Origin: an uncultured Rhizobiaceae bacterium
Lineage (GTDB): Bacteria > Pseudomonadota > Alphaproteobacteria > UBA828
Length of the DNA: 38,957 nt
NCBI GenBank assembly: GCA_964413115.1
Contig: CAYPSQ010000006.1
Span: forward strand, 28,506 to 67,462
Reading direction: 5' to 3'
Positions 1 to 38,957 of the stretch are shown piece by piece. The position numbers were made by a program, and so were the translations under genes. The notes below the pieces were generated by a model, which was not told where the DNA came from, ran no database searches, and saw nothing but the letters and a program-made list of their open reading frames with translations. Position 1 is the stretch's first letter. The number at the start of each line of letters is the position of its first letter.

Positions 1-1
1 T

Positions 2-64
2 TTTGGTCAGGACCCTGTGTTCGCCGGCGAGAATTATGGCTACGCTGCCGGAGTACTTGATTAG
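2..64 (+). CDS. Possible 3' end of a CDS entering from the left edge (…FGQDPVFAGENYGYAAGVLD*), product unknown
   Basis: Open frame from nt 2 to TAG at 62-64 with protein-like composition; too short to assign. Confidence 0.3.
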   Translation, partial: FGQDPVFAGENYGYAAGVLD

Positions 65-254
65 GCTCCTGGCCAAAGGCTTAACTTAGCCAAGCGGCAG
101 GGGGCTATATAGCAGCAATCAGATTAGTGAGACATCCTACTGGCTTTTGAGAAGCGCTCCCTCTGGCTTTGTCGGTGGCCGATATAATGTGCTGTTTGTG
201 ACAAGATATGATTAGCTTACTGCACCGGCGAATCTAGACAGGGCCTCACAGGTT

Positions 255-1058
255 TCAGTCGTAGGGTGGCTTGGTATGTCCTGCCGGCGACAAAGTAAAA
301 ATCTCGACGCCATCGGCAGTGATCCCAATGGAATGTTCGAATTGAGCCGACAGAGAACGGTCTTTGGTCACTGCAGTCCAGCCGTCCTTCAGCAATTTTA
401 CCTGCCATGTTCCCAGGTTTATCATTGGCTCGATGGTGAATATCATGCCTTGCTCGAGTTTCAGGCCCGCACCCGCCTCGCCGTAATGCACTACATTAGG
501 AGAGTCGTGGAAAATGCGGCCAATGCCATGGCCGCAAAAGTCACGTACCACACTGCAGCGATGGGATTCCGCGTAGCTTTGGATGGCGTGCCCGATATCG
601 CCGAGAGTGGAATTCGGTCCGGCGGCGGCGATTCCCAGCATCATGGCTTCATAAGTGATATCTATTAGACGGCGGGCTTTAGCAGTCGACTTGCCGACAT
701 AGAACATGCGGCTTGAATCACCATGCCAACCGTTCACGATCACGGTCACATCAACATTGATAATGTCGCCATTTTGTAGGCGCTTCTCGCTTGGAATGCC
801 GTGGCAGACGACATGATTTATTGATGTGCAGATGGATTTGGGATAGCCCCGGTAGCCGAGGGGCGCCGATATTGCACCGGCAGCCAAAGTCATGTCGTCG
901 CAGAGGCGATCAAGCTCGTTCGTGCTGACGCCTGGAACGACATAAGGCGTAACATAATCGAGAACTTCGGCGGCCAATCGCCCGGCTTTTCGCATCGCTT
1001 CGAATTCGGCCTCGCCGTGAATCTTAATGCCGCGTTCGACGATTTCTCCGCTATTCAA
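255..1058 (-). CDS. map: Type I methionine aminopeptidase
   Basis: Motifs SICTSINHVVCHGIP, DVTV…GWHGDSSRM, FCGHGIG, FTIEPMIN and SAQFEH; TTG start. Confidence 0.97.
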   Translation of the reverse strand: MNSGEIVERGIKIHGEAEFEAMRKAGRLAAEVLDYVTPYVVPGVSTNELDRLCDDMTLAAGAISAPLGYRGYPKSICTSINHVVCHGIPSEKRLQNGDIINVDVTVIVNGWHGDSSRMFYVGKSTAKARRLIDITYEAMMLGIAAAGPNSTLGDIGHAIQSYAESHRCSVVRDFCGHGIGRIFHDSPNVVHYGEAGAGLKLEQGMIFTIEPMINLGTWQVKLLKDGWTAVTKDRSLSAQFEHSIGITADGVEIFTLSPAGHTKPPYD

Positions 1059-1361
1059 GGAAGCGTCCGCCTAATTTAGAGATCGCTAGCGCTGGTTGGG
1101 TTCGCACAATTTCTATTCTTTCCGATAATGCACGCCGTCGCCGGCGCCGTTGTAATCTGAATTTTGTCTGACCACTGAATAATATAGCAGCTTTGCTGAA
1201 AGTTGAGTTATTCGACGGACTTATATCCTAATCCCAATCGCGCATGCCGCCCAACGACAAATTTATGGTTGTCAACATATGGGGGCGCTGATGGGAAATG
1301 TCATCTGTCGCAAACCCTGAAACAAATTAATTAGCTTACTCTGGCTGGTCTCGCCGGTGAT

Positions 1362-2078
1362 TCAGTCAGGCATTAGAATGGGCAAGCGACGTGCAGCCCG
1401 GATTTCTCGCTTGTCGAGGTGACAATCGTAACACACCGCTTCCACGCCGCTTTTGCTGGCTGCCTTGAAGGCCGCTGCATAGTCAGGGTCGATGTCGCTG
1501 GCAAGAGCAAAGGATTCACAATCAGCGCGCTGCGCAAGATAAAACATTACGGCCCGCCCGCCGGCCTCGGCGACGGCGGCAAGTTCGCGCAAATGTTTAG
1601 TTCCGCGGGCTGTTTTGGAATCCGGAAATTCGGCCAATTTTGCTTGGCGCCGGAGATGAACGTTTTTGACCTCGACATAGCAGGGAGGCGCACCGTCCTG
1701 CTCCAGCAGAAAATCAATGCGTGAATTTTTGCCATATTTTACTTCGCGGCGGATACTGGCGTAACCACCGAGCTCGGATACCCGTCCTGCCGCGATGGCT
1801 TCTGCGACGATGCTGTTTGGCAGCAGCGTATTGATACCGACCAGGCCGTTTTGACTCGCTGCCACGCGTATCAACTCCCAAGTATAGCCAAGTTTTCGTT
1901 TAGGGTTGCGCGCTGGCGAAAGCCAAGTCTCGGCACCGGGATCGGTTAGGCCCAGCATGGCGCCCGGGTTCGCACAATGGGCGGTCACGGTGCTGCCATC
2001 CTCGAGGCGGTGATCGGAGAGAAAGCGCTTGTATCGTTTGATCAGAGTGCCGCGTATCAGCGGCTCGGAAAACTGCAT
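1362..2078 (-). CDS. sfsA: SfsA family DNA/RNA nuclease (sugar fermentation stimulation protein)
   Basis: LIKRYKRFL, AHCANPGAM, SRIDFLL, YVEVKNV and FPDSKTARGTKHLREL; start moved to the ATG at 2078 (MQFSEPL). Confidence 0.95.
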   Translation of the reverse strand: MQFSEPLIRGTLIKRYKRFLSDHRLEDGSTVTAHCANPGAMLGLTDPGAETWLSPARNPKRKLGYTWELIRVAASQNGLVGINTLLPNSIVAEAIAAGRVSELGGYASIRREVKYGKNSRIDFLLEQDGAPPCYVEVKNVHLRRQAKLAEFPDSKTARGTKHLRELAAVAEAGGRAVMFYLAQRADCESFALASDIDPDYAAAFKAASKSGVEAVCYDCHLDKREIRAARRLPILMPD

Positions 2079-2188
2079 GGACCTGAAACTATGCAATGGG
2101 TTGAATTCAGGCAAGGCAAGCCGTTGCTGGGCGGTCAGCAAGCGATGGGCTATGATCCGTGCTCTTATTTTATCCCGGAGTATCTACC

Positions 2189-2986
2189 ATGGCCGATTCG
2201 ACTAAAATCGTTACTGCAGCCCTTCTGTTGATCGGCAATGAACTCCTGTCAGGCCGCACGCAGGACGCAAATCTCAACTACCTTGCGCGCCAATTGACGG
2301 CTATGGGTATCCGCCTTGCGGAAGCGCGCGTAGTGGCGGACGGAGAGGCGGAAATCGTGCAGGCGATCAATGAGTTGCGCGCTCGGTATAGCTATGTTTT
2401 CACCACCGGTGGCATCGGCCCAACGCATGACGATATCACCTGTGAATGCGTAGCTAAGGCATTTGGACGGCGCTATGTTCTGAACCCTGAGGCGCAGAAA
2501 ATCCTAGAGGATTATTATGATGGCTCAGGGCGTGAATTGAACGAAGCCCGACTCAGGATGGCATACACGCCAGAAGGGGCCGAGCTAGTAGAAAACCCGA
2601 TCAGCCGGGCGCCGGGATTTAGAGTTGAAAATGTGATCGTCATGGCCGGTATTCCCGCAGTCATGCGCGCCATGTTCGAAGCGATCGCCCCCAAACTCGA
2701 AGGTGGCGCCAAAGTGAGCGCACGCGCTGTCGCGGTGCTCATGGGAGAGGGCGATATCGCCCGCTCGTTGGGCGAACTACAAGCGCGCAATGAGGGGTTG
2801 GAAATAGGCAGCTATCCGTTTGTTCGCAAAGGCAAGTTCGGCACCACCCTCGTGCTGCGCGGTGTTGACCAGGTAGCGTTGGACTCGGCTGTGGAAGAAT
2901 TAAAGTCCATCCTCAAGAACCTCGGTGGCTCGCCGGAAGACGAGGCCGCTGTTTCCGATGGAAGTTGGCCAAGGCCTGAGGCCTAG
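2189..2986 (+). CDS. Competence/damage-inducible CinA-like protein (MoCF_biosynth domain)
   Basis: IGNELLSGRTQDAN, FTTGGIGPTHDDIT, MAGIP and IGSYP; ATG at 2189 follows GGAG; divergent from sfsA. Confidence 0.9.
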   Translation: MADSTKIVTAALLLIGNELLSGRTQDANLNYLARQLTAMGIRLAEARVVADGEAEIVQAINELRARYSYVFTTGGIGPTHDDITCECVAKAFGRRYVLNPEAQKILEDYYDGSGRELNEARLRMAYTPEGAELVENPISRAPGFRVENVIVMAGIPAVMRAMFEAIAPKLEGGAKVSARAVAVLMGEGDIARSLGELQARNEGLEIGSYPFVRKGKFGTTLVLRGVDQVALDSAVEELKSILKNLGGSPEDEAAVSDGSWPRPEA

Positions 2987-3409
2987 ATTTGAACGACAAG
3001 AGATTAGTCGGAGGCGGATACGAGAGATTCCGAATGTCAGGGTTCATCAGAGACGTGAATGTCTAAACAAATTCATGATATTTTGCGTCAGTTTAGTGCA
3101 CGACAAGGTGAATGCATGTCTATGCGTCATAAAGGCGTAGAGGCGGTAGATGAATTTGTCAGACTGACAGTAAGTAGAAACATAGGACCGTGCCAGATCA
3201 CAATGATGCCATCGTGCCGACGGGCTTAAGGAGATAGCCTTCAACATAATGCAAATCATGGCATCTTTTAGAGTCTGACAGTCCCGTATTTTCACAAGCG
3301 CTGCGCATAACATTACGTTTTTTACTTAAGGTGGCGATGTTCTATGAAGATAAGCAAGGTAGAGAACCAAGTGTACCAAATTTCCGTCATACCGCTATCA
3401 TGTATAGAT

Positions 3410-3625
3410 TTCTGAATAGTAAAAACTTAAATATAAATAATATAGGGTGGTTTAAATACCAAAATACTAAATATTTATAATTATTATATTAAAATAAGTA
3501 ATATAATTAACGGACATATAATATTATTAATTAATAAATATTCTCTATAAGTAAAATTTATAACCCATTTTTCAAAATAATTATTTATTTTATATTTATA
3601 TAATAATTTTCCTCATTCTTTTGAA
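3410..3625. other. Extremely AT-rich non-coding tract
   Basis: Hand count gives 21 G+C in the 180 nt 3421-3600 (about 12% GC), against GC-rich flanking genes. Confidence 0.9.
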
Positions 3626-3632
3626 CATTTGG

Positions 3633-3670
3633 TTGCTTCTCTCTTTTCAAAGTGTGATAAGCGATATAAT
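3633..3670 (+). promoter_or_regulatory. Candidate sigma70 promoter of the tRNA
   Basis: TATAAT at 3665-3670, 21 nt upstream of the tRNA; no well-spaced consensus -35 (TTGCTT at 3633 is too far). Confidence 0.35.
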
Positions 3671-3691
3671 GGTTGACCTGATTGGGTCTGT

Positions 3692-4018
3692 CCGCGCGTG
3701 GTGGAATGGTATACACAACAGACTTGGTTCAAATTAGTTGCTTGAGTGCCCTATCGGAAACGATGGGAGTAGAACGCATCAAATTCGCGGAAACCTTAAC
3801 AGTTTTGGCTGATGGCAATCGCGAGCGAAGCCTACTAATAAGTTCTGGTAGGAACGTGTAGAGACTTGACGGTGCGCACCTACGGTCAAATTCTGGCTAT
3901 GGTGAAGGGAAAGTCCAGACCACAAAGCTCTGCAAGGAGTGGCGGCGAAAGTCGTAGCTTGGTATGAAAATCTGTCCTCCGTAAGGAGATGTCGGTTCAA
4001 GTCCGACCGCGCGGACCA
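3692..4018 (+). tRNA. trnL-UAA: tRNA-Leu(UAA) with intron; exon 1 3692-3725, exon 2 3967-4018, CCA encoded
   Basis: Acceptor stem CCGCGCG/CGCGCGG + A + CCA; D arm GTGGAATGGTATACAC; anticodon stem ACAGA/TCTGT with spliced loop CT-TAA-AA; long variable arm CTCC-GTAA-GGAG; T arm GTCGG-TTCAAGT-CCGAC. Confidence 0.95.
3726..3966 (+). ncRNA. Group I intron (241 nt, tRNA-type, probably IC3), no homing endonuclease ORF
   Basis: Follows exon U and ends in G. IGS GAGT 3744-3747 pairs with exon ACTT; P2 CCTATCG-GAAA-CGATGGG; P3 CGCATC 3775-3780 / GGTGCG 3871-3876; P AAATTCGCGGAAACC; Q GGCAATCGCGAGCGAAG; R GTGTAGAGACTTGACGG; S AAGGGAAAGTCCA; GAAA-capped hairpin in P9. Confidence 0.93.
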
Positions 4019-4026
4019 CCCCCAAT

Positions 4027-4098
4027 CTTTAAAGCTATTCCCACAATCGTAGAACATGAAAATCGAGATAATTCCAACTAAGCTTTAAAGGGTTTTTT
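4027..4098 (+). terminator. Possible terminator or processing stem downstream of the tRNA
   Basis: 10-bp inverted repeat CTTTAAAGCT (4027-4036) / AGCTTTAAAG (4081-4090) followed by GGTTTTTT; the loop is unusually long. Confidence 0.3.
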
Positions 4099-4102
4099 GA
4101 CT

Positions 4103-4525
4103 GCGTTCCACCATACCTCCTGAAACAATTATGAAATTCTCACCGCCAACGTGTTTGATAATGATTCAAGACGGGTCTCAGGCCGTATCACGACTTACTG
4201 GCTGTTCATCAATCCGCCCCTGGGTCGGATTGATGAACAAAAATTAGGTTCGGAATTCTGCCGCAAGGCGTTCATTGGTGACATGATGATTTCACCCGCT
4301 GGCCGCACAAAGGAACCAGCGAGACCCTAGGGTTCATAAAGATATTAATCGATGTCGATGGCGAGTAAATCCTTGGTGCTTCCATTGTAGGGATCGGTGG
4401 CGATGAAAATATCTGCTCGCTCCTTAACGTCATCAATTCAGAAGCGCAGTACCCATTGATTCCGCGCGCTATGCATGACCGAATTGATCCAGACGCTGTT
4501 GGGCGACCAGCAATCGTTCATTTAA
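4103..4525 (+). pseudogene. C-terminal remnant of an FAD-dependent pyridine nucleotide-disulfide oxidoreductase (mercuric reductase/lipoamide dehydrogenase-like)
   Basis: Manual translation AFHHTS*NNYEILTANVFDNDSRRVSGRITTYWLFINPPLGRI / SETLGFIKILIDVDGE*ILGASIVGIGGDENICSLL…RAMH / TELIQTLLGD matches the family dimerisation domain, with stops, frameshifts and loss of the HPT motif. Confidence 0.8.
4203..4239. repeat. Perfect 14-bp inverted repeat with a 9-nt loop inside the pseudogene
   Basis: TGTTCATCAATCCG (4203-4216) and CGGATTGATGAACA (4226-4239). Confidence 0.9.
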
Positions 4526-4616
4526 CGAGCATCGCCTATACCAAAAATTTTAAAGCTTTGGTGGTGGCGGCGAGCTAATCTATTCATCATCTAAGTTTGA
4601 GAGGTGCCAAAATATA

Positions 4617-5366
4617 ATGTTGAAGGATCGTGTGGGACTGGTAACGGGTGGGGCGTCCGGTATCGGGCGGGCGACGGTGCTGGCCATGGCTGCGGCCGGC
4701 GCCAAGGTTCTCGTCGCCGATGTTGATGAAGAAGGTGGTGCGGCGACGGTGCGCCAAGTGCGCGAGGCAGGCGGCGTGGCCGAGTTCCAGCGTGCAGATG
4801 TATCCGATACGGCGGACGTAGATGCCATGTCGGCGCGCGCATTGAGCGCCTTTGGGGGCCTCAATGCCGCTTTCAACAATGCCGGCGTTGAGGGCGATCA
4901 AGCGTCGTTGCCTGCTCAAGACATGGCGCGGGTGCAGCGTGTTTTTGATATTATGATCAACGGCGTATATCTGGCTATGCAGGCTGAGATCCCCGCCATG
5001 CTCGCCGACGGCGGCGGCGCGATCGTCAATATGAGTTCGATGTGGGGTTTGGCCGGCTATCCGGAATGGTCGCCCTATATCACCGCTAAACATGCGGTTT
5101 CCGGTATGACAAAATCGGCGGCACTTGAAGTGGCTGCACAGGGTATCCGCATCAATGCTGTGGCGCCGGGGCCGATCCTCACACCTCTACTGCTGCGCGG
5201 CTGGAACAACGATCCTTCAAAAGCGTCGGGACGGGTACCCATGCGCCGGATCGGCCGACCTGAGGAAGTCGCTAATGCCGTGGTATGGCTGCTTTCAGAA
5301 CAGGCCAGCTTCGTCACCGGCCACATCATGGCGATCGATGGCGGCATGTTGGCCGAGAAGGGTTAA
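4617..5366 (+). CDS. SDR family NAD(P)-dependent oxidoreductase
   Basis: TGGASGIG, FNNAG, YITAK and IRINAVAPG. Confidence 0.95.
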   Translation: MLKDRVGLVTGGASGIGRATVLAMAAAGAKVLVADVDEEGGAATVRQVREAGGVAEFQRADVSDTADVDAMSARALSAFGGLNAAFNNAGVEGDQASLPAQDMARVQRVFDIMINGVYLAMQAEIPAMLADGGGAIVNMSSMWGLAGYPEWSPYITAKHAVSGMTKSAALEVAAQGIRINAVAPGPILTPLLLRGWNNDPSKASGRVPMRRIGRPEEVANAVVWLLSEQASFVTGHIMAIDGGMLAEKG

Positions 5367-5375
5367 TTCGCCGCG

Positions 5376-5498
5376 TTAGGAGCCAAGTAAAAGCTGGTTG
5401 TGCTTGGCCGCGAAGATTGGGGTGGAGAGATTGGCTCTGTAAGCTTCCTAAAAGTGCTCGGTAAAGGTGCCGATTGTTATTCCCGTTACGTTTAGCAT
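5376..5498 (-). pseudogene. Short gene-start remnant (MLNVTGITIGTFTEHF*EAYRA…), possibly the N-terminus of an HD-domain metal-dependent phosphohydrolase
   Basis: Strong SD GGAGGGG before ATG 5498 and an in-frame TAG after 16 codons; family resemblance from memory only. Confidence 0.3.
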
Positions 5499-5527
5499 AG
5501 CCCCTCCCCTACGCTCTCCGTGTCGCC

Positions 5528-6349
5528 TCAGGCGGGTGCCGCGTGTTTCAAATGTGCAACCGCCTGGGCATGCAGAGCTGCATCGCCGGCCGCGACAACC
5601 CAGCCGCCACCATGTATCCGGGCCCCGTCCCAATGGCTGATGATCCCGCCGGCACCCTCGACAATGGGTATCATCGCCTGAATATCCCACGGCATTAAGT
5701 CGCCCTCGATAACCAGATCGATATGTCCCGCCGCCAACAGGGCGTAGTTATAGCAATCACCGCCCAGGCGTAGATATTCGACCCGTGATGCGATCGATTC
5801 AAAAGCGCCACGCTGGGCGTCTGTGTGCATCATATCCAATTCAGTGATGCCTAATCTCGCCTGTTCAAGCCTTGGGCAGGCGCGGGTGCGCAGTTGTTGG
5901 CCATTCAGGGTGGTTTGGCCGGCAACGCCAACAAAGCGTTCGCCGACAAAGGGTTGGTTCATAGCGCCGAGGATGGGGTCTCCATCCTTCAAAAGCGCGA
6001 TCAATGTGCCCCATGTGGTAAACCCGGTGATAAAGGCTTTGGTGCCGTCGATTGGATCAAGCACCCAGACATATTCTGCATCAAGCATTTCGTCACCAAA
6101 CTCTTCGCCTTTGATGCCATGTTTGGGAAACGTCTCGTTAATCAGGGCGCGGATGACTTGCTCGGCTCCTCGGTCCGCTTTAGTGACTGGTGAATAGACC
6201 CCGGGCCGCTTATCGGCCTTGTCAACCACATCTACGGGACTGCGAAAATAACGCTTGATGACTTCACCCGAAGCGTCGCACGCTTTGTGCAGGAGCGTGA
6301 CATAGGCGGAGAGATCATCGGCAGATATATCGGCAATTTCAGTAATAAT
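5528..6349 (-). CDS. Inositol monophosphatase family protein, histidinol-phosphatase HisN-like; probable non-canonical ATT start
   Basis: SPVTKADR, GEEFG, WVLDPIDGTKAF, GGDCYNY and PWDIQA. The frame stays open about 40 codons upstream of the ORF-track start (…LLHKACDASGEVIKRYFRS) with no ATG/GTG/TTG; ATT at 6349/6346 follows GGAGG at 6359-6355. Confidence 0.85.
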   Translation of the reverse strand: MITEIADISADDLSAYVTLLHKACDASGEVIKRYFRSPVDVVDKADKRPGVYSPVTKADRGAEQVIRALINETFPKHGIKGEEFGDEMLDAEYVWVLDPIDGTKAFITGFTTWGTLIALLKDGDPILGAMNQPFVGERFVGVAGQTTLNGQQLRTRACPRLEQARLGITELDMMHTDAQRGAFESIASRVEYLRLGGDCYNYALLAAGHIDLVIEGDLMPWDIQAMIPIVEGAGGIISHWDGARIHGGGWVVAAGDAALHAQAVAHLKHAAPA

Positions 6350-7124
6350 TCACGCCTCCGCACACATTAATCGCTTGTCCAGTGATATAGCGCCCATGCC
6401 GACCGGCTAGATAGACAGCCATATCGGCGAGGCTTTCAGGGCTAATCAAAGCGCCGAGCATGTTGCCGCACATCGTGCGTTTGTAAGCGGTATCGAAGTC
6501 TTCACCTTTTTTATCGGCGGTCTTGCGTATCGCGGCGCTCGCCATTTTCGATTCCGCCCAGCCCGGGCAAATCGCGTTGACGCGTATATCCTGTTCGCCG
6601 ACCTCCATCGCTAGACATTTCATAAATTGCAGCACGGCGTGTTTGGAAGCGTTATAAGCGGTCCATTCAGCGTCTGCCGATTTACCGCTGGTTGAGGCGT
6701 TAAAGAGGATGCATCCGCCGGTGCCCGCATCCAGCATGGCCGGCAGAAGATAGCGAGAAACTAGATAGGGAGCTTTGACGTTAGTATCCATGATGCGGTC
6801 CCACATCTGCTCGTCCATTGCGTAGACCGATGCGGAATCTGCCCATCCGGCATTGTTGACAATGATATCGATACCGCCGAGGCGCGCCAGTGTATCCGCG
6901 CACATGGCCTTGATCTCGGCCGGATTGAGTAAGTCTGCGGCGACGGAAATAGCGTGGCCGTTCGCCGCTTCGATGGTGCGCCGGACCTGAGCCGTGCGCT
7001 CCAAATCGCGGCCGTGCAATGCTACCGACGCGCCTGCACCCGCCAGAGCTTCGGCGATGGCGAGCCCGATGCCGCTTCCTGCGCCCGTCACCAGCGCACG
7101 TTTCCCCCCAAGTCCATGATCCAT
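6339..7124 (-). CDS. SDR family oxidoreductase
   Basis: TGAGSGIG, VNNAG, YNASK and VNAICPG. Confidence 0.95.
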   Translation of the reverse strand: MDHGLGGKRALVTGAGSGIGLAIAEALAGAGASVALHGRDLERTAQVRRTIEAANGHAISVAADLLNPAEIKAMCADTLARLGGIDIIVNNAGWADSASVYAMDEQMWDRIMDTNVKAPYLVSRYLLPAMLDAGTGGCILFNASTSGKSADAEWTAYNASKHAVLQFMKCLAMEVGEQDIRVNAICPGWAESKMASAAIRKTADKKGEDFDTAYKRTMCGNMLGALISPESLADMAVYLAGRHGRYITGQAINVCGGVNYY

Positions 7125-7272
7125 GCCGCGATTTTCCCCTGCCGCGCCACTTGTTCCTAGTCGGAATCTGTTGCGTTGCCAGCTTTAGACCAATCTAATC
7201 GGAATATAAGGGTACGCAATAGATGAAATCTGGCCCGGGACAGCATTATGCGTCCGAAGCTCGGCGGTGGCG

Positions 7273-7605
7273 ATGGATATCAAAAAGGTCAAAGCAGATT
7301 TGGTAGCGCGCCGACAGGCTCTCGTTGAACTTACAGAGGATGCCGAAAGCGCGCAAAAACCTGTCGAGTTAGATCAGACCCGGGTAGGCAGGTTGTCCCG
7401 CATGGATGCGTTGCAGGGACAAGCTATGGCGCAGGAAACCGCCCGGCGGCGCGACAATGAGGTGGTCCGTATCGACGCCGCGCTCAAGCGCGTCGAGCAT
7501 GACGAATATGGCTATTGCCTGGCCTGCGGCGAGAAGATCGCTGCCAAACGCCTGGCGCTCGATCCAATGGCGGCGGTTTGCGTGACCTGTGCCGCCAGCA
7601 AATAG
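7273..7605 (+). CDS. TraR/DksA family C4 zinc-finger protein
   Basis: Coiled-coil with GRLSRMDALQ, then YGYCLACGEKI…RL…P…CVTCA. Confidence 0.9.
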   Translation: MDIKKVKADLVARRQALVELTEDAESAQKPVELDQTRVGRLSRMDALQGQAMAQETARRRDNEVVRIDAALKRVEHDEYGYCLACGEKIAAKRLALDPMAAVCVTCAASK

Positions 7606-7718
7606 CTCAAAAGATTAGGGTTTAACGGTAGCTGGCGGGCTGGTGGCGAGAGATTGGTGCATCACCGAATTATTCGCTATAAGATTGCGCAAACTCGCAA
7701 ATATGGGAGCACAGGTAA

Positions 7719-8822
7719 ATGAAGCATGCTTTATTCATGATGCCAATTCACGCGCGTGAGAAGGATTATCACACCGGGCTGATGGAAGATCGGGAAGCGA
7801 TCATTCTGGCCGATAAACTGGGCTACTCCGAAGCGTGGATCGGCGAACATTACGCTTCTGGGCCAGAGCAGATCACGTCGCCAATGATGTTCTTGGCGAG
7901 CTTAATTACCGAAACAACCAACATCAAGCTCTGCACTGGCGTGATTTGTCTGCCGCAATATCATCCTGGCCTGGTCGCCGGACAGGCTGCAATGTTCGAT
8001 CATCTCTCCAAGGGCCGCTTTATCATGGGTGTCGGGCCGGGTGGCCTGCCGCCGGACTTCGAATTGTTCGACACCATGGATGCTGAGCGCAACGAGATGA
8101 TGGCCGAATCTATCGATATAATCCACCAGATTTGGTCTGGCGAACCGCCCTGGGATATTAAGGGCAAACATTGGCACATCAAAATTCAAGATTGGGTGCA
8201 TGACGATATCGGCCTGGGTCATATGTTAAAGCCGTACCAGAAACCTTATCCACCGATAGGGATTTCGGCGATGAGCCCGTTCTCAAGCTCTATTCGCTAC
8301 GCTGCCCAGCAGGACTTTATCCCGCTTTCGGCTAATTTTATAGGCAATTGGTCGGTGAAATCGCACTGGCAGGTCTATGCCGAGGAACGTGAGAAAAACG
8401 GCCAAACGGTGGATCCTGGAATTTGGCGTGTGGCGCGCAACATCCACGTCGGTGAAACCGATGCCGAGGCGGAAGCATTCGTCAAAGAGGCCAACGGTAG
8501 CTGCGATTGGTATTTCAAATATCTCCACACTATTTTCGAGCGTGCGAAGATGAAAGGTGCTTTTGTGATCAACAAAGGCGACGATGGAGATGCTCTCACT
8601 CATGAAGATTTGCGCGACAACTACACTATTTATGGCAGCCCAAGTACGGTGGCTGAGAAAATCCTCGCCTTCCGCGATGAGATCGGCGATTTCGGCACTT
8701 TGGTTCAGACGGCGCAGGATTGGACCGACGCTGATGCCATGAAGCGTTCAATGAAACTACTTGCCGAAGAGGTCATGCCGGCGGTCAATTCGGCTATCGG
8801 CAGCAAGCAGGCAGCGGAGTAA
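7719..8822 (+). CDS. LLM class flavin-dependent oxidoreductase (luciferase-like monooxygenase) 1
   Basis: ADKLGYSEAWIGEH, FDHLSKGRFIMGVGPG, KPYQKPYPP and LLAEEVMP. Confidence 0.93.
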   Translation: MKHALFMMPIHAREKDYHTGLMEDREAIILADKLGYSEAWIGEHYASGPEQITSPMMFLASLITETTNIKLCTGVICLPQYHPGLVAGQAAMFDHLSKGRFIMGVGPGGLPPDFELFDTMDAERNEMMAESIDIIHQIWSGEPPWDIKGKHWHIKIQDWVHDDIGLGHMLKPYQKPYPPIGISAMSPFSSSIRYAAQQDFIPLSANFIGNWSVKSHWQVYAEEREKNGQTVDPGIWRVARNIHVGETDAEAEAFVKEANGSCDWYFKYLHTIFERAKMKGAFVINKGDDGDALTHEDLRDNYTIYGSPSTVAEKILAFRDEIGDFGTLVQTAQDWTDADAMKRSMKLLAEEVMPAVNSAIGSKQAAE

Positions 8823-8857
8823 CGAGGGGCAGGGCGGCAAAGGCGCGTCGGCTACAT

Positions 8858-9577
8858 ATGGCCGATTACGCCATTGTCACCGGTGGGTCGCAAGGCATCG
8901 GTCTAGCGATTTGCCGCCGCTTAATACAGGACGGCGCGACCCCCATCATTTTCGATCGGGTGGCGCCGGAAGATTCCAGCCTCGGTGAATTTCGCTCCGT
9001 CGAGCTTTCGGACCTCGATGCGACGGCGGCTGCGCTGGATTGGGCGTTGGGGTTGGGGCCGATCAGCCGCCTTATCAATAACGTTGGCGTGGTGATGCCG
9101 GCGCTGCTTGAAAACACATCACTGGAAGATTTCGACGCCTTGATGGCGCTCAACGTGCGCTGCGCCATCCAATGCACCCAGGCGGTAGCGCCGGCGATGC
9201 GCAAACGCAAGATAGGCCGCATCGTCAACATCGCCAGCCGTGCGGCCCTCGGTAAGGCCCTCAGAACAAATTATTCCGCCAGCAAGGCGGCCCTTATTGG
9301 CCTCACGCGCACGTGGTCGCTTGAATTGGCGGCAGATGGCATTACAGTCAATTGCATCTGCCCCGGCCCGATTGCCACCGAGCTTTACGAAATAGCCAAT
9401 CCGGCCGATGACCCACGCACTATTGCCTCGCTGGCCGCCATACCCGCAGGGCGCATCGGCACCCCTGAAGATATCGCCCAAGCAGCCGCATTTTTCCTCG
9501 CCGAAGGTTCTGGCTTCATCAACGGCCAAACGCTTTATGTCTGCGGAGCTTCAAGCGTCGGTAGGTCGGGCGTCTAA
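8858..9577 (+). CDS. SDR family oxidoreductase
   Basis: TGGSQGIG, LINNVG, YSASK and ITVNCICPG. Confidence 0.93.
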   Translation: MADYAIVTGGSQGIGLAICRRLIQDGATPIIFDRVAPEDSSLGEFRSVELSDLDATAAALDWALGLGPISRLINNVGVVMPALLENTSLEDFDALMALNVRCAIQCTQAVAPAMRKRKIGRIVNIASRAALGKALRTNYSASKAALIGLTRTWSLELAADGITVNCICPGPIATELYEIANPADDPRTIASLAAIPAGRIGTPEDIAQAAAFFLAEGSGFINGQTLYVCGASSVGRSGV

Positions 9578-9649
9578 CCAATTGACAAGGTGTCATAAGT
9601 TGTTCCTCGTTAGATAAAAGGCAAAGGTTTGGGTTGATATAGCAAACCA

Positions 9650-9666
9650 AGCGCGCAACGCGCGCT
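9650..9666. terminator. Possible hairpin terminator between convergent genes
   Basis: AGCGCGC-AAC-GCGCGCT in the 104-nt convergent spacer; weak U tracts. Confidence 0.3.
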
Positions 9667-9681
9667 AAGCAATTTTTCTCC

Positions 9682-10848
9682 TCACCCCCGCGCGTATCTA
9701 TCAACAAACCCGTGATCAATCGTAATTCCTAGCCCAGGCCGATTAGGTATAGCCATCTCGCCATTCTCAACCGTGAAATTCTCTTGAGCCATATTGTGCA
9801 GCAGTGGGTTAGCGCCAAGCGAATACTCTATGACGGTGGCCGCCGGTGAAACCGCACAGATTTGTAGCCCGGCCGCAAAATGCAGCGGCCCGCCCCAGAG
9901 ATGCGGCGCTAGGCGAATCTGGTGTGCGTCTGCCAGCGCGGCGATGCGCATGCATTCGGTGATGCCACCGCAGATCGCTGGGTCAGGCTGGAAAATATCG
10001 ACGGCATTCAGCAATGCGAGGTCGCGGAAGGCGAAGCGGGTGAATTCGCTTTCACCGGCCGAGATCGGAATATCGGTTGTTGCGCGCACTTCGGCGCAGC
10101 CGCGCTTGTTGTCGGCGTTAATCGGTTCCTCGAACCAAGCGAGGCGGCAATCGGCAACTTCGCGGGCGAACCGCTTGGCTTCGGGGACCGAATAGGTGCC
10201 GTGCGCGTCCACCATGATGTCGATATCAGGCCCGAGATAGTCGCGTGCGGCGTGGACGCGGCGTACCGAATCTACCACTTCGCCGTCGCCGGTGCCGACG
10301 CGCATTTTCACCGCTTTGAAGCCACCGCGATCGATATAGCTTTGTAGTTGTTCACCTATTTTTTCCGCCGGCGCCCAACCGCCCGAGGCATAGGCCGGCA
10401 ATTTGGCGTGGGTTAGGCCGCCGAGCAATTGCCACACCGGCACATCCAGCGAGCGTCCGAGAATATCCCACAGCGCCATATCGATGGCGCTGATGGCGGC
10501 GATAGTTAGACCGCGCCGCCCGAGAGCCGGGAAGGGACGAGCTCGAGACAGCGCGAAATGCGCCCGCGTGCCGTTATACATCTGCTCCCAAAGGCGCGCT
10601 GGGTCGCTGGCATTCTCGCCGACCAGCGCAGGCCCGAGATCGTCATTAATAAGCGAGACCAACGGCGCGTTATTGCCGGTGCTGAAGACTGAGGCGCGGC
10701 CTTCACCGTAGCCCACAAGCCCAGATTCGGTTTCGATCCGCACCAAGGTAGTATCGAATGCAGCGACGGCTCCAAAATCACTGGTGTGTTGCTCGGCCTC
10801 GGGGATCGGGACGTGAATCCACGTCGCGATGACCGATTTTATTTTCAA
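9682..10848 (-). CDS. Mandelate racemase/muconate lactonizing enzyme family protein 1
   Basis: IDMALWDILG, AYASGG, KMRVG, VDAHG, WFEEP, AGESE, QPD and APH; TTG start. Confidence 0.93.
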   Translation of the reverse strand: MKIKSVIATWIHVPIPEAEQHTSDFGAVAAFDTTLVRIETESGLVGYGEGRASVFSTGNNAPLVSLINDDLGPALVGENASDPARLWEQMYNGTRAHFALSRARPFPALGRRGLTIAAISAIDMALWDILGRSLDVPVWQLLGGLTHAKLPAYASGGWAPAEKIGEQLQSYIDRGGFKAVKMRVGTGDGEVVDSVRRVHAARDYLGPDIDIMVDAHGTYSVPEAKRFAREVADCRLAWFEEPINADNKRGCAEVRATTDIPISAGESEFTRFAFRDLALLNAVDIFQPDPAICGGITECMRIAALADAHQIRLAPHLWGGPLHFAAGLQICAVSPAATVIEYSLGANPLLHNMAQENFTVENGEMAIPNRPGLGITIDHGFVDRYARG

Positions 10849-10859
10849 CGTGTTGGTTC

Positions 10860-11966
10860 CTATTCCGCCGCCTCTTTGTCCCAGCCGATGGCGTCACGGA
10901 AGCGCGGCATTACTTCTTTGGCCATTAATTCCATGTGGCGGCGCCATAACTTTTTGTGCACCCAATCATGGTGCGAAATGATTAGGGTCTCAAACGGACC
11001 GGTGTTCTCGCGAAATTCCACCAGCTTATCAGCCACCGTTTTGGGGCTGCCGGCGGTGACGATGGTGTCGATGCAGTAATCTATCGTTACGTCATCGTCC
11101 GACATATTAGGGTCGGATTTTAGCATATGCACGAAGCCGCCGAAGCGGGTGATGCCAATGATATATTTGAAATACCAACGTAGGGCGCAATCCGGACTTT
11201 TTAGATAGGCCTGCGCCTCTTCGTCGGTATCGCATACCAGTAAGGTGCGTCCAGCGCGCCATTTTTCTCCGGTTACGGGGAGACCATTTTGTTGGCGCTC
11301 GTCTGCATAGTGATTCCAATGCTCTTTCAATACATCTTCAGGTACGAAGTTGGCCGAAATCGACATCCAGTCACGCCGTGCGGCGAGGCGAATGCTGCCC
11401 GAACCCCGGCTCATTGCCGGCAGCATCACCGGCGGATGCGGCGTTTGAAAGGGCTTGCCCATGGCGCCGACGCCGAGTTCTGGAAGGATGTTGTCTTTGA
11501 TTTCGAAATCCCAGAATTCACCGTGAAACTCGTAGGGTGGATCACTTGCCCAAATGCCGTGAATCATGTCGATTGATTCTTCCAGCATGGCCATGCGGTC
11601 GAGATCACCGATCTTAAACATCTCAAAATCAGGCGGTGTCGCACCCGGTCCGATTCCCATATAAAAGCGTCCTTCCGACATATGGTCGAACTGCGCCGCC
11701 TGTCCGGCGATGATGGCCGGATGCTGATAGGGCAGACACAGGACGCCGGCGCCGAAGGTAATGTTCTTGGTTTGTGGAATGAGCGCGGCGTAGAGCATCA
11801 GCGGCGATTGGATGGGTTCGGAGGGTAGGGCAAAATGCTCGCCTAGCCAGACTTCGTCGAAGCCTAACTCGTCAGCATATTTGATAATTTCCATATCCTC
11901 CAGAAGGAGCGTGTGATAGCCGCGCTTAAAATCCTGAATCGGGTGCATGAACATACCGAGTTTCAT
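10860..11966 (-). CDS. LLM class flavin-dependent oxidoreductase 2
   Basis: ADELGFDEVWLGEH, FDHMSEGRFYMGIGPG, KPFQTPHPP and MAKEVMP. Confidence 0.93.
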   Translation of the reverse strand: MKLGMFMHPIQDFKRGYHTLLLEDMEIIKYADELGFDEVWLGEHFALPSEPIQSPLMLYAALIPQTKNITFGAGVLCLPYQHPAIIAGQAAQFDHMSEGRFYMGIGPGATPPDFEMFKIGDLDRMAMLEESIDMIHGIWASDPPYEFHGEFWDFEIKDNILPELGVGAMGKPFQTPHPPVMLPAMSRGSGSIRLAARRDWMSISANFVPEDVLKEHWNHYADERQQNGLPVTGEKWRAGRTLLVCDTDEEAQAYLKSPDCALRWYFKYIIGITRFGGFVHMLKSDPNMSDDDVTIDYCIDTIVTAGSPKTVADKLVEFRENTGPFETLIISHHDWVHKKLWRRHMELMAKEVMPRFRDAIGWDKEAAE

Positions 11967-11987
11967 CGGAAGTACTCCTTCTATCTA

Positions 11988-13130
11988 CTAGCCGGGTATG
12001 TAGCAGGGCCCGGGCAGTGCCGGATATTTTTCGAGTATGCTTTCATCGATGTCGAGGCCGAAGCCGGGAGCGTCGTTGGGCATAATATAGCCGTCCAACA
12101 CTTCAAGCGGATTGCGCGCCAAATCGGTGCGAAACGGGTTGATCGGCGCTACATCGGCTTCGAATATGATGCCGTTTTGGATGGCGCATAGAAGATGTAC
12201 ATTGGCGGCTGCGCCGATCATGCTGTGGCTTGTGTGCGGTGCCGCGAGATAATGCCAGGCGGCGGCCATGTCAGCTATTTTCTTGACCTCCGTGATGCCC
12301 CCCGCCTTGGTACAATCAGCTTGGCAGATGGTGATTGCACGGGCTTCGAACAGGTCACGGAAGGCCTGACGGGTATAGTGGTTCTCCCCGGCCGCAATGG
12401 GGATGCTGGTGCGCCTTGAGAGCTCTTGATAGGCTGGGATATTGTCAGGCGCAAATGGCTCTTCGAGCCAAAAGACGCGATTGGTCTCGCAATATTCGAT
12501 CACGTCAGGCAGGTCGAGAACGGTGTAGCGCGTTGCTGCGTCGACAGCGATATCGATATCGTTGCCAAAGACTTTTCGGATATGGCCAACTCGCTCGGCG
12601 TCTTTCTTGGGCGTATCGCCGACCCGCATCTTTATCGCGCAATAGCCTTGGTCGAGAAATCCGGCGACTTCTTTTTCCAGCGTGTCGAGCGGTTGGAAGC
12701 CAAGGGTCAGCCCACCGACATAGGCACGGATTTTCTTTGAAGCCCCACCGAGGAGGCGATAGACTGGTTGGTTGAGGAGCTTGCCCTTGAGGTCCCATAG
12801 CGCAAGGTCAATGCCTGCCAGAGCGATCACGCTGCCGGCGCCGAGTCCGTGGGTTTGAATTTGTTGGCGCTTGATGCGTTCCCATATTCCTTCGCTGTCA
12901 AACGGATCTGCACCGATGATCAGAGAGCCCACACCGTTTTGGATAATTTCCGCCATGGCCGTCAGGTTTTGCCCATGATGCGCTTCGCCGTAACCAACCG
13001 TGCCATCATCTGCGGTAATTTTGACGAATACGAAATCCCGCTTAACGTTTCGCCCGAGGCCCATGCGCACAATATTGTCAGTAAACGGACGCGAGTGGGC
13101 GCTTGCCGTAATTTTTACGATCTTGGCCAT
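11988..13130 (-). CDS. Mandelate racemase/muconate lactonizing enzyme family protein 2
   Basis: IDLALWDLKGK, KMRVG, VDAA, WLEEP, AAGEN, QADCTKAGG and APH. Confidence 0.93.
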   Translation of the reverse strand: MAKIVKITASAHSRPFTDNIVRMGLGRNVKRDFVFVKITADDGTVGYGEAHHGQNLTAMAEIIQNGVGSLIIGADPFDSEGIWERIKRQQIQTHGLGAGSVIALAGIDLALWDLKGKLLNQPVYRLLGGASKKIRAYVGGLTLGFQPLDTLEKEVAGFLDQGYCAIKMRVGDTPKKDAERVGHIRKVFGNDIDIAVDAATRYTVLDLPDVIEYCETNRVFWLEEPFAPDNIPAYQELSRRTSIPIAAGENHYTRQAFRDLFEARAITICQADCTKAGGITEVKKIADMAAAWHYLAAPHTSHSMIGAAANVHLLCAIQNGIIFEADVAPINPFRTDLARNPLEVLDGYIMPNDAPGFGLDIDESILEKYPALPGPCYIPG

Positions 13131-13267
13131 GCAGGGATCTCCAATATTTTGTCTTGGTGGCAGGTAATCTACACCAGCGCGGCGAGGCAGGCCACAGGTG
13201 CACTTGGAGAGTTGACTTTACCCGGGCGGGGGCAACAATCCGCCGCAATATAGTAGAGGTGGATACA

Positions 13268-15010
13268 ATGGCGGATGCAGTGGTGGTGACAGATGTCGAT
13301 CCGGTGACGCTTGAGATCGTGCGCGGCAAATTGCTGGCAGCGGTCGACGAGATGGGCATTGTCATTGCCCGCACCTCAATGAGCCCGGTGATTTACGAGG
13401 TGCTCGATTTTGCCTGCGGAATCCTCGACACCAAGGCCCAATTGATCGTCCAGACCAACGGCATCACGCTATTTACCGGCACGTTTTCGTTTCAGCTTCA
13501 GGCTATTCAAAAAAAATTCGGCGATGATATCCGCCCAGGCGACGTCTATATGACGAACGATCCGTTCGAGGGTGGTACCCATACCTGCGATGTGGCGCTT
13601 ATTCGCCCGCTGTTCGATGGCGGCACATTGCGGGCCTTTGCTATAGCGGTAGCGCATTGGAGTGAGGTCGGTGGCTCGGTCGCCGGTAGCATCGCGCCAA
13701 ATGCCACCGAGATCTATCAGGAAGGCATCCGCTTCCCAGGAATACGCGTCTGCCGCGATGACAAGTTACTACCCGATGTCGTCGACCTGATCCGCGAAAA
13801 TGTGCGCCTGCCAACGATGTGTCTTGGCGATCTAAATGCCGAACTAGCGGCGGTACGCATTGCAGAGGTGCGATTCTGCGAGATTGATAATAAATACGGC
13901 TCCGGGATCACGAATGCCACTTTTAACTACATATTGAAAACCAGCGAACAGCTCAGCCGAGAGGCTGTGGCCGCCTTGCCAGACGGCAGTTACCGCGCGA
14001 CGGATATAATTGACGGCGACGGCATTAGCGATGAACAAATCCCTGTCTGCGTTGAAGTGCGGATAGACGGCGAGCGCATGACGTTCGATTTTACTGGCAC
14101 TAGTGCGCAGCGACCTGGTCCTATCAACTGCGCGTATGGCGCCTTGCATTCGGCGGTAAAGACCGTCTTTAAATCGCTTGTCGATCCGCAAGGAGCGTCC
14201 AATGAAGGTTGGTTCCGTCCAGTCAAAATAATTTGCCCCGACGGCACCGTCTTTACGGCAAACAAACCGGCTCCGACGGGCTGGTATTACGAAGGATCCG
14301 CCCACGCGTCGGATCTGGTGTGGAAGGCTTTGGCTGAAATTGCACCTGACCGCTTCAGTGCCGGTAGCTATATGTCGCTCTGCGGTGCCTATATTTGCGG
14401 CAAGGATCCCGAAAGCGGAGAAATATTCGTTCATATTGAGCCAGCGGTGGGCGGCTGGGGTGCTACCTCTACTCGTGACGGTACTGCGGCCCTGATCGCC
14501 ACAACAGATGGCGATACTTATAATTATTCGGTCGAACTATTTGAAGCTAAGTTCCCGCTTCTTGTCCATCAATACGCTCTCAACACCGATGAGGGTGTGG
14601 GCGAAGGGCGCTACCGTGGTGGCTTCGGCGCGGTACGAGAATTTGATATTCTCGCTGACGATGCCTTTACCTATGCCAGTTTCGGTCGCTCTGTTGAGCC
14701 GCCGTGGGGCTTGAAGGGCGGCGCCAAAGGAAGTTGCAATTTCATGGAAATCAAAAGCACCAAGGAGATACGGCGCGTAGCGCGTATTCCCTATCACGGC
14801 TTGCAGCCTGGCGATCGCGTGCGGGTCGTCACTGGCGGTGGCGGCGGGTACGGCGATGCTTTCGCTCGCCCACCGCAAGAGGTTCTTGATGACGTGCTAA
14901 ACGATTACATCACCCCCGCAATTGCGCGTGACCAATATGGGGTGGTGCTGACGCCGGAAGGCGGGGTCGACGATACGGCAACTGAAATTCTACGCGCGGC
15001 TCGGGTATAG
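13268..15010 (+). CDS. Hydantoinase B/oxoprolinase family protein 1
   Basis: DPVTLEIV, RTSMSPVI, NDPFEGGTHTCD, HWSEVGG, G.GRYRGG.G and GGGGGYGD; start at ATG 13268 after GAGGTGG. Confidence 0.93.
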   Translation: MADAVVVTDVDPVTLEIVRGKLLAAVDEMGIVIARTSMSPVIYEVLDFACGILDTKAQLIVQTNGITLFTGTFSFQLQAIQKKFGDDIRPGDVYMTNDPFEGGTHTCDVALIRPLFDGGTLRAFAIAVAHWSEVGGSVAGSIAPNATEIYQEGIRFPGIRVCRDDKLLPDVVDLIRENVRLPTMCLGDLNAELAAVRIAEVRFCEIDNKYGSGITNATFNYILKTSEQLSREAVAALPDGSYRATDIIDGDGISDEQIPVCVEVRIDGERMTFDFTGTSAQRPGPINCAYGALHSAVKTVFKSLVDPQGASNEGWFRPVKIICPDGTVFTANKPAPTGWYYEGSAHASDLVWKALAEIAPDRFSAGSYMSLCGAYICGKDPESGEIFVHIEPAVGGWGATSTRDGTAALIATTDGDTYNYSVELFEAKFPLLVHQYALNTDEGVGEGRYRGGFGAVREFDILADDAFTYASFGRSVEPPWGLKGGAKGSCNFMEIKSTKEIRRVARIPYHGLQPGDRVRVVTGGGGGYGDAFARPPQEVLDDVLNDYITPAIARDQYGVVLTPEGGVDDTATEILRAARV

Positions 15011-15014
15011 GGCT

Positions 15015-17054
15015 ATGGGGCGTCTGGCAAGTGATATCGGTGGCACATTCACCGACCTAGTCTATTTCGATGATGAGACCGGCGCTCTCAAAGTAGAGAA
15101 GTCTCTCACCACGCCCAAGAATCTGACCAAGGGTGTTGAGGATACAATTCGCCTGGCACAGATAGATCCAAACACTGTTGACTTCTTCGTGCATGGTGGC
15201 ACTACCGTCATCAATGCTATCACGGAACGCAAAGGTGCTAAAACGGCGTTGGTTACGACAGCTGGATTTCGCGACGTACTCGAGATCGCGCGCGGCAACC
15301 GTCCCGATCTTTATAATTTGAGTTTTGAGAAACCGACAGCTTTTGTGCCGCGGCGTCTGCGCTTTGAAGTGCGCGAGCGCATCGATGCGAAAGGGCACGA
15401 ATTAGAGCCGTTACAGCTTACCGATCTTGATGCTGTGGTCAGGCGCTGTCAGGCGGAGGGTGTTGAGGCGGTTGCTATACAATTTCTACACAGCTATGCC
15501 GCACCCGAACATGAGGCGACCTGCGCCACCTATTTGCGCGACAAACTGCCTGGCGTAGCGATCACCGCAAGCCACGAAATAACACGTGAATGGCGCGAAT
15601 ATGAGCGCGCTAACACCGCCGTGCTGAACGCCTATGTACAGCCCATCGTGCAGCGTTATTTTGATAGCCTGGAAGGTAGCCTGCGCGGACAGGGGCTGGA
15701 CTGTCCGTTTGCAGCAATGCAGTCGAATGGTGGCTCGACCAGCTTTTCTTGGGCTAAGGCGCACCCCATTACCTTGGTGGAATCCGGCCCGTCCGCCGGT
15801 GTTAACGCTGCCGCGTTAGTCGGCAAGCTGTGTGGCGAAGAAGACGTAATTTATCTCGATATCGGTGGCACTACGGCAAAATGCTCGGTAATCGAAGGCG
15901 CGCAAGTGAAGGTAACCACCGATTACAAACTGGAATGGACGCGCATCAATCCAGGTTACCCGGTCAAGGTGCCGGTCGTCGATATCGTCGAGATCGGCAT
16001 GGGTGGTGGCTCCATTGCCTGGTTTGATAGGGTCGGTGCGCTCAAGGTTGGGCCGGTAAGCGCTGGTTCCGACCCGGGGCCGGCTGCCTACGGTCTGGGT
16101 GGCAGCGAGCCCACAGTCACGGATGCTAAACTTCTCACCGGCGTGCTTAATCCCGGCTATTTCGCGGGCGGGCGCATTACCCTCGATATTGCCGCCGCCG
16201 AGCGTGCCATGCAAAAAATTGCCGATGGCCTGAAAATCAGCGTTGAAGAGGCGGCGGTGGCGGTTTTGCGCCTGGCCGATGCTGATGCCATCAATGCGCT
16301 CAAGTTGGTCTCCATTCAGCGCGGCCACGATCCGCGCGATTTCGTACTTATTGTTGGCGGCGGCGGCGGCGCCATGCACGCGGCAACGCTCGGCCGTGAG
16401 CTTGGCGTACGCGAGATCATCATTCCGCTCTATCCCGGTTATTTCTCGGCCTGGGGCATGCTTGCGACGGAGCCGCGGCGTGATTTCGTACAGACCGCGC
16501 TCGGCCGCGCGGATAACATGACAACAGAGGAACTGAACAATATATTTGCTGGTCTCGTTATGGGGGCTGAGAAGTATTTCCGCGACCAGGATGGCGCGGA
16601 GGAGGCAAAACTAGTTTTTGAGTTCGGCATCGATTTACGGTATTTTGGCCAGGAACATTGGGTTACGGTTGCCGCCCAGTTGGACAACCTAAGCGTCGAA
16701 GCCATCCTGCAAGATTTCCATATCGCCCATGAGCGAGCCTATACGTTTAAGCTCGATGACACGCCGGTCGAGTTCGTCAATTTTCGCCTGACTGCAACGG
16801 CACGCGTGCCGCGCCCAACGGTGAAGCCGCTGAATTGCGCGGGCCGATCTGAGGCGGCCGCGGCGAAGGGGACGCGCTCTGTACATTTCGGCGAAGACGG
16901 CCGCCATGAAGCGCGTATTTTTGAACGCGACTTGTTGCCCGCTGATTTCGAAGCCGATGGCCCGATGGTCATCGAAGAACCATCCGCCAATATTATTGTC
17001 CACCCCCGCCAGCATCTCCGCGTCGATGAACTTGGCTTCCTTCATATCTCCTAA
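15015..17054 (+). CDS. Hydantoinase A/oxoprolinase family protein 1 (ATP-binding subunit)
   Basis: DIGGTFTD, HGGTTVINA, REYERANTA, ESGPSAG, DIGGTT, SAGSDPGPAAY and PTVTDA. Confidence 0.93.
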   Translation: MGRLASDIGGTFTDLVYFDDETGALKVEKSLTTPKNLTKGVEDTIRLAQIDPNTVDFFVHGGTTVINAITERKGAKTALVTTAGFRDVLEIARGNRPDLYNLSFEKPTAFVPRRLRFEVRERIDAKGHELEPLQLTDLDAVVRRCQAEGVEAVAIQFLHSYAAPEHEATCATYLRDKLPGVAITASHEITREWREYERANTAVLNAYVQPIVQRYFDSLEGSLRGQGLDCPFAAMQSNGGSTSFSWAKAHPITLVESGPSAGVNAAALVGKLCGEEDVIYLDIGGTTAKCSVIEGAQVKVTTDYKLEWTRINPGYPVKVPVVDIVEIGMGGGSIAWFDRVGALKVGPVSAGSDPGPAAYGLGGSEPTVTDAKLLTGVLNPGYFAGGRITLDIAAAERAMQKIADGLKISVEEAAVAVLRLADADAINALKLVSIQRGHDPRDFVLIVGGGGGAMHAATLGRELGVREIIIPLYPGYFSAWGMLATEPRRDFVQTALGRADNMTTEELNNIFAGLVMGAEKYFRDQDGAEEAKLVFEFGIDLRYFGQEHWVTVAAQLDNLSVEAILQDFHIAHERAYTFKLDDTPVEFVNFRLTATARVPRPTVKPLNCAGRSEAAAAKGTRSVHFGEDGRHEARIFERDLLPADFEADGPMVIEEPSANIIVHPRQHLRVDELGFLHIS

Positions 17055-17863
17055 ACGATACTGCGCCCAGCACAGACGTAAATGGATTGAGCGGTGACGT
17101 GGCGCGCGCCAGGACCGGCGAGGAAAACCATCATTTTGGCGACATCCTCGGGCGGTATAATGGCTCGCATCGCGTTGACCCGCATGCCTTCATCATAAAT
17201 CTGTTCGAAGGGTACGCCCTTTTCTTTTGCCATCTGTTCGTGCAATTCCACCGCCATTTCAGTGGCAATCCAGCCGGCGCAAACCGCATTTGCAGTAATG
17301 CCATGAGGGCCGACTTCCTCGGCGAGACAGCGCGTAAAGCCGACCAATCCGGCCTTAGTGGCGTTGTAGATAGAGCGCTCTGCTTGCGCCATGCGCGCCG
17401 CACTTGAGGCGTTGAACACATATGCGCCGCCTGTGCCCTGGGCGATCATAGTAGGCAAGGTGTGCTGGGTGACGAGGAAGGGAGCCTTTAAATTGATGTC
17501 CATCACTTGGTCCCACTCTTCTTCTTCCAGGTCGACAACTGGACCATGCGCCGCGATACCCGCATTGTTGATGACGATGTCGATACCGCCCAACCCTTCG
17601 ATCGCTTCGGCGCAAAACCTTGCAATGGAAGCTCCATCGGTAAGCTCGCCGGTTACGCAAAGGGCATTCCCGTCAAGTTTCCGCAGCCTTTCTGAAATCG
17701 CGTCGAGTTGCTCTCGTCGGCGTGCATGTATTGCGACGCTGGCGCCTTCGCACACCAACGCCTCCGCGGTGCAGGCGCCGATACCGCGCGCCGCGCCGGT
17801 TACCAAAGCGCGTTTGCCGGCGAGTGACGGGTGCTGCTGCGCTGAATTTGCTATTTTGCTCAC
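17051..17863 (-). CDS. SDR family oxidoreductase
   Basis: TGAARGIG, INNAG and YNATK; the GTG start at 17863 overlaps the TGA of the upstream GntR frame (GTGA). Confidence 0.9.
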   Translation of the reverse strand: MSKIANSAQQHPSLAGKRALVTGAARGIGACTAEALVCEGASVAIHARRREQLDAISERLRKLDGNALCVTGELTDGASIARFCAEAIEGLGGIDIVINNAGIAAHGPVVDLEEEEWDQVMDINLKAPFLVTQHTLPTMIAQGTGGAYVFNASSAARMAQAERSIYNATKAGLVGFTRCLAEEVGPHGITANAVCAGWIATEMAVELHEQMAKEKGVPFEQIYDEGMRVNAMRAIIPPEDVAKMMVFLAGPGARHVTAQSIYVCAGRSIV

Positions 17864-18588
17864 CTTGCCGCCTGTCCCAAGCTCGCTACTGGGTCGCTTT
17901 GCGGCAGATGCTGCACCAACCACACCATGGCATGGGAAATATTATGCACCACGGCTTCCCGCGCGGGGCTGCCTTTGCGCGAGCACAGTGCATCGACGAT
18001 CAGCATGTTGGTGGTAGCTGCCCGCTCCGCGAAGCGAATGTCGTCAAACAAATAATTAAGCGTTGGTCCGATGTGCAGCCAAATACCCTCAAACATATTC
18101 AGTAGGAGCGGTAAACTCGCGGTGCGATCAGAGGAAAAATGCATTTATTGATTTTTGGCGAAATAGGTCGGCGCATCGTGGTGCTCCGCAGCAGCGGATG
18201 CTTCGGCACAGAGGCCGCCTATGCGGTCGACCTCGCTATCGGGAATTAGTCGCGCCGCCTTCTCTGCGGCCAGTCCCTCCAGAGCAATCCGAACCTCGCA
18301 AACCTCGGCATATTTTGCACTGGCGACGATTGGCACTCGCGCTGTGCGATTGGGTCCTAGATCAAGAGCGCGCTCGGCAACAAGATATCTGAGTGCTTCG
18401 CGCACAGGCATGGCGCTGGTCTCCAATTAGCGGGCGAGCCCGCGAAGCGTCACCGCCTCGCTCGGCTGAAATTGGTCGACGATCAGATTGCGGAAAATTT
18501 TCTGATAGACATGTTCATGCAGGAGTAAGTCATCGGAGCTATTAAGATTTGCGTCTGATAGTCCGAGTGCTGAGGGAGCAAGCGCCAT
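17860..18588 (-). pseudogene. GntR family regulator (wHTH + FCD) interrupted by two in-frame TAA codons
   Basis: One 243-codon frame: …LHEHVYQKI…FQPSEAVTLRGLAR*LETSAMPVREALRYLVAERAL…PNRTARVP…EVRIALEGLAAEKAA…YFAKNQ*MHF…; stops at 18427-18429 and 18145-18147. Confidence 0.88.
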
Positions 18589-18594
18589 TCCGTT

Positions 18595-20790
18595 CTATTC
18601 TGCCGCTTCGCGAGCACCGTCACCCATTAACGCATGGATTCCGGCTACAACATCATCGACATCGGCCAGTGCTGCCTGCTCTAATATTTTGGAGACCACC
18701 GGCGCGGACTGGGTGCCACTGACACGGAGGATCTGGTGGTCGAGCCAATCGAACAGGCGCTCCTGGCCTTCCTGCACGATCCGAGCACCGAGCGAGGGGC
18801 CGCGCGCCGTTTGTTCCGCCACCAGCAGGCGGTTAGTGCGCTGCACGCTGGCACCGATGGTTTGCCAATCCATGCTGACCGAGTCCAACGTGCGCGGATC
18901 AATCACTTCGGCATCGACGCCGCTTTTCTCCACTGCCTCGAGGCATAATGGCACCATATTGCCGCAAGCAATTATCGTGCATGCCGTTCCCGGTCGGACG
19001 ATCCGCGCTTTGCCGAACGGGATGCAATAATCGAGATCATCGACTGGAACCAGACCCACCGCCTGATAAAGAGTTTGGCTCTCAATGATCACCACCGGAT
19101 CGTCGCAAATCACCGCCGAATTGAACAGGCCGATATAATCAAATGGCGTGGTCGGGCAAATGACTCGCCAGCCCGGCCACAAGGCGAACAATCCGCTAGG
19201 GTCCATGGAATGTTGCGAGCCATAGCCATGCCCACCGGCGGCGCGTATACGTACGATCAGCGGGACCGGCGAATCACCTCCGAACATATGCCGGACCTTG
19301 GCGATCTGGTTAAATAATTGATCGGCTGCGACAAGGCAGAAATCGGCATACATAATTTCGATAATCGGGCGCAGGCCGTTTATTGCGGCGCCGAGCCCCA
19401 TTCCCGTAAAGCCATTTTCGGCGATTGGCGTGGCGATCAGTCGGTCGGGGAATTTTTCAGCGATGCCTTTGGTCGCGCCTACGGTGCCGCCATTCAAACG
19501 GTGCACATCTTCGCCCAACACGATTACCCGATCGTCGCGTTCCATCGCATGAAGCTGAGCGGCGGCCATGGCTTCGATGAACTTCATTTCTTTGGATTGT
19601 GCTGGGTCGATATCCTCGACTTCCATCATACGTTGCCCGTCTAGTTCGCTGAGGTCGCCGCGGATTCCGCTTTCGACCGTGCCCGGATCGGGCCAAAGTG
19701 AAGGGACGATGCGCAACTGATTGGAACCAGGGTCATTTTCGGTTAGGGCCGCCGCCGCCGACGCGACGCTGTTGTCAGTTTTGTGATTGAGATGCTGCAA
19801 TTCTTTCTTGTTGATCACTCCGAGTGTCAGCAATTTCTCCGGCAGGACCTTGTACGGATCGCGCGCCCTCCAGGATTCTTCTTCCTTCTTTTCGCGGTAG
19901 CCGAAGGCGCTACCGCGCATCGGCCCATGCTGATGGAAAAAGCGGTAGGTTTGCGATTCGATCAGTACCGGGCCCTTGTCTTCGCGAATTTGTTTGAGCG
20001 CCCATTCCATTGCCTTGCGCATCGCCATGACATCCATACCGTCGACTTCAAGCGACGGTACAGCAAGGCCCTGGCCGCGCGCTGATAGGCGTGTCTCGCG
20101 TGTGGCATCCCGTACATGGGTAGAGACGCCATAGAGGTTGTTCTCAACGATAAATACCATCGGCAGATCGTAGAGCGCCGCCATGTTCAATGACTCGTAG
20201 GCGGCACCGTTCTGCATCGCGCCGTCGCCGAAGAAGGTGACAGTGATATTTCCGGTGCCCAGAATTTTATCAGCTAGTGCATATCCTGTCGCTTGCGGCG
20301 GGTTGCCGCCGACGATGGCGTTGGTGCCGAGAACGCCGGCTTCGTCGCGGCGCATGTGCATCGAACCGCCGCGACCGCCGCAATAGCCAGGCGTGAGACC
20401 CATTATTTCCGCCATTGAGCGATACACCGCGTCTTGCATTGCATCGGGTAAATCCGTACCGCGGGGATCATAGTCGGTTGGCATTTCATGATAGAGAAAG
20501 CGCGATAGAAATTGATGATGGGCACGGTGAGTCCCGTTTATCTTGTCGCCGGCGCCAAGTACCGACATCGCGGCGATAGCTCCGCCCTCCTGCCCGATGC
20601 TGGCATGGGCCGGACCATGCACGCAGCCTGCTTTGAATAAACTCAGGATGCGTTCTTCGAATTTCCGCACCAGAAGAAGCTGCTCCAGCAGCTGTGCTAA
20701 AATAACCGGATCTTCGTTTTTCCAGTCGGCGTCGGTGCTTTCAACGCGAAACCAAGGGGTGTTTGTCTTGAGTGGCGCAAGTTTCGGCAC
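18595..20790 (-). CDS. Fused 2-oxoacid/acetoin dehydrogenase E1 alpha+beta (ThDP-dependent)
   Basis: Alpha part: GPAHASIGQEG, GGRGGSMH, GDGA…ENN, TYRFFQH. Beta part: LGEDV, TPIAENGF, EIMYADF, GSQHS, EVIDPRTL. Confidence 0.92.
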   Translation of the reverse strand: MPKLAPLKTNTPWFRVESTDADWKNEDPVILAQLLEQLLLVRKFEERILSLFKAGCVHGPAHASIGQEGGAIAAMSVLGAGDKINGTHRAHHQFLSRFLYHEMPTDYDPRGTDLPDAMQDAVYRSMAEIMGLTPGYCGGRGGSMHMRRDEAGVLGTNAIVGGNPPQATGYALADKILGTGNITVTFFGDGAMQNGAAYESLNMAALYDLPMVFIVENNLYGVSTHVRDATRETRLSARGQGLAVPSLEVDGMDVMAMRKAMEWALKQIREDKGPVLIESQTYRFFHQHGPMRGSAFGYREKKEEESWRARDPYKVLPEKLLTLGVINKKELQHLNHKTDNSVASAAAALTENDPGSNQLRIVPSLWPDPGTVESGIRGDLSELDGQRMMEVEDIDPAQSKEMKFIEAMAAAQLHAMERDDRVIVLGEDVHRLNGGTVGATKGIAEKFPDRLIATPIAENGFTGMGLGAAINGLRPIIEIMYADFCLVAADQLFNQIAKVRHMFGGDSPVPLIVRIRAAGGHGYGSQHSMDPSGLFALWPGWRVICPTTPFDYIGLFNSAVICDDPVVIIESQTLYQAVGLVPVDDLDYCIPFGKARIVRPGTACTIIACGNMVPLCLEAVEKSGVDAEVIDPRTLDSVSMDWQTIGASVQRTNRLLVAEQTARGPSLGARIVQEGQERLFDWLDHQILRVSGTQSAPVVSKILEQAALADVDDVVAGIHALMGDGAREAAE

Positions 20791-20857
20791 GTCTACATCT
20801 CCACTAATTTATCATCTCCGGCGTGCTCGGACGCACGGAATTATTAATGCCATCTAG

Positions 20858-20891
20858 CGTGAGATCACATCACAGGTTACAAGGTATACCA
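20858..20891. promoter_or_regulatory. Candidate operator palindromes in the divergent promoter between the E1 operon and the carboxyltransferase operon
   Basis: Near-palindrome GTGAGATCAC at about 20859-20868 and perfect palindrome GGTATACC at 20883-20890; GntR-type assignment is inference. Confidence 0.3.
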
Positions 20892-20958
20892 GATCGCCGA
20901 GCGTGTCTGTAGCGCGGAGAATAACCGCCCCTCGGCCAGTGCGAGGAGAGACCATAGC

Positions 20959-21828
20959 GTGATTTACGACGAGCCTAAATTTTTACCTGGTGGAGACCGG
21001 TATATCGAAATGGAGCTGGGAGACGAGCTCAATTTCGACCTTAACTTTCTCGTGCACTCGCTCTCGGCGAAGGTACGGGAAGCGGAGATATCCGGGCTGA
21101 TTGAGTTGCTACCAAACATGGCCTCCATCGTTCTCAGCTACGACCCGGATAGGATCTCGTTCAGCGATTTGAAACGTGAAATTCTATCGCATTATCACGC
21201 TATGGGGTCGCTGGAAGATATAGAGTTGTTGAGTCCGATCTATTACATACCGGTGCTTTATTGTGACCATATCACGCGTGCCTGCTGGGAGGATTACTGC
21301 GCCAAGATCGGAGACAAGGAATATGATCCGGACCTCATGGTTCGGCTCAACGATCTTGACGGTTATGCCCAGCTTATCCGCATCCATTCCGGCACCGAAT
21401 ATTGGGTGTCGGCGCTCGGCTTTTACCCCGGCTTGGCATCGCTAATTGCGCTTGACCCGCGCTGCCGCATGACCGCACCAAAATATAATCCGCCGCGCAC
21501 CTGGACGCCCAAGGGCACGATCGGCTATGGCGGTTCAGTGACATGTGTATATCCCGCTAACACGCCGGGAGGGTATCAGGTCATTGGTCACACACCGGCT
21601 CCTGTTTGTGATATCGCCCAGCGCCTGCCTGCGTTTAAGGACAATTTGGCACTCCTGCGCCCGGGCGACCGAGTGCGCTTCTTGCCCATAGAGCGCGCGG
21701 AATACGATTATGTCGAGAGCCGGGTCGAAGAAGGCAGTTATGTCCACAACGTCGCGCACTACGCCAAGTTCTCCATCCGCGAATATCATCATTGGTTAGA
21801 AACACTCGATATGACAGAGCGGTTTTAA
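20959..21828 (+). CDS. Carboxyltransferase CT_C_D protein 1 (allophanate hydrolase subunit 1/PxpB-like, long form)
   Basis: GGDRYIEMELG, YWVSALGFYPG, LDPR…APKYNPPRTWTP, TPGGYQVIGHTP and RPGDRVRF. Confidence 0.88.
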   Translation: MIYDEPKFLPGGDRYIEMELGDELNFDLNFLVHSLSAKVREAEISGLIELLPNMASIVLSYDPDRISFSDLKREILSHYHAMGSLEDIELLSPIYYIPVLYCDHITRACWEDYCAKIGDKEYDPDLMVRLNDLDGYAQLIRIHSGTEYWVSALGFYPGLASLIALDPRCRMTAPKYNPPRTWTPKGTIGYGGSVTCVYPANTPGGYQVIGHTPAPVCDIAQRLPAFKDNLALLRPGDRVRFLPIERAEYDYVESRVEEGSYVHNVAHYAKFSIREYHHWLETLDMTERF

Positions 21829-21830
21829 CC

Positions 21831-22808
21831 ATGGCTATCACCATCGCAGTGGAGAAGGCTGGTCTAGAAACATCCGTGCAGGATTTCCCCGGTCGATACG
21901 GATTTTGGGAGCAAGGGTTTCCGCCTTCGGGCCCGTTCGATATGTGGTCATTTCGCCTCGCTAATATACTGGTCGGCAATGGAACCGCCGCCGCCGGATT
22001 GGAATGCCAGTTCATGGGCCCGACACTGGTTTTTAGCGACGATTGTGTAATTGCTCTTTGCGGTGCCGAAATGAACGCGACGCTCGACGGTGCCGCCATT
22101 CCCATGTGGGAAAGCCTGACTGTGTCTGCTGGCCAGAAATTAGCCTGTGGTTTTGCGAGCAAAGGGGCGCGTTCCTATCTCGCAATTTCGGGTGGCATAA
22201 ATGTTCCGCCGGTGCTGGGTGCGCGCGCCACGTTTCATATGGCCGGTATTGGCGGCGCCGACGGTCATGCCCTGAAGGATGGTCAAATTCTGCATGCAAA
22301 TGGTGGTGAGGGCGTTTCCGGACGGCGTGTCAAAGAGGCTTGCCGCCCAATGATCGCCGACGGTAAAGAGTGGCAGATTGAGGTTGTGCAGGGGCCTAAT
22401 GACGATTGGATTAGCGCAGAGGGGATTGAACGGTTCCTGGCCAGCGAGTGGAAGCTACAGGCGCGCAGCAATCGTACCGGCTATCGCTTGGAAGGGCCAG
22501 ATTGGCTGTTCGCTGAAAAGGCTAGCACCAAGGGATCTGAACATGGCGAGCACCCATCGAACATTCTAGATCACGGCTATCCGGTGGGCTCGGTCAATCT
22601 TTGCGGCCAGACGCCGATTATCCTGGTTAATGATGCACCGAGCGCCGGGGGCTTTATCAATCCGTTCACTGTCCCTTCGGCAGCATTTTGGAAGTTGGCC
22701 CAGTCCAAACCCAACGATATTTACCGATTTAACCGAATTTCAGTGGAGGAAGCGCAAGAGCTGCGCCGGACCATTGATGCGCTCTGTACCGAGGGGAGCA
22801 TCGCATGA
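21831..22808 (+). CDS. Carboxyltransferase CT_A_B protein 1 (allophanate hydrolase subunit 2/PxpC-like)
   Basis: GLETSVQDFPGR, PPSGPFD, ANILVGN, GARSYLAISGG, SNRTGYRL and TPIIL…AGGF. Confidence 0.88.
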   Translation: MAITIAVEKAGLETSVQDFPGRYGFWEQGFPPSGPFDMWSFRLANILVGNGTAAAGLECQFMGPTLVFSDDCVIALCGAEMNATLDGAAIPMWESLTVSAGQKLACGFASKGARSYLAISGGINVPPVLGARATFHMAGIGGADGHALKDGQILHANGGEGVSGRRVKEACRPMIADGKEWQIEVVQGPNDDWISAEGIERFLASEWKLQARSNRTGYRLEGPDWLFAEKASTKGSEHGEHPSNILDHGYPVGSVNLCGQTPIILVNDAPSAGGFINPFTVPSAAFWKLAQSKPNDIYRFNRISVEEAQELRRTIDALCTEGSIA

Positions 22809-23674
22809 GATTTGACGAGGTCAAGTTTCTACTGGGGGGCGATCAGTTTATCATGGTGCAGTTTGGCGACGATGGCAGCATCGATCTCAATTTTCTCGCC
22901 CTCGGCCTCACCGCTGCGCTCAAGCAAGATCAAACACGGGGCGTCATTGACATCAACCCGTCTTACAATTCCCTCGTCGTTGAATATGAATCCGACGAAA
23001 TATCCTACGTCGATTTGAAAACGGAACTGGTACGTCTGATAGACGATTTGGGTTCGATCGAGGAACTCGAGCTTGAGAGTCGTCTAGCCTATCTACCGGT
23101 GATGTATCTCGATCCCTGGACACGGGATTGCGTGTCTGACTACAGCAAGAAGATATCGCCGCGCGAATATGACCCAGACTTCGTCGCCCGCGTGAACGGC
23201 CTCGAAGACGCCAAGCAATTGGCGCGTGTTCATTCTGGCACTGAACATTGGGTGGTCGCGGTATGCTCGACGCCGGGTTTGCCTTTGTTGCGCGCGCTTG
23301 ATCCGAGATGCGCTATCACTTCACCCAAATATAATCCGCCGCGTACCTGGACAACGCTGGGCGCGATCGGTGTTGGTGGGCTCTCGACTTCGATCTACAC
23401 CACGCCTGGGCCGGGTGGCTATAATCTGATTGGTCGCACGCCGGTACCGCTCTGGGATCCGCGACAGCGTCACCCGATTTTTAAGGACCGCGTCGTGCTA
23501 CTCGACGCCGCCGACCGGGTAAAATTCGTCTGCATCGGGGCAGAAGAGTTCGAATATATTGAGGAGCGCGTGGCGGATGGCAGTTACGAGTTCAACATCA
23601 CTGCCTATCAGCGCTTCTCGGTCGGCGCCTACAAGAAGTGGGTAGGGTCGCTCGACGCCGCCGGGAAATTTTAG
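22805..23674 (+). CDS. Carboxyltransferase CT_C_D protein 2 (PxpB-like paralog)
   Basis: Colinear with 20959-21828 (both 289 aa): GGDQF, LDPR…SPKYNPPRTWT, GPGGYNLIGRTP; ATGA overlap with the upstream gene. Confidence 0.88.
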   Translation: MRFDEVKFLLGGDQFIMVQFGDDGSIDLNFLALGLTAALKQDQTRGVIDINPSYNSLVVEYESDEISYVDLKTELVRLIDDLGSIEELELESRLAYLPVMYLDPWTRDCVSDYSKKISPREYDPDFVARVNGLEDAKQLARVHSGTEHWVVAVCSTPGLPLLRALDPRCAITSPKYNPPRTWTTLGAIGVGGLSTSIYTTPGPGGYNLIGRTPVPLWDPRQRHPIFKDRVVLLDAADRVKFVCIGAEEFEYIEERVADGSYEFNITAYQRFSVGAYKKWVGSLDAAGKF

Positions 23675-23691
23675 CTAGAGAAGCAACAATC

Positions 23692-23790
23692 ATAACCGAA
23701 CGCATTCAATTTATCGGTCTTGGCGATATGGGTAAAGGCATGGTGAGATATCTTCAAAACAAGGGATACCAGCTAAACGTGCTCAATATC
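23692..23790 (+). pseudogene. N-terminal remnant of a 3-hydroxyisobutyrate/6-phosphogluconate dehydrogenase family oxidoreductase
   Basis: ITERIQFIGLGDMGKGMVRYLQNKGYQLNVLNI matches the IGFIGLGxMG Rossmann start; begins at ATA and similarity stops after about 33 codons. Confidence 0.7.
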
Positions 23791-23902
23791 GAGCCAGTTT
23801 GCGGAAGCGTCAGCCTGACGCACAGCACGAAGTTTCACGGCAAGATTTCTCTGCCTTCCCGGATCATTGTTATCGGCGTACTGGGGTGAAGGCGCCGCGC
23901 CT

Positions 23903-24877
23903 ATGATAGAGGTATTAAAAGCTGGACTCGAAACCTGTGTGCAGGATTATCCCGGCCGAAAGGGCGCCTTCGGCATGGGTTTTCCGCCGTCCGGGCCGAT
24001 CGATCATTGGTCCTTCCGCCTCGCCAACGTCCTGGTCGGCAATCCGCCCGGAGCAGCGGCGCTCGAATGCCAGTTCATCGGCCCAGCTCTAAAGTTTAAG
24101 GCAGCTACCGTGATCGCTATTTGCGGCGCCGACATGGCTGCCAAACTCGATGGTGTGCCAGTGCCACTTTGGCAAAGCTTCACCGTTGCTGCCGGGCAAG
24201 TGCTTGGATTGGGATCCGCGATAAATGGTGCACGCTCCTATATCGCGATTGCTGGCGGGATCGATACGCCGCCGTTTCTCGGCTCGCGTGCAACTTTTGT
24301 ACTCGGCAATTGCGGTGGCTTGAATGGTGCACCACTAAAAATAGGCAGCGAGATTCCCATTGGACCTGGGGAAGGCGTGCCAGAAAGAAGAGTTAAAGAG
24401 GCTTGCCGTCCGGCAATATCCGCGAACCAACGTTGGCAAATTGAAGTTTGCGCTGGACCCAATGATGACTGGATCGATGTTGCCGGGCAGAGACGCTTCC
24501 TGACGAGCGATTGGAAGCTCTCACCGAAAAGCAACCGCGTCGGCTTCCGCCTTGATGGCCCTGAATGGACGTTTGCCGATAAGGCTACAAACAAGGCGCC
24601 CGAGAACGGCTCCGACCCGTCCAACACAATTGATCACGGCTATCCCATCGGCGCGATCAATCTCTGCGGCCAGACGCCGATCATTCTGTTGCAGGATACC
24701 TTGACACTAGGTGGTTTTATCAACCCGTTCACGGTGCCTTCCGCTGCGTTCGGGAAGCTCGGCCAGTCGCGTCCCAACGATCATTATGAGTTCGAACTCA
24801 TCTCGGTGGAAGAGGCGCAGGCCCGCAAGCGCTCCATCAATGCGCTGTGCAGCGAAGACAGCATAGAAGCGGTGTAG
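23903..24877 (+). CDS. Carboxyltransferase CT_A_B protein 2 (PxpC-like paralog)
   Basis: Close paralog of 21831-22808 (GLETCVQDYPGR, PPSGPID, ECQFIGP, SNRVGFRLDGP, NLCGQTPIIL); ATG at 23903. Confidence 0.88.
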   Translation: MIEVLKAGLETCVQDYPGRKGAFGMGFPPSGPIDHWSFRLANVLVGNPPGAAALECQFIGPALKFKAATVIAICGADMAAKLDGVPVPLWQSFTVAAGQVLGLGSAINGARSYIAIAGGIDTPPFLGSRATFVLGNCGGLNGAPLKIGSEIPIGPGEGVPERRVKEACRPAISANQRWQIEVCAGPNDDWIDVAGQRRFLTSDWKLSPKSNRVGFRLDGPEWTFADKATNKAPENGSDPSNTIDHGYPIGAINLCGQTPIILLQDTLTLGGFINPFTVPSAAFGKLGQSRPNDHYEFELISVEEAQARKRSINALCSEDSIEAV

Positions 24878-24886
24878 GCCACCGGC

Positions 24887-26044
24887 ATGCGCATCGTCGA
24901 AATTCGCGAGAAAGCAGCACCCATGGGCGCCGCCATGCGCAATGCCGTCATCGATTTCAGCAAAATGACGGTGAGTGCTGTGGCCGTTATTACCGATGTA
25001 AAGCGCAACGGCAACCCGATCATCGGCTACGGCTTCAATTCGAACGGCCGTTATGCGCAAGGCGAAATCATCCGTACCCGTCTGGCGCCACGAATTCTGG
25101 AGTTGACACCAAAGCAGCAGCAGAACCTAACCGGCGATAATCTTGACCCTGCCGCCCTCCGTGCCGCCATGATGAAAAACGAAAAGCCCGGTGGTCATGG
25201 CGAGCGCGCCGTTGCCGTGGCTGCGGTCGAGATTGCTCTCTGGGACGCCGCCGCCAAGATCGCCGACCTTCCACTTTGGCGAATGCTCGGCGGCGATGCA
25301 GCCGAAAGTCGGGCGTTCGTCTATGCTGCAGGCGGCTATTACGATGATGAACAGGGCATCTCTGGCCTGTTGGAAGAGGTGCGCGGTTATTTGGACGCAG
25401 GCTATAGCTGGGTGAAGATCAAAGTTGGTGGTGCATCCATCGACGACGACATCAGGCGCATCGAATCTGTGCTGGAACTGTTGGACGGCGATGGTGGGCG
25501 CTTGGCGGTAGACGCGAATGGCCGCTTTGACATTGAGACCGCGCTCCAATATAGCGCGGTAATAGCGCCTTATTCCCTCCGCTGGTTCGAAGAACCCTGC
25601 GATCCTCTCGATTATGCACTTAACGCTGAAATTGTTCGGTGCTATCCGCACGCTGTCGCCACCGGCGAAAATTTACTTTCCGTGCAAGACGCCATCAACC
25701 TCATCCGCCATGGCGGCCTGCGCCGCGGCACTGACTATTTACAATTTGATCCAGCCCTGGCCTACGGCGTCCTAGAGACCACCGCCATCGTTGAGATGAT
25801 AGAGGAGCAAGGTTGGTCGCCGCGCCGCTTCATCCCACATGGCGGCAACCTTCTTGCTTTGGCACTAACCGGAGCGCTCAAATTGGGCGGCTGTGAATCT
25901 TACCCCGGCGTCTTCCAACCCTTTGGCGGCTTTGCCGACGACACCCCCATCGAAGATGGATATGTGGCGCTTCCAGATGCCCCGGGCATTGGCTTCGAAA
26001 CTAAAGCCGCGCTTTATAAAACGCTCAAGCAGTTGTTGGGTTAA
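24887..26044 (+). CDS. Mandelate racemase family protein 3, D-tartrate dehydratase (TarD)-like
   Basis: RNAVIDFSKMT, GYGFNSNGRYAQG, MKNEKPGGHGER, VYAAGGYY, KIKVG, VDANGRF, ATGENL and IPHGG; subfamily recognised from memory. Confidence 0.85.
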   Translation: MRIVEIREKAAPMGAAMRNAVIDFSKMTVSAVAVITDVKRNGNPIIGYGFNSNGRYAQGEIIRTRLAPRILELTPKQQQNLTGDNLDPAALRAAMMKNEKPGGHGERAVAVAAVEIALWDAAAKIADLPLWRMLGGDAAESRAFVYAAGGYYDDEQGISGLLEEVRGYLDAGYSWVKIKVGGASIDDDIRRIESVLELLDGDGGRLAVDANGRFDIETALQYSAVIAPYSLRWFEEPCDPLDYALNAEIVRCYPHAVATGENLLSVQDAINLIRHGGLRRGTDYLQFDPALAYGVLETTAIVEMIEEQGWSPRRFIPHGGNLLALALTGALKLGGCESYPGVFQPFGGFADDTPIEDGYVALPDAPGIGFETKAALYKTLKQLLG

Positions 26045-26057
26045 TCGGGCTGCGACT

Positions 26058-26912
26058 TCATTCAACCTGGACGCTATCTCCTTGGCGCAAATCGCCGCCC
26101 TGGATGACGAAACCGTAGACACCGACGCAAGGTAGTACTTCATTGTCGAGGACCGGCACCGGCAGACGGTTGTGTTTGACGATTGCTGGAAGGACATTCA
26201 TGTCTTTTTCGATGCCGCCATGCTGGGCCTGAGTCGGGATCAGGCATCTTGGCGTTGGGTCAGTGATGCGGAGACGCACGTCTTTGCCGATGGCGATAGT
26301 ACGCCCGACCCAGTCATTTTCAACAAAGCCGTTATGATCGTCCGCCGTCTCGATAATTAGGTTGGGGCGGAAGCGCTTGGCATCGAAGGTAATGCCAGGG
26401 CTGAGTTCAGATAGGTGGGCGAGAGTAGAAGTGGTCAGCATGTGAATTGCGGCATAATCCGAGAAGCGGCCTTCCATCATGATCTCGCCAATATCGAGAA
26501 TGGTTTCCTCGGCTTCCAGCGGGTCCATGCGCTCGAGGCTGACGGTCTCGGGGCGCACCGTCGTCAGCTTGACCGGCCGCCCCACAGTCTCGGACAGGCT
26601 GGCATCGGCATCGCCCATATCGCTGAACACGCTGTCCCCGCCTGGCCAGTTGATTTGCACCGGTGGCAACGGCGCACCGGCCCTGGGCGGCGCGCTATAG
26701 GCAGAGTTAAGGGTCAGCAGGTTGCCCCATTTTTTTGGCATTTTGGCGCTGCCGACCTTGCCGTTTTCCTGGTCGATCACGGCATAGCCGCGGTCGCCCA
26801 GTAGCCCGCCATCGGTGACGAGCGCTTCATTCAATTCTTCGCCGCCCATCGACTTCACGGCGTAGCGCCAAATATTCTGGATAGTTCCGACGGAGTTCGA
26901 TTGGCTGGACAT
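26058..26912 (-). CDS. MOSC domain protein (MOSC_N + MOSC, YcbX/mARC-like)
   Basis: IWRYAVKSMGGE, GLLGDRGYA, RFRPNLII, PTPRC and GVYG…GD.V. Confidence 0.9.
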   Translation of the reverse strand: MSSQSNSVGTIQNIWRYAVKSMGGEELNEALVTDGGLLGDRGYAVIDQENGKVGSAKMPKKWGNLLTLNSAYSAPPRAGAPLPPVQINWPGGDSVFSDMGDADASLSETVGRPVKLTTVRPETVSLERMDPLEAEETILDIGEIMMEGRFSDYAAIHMLTTSTLAHLSELSPGITFDAKRFRPNLIIETADDHNGFVENDWVGRTIAIGKDVRLRITDPTPRCLIPTQAQHGGIEKDMNVLPAIVKHNRLPVPVLDNEVLPCVGVYGFVIQGGDLRQGDSVQVE

Positions 26913-27177
26913 AAATTGCTCCTAGTTAGATATTGGCGGGAAGATAACCCAGTGGCGCCAGGGCTTCCACTTCGCAACGATCAAAGTTGTGTGTCACCGC
27001 TTCGAATATGCGTTCGACCTCGTTCGCCGAACGCGCATCGACTTCCAAGTCAAAGTTCGCATCTAATCCTGCTGTCGGCGGGAAAAGGACGTAAAATACC
27101 TCCTCAGGAGTAATTGTTCCGTTGCGTCCGGCACGCCATTATAACGTCTGCGGAATTCGACCGAGACCAAGCGCATT

Positions 27178-29298
27178 ATGGGAAAATCAAAAAGCAAAAA
27201 CTATGTCGTCGCCACCGATGTTGGCGGCACCTGCACCGATACCATTGTCTTTGCGCCGGGCGAGCCGCTTTATCTCGGCAAAGCGCTCTCAACGCCGCCT
27301 AACTTCGCTGAGGGGGTGATGAATTCTATTCGCTCCGCAGGCGATACCATGGGCCTTTCTTTCGCTGAACTGTTCGCTGCCACGTCGCTCTTTGTGCATG
27401 GGTCGACCGTCGTCGACAACACTTTGCTCACCCGTGACGGCGCGCTAACCGGCCTTCTGACCACTGAGGGATTTGAGGATACGCTCCTGATCACGCGCGG
27501 CGCTTATGGCCGCTGGGGCGGGCTCAGCGAGGATGGCATCAAGCATCCGGTGGCGACTGAGCGGGCCGAACCGCTGGTACCGGACGATCGTATTTGCGGC
27601 CTGCCAGAGCGCGTCGATTACAAGGGCGCGGTGCTACGCGACCTTGATGTGGACGCCACCGAAAAAGCGGTGCGCTATCTAGTTGAGGAGAAGGGCGTCG
27701 AAGCGCTCGCCGTCTGCTTTCTCTGGTCTTTTTATAACGCCAAGCATGAGCATGCCGTGCGCGACGTGATTCAGCGTTTGGCACCTTCCATCTATGTGTC
27801 GCTATCGAGTGACATTGCACCAGTGCCGGGAGAATATGAGCGAACTTCGACCACCGTAATTAACGCCTACGCCGGCAACATCGCGTCTCTTTATCTCAAC
27901 AACCTGCAGGAACTGCTCACCAATGAGGGCTATGACGGGCCACTTCTAGTAATGCAGGGCTACGGTGGACTGTTGCCGGCCAAGGAGGCCGCAGGGCGGG
28001 CTGTCGGCATGATTGAATGTGGCCCGGCCGCGGGTGTTATCGGCAGCCGCTATCTTGGCCAAATGATGGGCGACGATGATGTTATCGCTGCAGATATGGG
28101 TGGGACCACATTTAAGGTGGGCGTTATTCAGGGCGGCGAGTTTGATTACGCACGCGAGCCGATGGTCGACCGTTTTCACTATGTCGCGCCGAAAATCGAA
28201 GTAGTTTCCATCGGCGCCGGAGGCGGTAGCATCGTGTCGCTTGATCCGCGCACCAACGTGCCTAGCGTCGGCCCGCGCAGCGCGGGCGCCCGGCCGGGAC
28301 CAATCTGCTACGGCCAGGGTGGCGAAGAGCCGACACTGACCGACGTCATGATCCTGGTTGGTTATATGGATCCGGAGAATTTTCTCGGCGGCGCGATAAC
28401 CCTCGACCTGGAGCGCACACGCACGATCTTCAAGGAGAAGATTGCCGATCCACTCGGTCTCGGGGTAGAGGAAGCTGCGATTGGCATATTCCGTATTGCC
28501 GCAGCACAAATCTCTGACCTTATTCATGAAATCACTGTTGAGCGCGGCCTTGATCCGCGCGATTTCGTGCTTCACGCTTTTGGTGGAAGCTGCCCGATCG
28601 TTTGTAGTATTTTCGGCGCAGAATTGAACGTCAAACGCATCGTCATTCCCTACACCGCATCGGTAAATTGCGCATTTGGTCTAGTTTCTGCGGATATCGT
28701 GCATGAATACAGCGTGACCAAAACATTGCCGGTGCCGAGCCCGGCCAAAGAACTCAATGCCATCTATGAGCCAATGATTGCCCAAGCACAGGCGCAACTC
28801 GCCAAGGAGGGCTTCGCCGAATCCGGTACTGCTTTTGAATGGTCGATCGATCTGCGTTATGGCCGACAAGTGCATGAGGTGACGACCCCGGTGCGTGGCA
28901 AAACGCCTTTGGACGAAGCAGGCTTGGCCGCTCTGGTCGATGATTTCGAGGCGCTCTACGAACGCAAGTTTGGCAAAGGCTCGGCCTACCGCGCTGCAGG
29001 TATGGAAATGACCATGTTCCGACTAACCGCAAGGGGTCAGATGAAGCGCCCGGAAATCGAGAAAATGGCGCTGGGTGGCAAAGACGCGAGTGCTGCCAAA
29101 ATCGGACGTCGGCCGGTCTTCGTCGATGCCGTGGGCGCGTTAGTCGAGTCCGATATTTATGATTTCGAGTTGCTAACTCCAGGCAGTGAAATTATCGGAC
29201 CGGCAGTCATTCACACGCCGATCACCACCATTGTTCTGCAAGACAAACAGACTGGTAATCTTGATGAATACCGCAACATGGTCATTCATTTCACCTGA
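27178..29298 (+). CDS. Hydantoinase A/oxoprolinase family protein 2 (acetone carboxylase beta-like)
   Basis: DVGGTCTD, HGSTVVDN, GEYERTSTT, ECGPAAG, DMGGTT, SAGARPGPICY and GLDPRDF. Confidence 0.93.
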   Translation: MGKSKSKNYVVATDVGGTCTDTIVFAPGEPLYLGKALSTPPNFAEGVMNSIRSAGDTMGLSFAELFAATSLFVHGSTVVDNTLLTRDGALTGLLTTEGFEDTLLITRGAYGRWGGLSEDGIKHPVATERAEPLVPDDRICGLPERVDYKGAVLRDLDVDATEKAVRYLVEEKGVEALAVCFLWSFYNAKHEHAVRDVIQRLAPSIYVSLSSDIAPVPGEYERTSTTVINAYAGNIASLYLNNLQELLTNEGYDGPLLVMQGYGGLLPAKEAAGRAVGMIECGPAAGVIGSRYLGQMMGDDDVIAADMGGTTFKVGVIQGGEFDYAREPMVDRFHYVAPKIEVVSIGAGGGSIVSLDPRTNVPSVGPRSAGARPGPICYGQGGEEPTLTDVMILVGYMDPENFLGGAITLDLERTRTIFKEKIADPLGLGVEEAAIGIFRIAAAQISDLIHEITVERGLDPRDFVLHAFGGSCPIVCSIFGAELNVKRIVIPYTASVNCAFGLVSADIVHEYSVTKTLPVPSPAKELNAIYEPMIAQAQAQLAKEGFAESGTAFEWSIDLRYGRQVHEVTTPVRGKTPLDEAGLAALVDDFEALYERKFGKGSAYRAAGMEMTMFRLTARGQMKRPEIEKMALGGKDASAAKIGRRPVFVDAVGALVESDIYDFELLTPGSEIIGPAVIHTPITTIVLQDKQTGNLDEYRNMVIHFT

Positions 29299-29306
29299 GG
29301 TACGCC

Positions 29307-31136
29307 ATGGACCCGATCACATTTTCGATCATTCGCCACCGGCTTTACCGCGTCATTGACGAGGCAGTGATAACCCTCAAGCATGTCTCGGGCAGCGCCA
29401 TCACCAATGAGGGCCACGATCTCATGGTGTCGCTCTATCGTGCCGATGGTTCTCTGTTGATGGGTGGTGTCGGTTTCCTACATCATCTGACCAGCGCTGC
29501 AGAAGCCTGCAAGGCGATCATCCGGCGCTTCGAGGGGCGTATTAACGCAGGCGATGTTTTTCTCACCAATTGCCCCTATACGGCGGCGCTGCATACCTCC
29601 GACGTTTATCTCGTATCGCCCATCCACTACGAGGGTGAGCTGGTGGCGTGGAGCGCCTGCTTCGTCCATGTTTACGATATCGGCGCCATGGTACCGGGTG
29701 GTTTCAGTCCGGATTCACGTGATATCTTTACCGAGGGCTTTTCTTCTCCTGGCCTCAAGCTAGTCGACCGCGGCGAGATGAATACCGACATCATGGATAC
29801 GCTCCTGAACATGGTGCGGGCGCCCGAGATGGTGGCACTAGACCTCTCGTCGATGATCGCCGCCAATAATGTGGCGCGTGAGCGAATGGTAGCGTTGGTC
29901 AAAAAATATGACCCCACGCGTGTTGATCAGGCATGCCAAATGCTAGTTGACCAGTCGGAGCAGAACTTCCGCGACCGCTTGCGCGAATTGCCCGATGGGC
30001 GGTGGGAATCGCGTCAATATTTTGATATCGAGGAAGAGACCTACCGTGTACTGCTCGCTATGACCAAGAAGGGTGATACGCTCACTTTTGATTTCACCGG
30101 CTCGAGTCCGCAATCGAAATATGGAATCAACTGCGCATACTGGGCCGCTTGGGGCGGCTTCTTCGCACCACTCTTTCCATTACTCTGTTACGATATCACG
30201 TGGAATGATGGCGTATTGCGGCCAATTTCGATGATCGCGCCGGAGGGTACGATTGTGAATTGCACCCGCCCGGCGCCGATCTCGCTCGCCACCGTTGGCG
30301 CTATCCAGTCTGTCAATAATGCCGCCTGCGTCTGCATTTCTAAAATGCTGTCGGCTAGCGAGAAATATGCCAAAGAAGCTACAGCCGTGTGGCATGGCAG
30401 CCATTTCGCAATTTTCATGTTTGGGCAGAATCAAAAAGGCCAGGAAGCTATCGGCATCATGACCGAGACCTTTGGCGGCGCCGGTGGCGGGCGCAGCTTT
30501 GCCGACGGCGTCGATGTCGGCGGGGAAATACCCAACCCGATCGGCCGCATGGCGAATGTGGAAACCACCGAAAGCCATTTCCCTGTGCGCTACTTGTTCC
30601 GCCGTGCTACCAGTGATTCTGGCGGCCCTGGAAAGTACCGCGGTGGAACGGCTCTCGAATATGCTATCCAACAGCATGATTCTCCCGATGGTGGCATCAA
30701 TTACGTGGTCTCGGGTAAGGGCACTAAATTTTCCATGAGCGATGGCTTGGGCGGTGGATTTCCCGGCGCGCCGTGCAACTTCCGATGGGTGCACGCCAAT
30801 GAGGCAGCTGAAGCGGGCAAGAACGTCAATCCATTTGCTATGTCACCGGAACAAATGGAGGGTGAGCAGGAATCGATCTCTTGGGGCGTATTCCCGCTGA
30901 TGGGTCAGGATGTGCTTTATGTTAGATCTGATGGCGGTGGCGGATATGGTGATCCGTTGATGCGCGAGCCGGAAAAGATCGCCCGTGATGTACGTGAAGG
31001 TAATGTAAGCGAAGGTGTGGGCCGCGATGTTTACGGAGTCGTGCTCAACGCCGAAGGCGGCGTGGACGCCGTCGCGAGCGCCGCGGCGCGTGACGCCATT
31101 CGCGTCGACCGCCTGAGCCAGGAGGCAGCGGAATGA
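29307..31136 (+). CDS. Hydantoinase B/oxoprolinase family protein 2 (acetone carboxylase alpha-like)
   Basis: MDPITFSII, NCPYTAALHTSD, HVYDIG, DSGGPGKYRGG and GGGGYGDP. Confidence 0.93.
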   Translation: MDPITFSIIRHRLYRVIDEAVITLKHVSGSAITNEGHDLMVSLYRADGSLLMGGVGFLHHLTSAAEACKAIIRRFEGRINAGDVFLTNCPYTAALHTSDVYLVSPIHYEGELVAWSACFVHVYDIGAMVPGGFSPDSRDIFTEGFSSPGLKLVDRGEMNTDIMDTLLNMVRAPEMVALDLSSMIAANNVARERMVALVKKYDPTRVDQACQMLVDQSEQNFRDRLRELPDGRWESRQYFDIEEETYRVLLAMTKKGDTLTFDFTGSSPQSKYGINCAYWAAWGGFFAPLFPLLCYDITWNDGVLRPISMIAPEGTIVNCTRPAPISLATVGAIQSVNNAACVCISKMLSASEKYAKEATAVWHGSHFAIFMFGQNQKGQEAIGIMTETFGGAGGGRSFADGVDVGGEIPNPIGRMANVETTESHFPVRYLFRRATSDSGGPGKYRGGTALEYAIQQHDSPDGGINYVVSGKGTKFSMSDGLGGGFPGAPCNFRWVHANEAAEAGKNVNPFAMSPEQMEGEQESISWGVFPLMGQDVLYVRSDGGGGYGDPLMREPEKIARDVREGNVSEGVGRDVYGVVLNAEGGVDAVASAAARDAIRVDRLSQEAAE

Positions 31137-31405
31137 GCACCCGCATTTCCGCTTCTCTGGTAGTAAACGCAAATGCCGAGATTGCCTGCATGGCATGCGG
31201 GCATGCGTTCGGTCCATCCGGCAAACCCTGGAAAGAAGCGGCGAGTTTCAGTGAAACCACTTTGAAAGGCGCCGGCGGCGAGCCCTATACGAACGCGACC
31301 AATGTGCTGCTGCGGCGCTTTTACTGCCCCGGTTGCGCGGTACTTTTAGATAGCGAAACAGCGCTGGCGGGAGACCCATTTCTCAACGACGTCGTGCATA
31401 TCTAG
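31133..31405 (+). CDS. Acetone carboxylase gamma subunit-like small Zn-binding protein
   Basis: IACMACGHAFG…WK…LRRFYCPGCAVLLDSE…P…D; ATGA overlap with the hydantoinase B gene. Confidence 0.8.
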   Translation: MSTRISASLVVNANAEIACMACGHAFGPSGKPWKEAASFSETTLKGAGGEPYTNATNVLLRRFYCPGCAVLLDSETALAGDPFLNDVVHI

Positions 31406-31413
31406 GCGCGGTC

Positions 31414-32097
31414 ATGCATGCTATCAAAATACGCCCAGAAATTATCGCGCGCGTCATGGCACGGCGCGGGCGGGTGCATCTGTTCGAGAAATTGACTCCG
31501 ACAAAAACCGCGCTTGTCGTCATCGACATGCAGAATACGTTTCTCTATCCCGGTGCACCCGTCGAGGTGCCGAAGGGCCGCGAGATCGTTGCCAACATTA
31601 ATCGCTTGACCGCGCGTTTGCGGGAAATCAGCGTGCCCGTGATTTGGGTAACACACGCTAACAGCAGCTCCGAAGGTAAAAGCGATTGGCCGGGTTTTTT
31701 CGATCATTTTGTCACCGCGGAGGTAAGGCAGAAGACCGTCGACGGACTGGCGCCCGGTGCAGAGGGACAAAAAATCTGGCCTGAGCTCGATGTTGCGTCC
31801 GAGGACGCTCAGATTTTCAAAAACCGCTATAGTGCACTTATTGCGGGGTCGTCGTCGCTCGAGAGTCTGTTGCTTGGCCAGGGAATTGACACGCTGCTAA
31901 TCGCTGGCACTAAGACCAATGTGTGCTGCGAATCAACGGCGCGCGACGCCATGATGCTCGATTTTAAAACTGTGATGCTGTCTGACTGCTGTGCCGCGCT
32001 TTCGGATGAAGAGCACCGCTCAACATTAGAAACCATGATCCAGCAATTCGGCGATGTGATGACCATGGACGAAGCACTCGCGGCGCTGCAGAAATAA
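31414..32097 (+). CDS. Cysteine hydrolase (isochorismatase family; RutB/N-carbamoyl amidase-like)
   Basis: ALVVIDMQN, KNRYSAL and GTKTNVCCESTARDA give an Asp-Lys-Cys triad. Confidence 0.9.
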   Translation: MHAIKIRPEIIARVMARRGRVHLFEKLTPTKTALVVIDMQNTFLYPGAPVEVPKGREIVANINRLTARLREISVPVIWVTHANSSSEGKSDWPGFFDHFVTAEVRQKTVDGLAPGAEGQKIWPELDVASEDAQIFKNRYSALIAGSSSLESLLLGQGIDTLLIAGTKTNVCCESTARDAMMLDFKTVMLSDCCAALSDEEHRSTLETMIQQFGDVMTMDEALAALQK

Positions 32098-32119
32098 CCT
32101 GGCGGTGAAAAGGTAAGTG

Positions 32120-32790
32120 ATGGCCAGCCGTCCCAGAAACGACTTCACAGATCGCCTCGGCATCTGGCATCCGATTATTCAGGCGCCGATGGAGGGCGCG
32201 GTGACTCCGGGGTCAGCTGACGAGGTAATCACAGGATCGCGGCGCTGAAGCCGTCATCGCGCAAGCTTTTAACGCCAGCGGACACCAGGGCACATTTCTG
32301 GGTGACGTCGACTCCAGCACTGTCGGTACCTTGGCGTTGGTGCTGTAAGATGTCTACGCATCAAGTTTTCTGGTGATAGCCGCCCGCGGTGTTGCCAGTC
32401 CATGTGGCATTGCAGCAGCTTTCGAGATTGGAGCCAGCGGGGGTCAGATCGGCACCGCTTTTCCCGCCTGTCCGGAGACAGAAATACATTCCGTGCACCG
32501 CGAAATACGACCGCAAGTGCCTAGTGAAATAACCCAAGTTGCGCGCACTATAATCTGGCTGGCCCCCTCGGGCGATCGTCAATCTCCACATCATCGATAT
32601 GAATAAAATTAGCGCGGAACCCCTGGATTCACTGCGCAATACAGCTTGTCAGCCCGCTCGATGGGCCAAGTGGAAAGTGTGAAAAGAGCGAGCTCACGGT
32701 AAATTCAACCGGGCAGGCCGCACCGCTGGCGCGGCCCAGCACTGCTGGACAAGTACGCTGCTGTAGCCCGGATCGTCATCTCGGCAATTA
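32120..32790 (+). pseudogene. Eroded nitronate monooxygenase (2-nitropropane dioxygenase) family gene
   Basis: Fragments in shifting frames: DRLGIWHPIIQAPMEG, GHQGTFL, VGTLALV, VIAARGVA…GIAAAFEIGASGGQIGTAF.ACPE and GQAAPLAR; internal deletions. Confidence 0.8.
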
Positions 32791-32809
32791 AGACTTATTT
32801 CCATGAAAA

Positions 32810-33559
32810 TCAGTTCAAATAGGTGCCACCATTGACATTGAGAGTGGTGCCGACACAAAAAGCAGCATCGTCTGAAGCGAGGAAAAGCGCCGCTGCGGCG
32901 ATTTCTTCGGTCTTGCCAAGGCGCCCTATGGGCATAAGGTCATTGACCAGTTTGTCGATCACCTCTGGCTCGATACCAGCCAGCATGGAAGTATCAGTCG
33001 GACCCGGCGAAAGCGTGTTGACGCAAATGCCGCCATCGATGGCTTCCAGCGCAAGGCATTTGCTGAATGCGATGACCGCCGCCTTGGAAGCGGCGTAATG
33101 GCTGAGGCCGGGATTGCCGCGATGCGCGACCTCCGACGCAAAATTTACAATACGGCCCCAATTGCGCCGGCGCATCGCGGGCATCACCGCGCGGCAGCAA
33201 AGAAATGTGCCGCGCAGATTGATGCGCAGCATTTGATCCCAGTCGGCTACGGCCATTTCCTCCACTGGCGAGGCGCCGGCTATGGCAGCTGCATTAATCA
33301 AAATATCGATCTTCCCGACCGCTTCGGCGGTAGCAGCAAAGGCGTTTTCAACCGAGGTTTCGTCGCCAACATCGATTGCTGCGCCATAATGGCCCGAGCT
33401 CAGACCATTCAGGGCTGCAGCGGTTTGGGCTGCACCATCGCCATTGAGATCGAGCAACGCCAATGTGGCGTCCTCTGCCGCGAAGCGACGTGCAATGGCT
33501 GCGCCGATACCACCCGCGCCGCCAGTAATCGCCGCTGTTTTGCCAGAAAGTCTTGCCAT
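32810..33559 (-). CDS. SDR family oxidoreductase (FabG-like)
   Basis: TGGAGGIG, LINAA, YAASK and VNTLSPG; start moved to ATG 33559 (MARLSGK). Confidence 0.92.
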   Translation of the reverse strand: MARLSGKTAAITGGAGGIGAAIARRFAAEDATLALLDLNGDGAAQTAAALNGLSSGHYGAAIDVGDETSVENAFAATAEAVGKIDILINAAAIAGASPVEEMAVADWDQMLRINLRGTFLCCRAVMPAMRRRNWGRIVNFASEVAHRGNPGLSHYAASKAAVIAFSKCLALEAIDGGICVNTLSPGPTDTSMLAGIEPEVIDKLVNDLMPIGRLGKTEEIAAAALFLASDDAAFCVGTTLNVNGGTYLN

Positions 33560-34144
33560 GTTTTCCGCCCTATTTGATGTAAAACACCCTGCCCAAGGTA
33601 TGTTCCGAGCTCCACCATGGAAAGAGGTGATTCCGTGCGTACCAACGCCACCCTTCATTACGTCCTCGCTGAAATTCCGAAAAAACCAGTGTTTGTTGAC
33701 ATTCACAAAACAGTGGTCGGTTGGCTGCTGTGAAGAAAGTTGGTGATGCCTGTAAAAAACGTAAGAAATCCTTTGGCCACTTGTTGCCGGATGTGGCGAC
33801 GGGCGCTGTCCTCTTTCGCCAAGATTTTGATTTCATCTGCTACTCGGGCGATGTGTGAATTTTCCAGGCAGTTCTCAGGGACGGCATTGATTAGCTACGT
33901 GTGAAAGGCAAGGGCAAGGGGTGCTAGCGGGTGCTGGTCGTGGCGCAGCTATAATAAGAAATGGATATCGTAACGATGAATATCATCGAGTTAACGTTGC
34001 TTTCGATTTTCCGGGAGTCGAATTAAAAGTTTATAGGGTGAGGTTCATTTCCTATTTGAGTTTGTTGGAGGGTTATCCGTTGGTACCTAGCCATACGTCC
34101 GGTCATAATCCGGTCCAGAGATTATAATAATTTATGGGTTGAAC

Positions 34145-34903
34145 ATGTCCGTTAATCTGGAAATCGAACGCTTTGGTACGATCGCTCTCGTTCAGTTGGA
34201 TAGACCCGATGTCCGCAATGCATTGAATTATGCATTGATCGACGAAGCAGCGGAAGCACTGCGCCTGCTCAACCAGGATAAAGATTGTTGCGCCGTGGTC
34301 TTGAGCGGATCAGGCGACCGCGCATTTTGCGCCGGCATGGATTTGGATGTTGTCCGCCAACTTGATGCGGATTCCTGCGCCGATTGGTTGGTGCGCCTGA
34401 AGCGGCTCTACGAAGCAGTGCGCTGGCTCGATAAGCCCTGCGTCGCGGGGGTTAATGGCGTTGCCGTCGGAGCTGGGTTTCAACTTGCGCTGCTGGCCGA
34501 TTTACGCGTTGGCCATAGCGGCGCTCAAATGGGTCAGCCGGAAATTAATGTCGGATTGGCCAGCATTCTGGGGGCGCACATAATGGCGCCCCTCCTCGGC
34601 CATGCTCGTACAGTCGAGCTTACCCTGAGCGGACGCCTGATGGATGGCGACGAGTGCTTTCGCCTCGGCCTGTTCAATTATTTGGTCGATCCCGATGAAG
34701 TCCGCGGCAAAGCCATCGAGGTCGCGAATCAATTGGCGCAGAAACCACCCACTGCGATGCGCCTCACTAAGCAGCGTTTTCGCGATGATGGTCAAACCGC
34801 ATTCGACGCCGTATTCGAGGCTGCGACGCGATCGCAACGGGAGGCGTATGACAGCGGCGAGCCGCAGCGGGTGATAGCGGAATATTTTGCAAAGCGGAGC
34901 TAG
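34145..34903 (+). CDS. Enoyl-CoA hydratase/isomerase family protein
   Basis: LDRPDVRNAL, RAFCAGMDL, KPCVAGVNGVAVGAGFQ and GQPEINVG. Confidence 0.92.
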   Translation: MSVNLEIERFGTIALVQLDRPDVRNALNYALIDEAAEALRLLNQDKDCCAVVLSGSGDRAFCAGMDLDVVRQLDADSCADWLVRLKRLYEAVRWLDKPCVAGVNGVAVGAGFQLALLADLRVGHSGAQMGQPEINVGLASILGAHIMAPLLGHARTVELTLSGRLMDGDECFRLGLFNYLVDPDEVRGKAIEVANQLAQKPPTAMRLTKQRFRDDGQTAFDAVFEAATRSQREAYDSGEPQRVIAEYFAKRS

Positions 34904-34923
34904 GCTAGACCTAGCGGGAGTTA

Positions 34924-35195
34924 TTAGAACTCTGGCGAGCACAGAATAACCAGGGTGTCGGCCGCCTGCGCACCCTGCTCGCGCGGCGATGCGCTCTTGG
35001 GTATCAACCATGGCGGCAATATCGGTGGGCAATCGGCCACGCAAGCCATCCAGCAGCGCGGAACCCTTAAAATTGCGCGCCATTACCGTACTTTTGTCCC
35101 TGGCTAATGGCGCCACTCGCAATGTTTTATCTTCAAAAATTCGGCAAATACGCCGCTCATGCTAGGTAACAGCCCTGCACCGAATGCCAGATTTA
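34924..35195 (-). pseudogene. C-terminal remnant of an ADP-forming acyl-CoA synthetase ATP-grasp domain
   Basis: AFGAG…SGVFAEFL / EDKTLRVAPL…KGSALLDGLRGRLPTDIAAMVD / EQGAQAADTLVIL, with frameshifts and no 5' part. Confidence 0.7.
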
Positions 35196-35440
35196 GAGAA
35201 TCAGAGTAGCTTTCCTAACTCAATCGAGTTCTTCAATAGTCTCGACTATGAAGAGAAGCTCTGACTACGCTTGGTCAACGACTATTTTCGAGCGGGAAGC
35301 AGACATATCGAACTAGAACTAAATTGCCAATGTGGACAAGCCTTAGGAGAGGTCCTCGGATTTAAGCAACCAGTGTCGAGAGAGGATGTTACACGGCCGT
35401 TAGTACAAAAAATTAATCATAAGGCTCCGGCCTAACCATT

Positions 35441-36310
35441 TTATAGCCCGAAGCGGCTCCACCAGGCGCGAGCTTCAATCGACGCCAAGATATTATCGAC
35501 CAGGCCGTCGCCATCGTTTGGCAGTAAAGTCGCGCTTATTCCACCGGTGGCGCTAAAGCCGAATCGGCGGCGCAGCCAGCTTGGGCGGCGGCTGACAGTG
35601 CGGATACGGACCTTTTTGCCGTAGCGTTCGCGCAACACACCGCGGATATCGCCGATGCCATCGGCCAGCCCTATCTCTACGGCGCGCGCTCCCAGCCAGA
35701 AATCGCCACTGAACAATTCCTCCTCGTCTAGGCTGAGGCGCTGGCCGCGCCGGCTCCTGACTAGGTCTTTAAAATTTTTATGAATTTGGTGCTGCACGTT
35801 CACCAGCCGGGCGACATCCTCTGGACGCTCTGGCTTGAACGGATCGAGCAAGGATTTCTTGTCGCCCATGGTATGCAGGCGGCGCTCGATGCCGAGCTTC
35901 TCTAGCGCATCAGTGAAGCCAAAACCTGCGGAAATCACGCCGATACTGCCAAGAATCGAATTGTCATTAATGAAAATCTCATCCGCCGCGCAGGCCAACC
36001 AATACCCACCCGACGCCGCGACGTCCTCGACAAATGCCATCACCGGCACTTCGCGCTCTATCGCCAGGTCGCGGATGCGGCGCTGGATTAGCGCTGATTG
36101 CACTGGCGAGCCGCCTGGCGAATTAATGCTGAGTGCGATCGCTTCAAGGCCCGGCAGGCGAAATGCGCGCTCCAGGGAAGGCGCCAGGGATTCCAGATTA
36201 AGGCCGCCTCGCAGAAACCCGCCCTGACCGATCACGCCGGTTAGGCGAATTACGGCCACCACCGGTGGCGGGCGGCGGAAGGTGAGGCGAGCGATTAGGC
36301 GGGAGGACAT
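35441..36310 (-). CDS. S49 family peptidase (SppA/SohB-like)
   Basis: INSPGGSPVQS, DVAASGGYWLA, GSIGVI and LFSG.FW.G; start at ATG 36310. Confidence 0.92.
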   Translation of the reverse strand: MSSRLIARLTFRRPPPVVAVIRLTGVIGQGGFLRGGLNLESLAPSLERAFRLPGLEAIALSINSPGGSPVQSALIQRRIRDLAIEREVPVMAFVEDVAASGGYWLACAADEIFINDNSILGSIGVISAGFGFTDALEKLGIERRLHTMGDKKSLLDPFKPERPEDVARLVNVQHQIHKNFKDLVRSRRGQRLSLDEEELFSGDFWLGARAVEIGLADGIGDIRGVLRERYGKKVRIRTVSRRPSWLRRRFGFSATGGISATLLPNDGDGLVDNILASIEARAWWSRFGL

Positions 36311-36320
36311 ATCACACCCT

Positions 36321-37157
36321 CTATAGCATAAGCGCTTTGCCATGGCGCAAAACCGAATTTGCAGCCTTGGTGTGGTTGCCGTTCGCTTTGTGCAGGATCA
36401 GCCCGGAGGAAAGCCGAAGCGGCCCTTTAGCGCCGGCGGTACCCTGAACGATCACCCGTTTGGCCACTACCGGTGGCTCAGTGCCAGTGCTATCTGTGGC
36501 GTTGTTTGCCGGGTCCTTTGGGTCCCGTGTGGTGCTGTCTCTGCCATCCTCCGTGGCAAATGGATCGTGTGGCCACAGCGGAAAGATCACTAGATCGCCG
36601 GTCCTGTCACCGAGCAGGGCCAGTAACTCGGCCAAGCGATCGGTGCGGTGGGTCATGGTGATGGAGCCGCCGGGACGCACCATGCTCAGGCAGTATTCCA
36701 CCCAGGCGCCGAGCCCGCCGGTGCCTTCGATATTAGCGGTGGCTTTCTCATCCTTGCCCGATGCGCGCACCCGCCCCGCCTCAAAATAGGGTGGATTTGC
36801 CATCACATGATCGAAACTGCGCGGCACCAAGCGGGGCGGCGAGCGCTGCAAATCGCCGATCATCACCTCGAGGCGCTCGGCAAGGCCATTATCGGCAATA
36901 TTTTCAGCTGCCAGATGAACAAGGTCGCTTTGTACCTCGACGCCAAAAATCTTGATGCCCGACACGCGCCAGGCGAGGCATAGCATCGCCGCACCACCGC
37001 CGGCGCCGACATCGAGCACCGCTTCGCCGGCCGCTGCCGGGACGCTCGCGGATAGCAGCACCGGGTCCATCGCTACGCGGTATCCGGCGGCGTGTTGGCG
37101 CAGCGTCACCTGGCCGCCCAATAGCGTGTCGCGGGTGATTGCCTCAGGCTGCGCCAT
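36321..37157 (-). CDS. tRNA1(Val) A37 N6-methyltransferase family (TrmN6/YfiC-like)
   Basis: GYRVAMDPVLL, VLDVGAGGG and FDHVMANPPY; start at ATG 37157; polar insertion near the C-terminus. Confidence 0.88.
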   Translation of the reverse strand: MAQPEAITRDTLLGGQVTLRQHAAGYRVAMDPVLLSASVPAAAGEAVLDVGAGGGAAMLCLAWRVSGIKIFGVEVQSDLVHLAAENIADNGLAERLEVMIGDLQRSPPRLVPRSFDHVMANPPYFEAGRVRASGKDEKATANIEGTGGLGAWVEYCLSMVRPGGSITMTHRTDRLAELLALLGDRTGDLVIFPLWPHDPFATEDGRDSTTRDPKDPANNATDSTGTEPPVVAKRVIVQGTAGAKGPLRLSSGLILHKANGNHTKAANSVLRHGKALML

Positions 37158-37362
37158 CGAGTTCTCCGGCTTCGTGCAGGATGTGGCGAGCGCTCTCGGC
37201 ATCTTCGTCAAGCACCATCAAACGGCGCGGAATGGCTGAGGCACTTCCCTCTAAGACGCTCATATGCTGGTCCAGAACAAAGCATTCGATGCCGCCATCA
37301 CGCAAGAGGGCCTCCAAAAAAGACAATTTAACCGGGTCGTTCAATCTTAACAGTTCTAACAT
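37144..37362 (-). CDS. DUF2007 domain protein
   Basis: MLELLRLNDPVKLSFLEALLRDGGIE…DQHMSVLEGS…IPRRLMV; lies between ispB and the methyltransferase. Confidence 0.85.
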   Translation of the reverse strand: MLELLRLNDPVKLSFLEALLRDGGIECFVLDQHMSVLEGSASAIPRRLMVLDEDAESARHILHEAGELDGAA

Positions 37363-37562
37363 CGAATATCCGCCACTCTTCCAATATCTTCGCTGCACCC
37401 GAGAACAATACCGGCGCGGGGACCAGAAAATGGGTGCAATGCCACGCCCAGGCAGTGTTAATGTGGTGCTTCGGCAAGGGCGCAAACATGCTTGCCGTTT
37501 GCACACCTCGCGTCAAGACGCGGTCTATGTTGGCAGGCTGGCGCAATCAAAAAGAGGGAACC

Positions 37563-38591
37563 TTGGGAAAGATCATTCAATTCGATAAAGAGGCGCCGGC
37601 GACGCAGGGAGAAGATGCGACGCTGGATCGCTTGCAGGCTCTCGTGGCGGAGGATCTGCGCCAGGTAAATCGTGTCATCCTCGAACATATGCAGAGCAAT
37701 GTGGCGCTTATCCCGACGCTAGCCGGCCATATCATCGCCTCGGGTGGCAAGCGCTTGCGTCCGATTCTAACCTTGGCTGTGGCGCGGATGTGTGGCTATT
37801 CGGGCACCCGCCATGTCAGTTTGGCGGCCTGTATTGAGTTTATACATACCGCGACCCTGTTGCATGACGATGTCGTCGATGAGAGCGATCTCCGGCGTGG
37901 CGCGGCAACCGCAAATGCGGTCTGGGGCAACAAGCCGAGCGTCTTGGTTGGCGACTTTCTATTCTCCCGCGCATTTCAATTATCGGTTGCAGATGGCTCA
38001 CTCAAAGTTTTAGCTATTTTAGCAAATACCTCGGCCGTCCTAGCTGAGGGCGAAGTAATGCAGCTCCTTACCTCGAACGATACCGAAACCAGCGAAGCTG
38101 CCTATCTCGAAGTGATTACCGCTAAGACCGCGACGCTCTTTGCTGCCGCCTGCCAATTGGGCGGCATCGTTGCCGAGCGACCGGCAAGTGAGGAAGAGGG
38201 GCTGAAAAATTACGGCCTTAATCTCGGCATCGCCTATCAACTCGTTGATGACGCCCTCGATTATGCGGCGCGTGAAACAACCCTCGGCAAAACTATCGGC
38301 GACGATTTCCGAGAAGGCAAGATCACCCTTCCTGTGGTGCTGTCGTTCCGCCGTGGCGGTGAGGAGGAGCGCCAGTTCTGGCGCCGCACCATGGAAGATG
38401 GCGAGCAGACCGACGATGATCTTGAGCACGCCGTGATATTGATGGAGAGTCACGGCGCGATCCGAGACACCTTCGAGCGAGCTCGCCACTATGGCGACGT
38501 AGCACGCGATTCGCTCGCAATTTTTCCGGATTGCGCGGAAAAAATGGGCTTGCTCGCGGTCATCGATTTCTGTATCCGACGGTCGTATTAG
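37563..38591 (+). CDS. ispB: Long-chain polyprenyl-diphosphate synthase
   Basis: GGKRLRP, HTATLLHDDVVD, LVGDFL, QLVDDALD and GDDFREGK; TTG at 37563 after GAGGG. Confidence 0.92.
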   Translation: MGKIIQFDKEAPATQGEDATLDRLQALVAEDLRQVNRVILEHMQSNVALIPTLAGHIIASGGKRLRPILTLAVARMCGYSGTRHVSLAACIEFIHTATLLHDDVVDESDLRRGAATANAVWGNKPSVLVGDFLFSRAFQLSVADGSLKVLAILANTSAVLAEGEVMQLLTSNDTETSEAAYLEVITAKTATLFAAACQLGGIVAERPASEEEGLKNYGLNLGIAYQLVDDALDYAARETTLGKTIGDDFREGKITLPVVLSFRRGGEEERQFWRRTMEDGEQTDDDLEHAVILMESHGAIRDTFERARHYGDVARDSLAIFPDCAEKMGLLAVIDFCIRRSY

Positions 38592-38598
38592 GCGGGGA

Positions 38599-38957
38599 AT
38601 GGCGATGGCGAACGATGCAATAGTAGTCACCGGCGCAGCCGGGTTGATTGGTTTCACACTAGCGGCGCGTCTCCACGCCGACGGTCGGGCGGTGATTGGC
38701 ATGGACCGTATCGCACCGATGGAGGACTTTGAGTTTCCCTTCATCGCCGCCGATTTGGCTGATGTCCATAAGCTCTATGAAGCGATCGACCGGGGTGCGG
38801 CGGGCATCATCCATTGCGGCGCCGTCTCTGGACCGATGCTGCTGACCGACAATCCGCGCGCCATAGTCGAATCCAATTTAATGGGCAGCGCTAATGTGTT
38901 CGAGGCAGCTCTTCAGCGATCTTTGCGCCGCGTGGTTTATTGCTCTTCAACCTCGGC
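38599..38957 (+). CDS. NAD-dependent epimerase/dehydratase family protein (runs off the window end)
   Basis: MAMANDAIVVTGAAGLIG…GIIHCGAVSG…N.MGSANVFEAA…RRVVYCSSTS. Confidence 0.85.
   Translation, partial: MAMANDAIVVTGAAGLIGFTLAARLHADGRAVIGMDRIAPMEDFEFPFIAADLADVHKLYEAIDRGAAGIIHCGAVSGPMLLTDNPRAIVESNLMGSANVFEAALQRSLRRVVYCSSTS

What the first reader, a model, noticed from the sequence alone, without database searches (positions are those of the whole stretch)
3692..4018. tRNA-Leu(UAA) split by a self-splicing group I intron in an apparently alphaproteobacterial genome
Seen: two tRNA halves that form a cloverleaf only if 3726-3966 is removed, restoring the loop CU-UAA-AA. The insert has P1/IGS, P2, P3, P4, P7 and P9 pairings, P/Q/R/S motifs and a terminal G. 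Knowledge: insertion between U34 and A35 of tRNA-Leu(UAA) is the classic cyanobacterial and plastid trnL site, whereas the best-known alphaproteobacterial tRNA intron is in tRNA-Arg(CCU). Inference: this is a rare or laterally acquired ribozyme that default tRNA scans would probably miss. TTA codons occur in neighbouring genes (e.g. GCT TTA TTC near 7728), so splicing would be essential if this is the only UAA tRNA.
Basis: partly seen in the sequence, partly recalled or inferred. Interest (0 to 1): 0.8.

Follow-up and report, generated by a model that had tools for sequence, protein, structure and literature searches.

The report
Self-splicing intron in leucine tRNA gene
A leucine tRNA gene of a marine alphaproteobacterium is split by a small self-splicing-type RNA intron, a real but already known kind of element that standard gene finders miss, and here the whole gene looks imported.

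Summary
Window 3692-4018 is a tRNA-Leu(UAA) gene split after U34 by a 241-nt insert (3726-3966). ARAGORN finds it only when introns are allowed.

The insert is a group I intron of the bacterial tRNA type (IC3; 'Leu.3Ug' of Williams 2020).
- Rfam's model gives no hit on this copy, but it hits 7 of 8 homologues.
- A model built from 53 other introns, without this one, scores it at 138 bits.
- The core helices show strong covariation across 54 introns.
- One RNA-library contig joins the intron's last G to its sixth base. That fits an excised, circularised intron.

The element is not rare. The same intron at the same site occurs in 12 of 150 sampled families of this class. It also occurs in many phyla, and this scan has reported it before on other DNA.

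It is sporadic locally: 3 of 44 family genomes carry it. Four same-genus genomes have an unsplit, very different tRNA-Leu at the same locus. The whole gene therefore looks imported.

Verdict: new member of a known kind, low interest.

The parts
3692..3725 (+). 5' exon of tRNA-Leu(UAA): acceptor 5' strand, D arm, anticodon stem 5' strand, then C32 U33 U34
   Evidence: ARAGORN with introns allowed. The last four bases, ACUU, pair with the internal guide sequence.
3726..3966 (+). 241-nt ORF-less group I intron (IC3 type, class Leu.3Ug), ending in omega-G at 3966
   Evidence: It matches the consensus at 85 of the 88 columns that are at least 90% conserved among 53 other introns. Two of the three departures are the two sides of one P4 pair, G-C changed to C-G at 3788 and 3821. 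The overlapping ORF 3779-4057(-) has no Pfam match.
3967..4018 (+). 3' exon: A35 A36 A37 A38, anticodon stem 3' strand, long variable arm, T arm, acceptor 3' strand, discriminator A, encoded CCA
3744..3747 (+). Internal guide sequence GAGU (intron bases 19-22). It forms P1 with exon bases 3722-3725, including the U-1.G wobble pair 3725:3744.
   Evidence: The U.G pair is present in 54 of 54 aligned introns.
3749..3767 (+). P2 hairpin with a GAAA tetraloop
   Evidence: all 7 pairs show changes on both sides; 73% of cells are paired on the MAFFT alignment.
3775..3876 (+). P3 (3775-3780 with 3871-3876), enclosing P4 (3784-3790 with 3819-3825), P5 (3794-3815) and P6/P6a (3826-3856)
   Evidence: P3 is paired in 100% of cells and 4 of its 6 pairs change on both sides. 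P4 is 97% paired, P5 and P6 100%, P6a 93%.
3861..3916 (+). P7 pseudoknot (3861 and 3863-3867 with 3911-3916, A3862 bulged). This is the guanosine-binding helix. It encloses P3' and P8 (3879-3902).
   Evidence: P7 is paired in 100% of cells. Its end pair occurs as AU 31, UA 10, GC 8, CG 5. The proximal part of P8 is 100% paired.
3919..3963 (+). P9 domain: closing stem 3919-3922 with 3960-3963, a hairpin with a GCAA loop (3927-3940), and a hairpin with a GAAA loop (3942-3955)
   Evidence: All pairs are standard in this copy. The GAAA hairpin is 93% paired across the alignment. The other two helices are badly aligned by MAFFT (68% and 44%), so they are unsupported beyond this copy and its near relatives.
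3642..3691 (+). Conserved 5' flank with TATAAT at 3665-3670; probable promoter and short leader of the tRNA gene
   Evidence: The flank is conserved with the G014 homologue from about 3642. RNA-library contigs begin at 3678 and 3685. The promoter scan did not call it, so this is an inference.
2990..3641 (.). AT-rich spacer (GC 0.38 over 3001-4000, against 0.52-0.62 elsewhere). It has no counterpart in same-genus genomes and is part of the 1.6-kb replacement segment between the cinA-like gene and the SDR gene.
   Evidence: ORF 3047-3313(-) has no Pfam match.
3731..3966 (+). The 236 nt that make up the apparent circular form of the excised intron (3966 joined to 3731)
   Evidence: run X16. Record 6 reads 3940-3966 followed directly by 3731-3760. 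Record 5 covers 3731-3969.

Best explanation
Window 3692-4018 is the only tRNA-Leu(UAA) gene detected in this marine alphaproteobacterium. It is interrupted between U34 and A35 by a 241-nt ORF-less group I ribozyme intron of the bacterial tRNA class (IC3, 'Leu.3Ug').

Proposed mechanism:
1. The gene is transcribed as a precursor of about 340 nt, from just downstream of TATAAT (3665-3670).
2. The intron folds. P1 forms between exon ACUU and the guide GAGU, with the U.G wobble at the splice site. The core comprises P3-P8 with the P7 pseudoknot. GAAA tetraloops sit on P2 and P9.
3. Free guanosine bound in P7 attacks after U3725. Omega-G (3966) then takes the same site, and the freed 3'-OH of the 5' exon attacks after G3966. 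This ligates the exons into a mature tRNA that reads UUA and UUG.
4. The excised intron then circularises. Omega-G attacks after intron base 5, where GUUC can pair with the same guide sequence.

What is shown here: the gene structure, membership of the intron family, covariation of the core helices, presence in RNA libraries, and one circle-junction contig.

What is inferred: the chemistry (from established knowledge of group I introns, recalled), the promoter, and that splicing is essential.

Origin: the whole gene, with its promoter and intron, sits in a 1.6-kb segment. In the closest relative the same interval is a 6.3-kb stretch holding the genus's own unsplit tRNA-Leu(UAA) and ordinary genes. 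I read this as a lateral replacement from another alphaproteobacterium. My odds for that part are about 0.6.
For: Gene structure
- The split cloverleaf is found only with introns allowed, at the stated coordinates.

Family membership
- Model R1 was built from 53 other Leu(UAA) introns without this one. It gives 138.3 bits, E 2e-34, over all 153 positions with no non-standard pair. It is the single hit in the genome.
- Rfam RF00028 hits 7 of 8 homologous loci. Two are above the cut-off, including the 79%-identical L002 at 52.2 bits.

Structure
- On a MAFFT alignment of 54 introns, 86.4% of cells are paired, against 34-48% when the partners are slid.
- 41 of 59 pairs show changes on both sides, and 0 of 500 shuffles reach any observed measure.
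- P3, P5, P6, P7 and proximal P8 are 100% paired, and U.G at the splice site is present in 54 of 54.
- This copy keeps 85 of 88 highly conserved columns. Two of its three departures form a compensatory P4 pair.

RNA
- Contigs from four metatranscriptome runs of four studies are confined to 3678/3685-4016/4054. Two of them have 0 to 1 mismatch.
- In one run a 57-nt contig joins 3966 to 3731, and a 239-nt contig spans 3731-3969.

Need for the tRNA
- 44 TTA codons occur in 20 of 28 ORFs.
- No other tRNA-Leu(UAA) and no remnant of the genus-type gene is in the assembly.

Origin
- Four same-genus genomes carry an unsplit tRNA-Leu(UAA) right after the cinA-like gene.
- Those four genes are 92-100% identical to each other but only 68-72% identical to this one.
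- The flanking CinA-like protein is 92% and the SDR 90% identical to those of G004.
- The intron groups with G014's (SH-aLRT 99) inside an all-alphaproteobacterial clade of 9 rows (97). It lies far from the cyanobacterial clade.
Against: - Rfam's curated group I model gives no hit on this copy, even at E up to 10 on a 371-nt slice. I did not work out why.
- Thermodynamic folding alone gives nothing: z-score -0.64, and the long-range helices are not predicted.
- No RNA contig with this organism's own ligated exons was seen. The one ligated-exon contig has a relative's variable arm and a foreign 5' flank, so it may come from an intronless gene.
- The circle junction rests on a single 57-nt contig of depth 4 in one run, with 27 letters on its shorter side. 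The tool's own joint table did not list it.
- RNA libraries can hold DNA, and contigs cannot show strand, ends or level.
- In this copy the tetraloop-receptor-like motif in P8 reads CCUACG where its closest relative has CCUAAG.
- The assembly holds only 29 tRNA genes, so a second tRNA-Leu(UAA) on unassembled DNA is not excluded.
- For the origin: G014, of the same family, has a homologous intron and 5' flank at the same cinA-linked locus. That is also compatible with old vertical descent.
Confidence: 0.85

Rival explanations
1. The intron-bearing gene is old and vertically inherited at the cinA locus in this family. The other members of the genus replaced it or lost the intron, so G000 acquired nothing laterally.
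For: G014 belongs to another genus of the same family. It has a 79%-identical intron, a conserved 50-nt 5' flank and the same cinA-tRNA order. The two introns are sisters in the tree, with SH-aLRT 99.
Against: - 16 of the 18 cinA-linked tRNA-Leu(UAA) genes in the family are unsplit.
- The four same-genus genes are 92-100% identical to one another and 68-72% identical to G000's. They are 68-71% identical to G014's.
- G000's flanking genes are 90-92% identical in protein to those of G004.
- The variable arm, T arm and acceptor stem differ between G000 and G014.
- A third family member, G015, has its intron elsewhere in the tree and not next to cinA.
Confidence: 0.25
2. The insert is a decayed, non-splicing relic and the gene is a pseudogene. 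UUA is read by a tRNA that was not assembled.
For: There is no Rfam hit. No ligated-exon RNA of this organism was seen. The tRNA set is incomplete, with 29 genes.
Against: - 85 of 88 conserved columns are kept, and a P4 pair is changed on both sides so that it still pairs.
- All 28 modelled pairs are standard.
- U-1, omega-G and the guide sequence are intact.
- A circle junction at omega-G occurs in an RNA library.
- The cloverleaf, discriminator A and CCA are intact.
Confidence: 0.06
3. The segment 2987-4616 is an assembly chimera of a metagenome bin and does not belong to this organism.
For: The genome is a 243-contig assembly with 3.9% contamination. The segment has a deviant GC content and no counterpart in the genus.
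Against: - Both flanks on the same 68-kb contig are collinear with G004.
- At least half of the sampled words of 3500-4300 are held by 14 DNA runs of 7 studies.
Confidence: 0.03

Closest known systems
Class 'Leu.3Ug' of bacterial tRNA group I introns (Williams 2020, bioRxiv 10.1101/2020.01.27.920355; whole text read, Table 1 is an image and was not seen)
   Same: Same host tRNA, same site (CUU/intron/AAAA), U-1 and omega-G, IC3 core, ORF-less, about 200-330 nt. This copy scores 138 bits on a model built from 53 members.
   Different: Nothing in kind. It is one more member, in an unnamed marine alphaproteobacterial genus where the other members searched lack it.
Cyanobacterial and plastid tRNA-Leu(UAA) intron (Anabaena/Nostoc type; original papers recalled, not read here)
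   Same: Same insertion site and the same core helices. The cyanobacterial members align throughout the core.
   Different: The five cyanobacterial rows form their own clade on a branch of 0.79 changes per column (SH-aLRT 100). The window's intron lies in an all-alphaproteobacterial clade. The cyanobacterial rows read GTGCAGAGACTC where this one reads GTGTAGAGACTT, and they have a different P9 region.
Azoarcus tRNA-Ile(CAU) and alphaproteobacterial tRNA-Arg(CCU) introns (Reinhold-Hurek and Shub 1992, Paquin et al. 1999; recalled, not read here)
   Same: Small IC3 introns in bacterial anticodon loops with the same conserved core motif. tRNA-Arg(CCU) introns from Bartonella, Phyllobacterium, Neorhizobium, Mesorhizobium and others were picked up by the same core pattern.
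   Different: A different tRNA and a different position in the loop (after position 36 or 37 rather than after 34). In my recollection Azoarcus has a single P9 hairpin, whereas this intron has a three-way P9 domain.
Intron-bearing tRNA-Leu(UAA) genes carried on mobile DNA: the copy beside aac(3)-IId on pCTX-M3-type plasmids, and the island-borne replacement copies noted earlier in this scan (e1-3196596, e1-745792, e1-102774)
   Same: A complete tRNA-Leu(UAA) gene with the same kind of intron travels as a unit. Here too the whole gene, and not only the intron, differs from the genus's own gene.
   Different: No integrase, repeat pair or orphaned half of the old tRNA gene was found here. The plasmid copy belongs to another branch of the family: it is 90% identical to the Nitrobacteraceae and Novosphingobium copies and only about 77% identical to the window over 120 nt.

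Membership tests
Group I intron, bacterial tRNA anticodon-loop class Leu.3Ug (IC3) | Insert in the anticodon loop of tRNA-Leu(UAA) between U34 and A35; its removal restores a cloverleaf | tested here: met
   ARAGORN with introns allowed, and ARAGORN on the exons joined in a script.
Group I intron, bacterial tRNA anticodon-loop class Leu.3Ug (IC3) | P1 formed by the 5' exon end and an internal guide sequence, with a U-1.G wobble at the 5' splice site | tested here: met
   ACUU pairs with GAGU, and 3725:3744 is the U.G pair. U.G is present in 54 of 54 aligned introns.
Group I intron, bacterial tRNA anticodon-loop class Leu.3Ug (IC3) | Terminal guanosine (omega-G) before the 3' splice site | tested here: met
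   G at 3966. The last alignment column is G in 54 of 54.
Group I intron, bacterial tRNA anticodon-loop class Leu.3Ug (IC3) | Catalytic core P3-P4-P6 and P7-P3-P8 with the P3/P7 pseudoknot, kept by compensatory changes | tested here: met
   P3, P5, P6, P7 and proximal P8 are 100% paired and P4 is 97% paired. 41 of 59 pairs change on both sides, 0 of 500 shuffles reach the observed values, and slid controls give 34-48% paired.
Group I intron, bacterial tRNA anticodon-loop class Leu.3Ug (IC3) | Match to a covariance model of the class that was built without the candidate | tested here: met
   R1, built from 53 introns: 138.3 bits, E 2e-34, model positions 1-153 of 153.
Rfam RF00028 Intron_gpI (an operational threshold, not a defining trait of the ribozyme) | Score at or above the gathering score of 50 bits | tested here: not met
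   No hit at all on this copy. Homologues score L006 55.1, L002 52.2, L004 46.2, L003 40.2, L010 31.3, L011 30.6 and L014 29.3 bits, and L015 gives none. Williams 2020 states that the Rfam seed held no bacterial sequence and that a bacterial model found 20% more introns.
Group I intron (any) | Guanosine-dependent self-splicing that yields ligated exons | not testable with these tools
   Only indirect evidence is available. An RNA-library contig joins omega-G (3966) to intron base 6 (3731), as expected of an excised intron that circularised. It is one contig of depth 4 in one run.
Subgroup IC3 | Compact core without P2.1 or P5abc; GNRA tetraloops on P2 and P9 that dock in receptor-like motifs of P8 and P5 | tested here: inconclusive
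   P2 and one P9 hairpin end in GAAA, and there are no extra domains. The receptor-like motifs are CCUUAAC/GAUGG in P5 and CCUACG/UAUGG in P8, both off the textbook form (reading). The definition of the subgroup is recalled. Williams 2020 reports that a database of introns files the Leu.3Ug class under IC3.

The most novel reading that the evidence does not exclude
The unit that moves is not the intron but a whole promoter-tRNA-intron cassette. Such cassettes replace resident tRNA-Leu(UAA) genes. The intron pays its way by breaking up, at the DNA level, the anticodon-loop sequence that integrating elements (and perhaps other agents that recognise this tRNA gene) use as a target. That would explain three things: intron-bearing tRNA-Leu genes turn up on islands, on more than a thousand resistance-plasmid records and here as a replacement; ORF-less introns persist without a homing enzyme; and the intron tree cuts across the orders of Alphaproteobacteria.
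Probability: 0.1. Interest if true: 0.6.

Novelty: new member of a known kind. Interest (0 to 1): 0.22.

Why it matters
Practical value:
- Default tRNA finders and Rfam both miss this gene. The genome would therefore be annotated as lacking the only tRNA that reads UUA.
- Rfam's group I model fails outright on a well-preserved bacterial member of the family.

Biological value is modest:
- It adds a marine alphaproteobacterial lineage to a class already catalogued in thousands of genomes.
- It shows a case where the whole tRNA gene, and not only the intron, differs from that of close kin.
- It gives a hint from environmental RNA, a circle junction at omega-G, that the ribozyme is active in nature.

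It opens no long-standing question.

Tried and rejected
- Rfam searches of the window at gathering score, of two slices at E up to 10, and of the whole genome found no group I hit on this copy. I did not find out why. I rejected this as evidence against the intron because close homologues do hit.
- Minimum-free-energy folding gave z = -0.64, so it offers no support either way.
I trimmed the alignment to the core and built that instead. P1, P2 and P9 are therefore not in the model.
- A search for att-like repeats around the 1.6-kb segment found only short, chance-level pairs.
- A search for a remnant of the genus-type tRNA-Leu in the window and in the assembly found nothing above chance. The matches were to the tRNA-Leu(CAA) genes.
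- I considered that the 6.1 kb following the native tRNA in G004 might be an integrated island. It holds a chemotaxis receptor, a formate/nitrite transporter, a flavoprotein oxidoreductase and a GGDEF fragment, and no integrase. I dropped the idea.
- The promoter and terminator scan called nothing at the tRNA gene.
- The phage collection gave only 3 weak matches to the intron core.
- RNA contigs did not cover the AT-rich spacer or the region downstream of about 4054, and none showed this organism's own ligated exons. Contigs cannot prove absence.
- tblastx is not installed, so that part returned nothing. I used tblastn with ORFs instead.
- Paper searches for this intron in alphaproteobacteria returned mostly organelle papers. 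'tmrB' with 'group I intron' returned 0 papers.
- My splice-site mapping left 17 of 129 loci without an ARAGORN intron call. It left 7 of 26 class loci unclassified.

Full report
**Observation**

ARAGORN with default settings finds no tRNA gene in the 38,957-base window. Rfam at gathering scores finds nothing at all. With introns allowed, ARAGORN reports tRNA-Leu(taa) at 3692-4018 with a 241-nt intron at tRNA position 35, i.e. 3726-3966. Joining the exons in a script gives an 86-nt type II tRNA. It has a 7-bp acceptor stem, the anticodon loop CUUAAAA, a long variable arm, a TTCAAGT T-loop, discriminator A and an encoded CCA. The insert follows U34 and ends in G.

**Is the insert a group I intron?**

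Rfam's RF00028 gives no hit on this copy in four tries:
- the window at gathering score;
- a 501-nt slice at E up to 10;
- a 371-nt slice at E up to 10;
- the whole genome.

I did not find the reason. Three independent lines nevertheless show that the insert is a group I intron.

1. Homologues do hit the Rfam model.
   - A DNA search of 41 related genomes found homologous inserts.
   - On these, RF00028 does hit 7 of 8 loci. Two are above the cut-off of 50 bits: L006 at 55.1 and L002 at 52.2. L002 is 79% identical to the window's pre-tRNA.

2. The structure covaries.
   - I aligned 54 tRNA-Leu(UAA) introns with MAFFT, without fitting them to any structure (A1).
   - I wrote down P1-P9 from the window's own sequence. 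All 59 pairs are standard pairs in this copy.
   - Across the alignment 86.4% of cells are paired, against 34-48% when the 3' partners are slid by 1-3 columns.
   - 41 of 59 pairs change on both sides, and none of 500 shuffles reaches any of the five measures.
   - P3, P5, P6, proximal P8 and the P7 pseudoknot are paired in 100% of cells. The end pair of P7 occurs as AU 31, UA 10, GC 8 and CG 5.
   - The U.G wobble at the 5' splice site is present in 54 of 54.
   - The closing stem of P9 and the GCAA hairpin are badly aligned (68% and 44% paired). They are not supported beyond this copy.

3. A model built without this copy finds it.
   - A covariance model of the core (R1: 153 positions, 28 pairs) was built from 53 introns without the window's copy.
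   - It scores the window at 138.3 bits, E 2e-34, end to end, with no non-standard pair.
   - It is the only hit in the window and in the assembly.

This copy keeps the consensus at 85 of the 88 columns that are at least 90% conserved among the other 53 introns. Two of the three departures are the two sides of one P4 pair, G-C changed to C-G. That is what selection on a working fold produces. Minimum-free-energy folding adds nothing (z = -0.64).

**RNA evidence**

- The stretch 3500-4300 is held by 14 marine or seawater metagenome runs of 7 studies (half of its words or more). It is held in part by 6 metatranscriptome runs.
- I laid four RNA runs from four studies, all kept as contigs. The contigs are confined to the precursor:
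  - 3685-4030 (346 nt, 0 mismatches);
  - 3685-4023 (1 mismatch);
  - 3678-3760;
  - 3940-4016;
  - 3759-4054.
- None reaches into the AT-rich spacer. TATAAT lies at 3665-3670, so a start near 3678 is plausible, though the promoter scan did not call it.
- In run X16 a 57-nt contig (depth 4) reads 3940-3966 followed directly by 3731-3760. A 239-nt contig covers 3731-3969, and its last three letters fit 3731-3733 equally well.
- This is the junction expected if the excised intron circularised by attack of omega-G after intron base 5.
- The bases before that site, GUUC, can pair with the same guide GAGU that holds the exon end ACUU. This is my reading. The circularisation chemistry is recalled textbook knowledge.
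- The evidence is thin: one contig, one run, 27 letters on its shorter side, and not listed in the tool's joint table.
- A contig with ligated exons was seen, but it carries a relative's variable arm and a foreign 5' flank. It may stem from an intronless gene.
- No ligated exons of this organism were seen.

**Organism**

- RpoB from the same assembly is 70-76% identical over its C-terminal two thirds to 8 named alphaproteobacterial genomes. It is 61-64% identical to 3 gamma- or betaproteobacteria.
- Two further genomes gave partial matches and two gave none.
- 'Alphaproteobacterial' therefore stands, with no close named relative among those tried.

**How common is it?**

[quoted passage not shown] 'Leu.3Ug' is the classical one, and a Leu.3Cg type was confined to Proteobacteria.
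- By my splice-site mapping, 62 of the 120 are tRNA-Leu(UAA) introns after U34.
  - 19 are from named Alphaproteobacteria, among them Hoeflea, Rhodobacter, Phenylobacterium, Bradyrhizobium, Sphingomonas and Novosphingobium.
  - 11 are from Cyanobacteria.
  - The rest come from Acidobacteriota, Beta- and Gammaproteobacteria, Bacteroidota and others.
- With R1, 24 of 150 other genomes of the class (one per family, at least 90% complete) have a hit. Of the 26 loci, 12 are Leu(UAA) after U34 and 7 could not be classified.
- In the family, 5 of 44 genomes have such an intron in some tRNA:
  - Leu in G000, G014 and G015;
  - Thr(GGU) in G007 and G014;
  - Lys(UUU) in G021.
- This scan has also reported the same kind several times on other DNA and judged it ordinary.

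**Origin**

- In 30 family loci centred on the cinA-like gene, 18 hold a tRNA-Leu(UAA) nearby. Sixteen are unsplit and 2 are split (G000 and G014).
- Of 7 same-genus loci, 4 have an unsplit gene about 60 nt after cinA. The other 3 show no tRNA in the stretch fetched.
- Those four genes are 92-100% identical to each other but only 68-72% identical to the window's mature tRNA. Its best match anywhere in my set is 78%, to a Parvularculaceae genome.
- In G004, the closest relative (CinA-like protein 92% identical), the order is: cinA, native tRNA, 6.1 kb of ordinary genes with no integrase, then the SDR gene (90% identical). From there the two genomes are collinear.
- In G000 the same interval is 1.6 kb. 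It holds an AT-rich spacer with no counterpart, the split gene, and about 600 nt more.
- No remnant of the native gene and no repeat pair was found.
- The intron is sister to G014's (SH-aLRT 99), inside a 9-row clade made only of alphaproteobacteria of several orders (97). It lies far from the cyanobacterial clade (quick tree, 212 columns).
- G000 and G014 share the 50-nt 5' flank, the D arm, the anticodon stem and the intron. They differ in the variable arm, the T arm and the acceptor stem.
- I read this as replacement of the resident gene by an imported promoter-tRNA-intron unit, with odds of about 0.6. Old vertical descent with replacement in the rest of the genus is the main rival.

**Is splicing needed?**

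- TTA makes up 44 of 897 leucine codons in 28 ORFs of the window and occurs in 20 of them.
- No other tRNA-Leu(UAA) is in the assembly. However, the assembly holds only 29 tRNA genes in 243 contigs.
- 'Essential' is therefore likely but not shown.

**Verdict**

'Rare' is wrong at the level of the class and right at the level of the genus. 'Laterally acquired' is supported for the whole gene. The element is a new member of a well-catalogued kind, and interest is low.

Noticed in passing
L200 (NC_004464.2, pCTX-M3) 1361-1659; 1263 plasmid records: A complete tRNA-Leu(UAA) gene with the same kind of group I intron sits beside the AAA-ATPase gene and aac(3)-IId on enterobacterial plasmids. The records are Escherichia 484, Klebsiella 355, Salmonella 114 and others, and 919 are typed conjugative. 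The pCTX-M3 copy scores 135.1 bits on R1. It is 90% identical over about 360 nt, 5' flank included, to copies in a Nitrobacteraceae and a Novosphingobium genome. The plasmid gene tables list no RNA genes, so I cannot say whether the original records annotate it. Earlier notes of this scan saw it too (e1-102774, e1-3196596).
   Followed up: partly
window 2990-3690: This is an AT-rich, ORF-poor spacer with many short AT palindromes. GC is 0.38 over 3001-4000, against 0.52-0.62 elsewhere, and it is much lower at 3330-3620. It lies between the cinA-like gene and the tRNA gene. It has no counterpart in same-genus genomes and no RNA-contig cover. Its origin and role are unknown.
   Followed up: partly
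L004, L014 (tRNA-Thr GGU); L006, L010 (tRNA-Lys UUU); L011 (tRNA-Lys CUU): Relatives of this genome carry homologous introns in other tRNA genes and at other loop positions. G014 has two, in Leu and in Thr. ARAGORN mislabels several of them as Glu, Ser or Phe. These settings appear to be among the 21 types that Williams 2020 counts, but I could not see its table.
   Followed up: partly
window 3726-3966; L015: Rfam RF00028 misses this well-preserved intron entirely, and also L015. It scores a 79%-identical relative above its cut-off. I saw no structural defect that would explain this.
   Followed up: partly
L167 (G004) versus window 2987-4616: The closest relative has about 6.1 kb between its tRNA-Leu and the SDR gene, holding a chemotaxis receptor, a formate/nitrite transporter, a flavoprotein oxidoreductase and a GGDEF fragment. 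None of this is present in G000's assembly, apart from one distant paralogue match of 33% identity on C26.
   Followed up: partly
window 4203-4239: A near-perfect 18-nt inverted repeat (94% complementary, 1-nt loop) lies about 190 nt downstream of the tRNA gene and is followed by an A-rich run. The tool did not call it a terminator.
   Followed up: no
window 9682-31136: This stretch is dense in paralogous metabolic genes: three enolase-superfamily (MR/MLE) genes, two hydantoinase A/B pairs, two luciferase-like monooxygenases and several SDRs.
   Followed up: no
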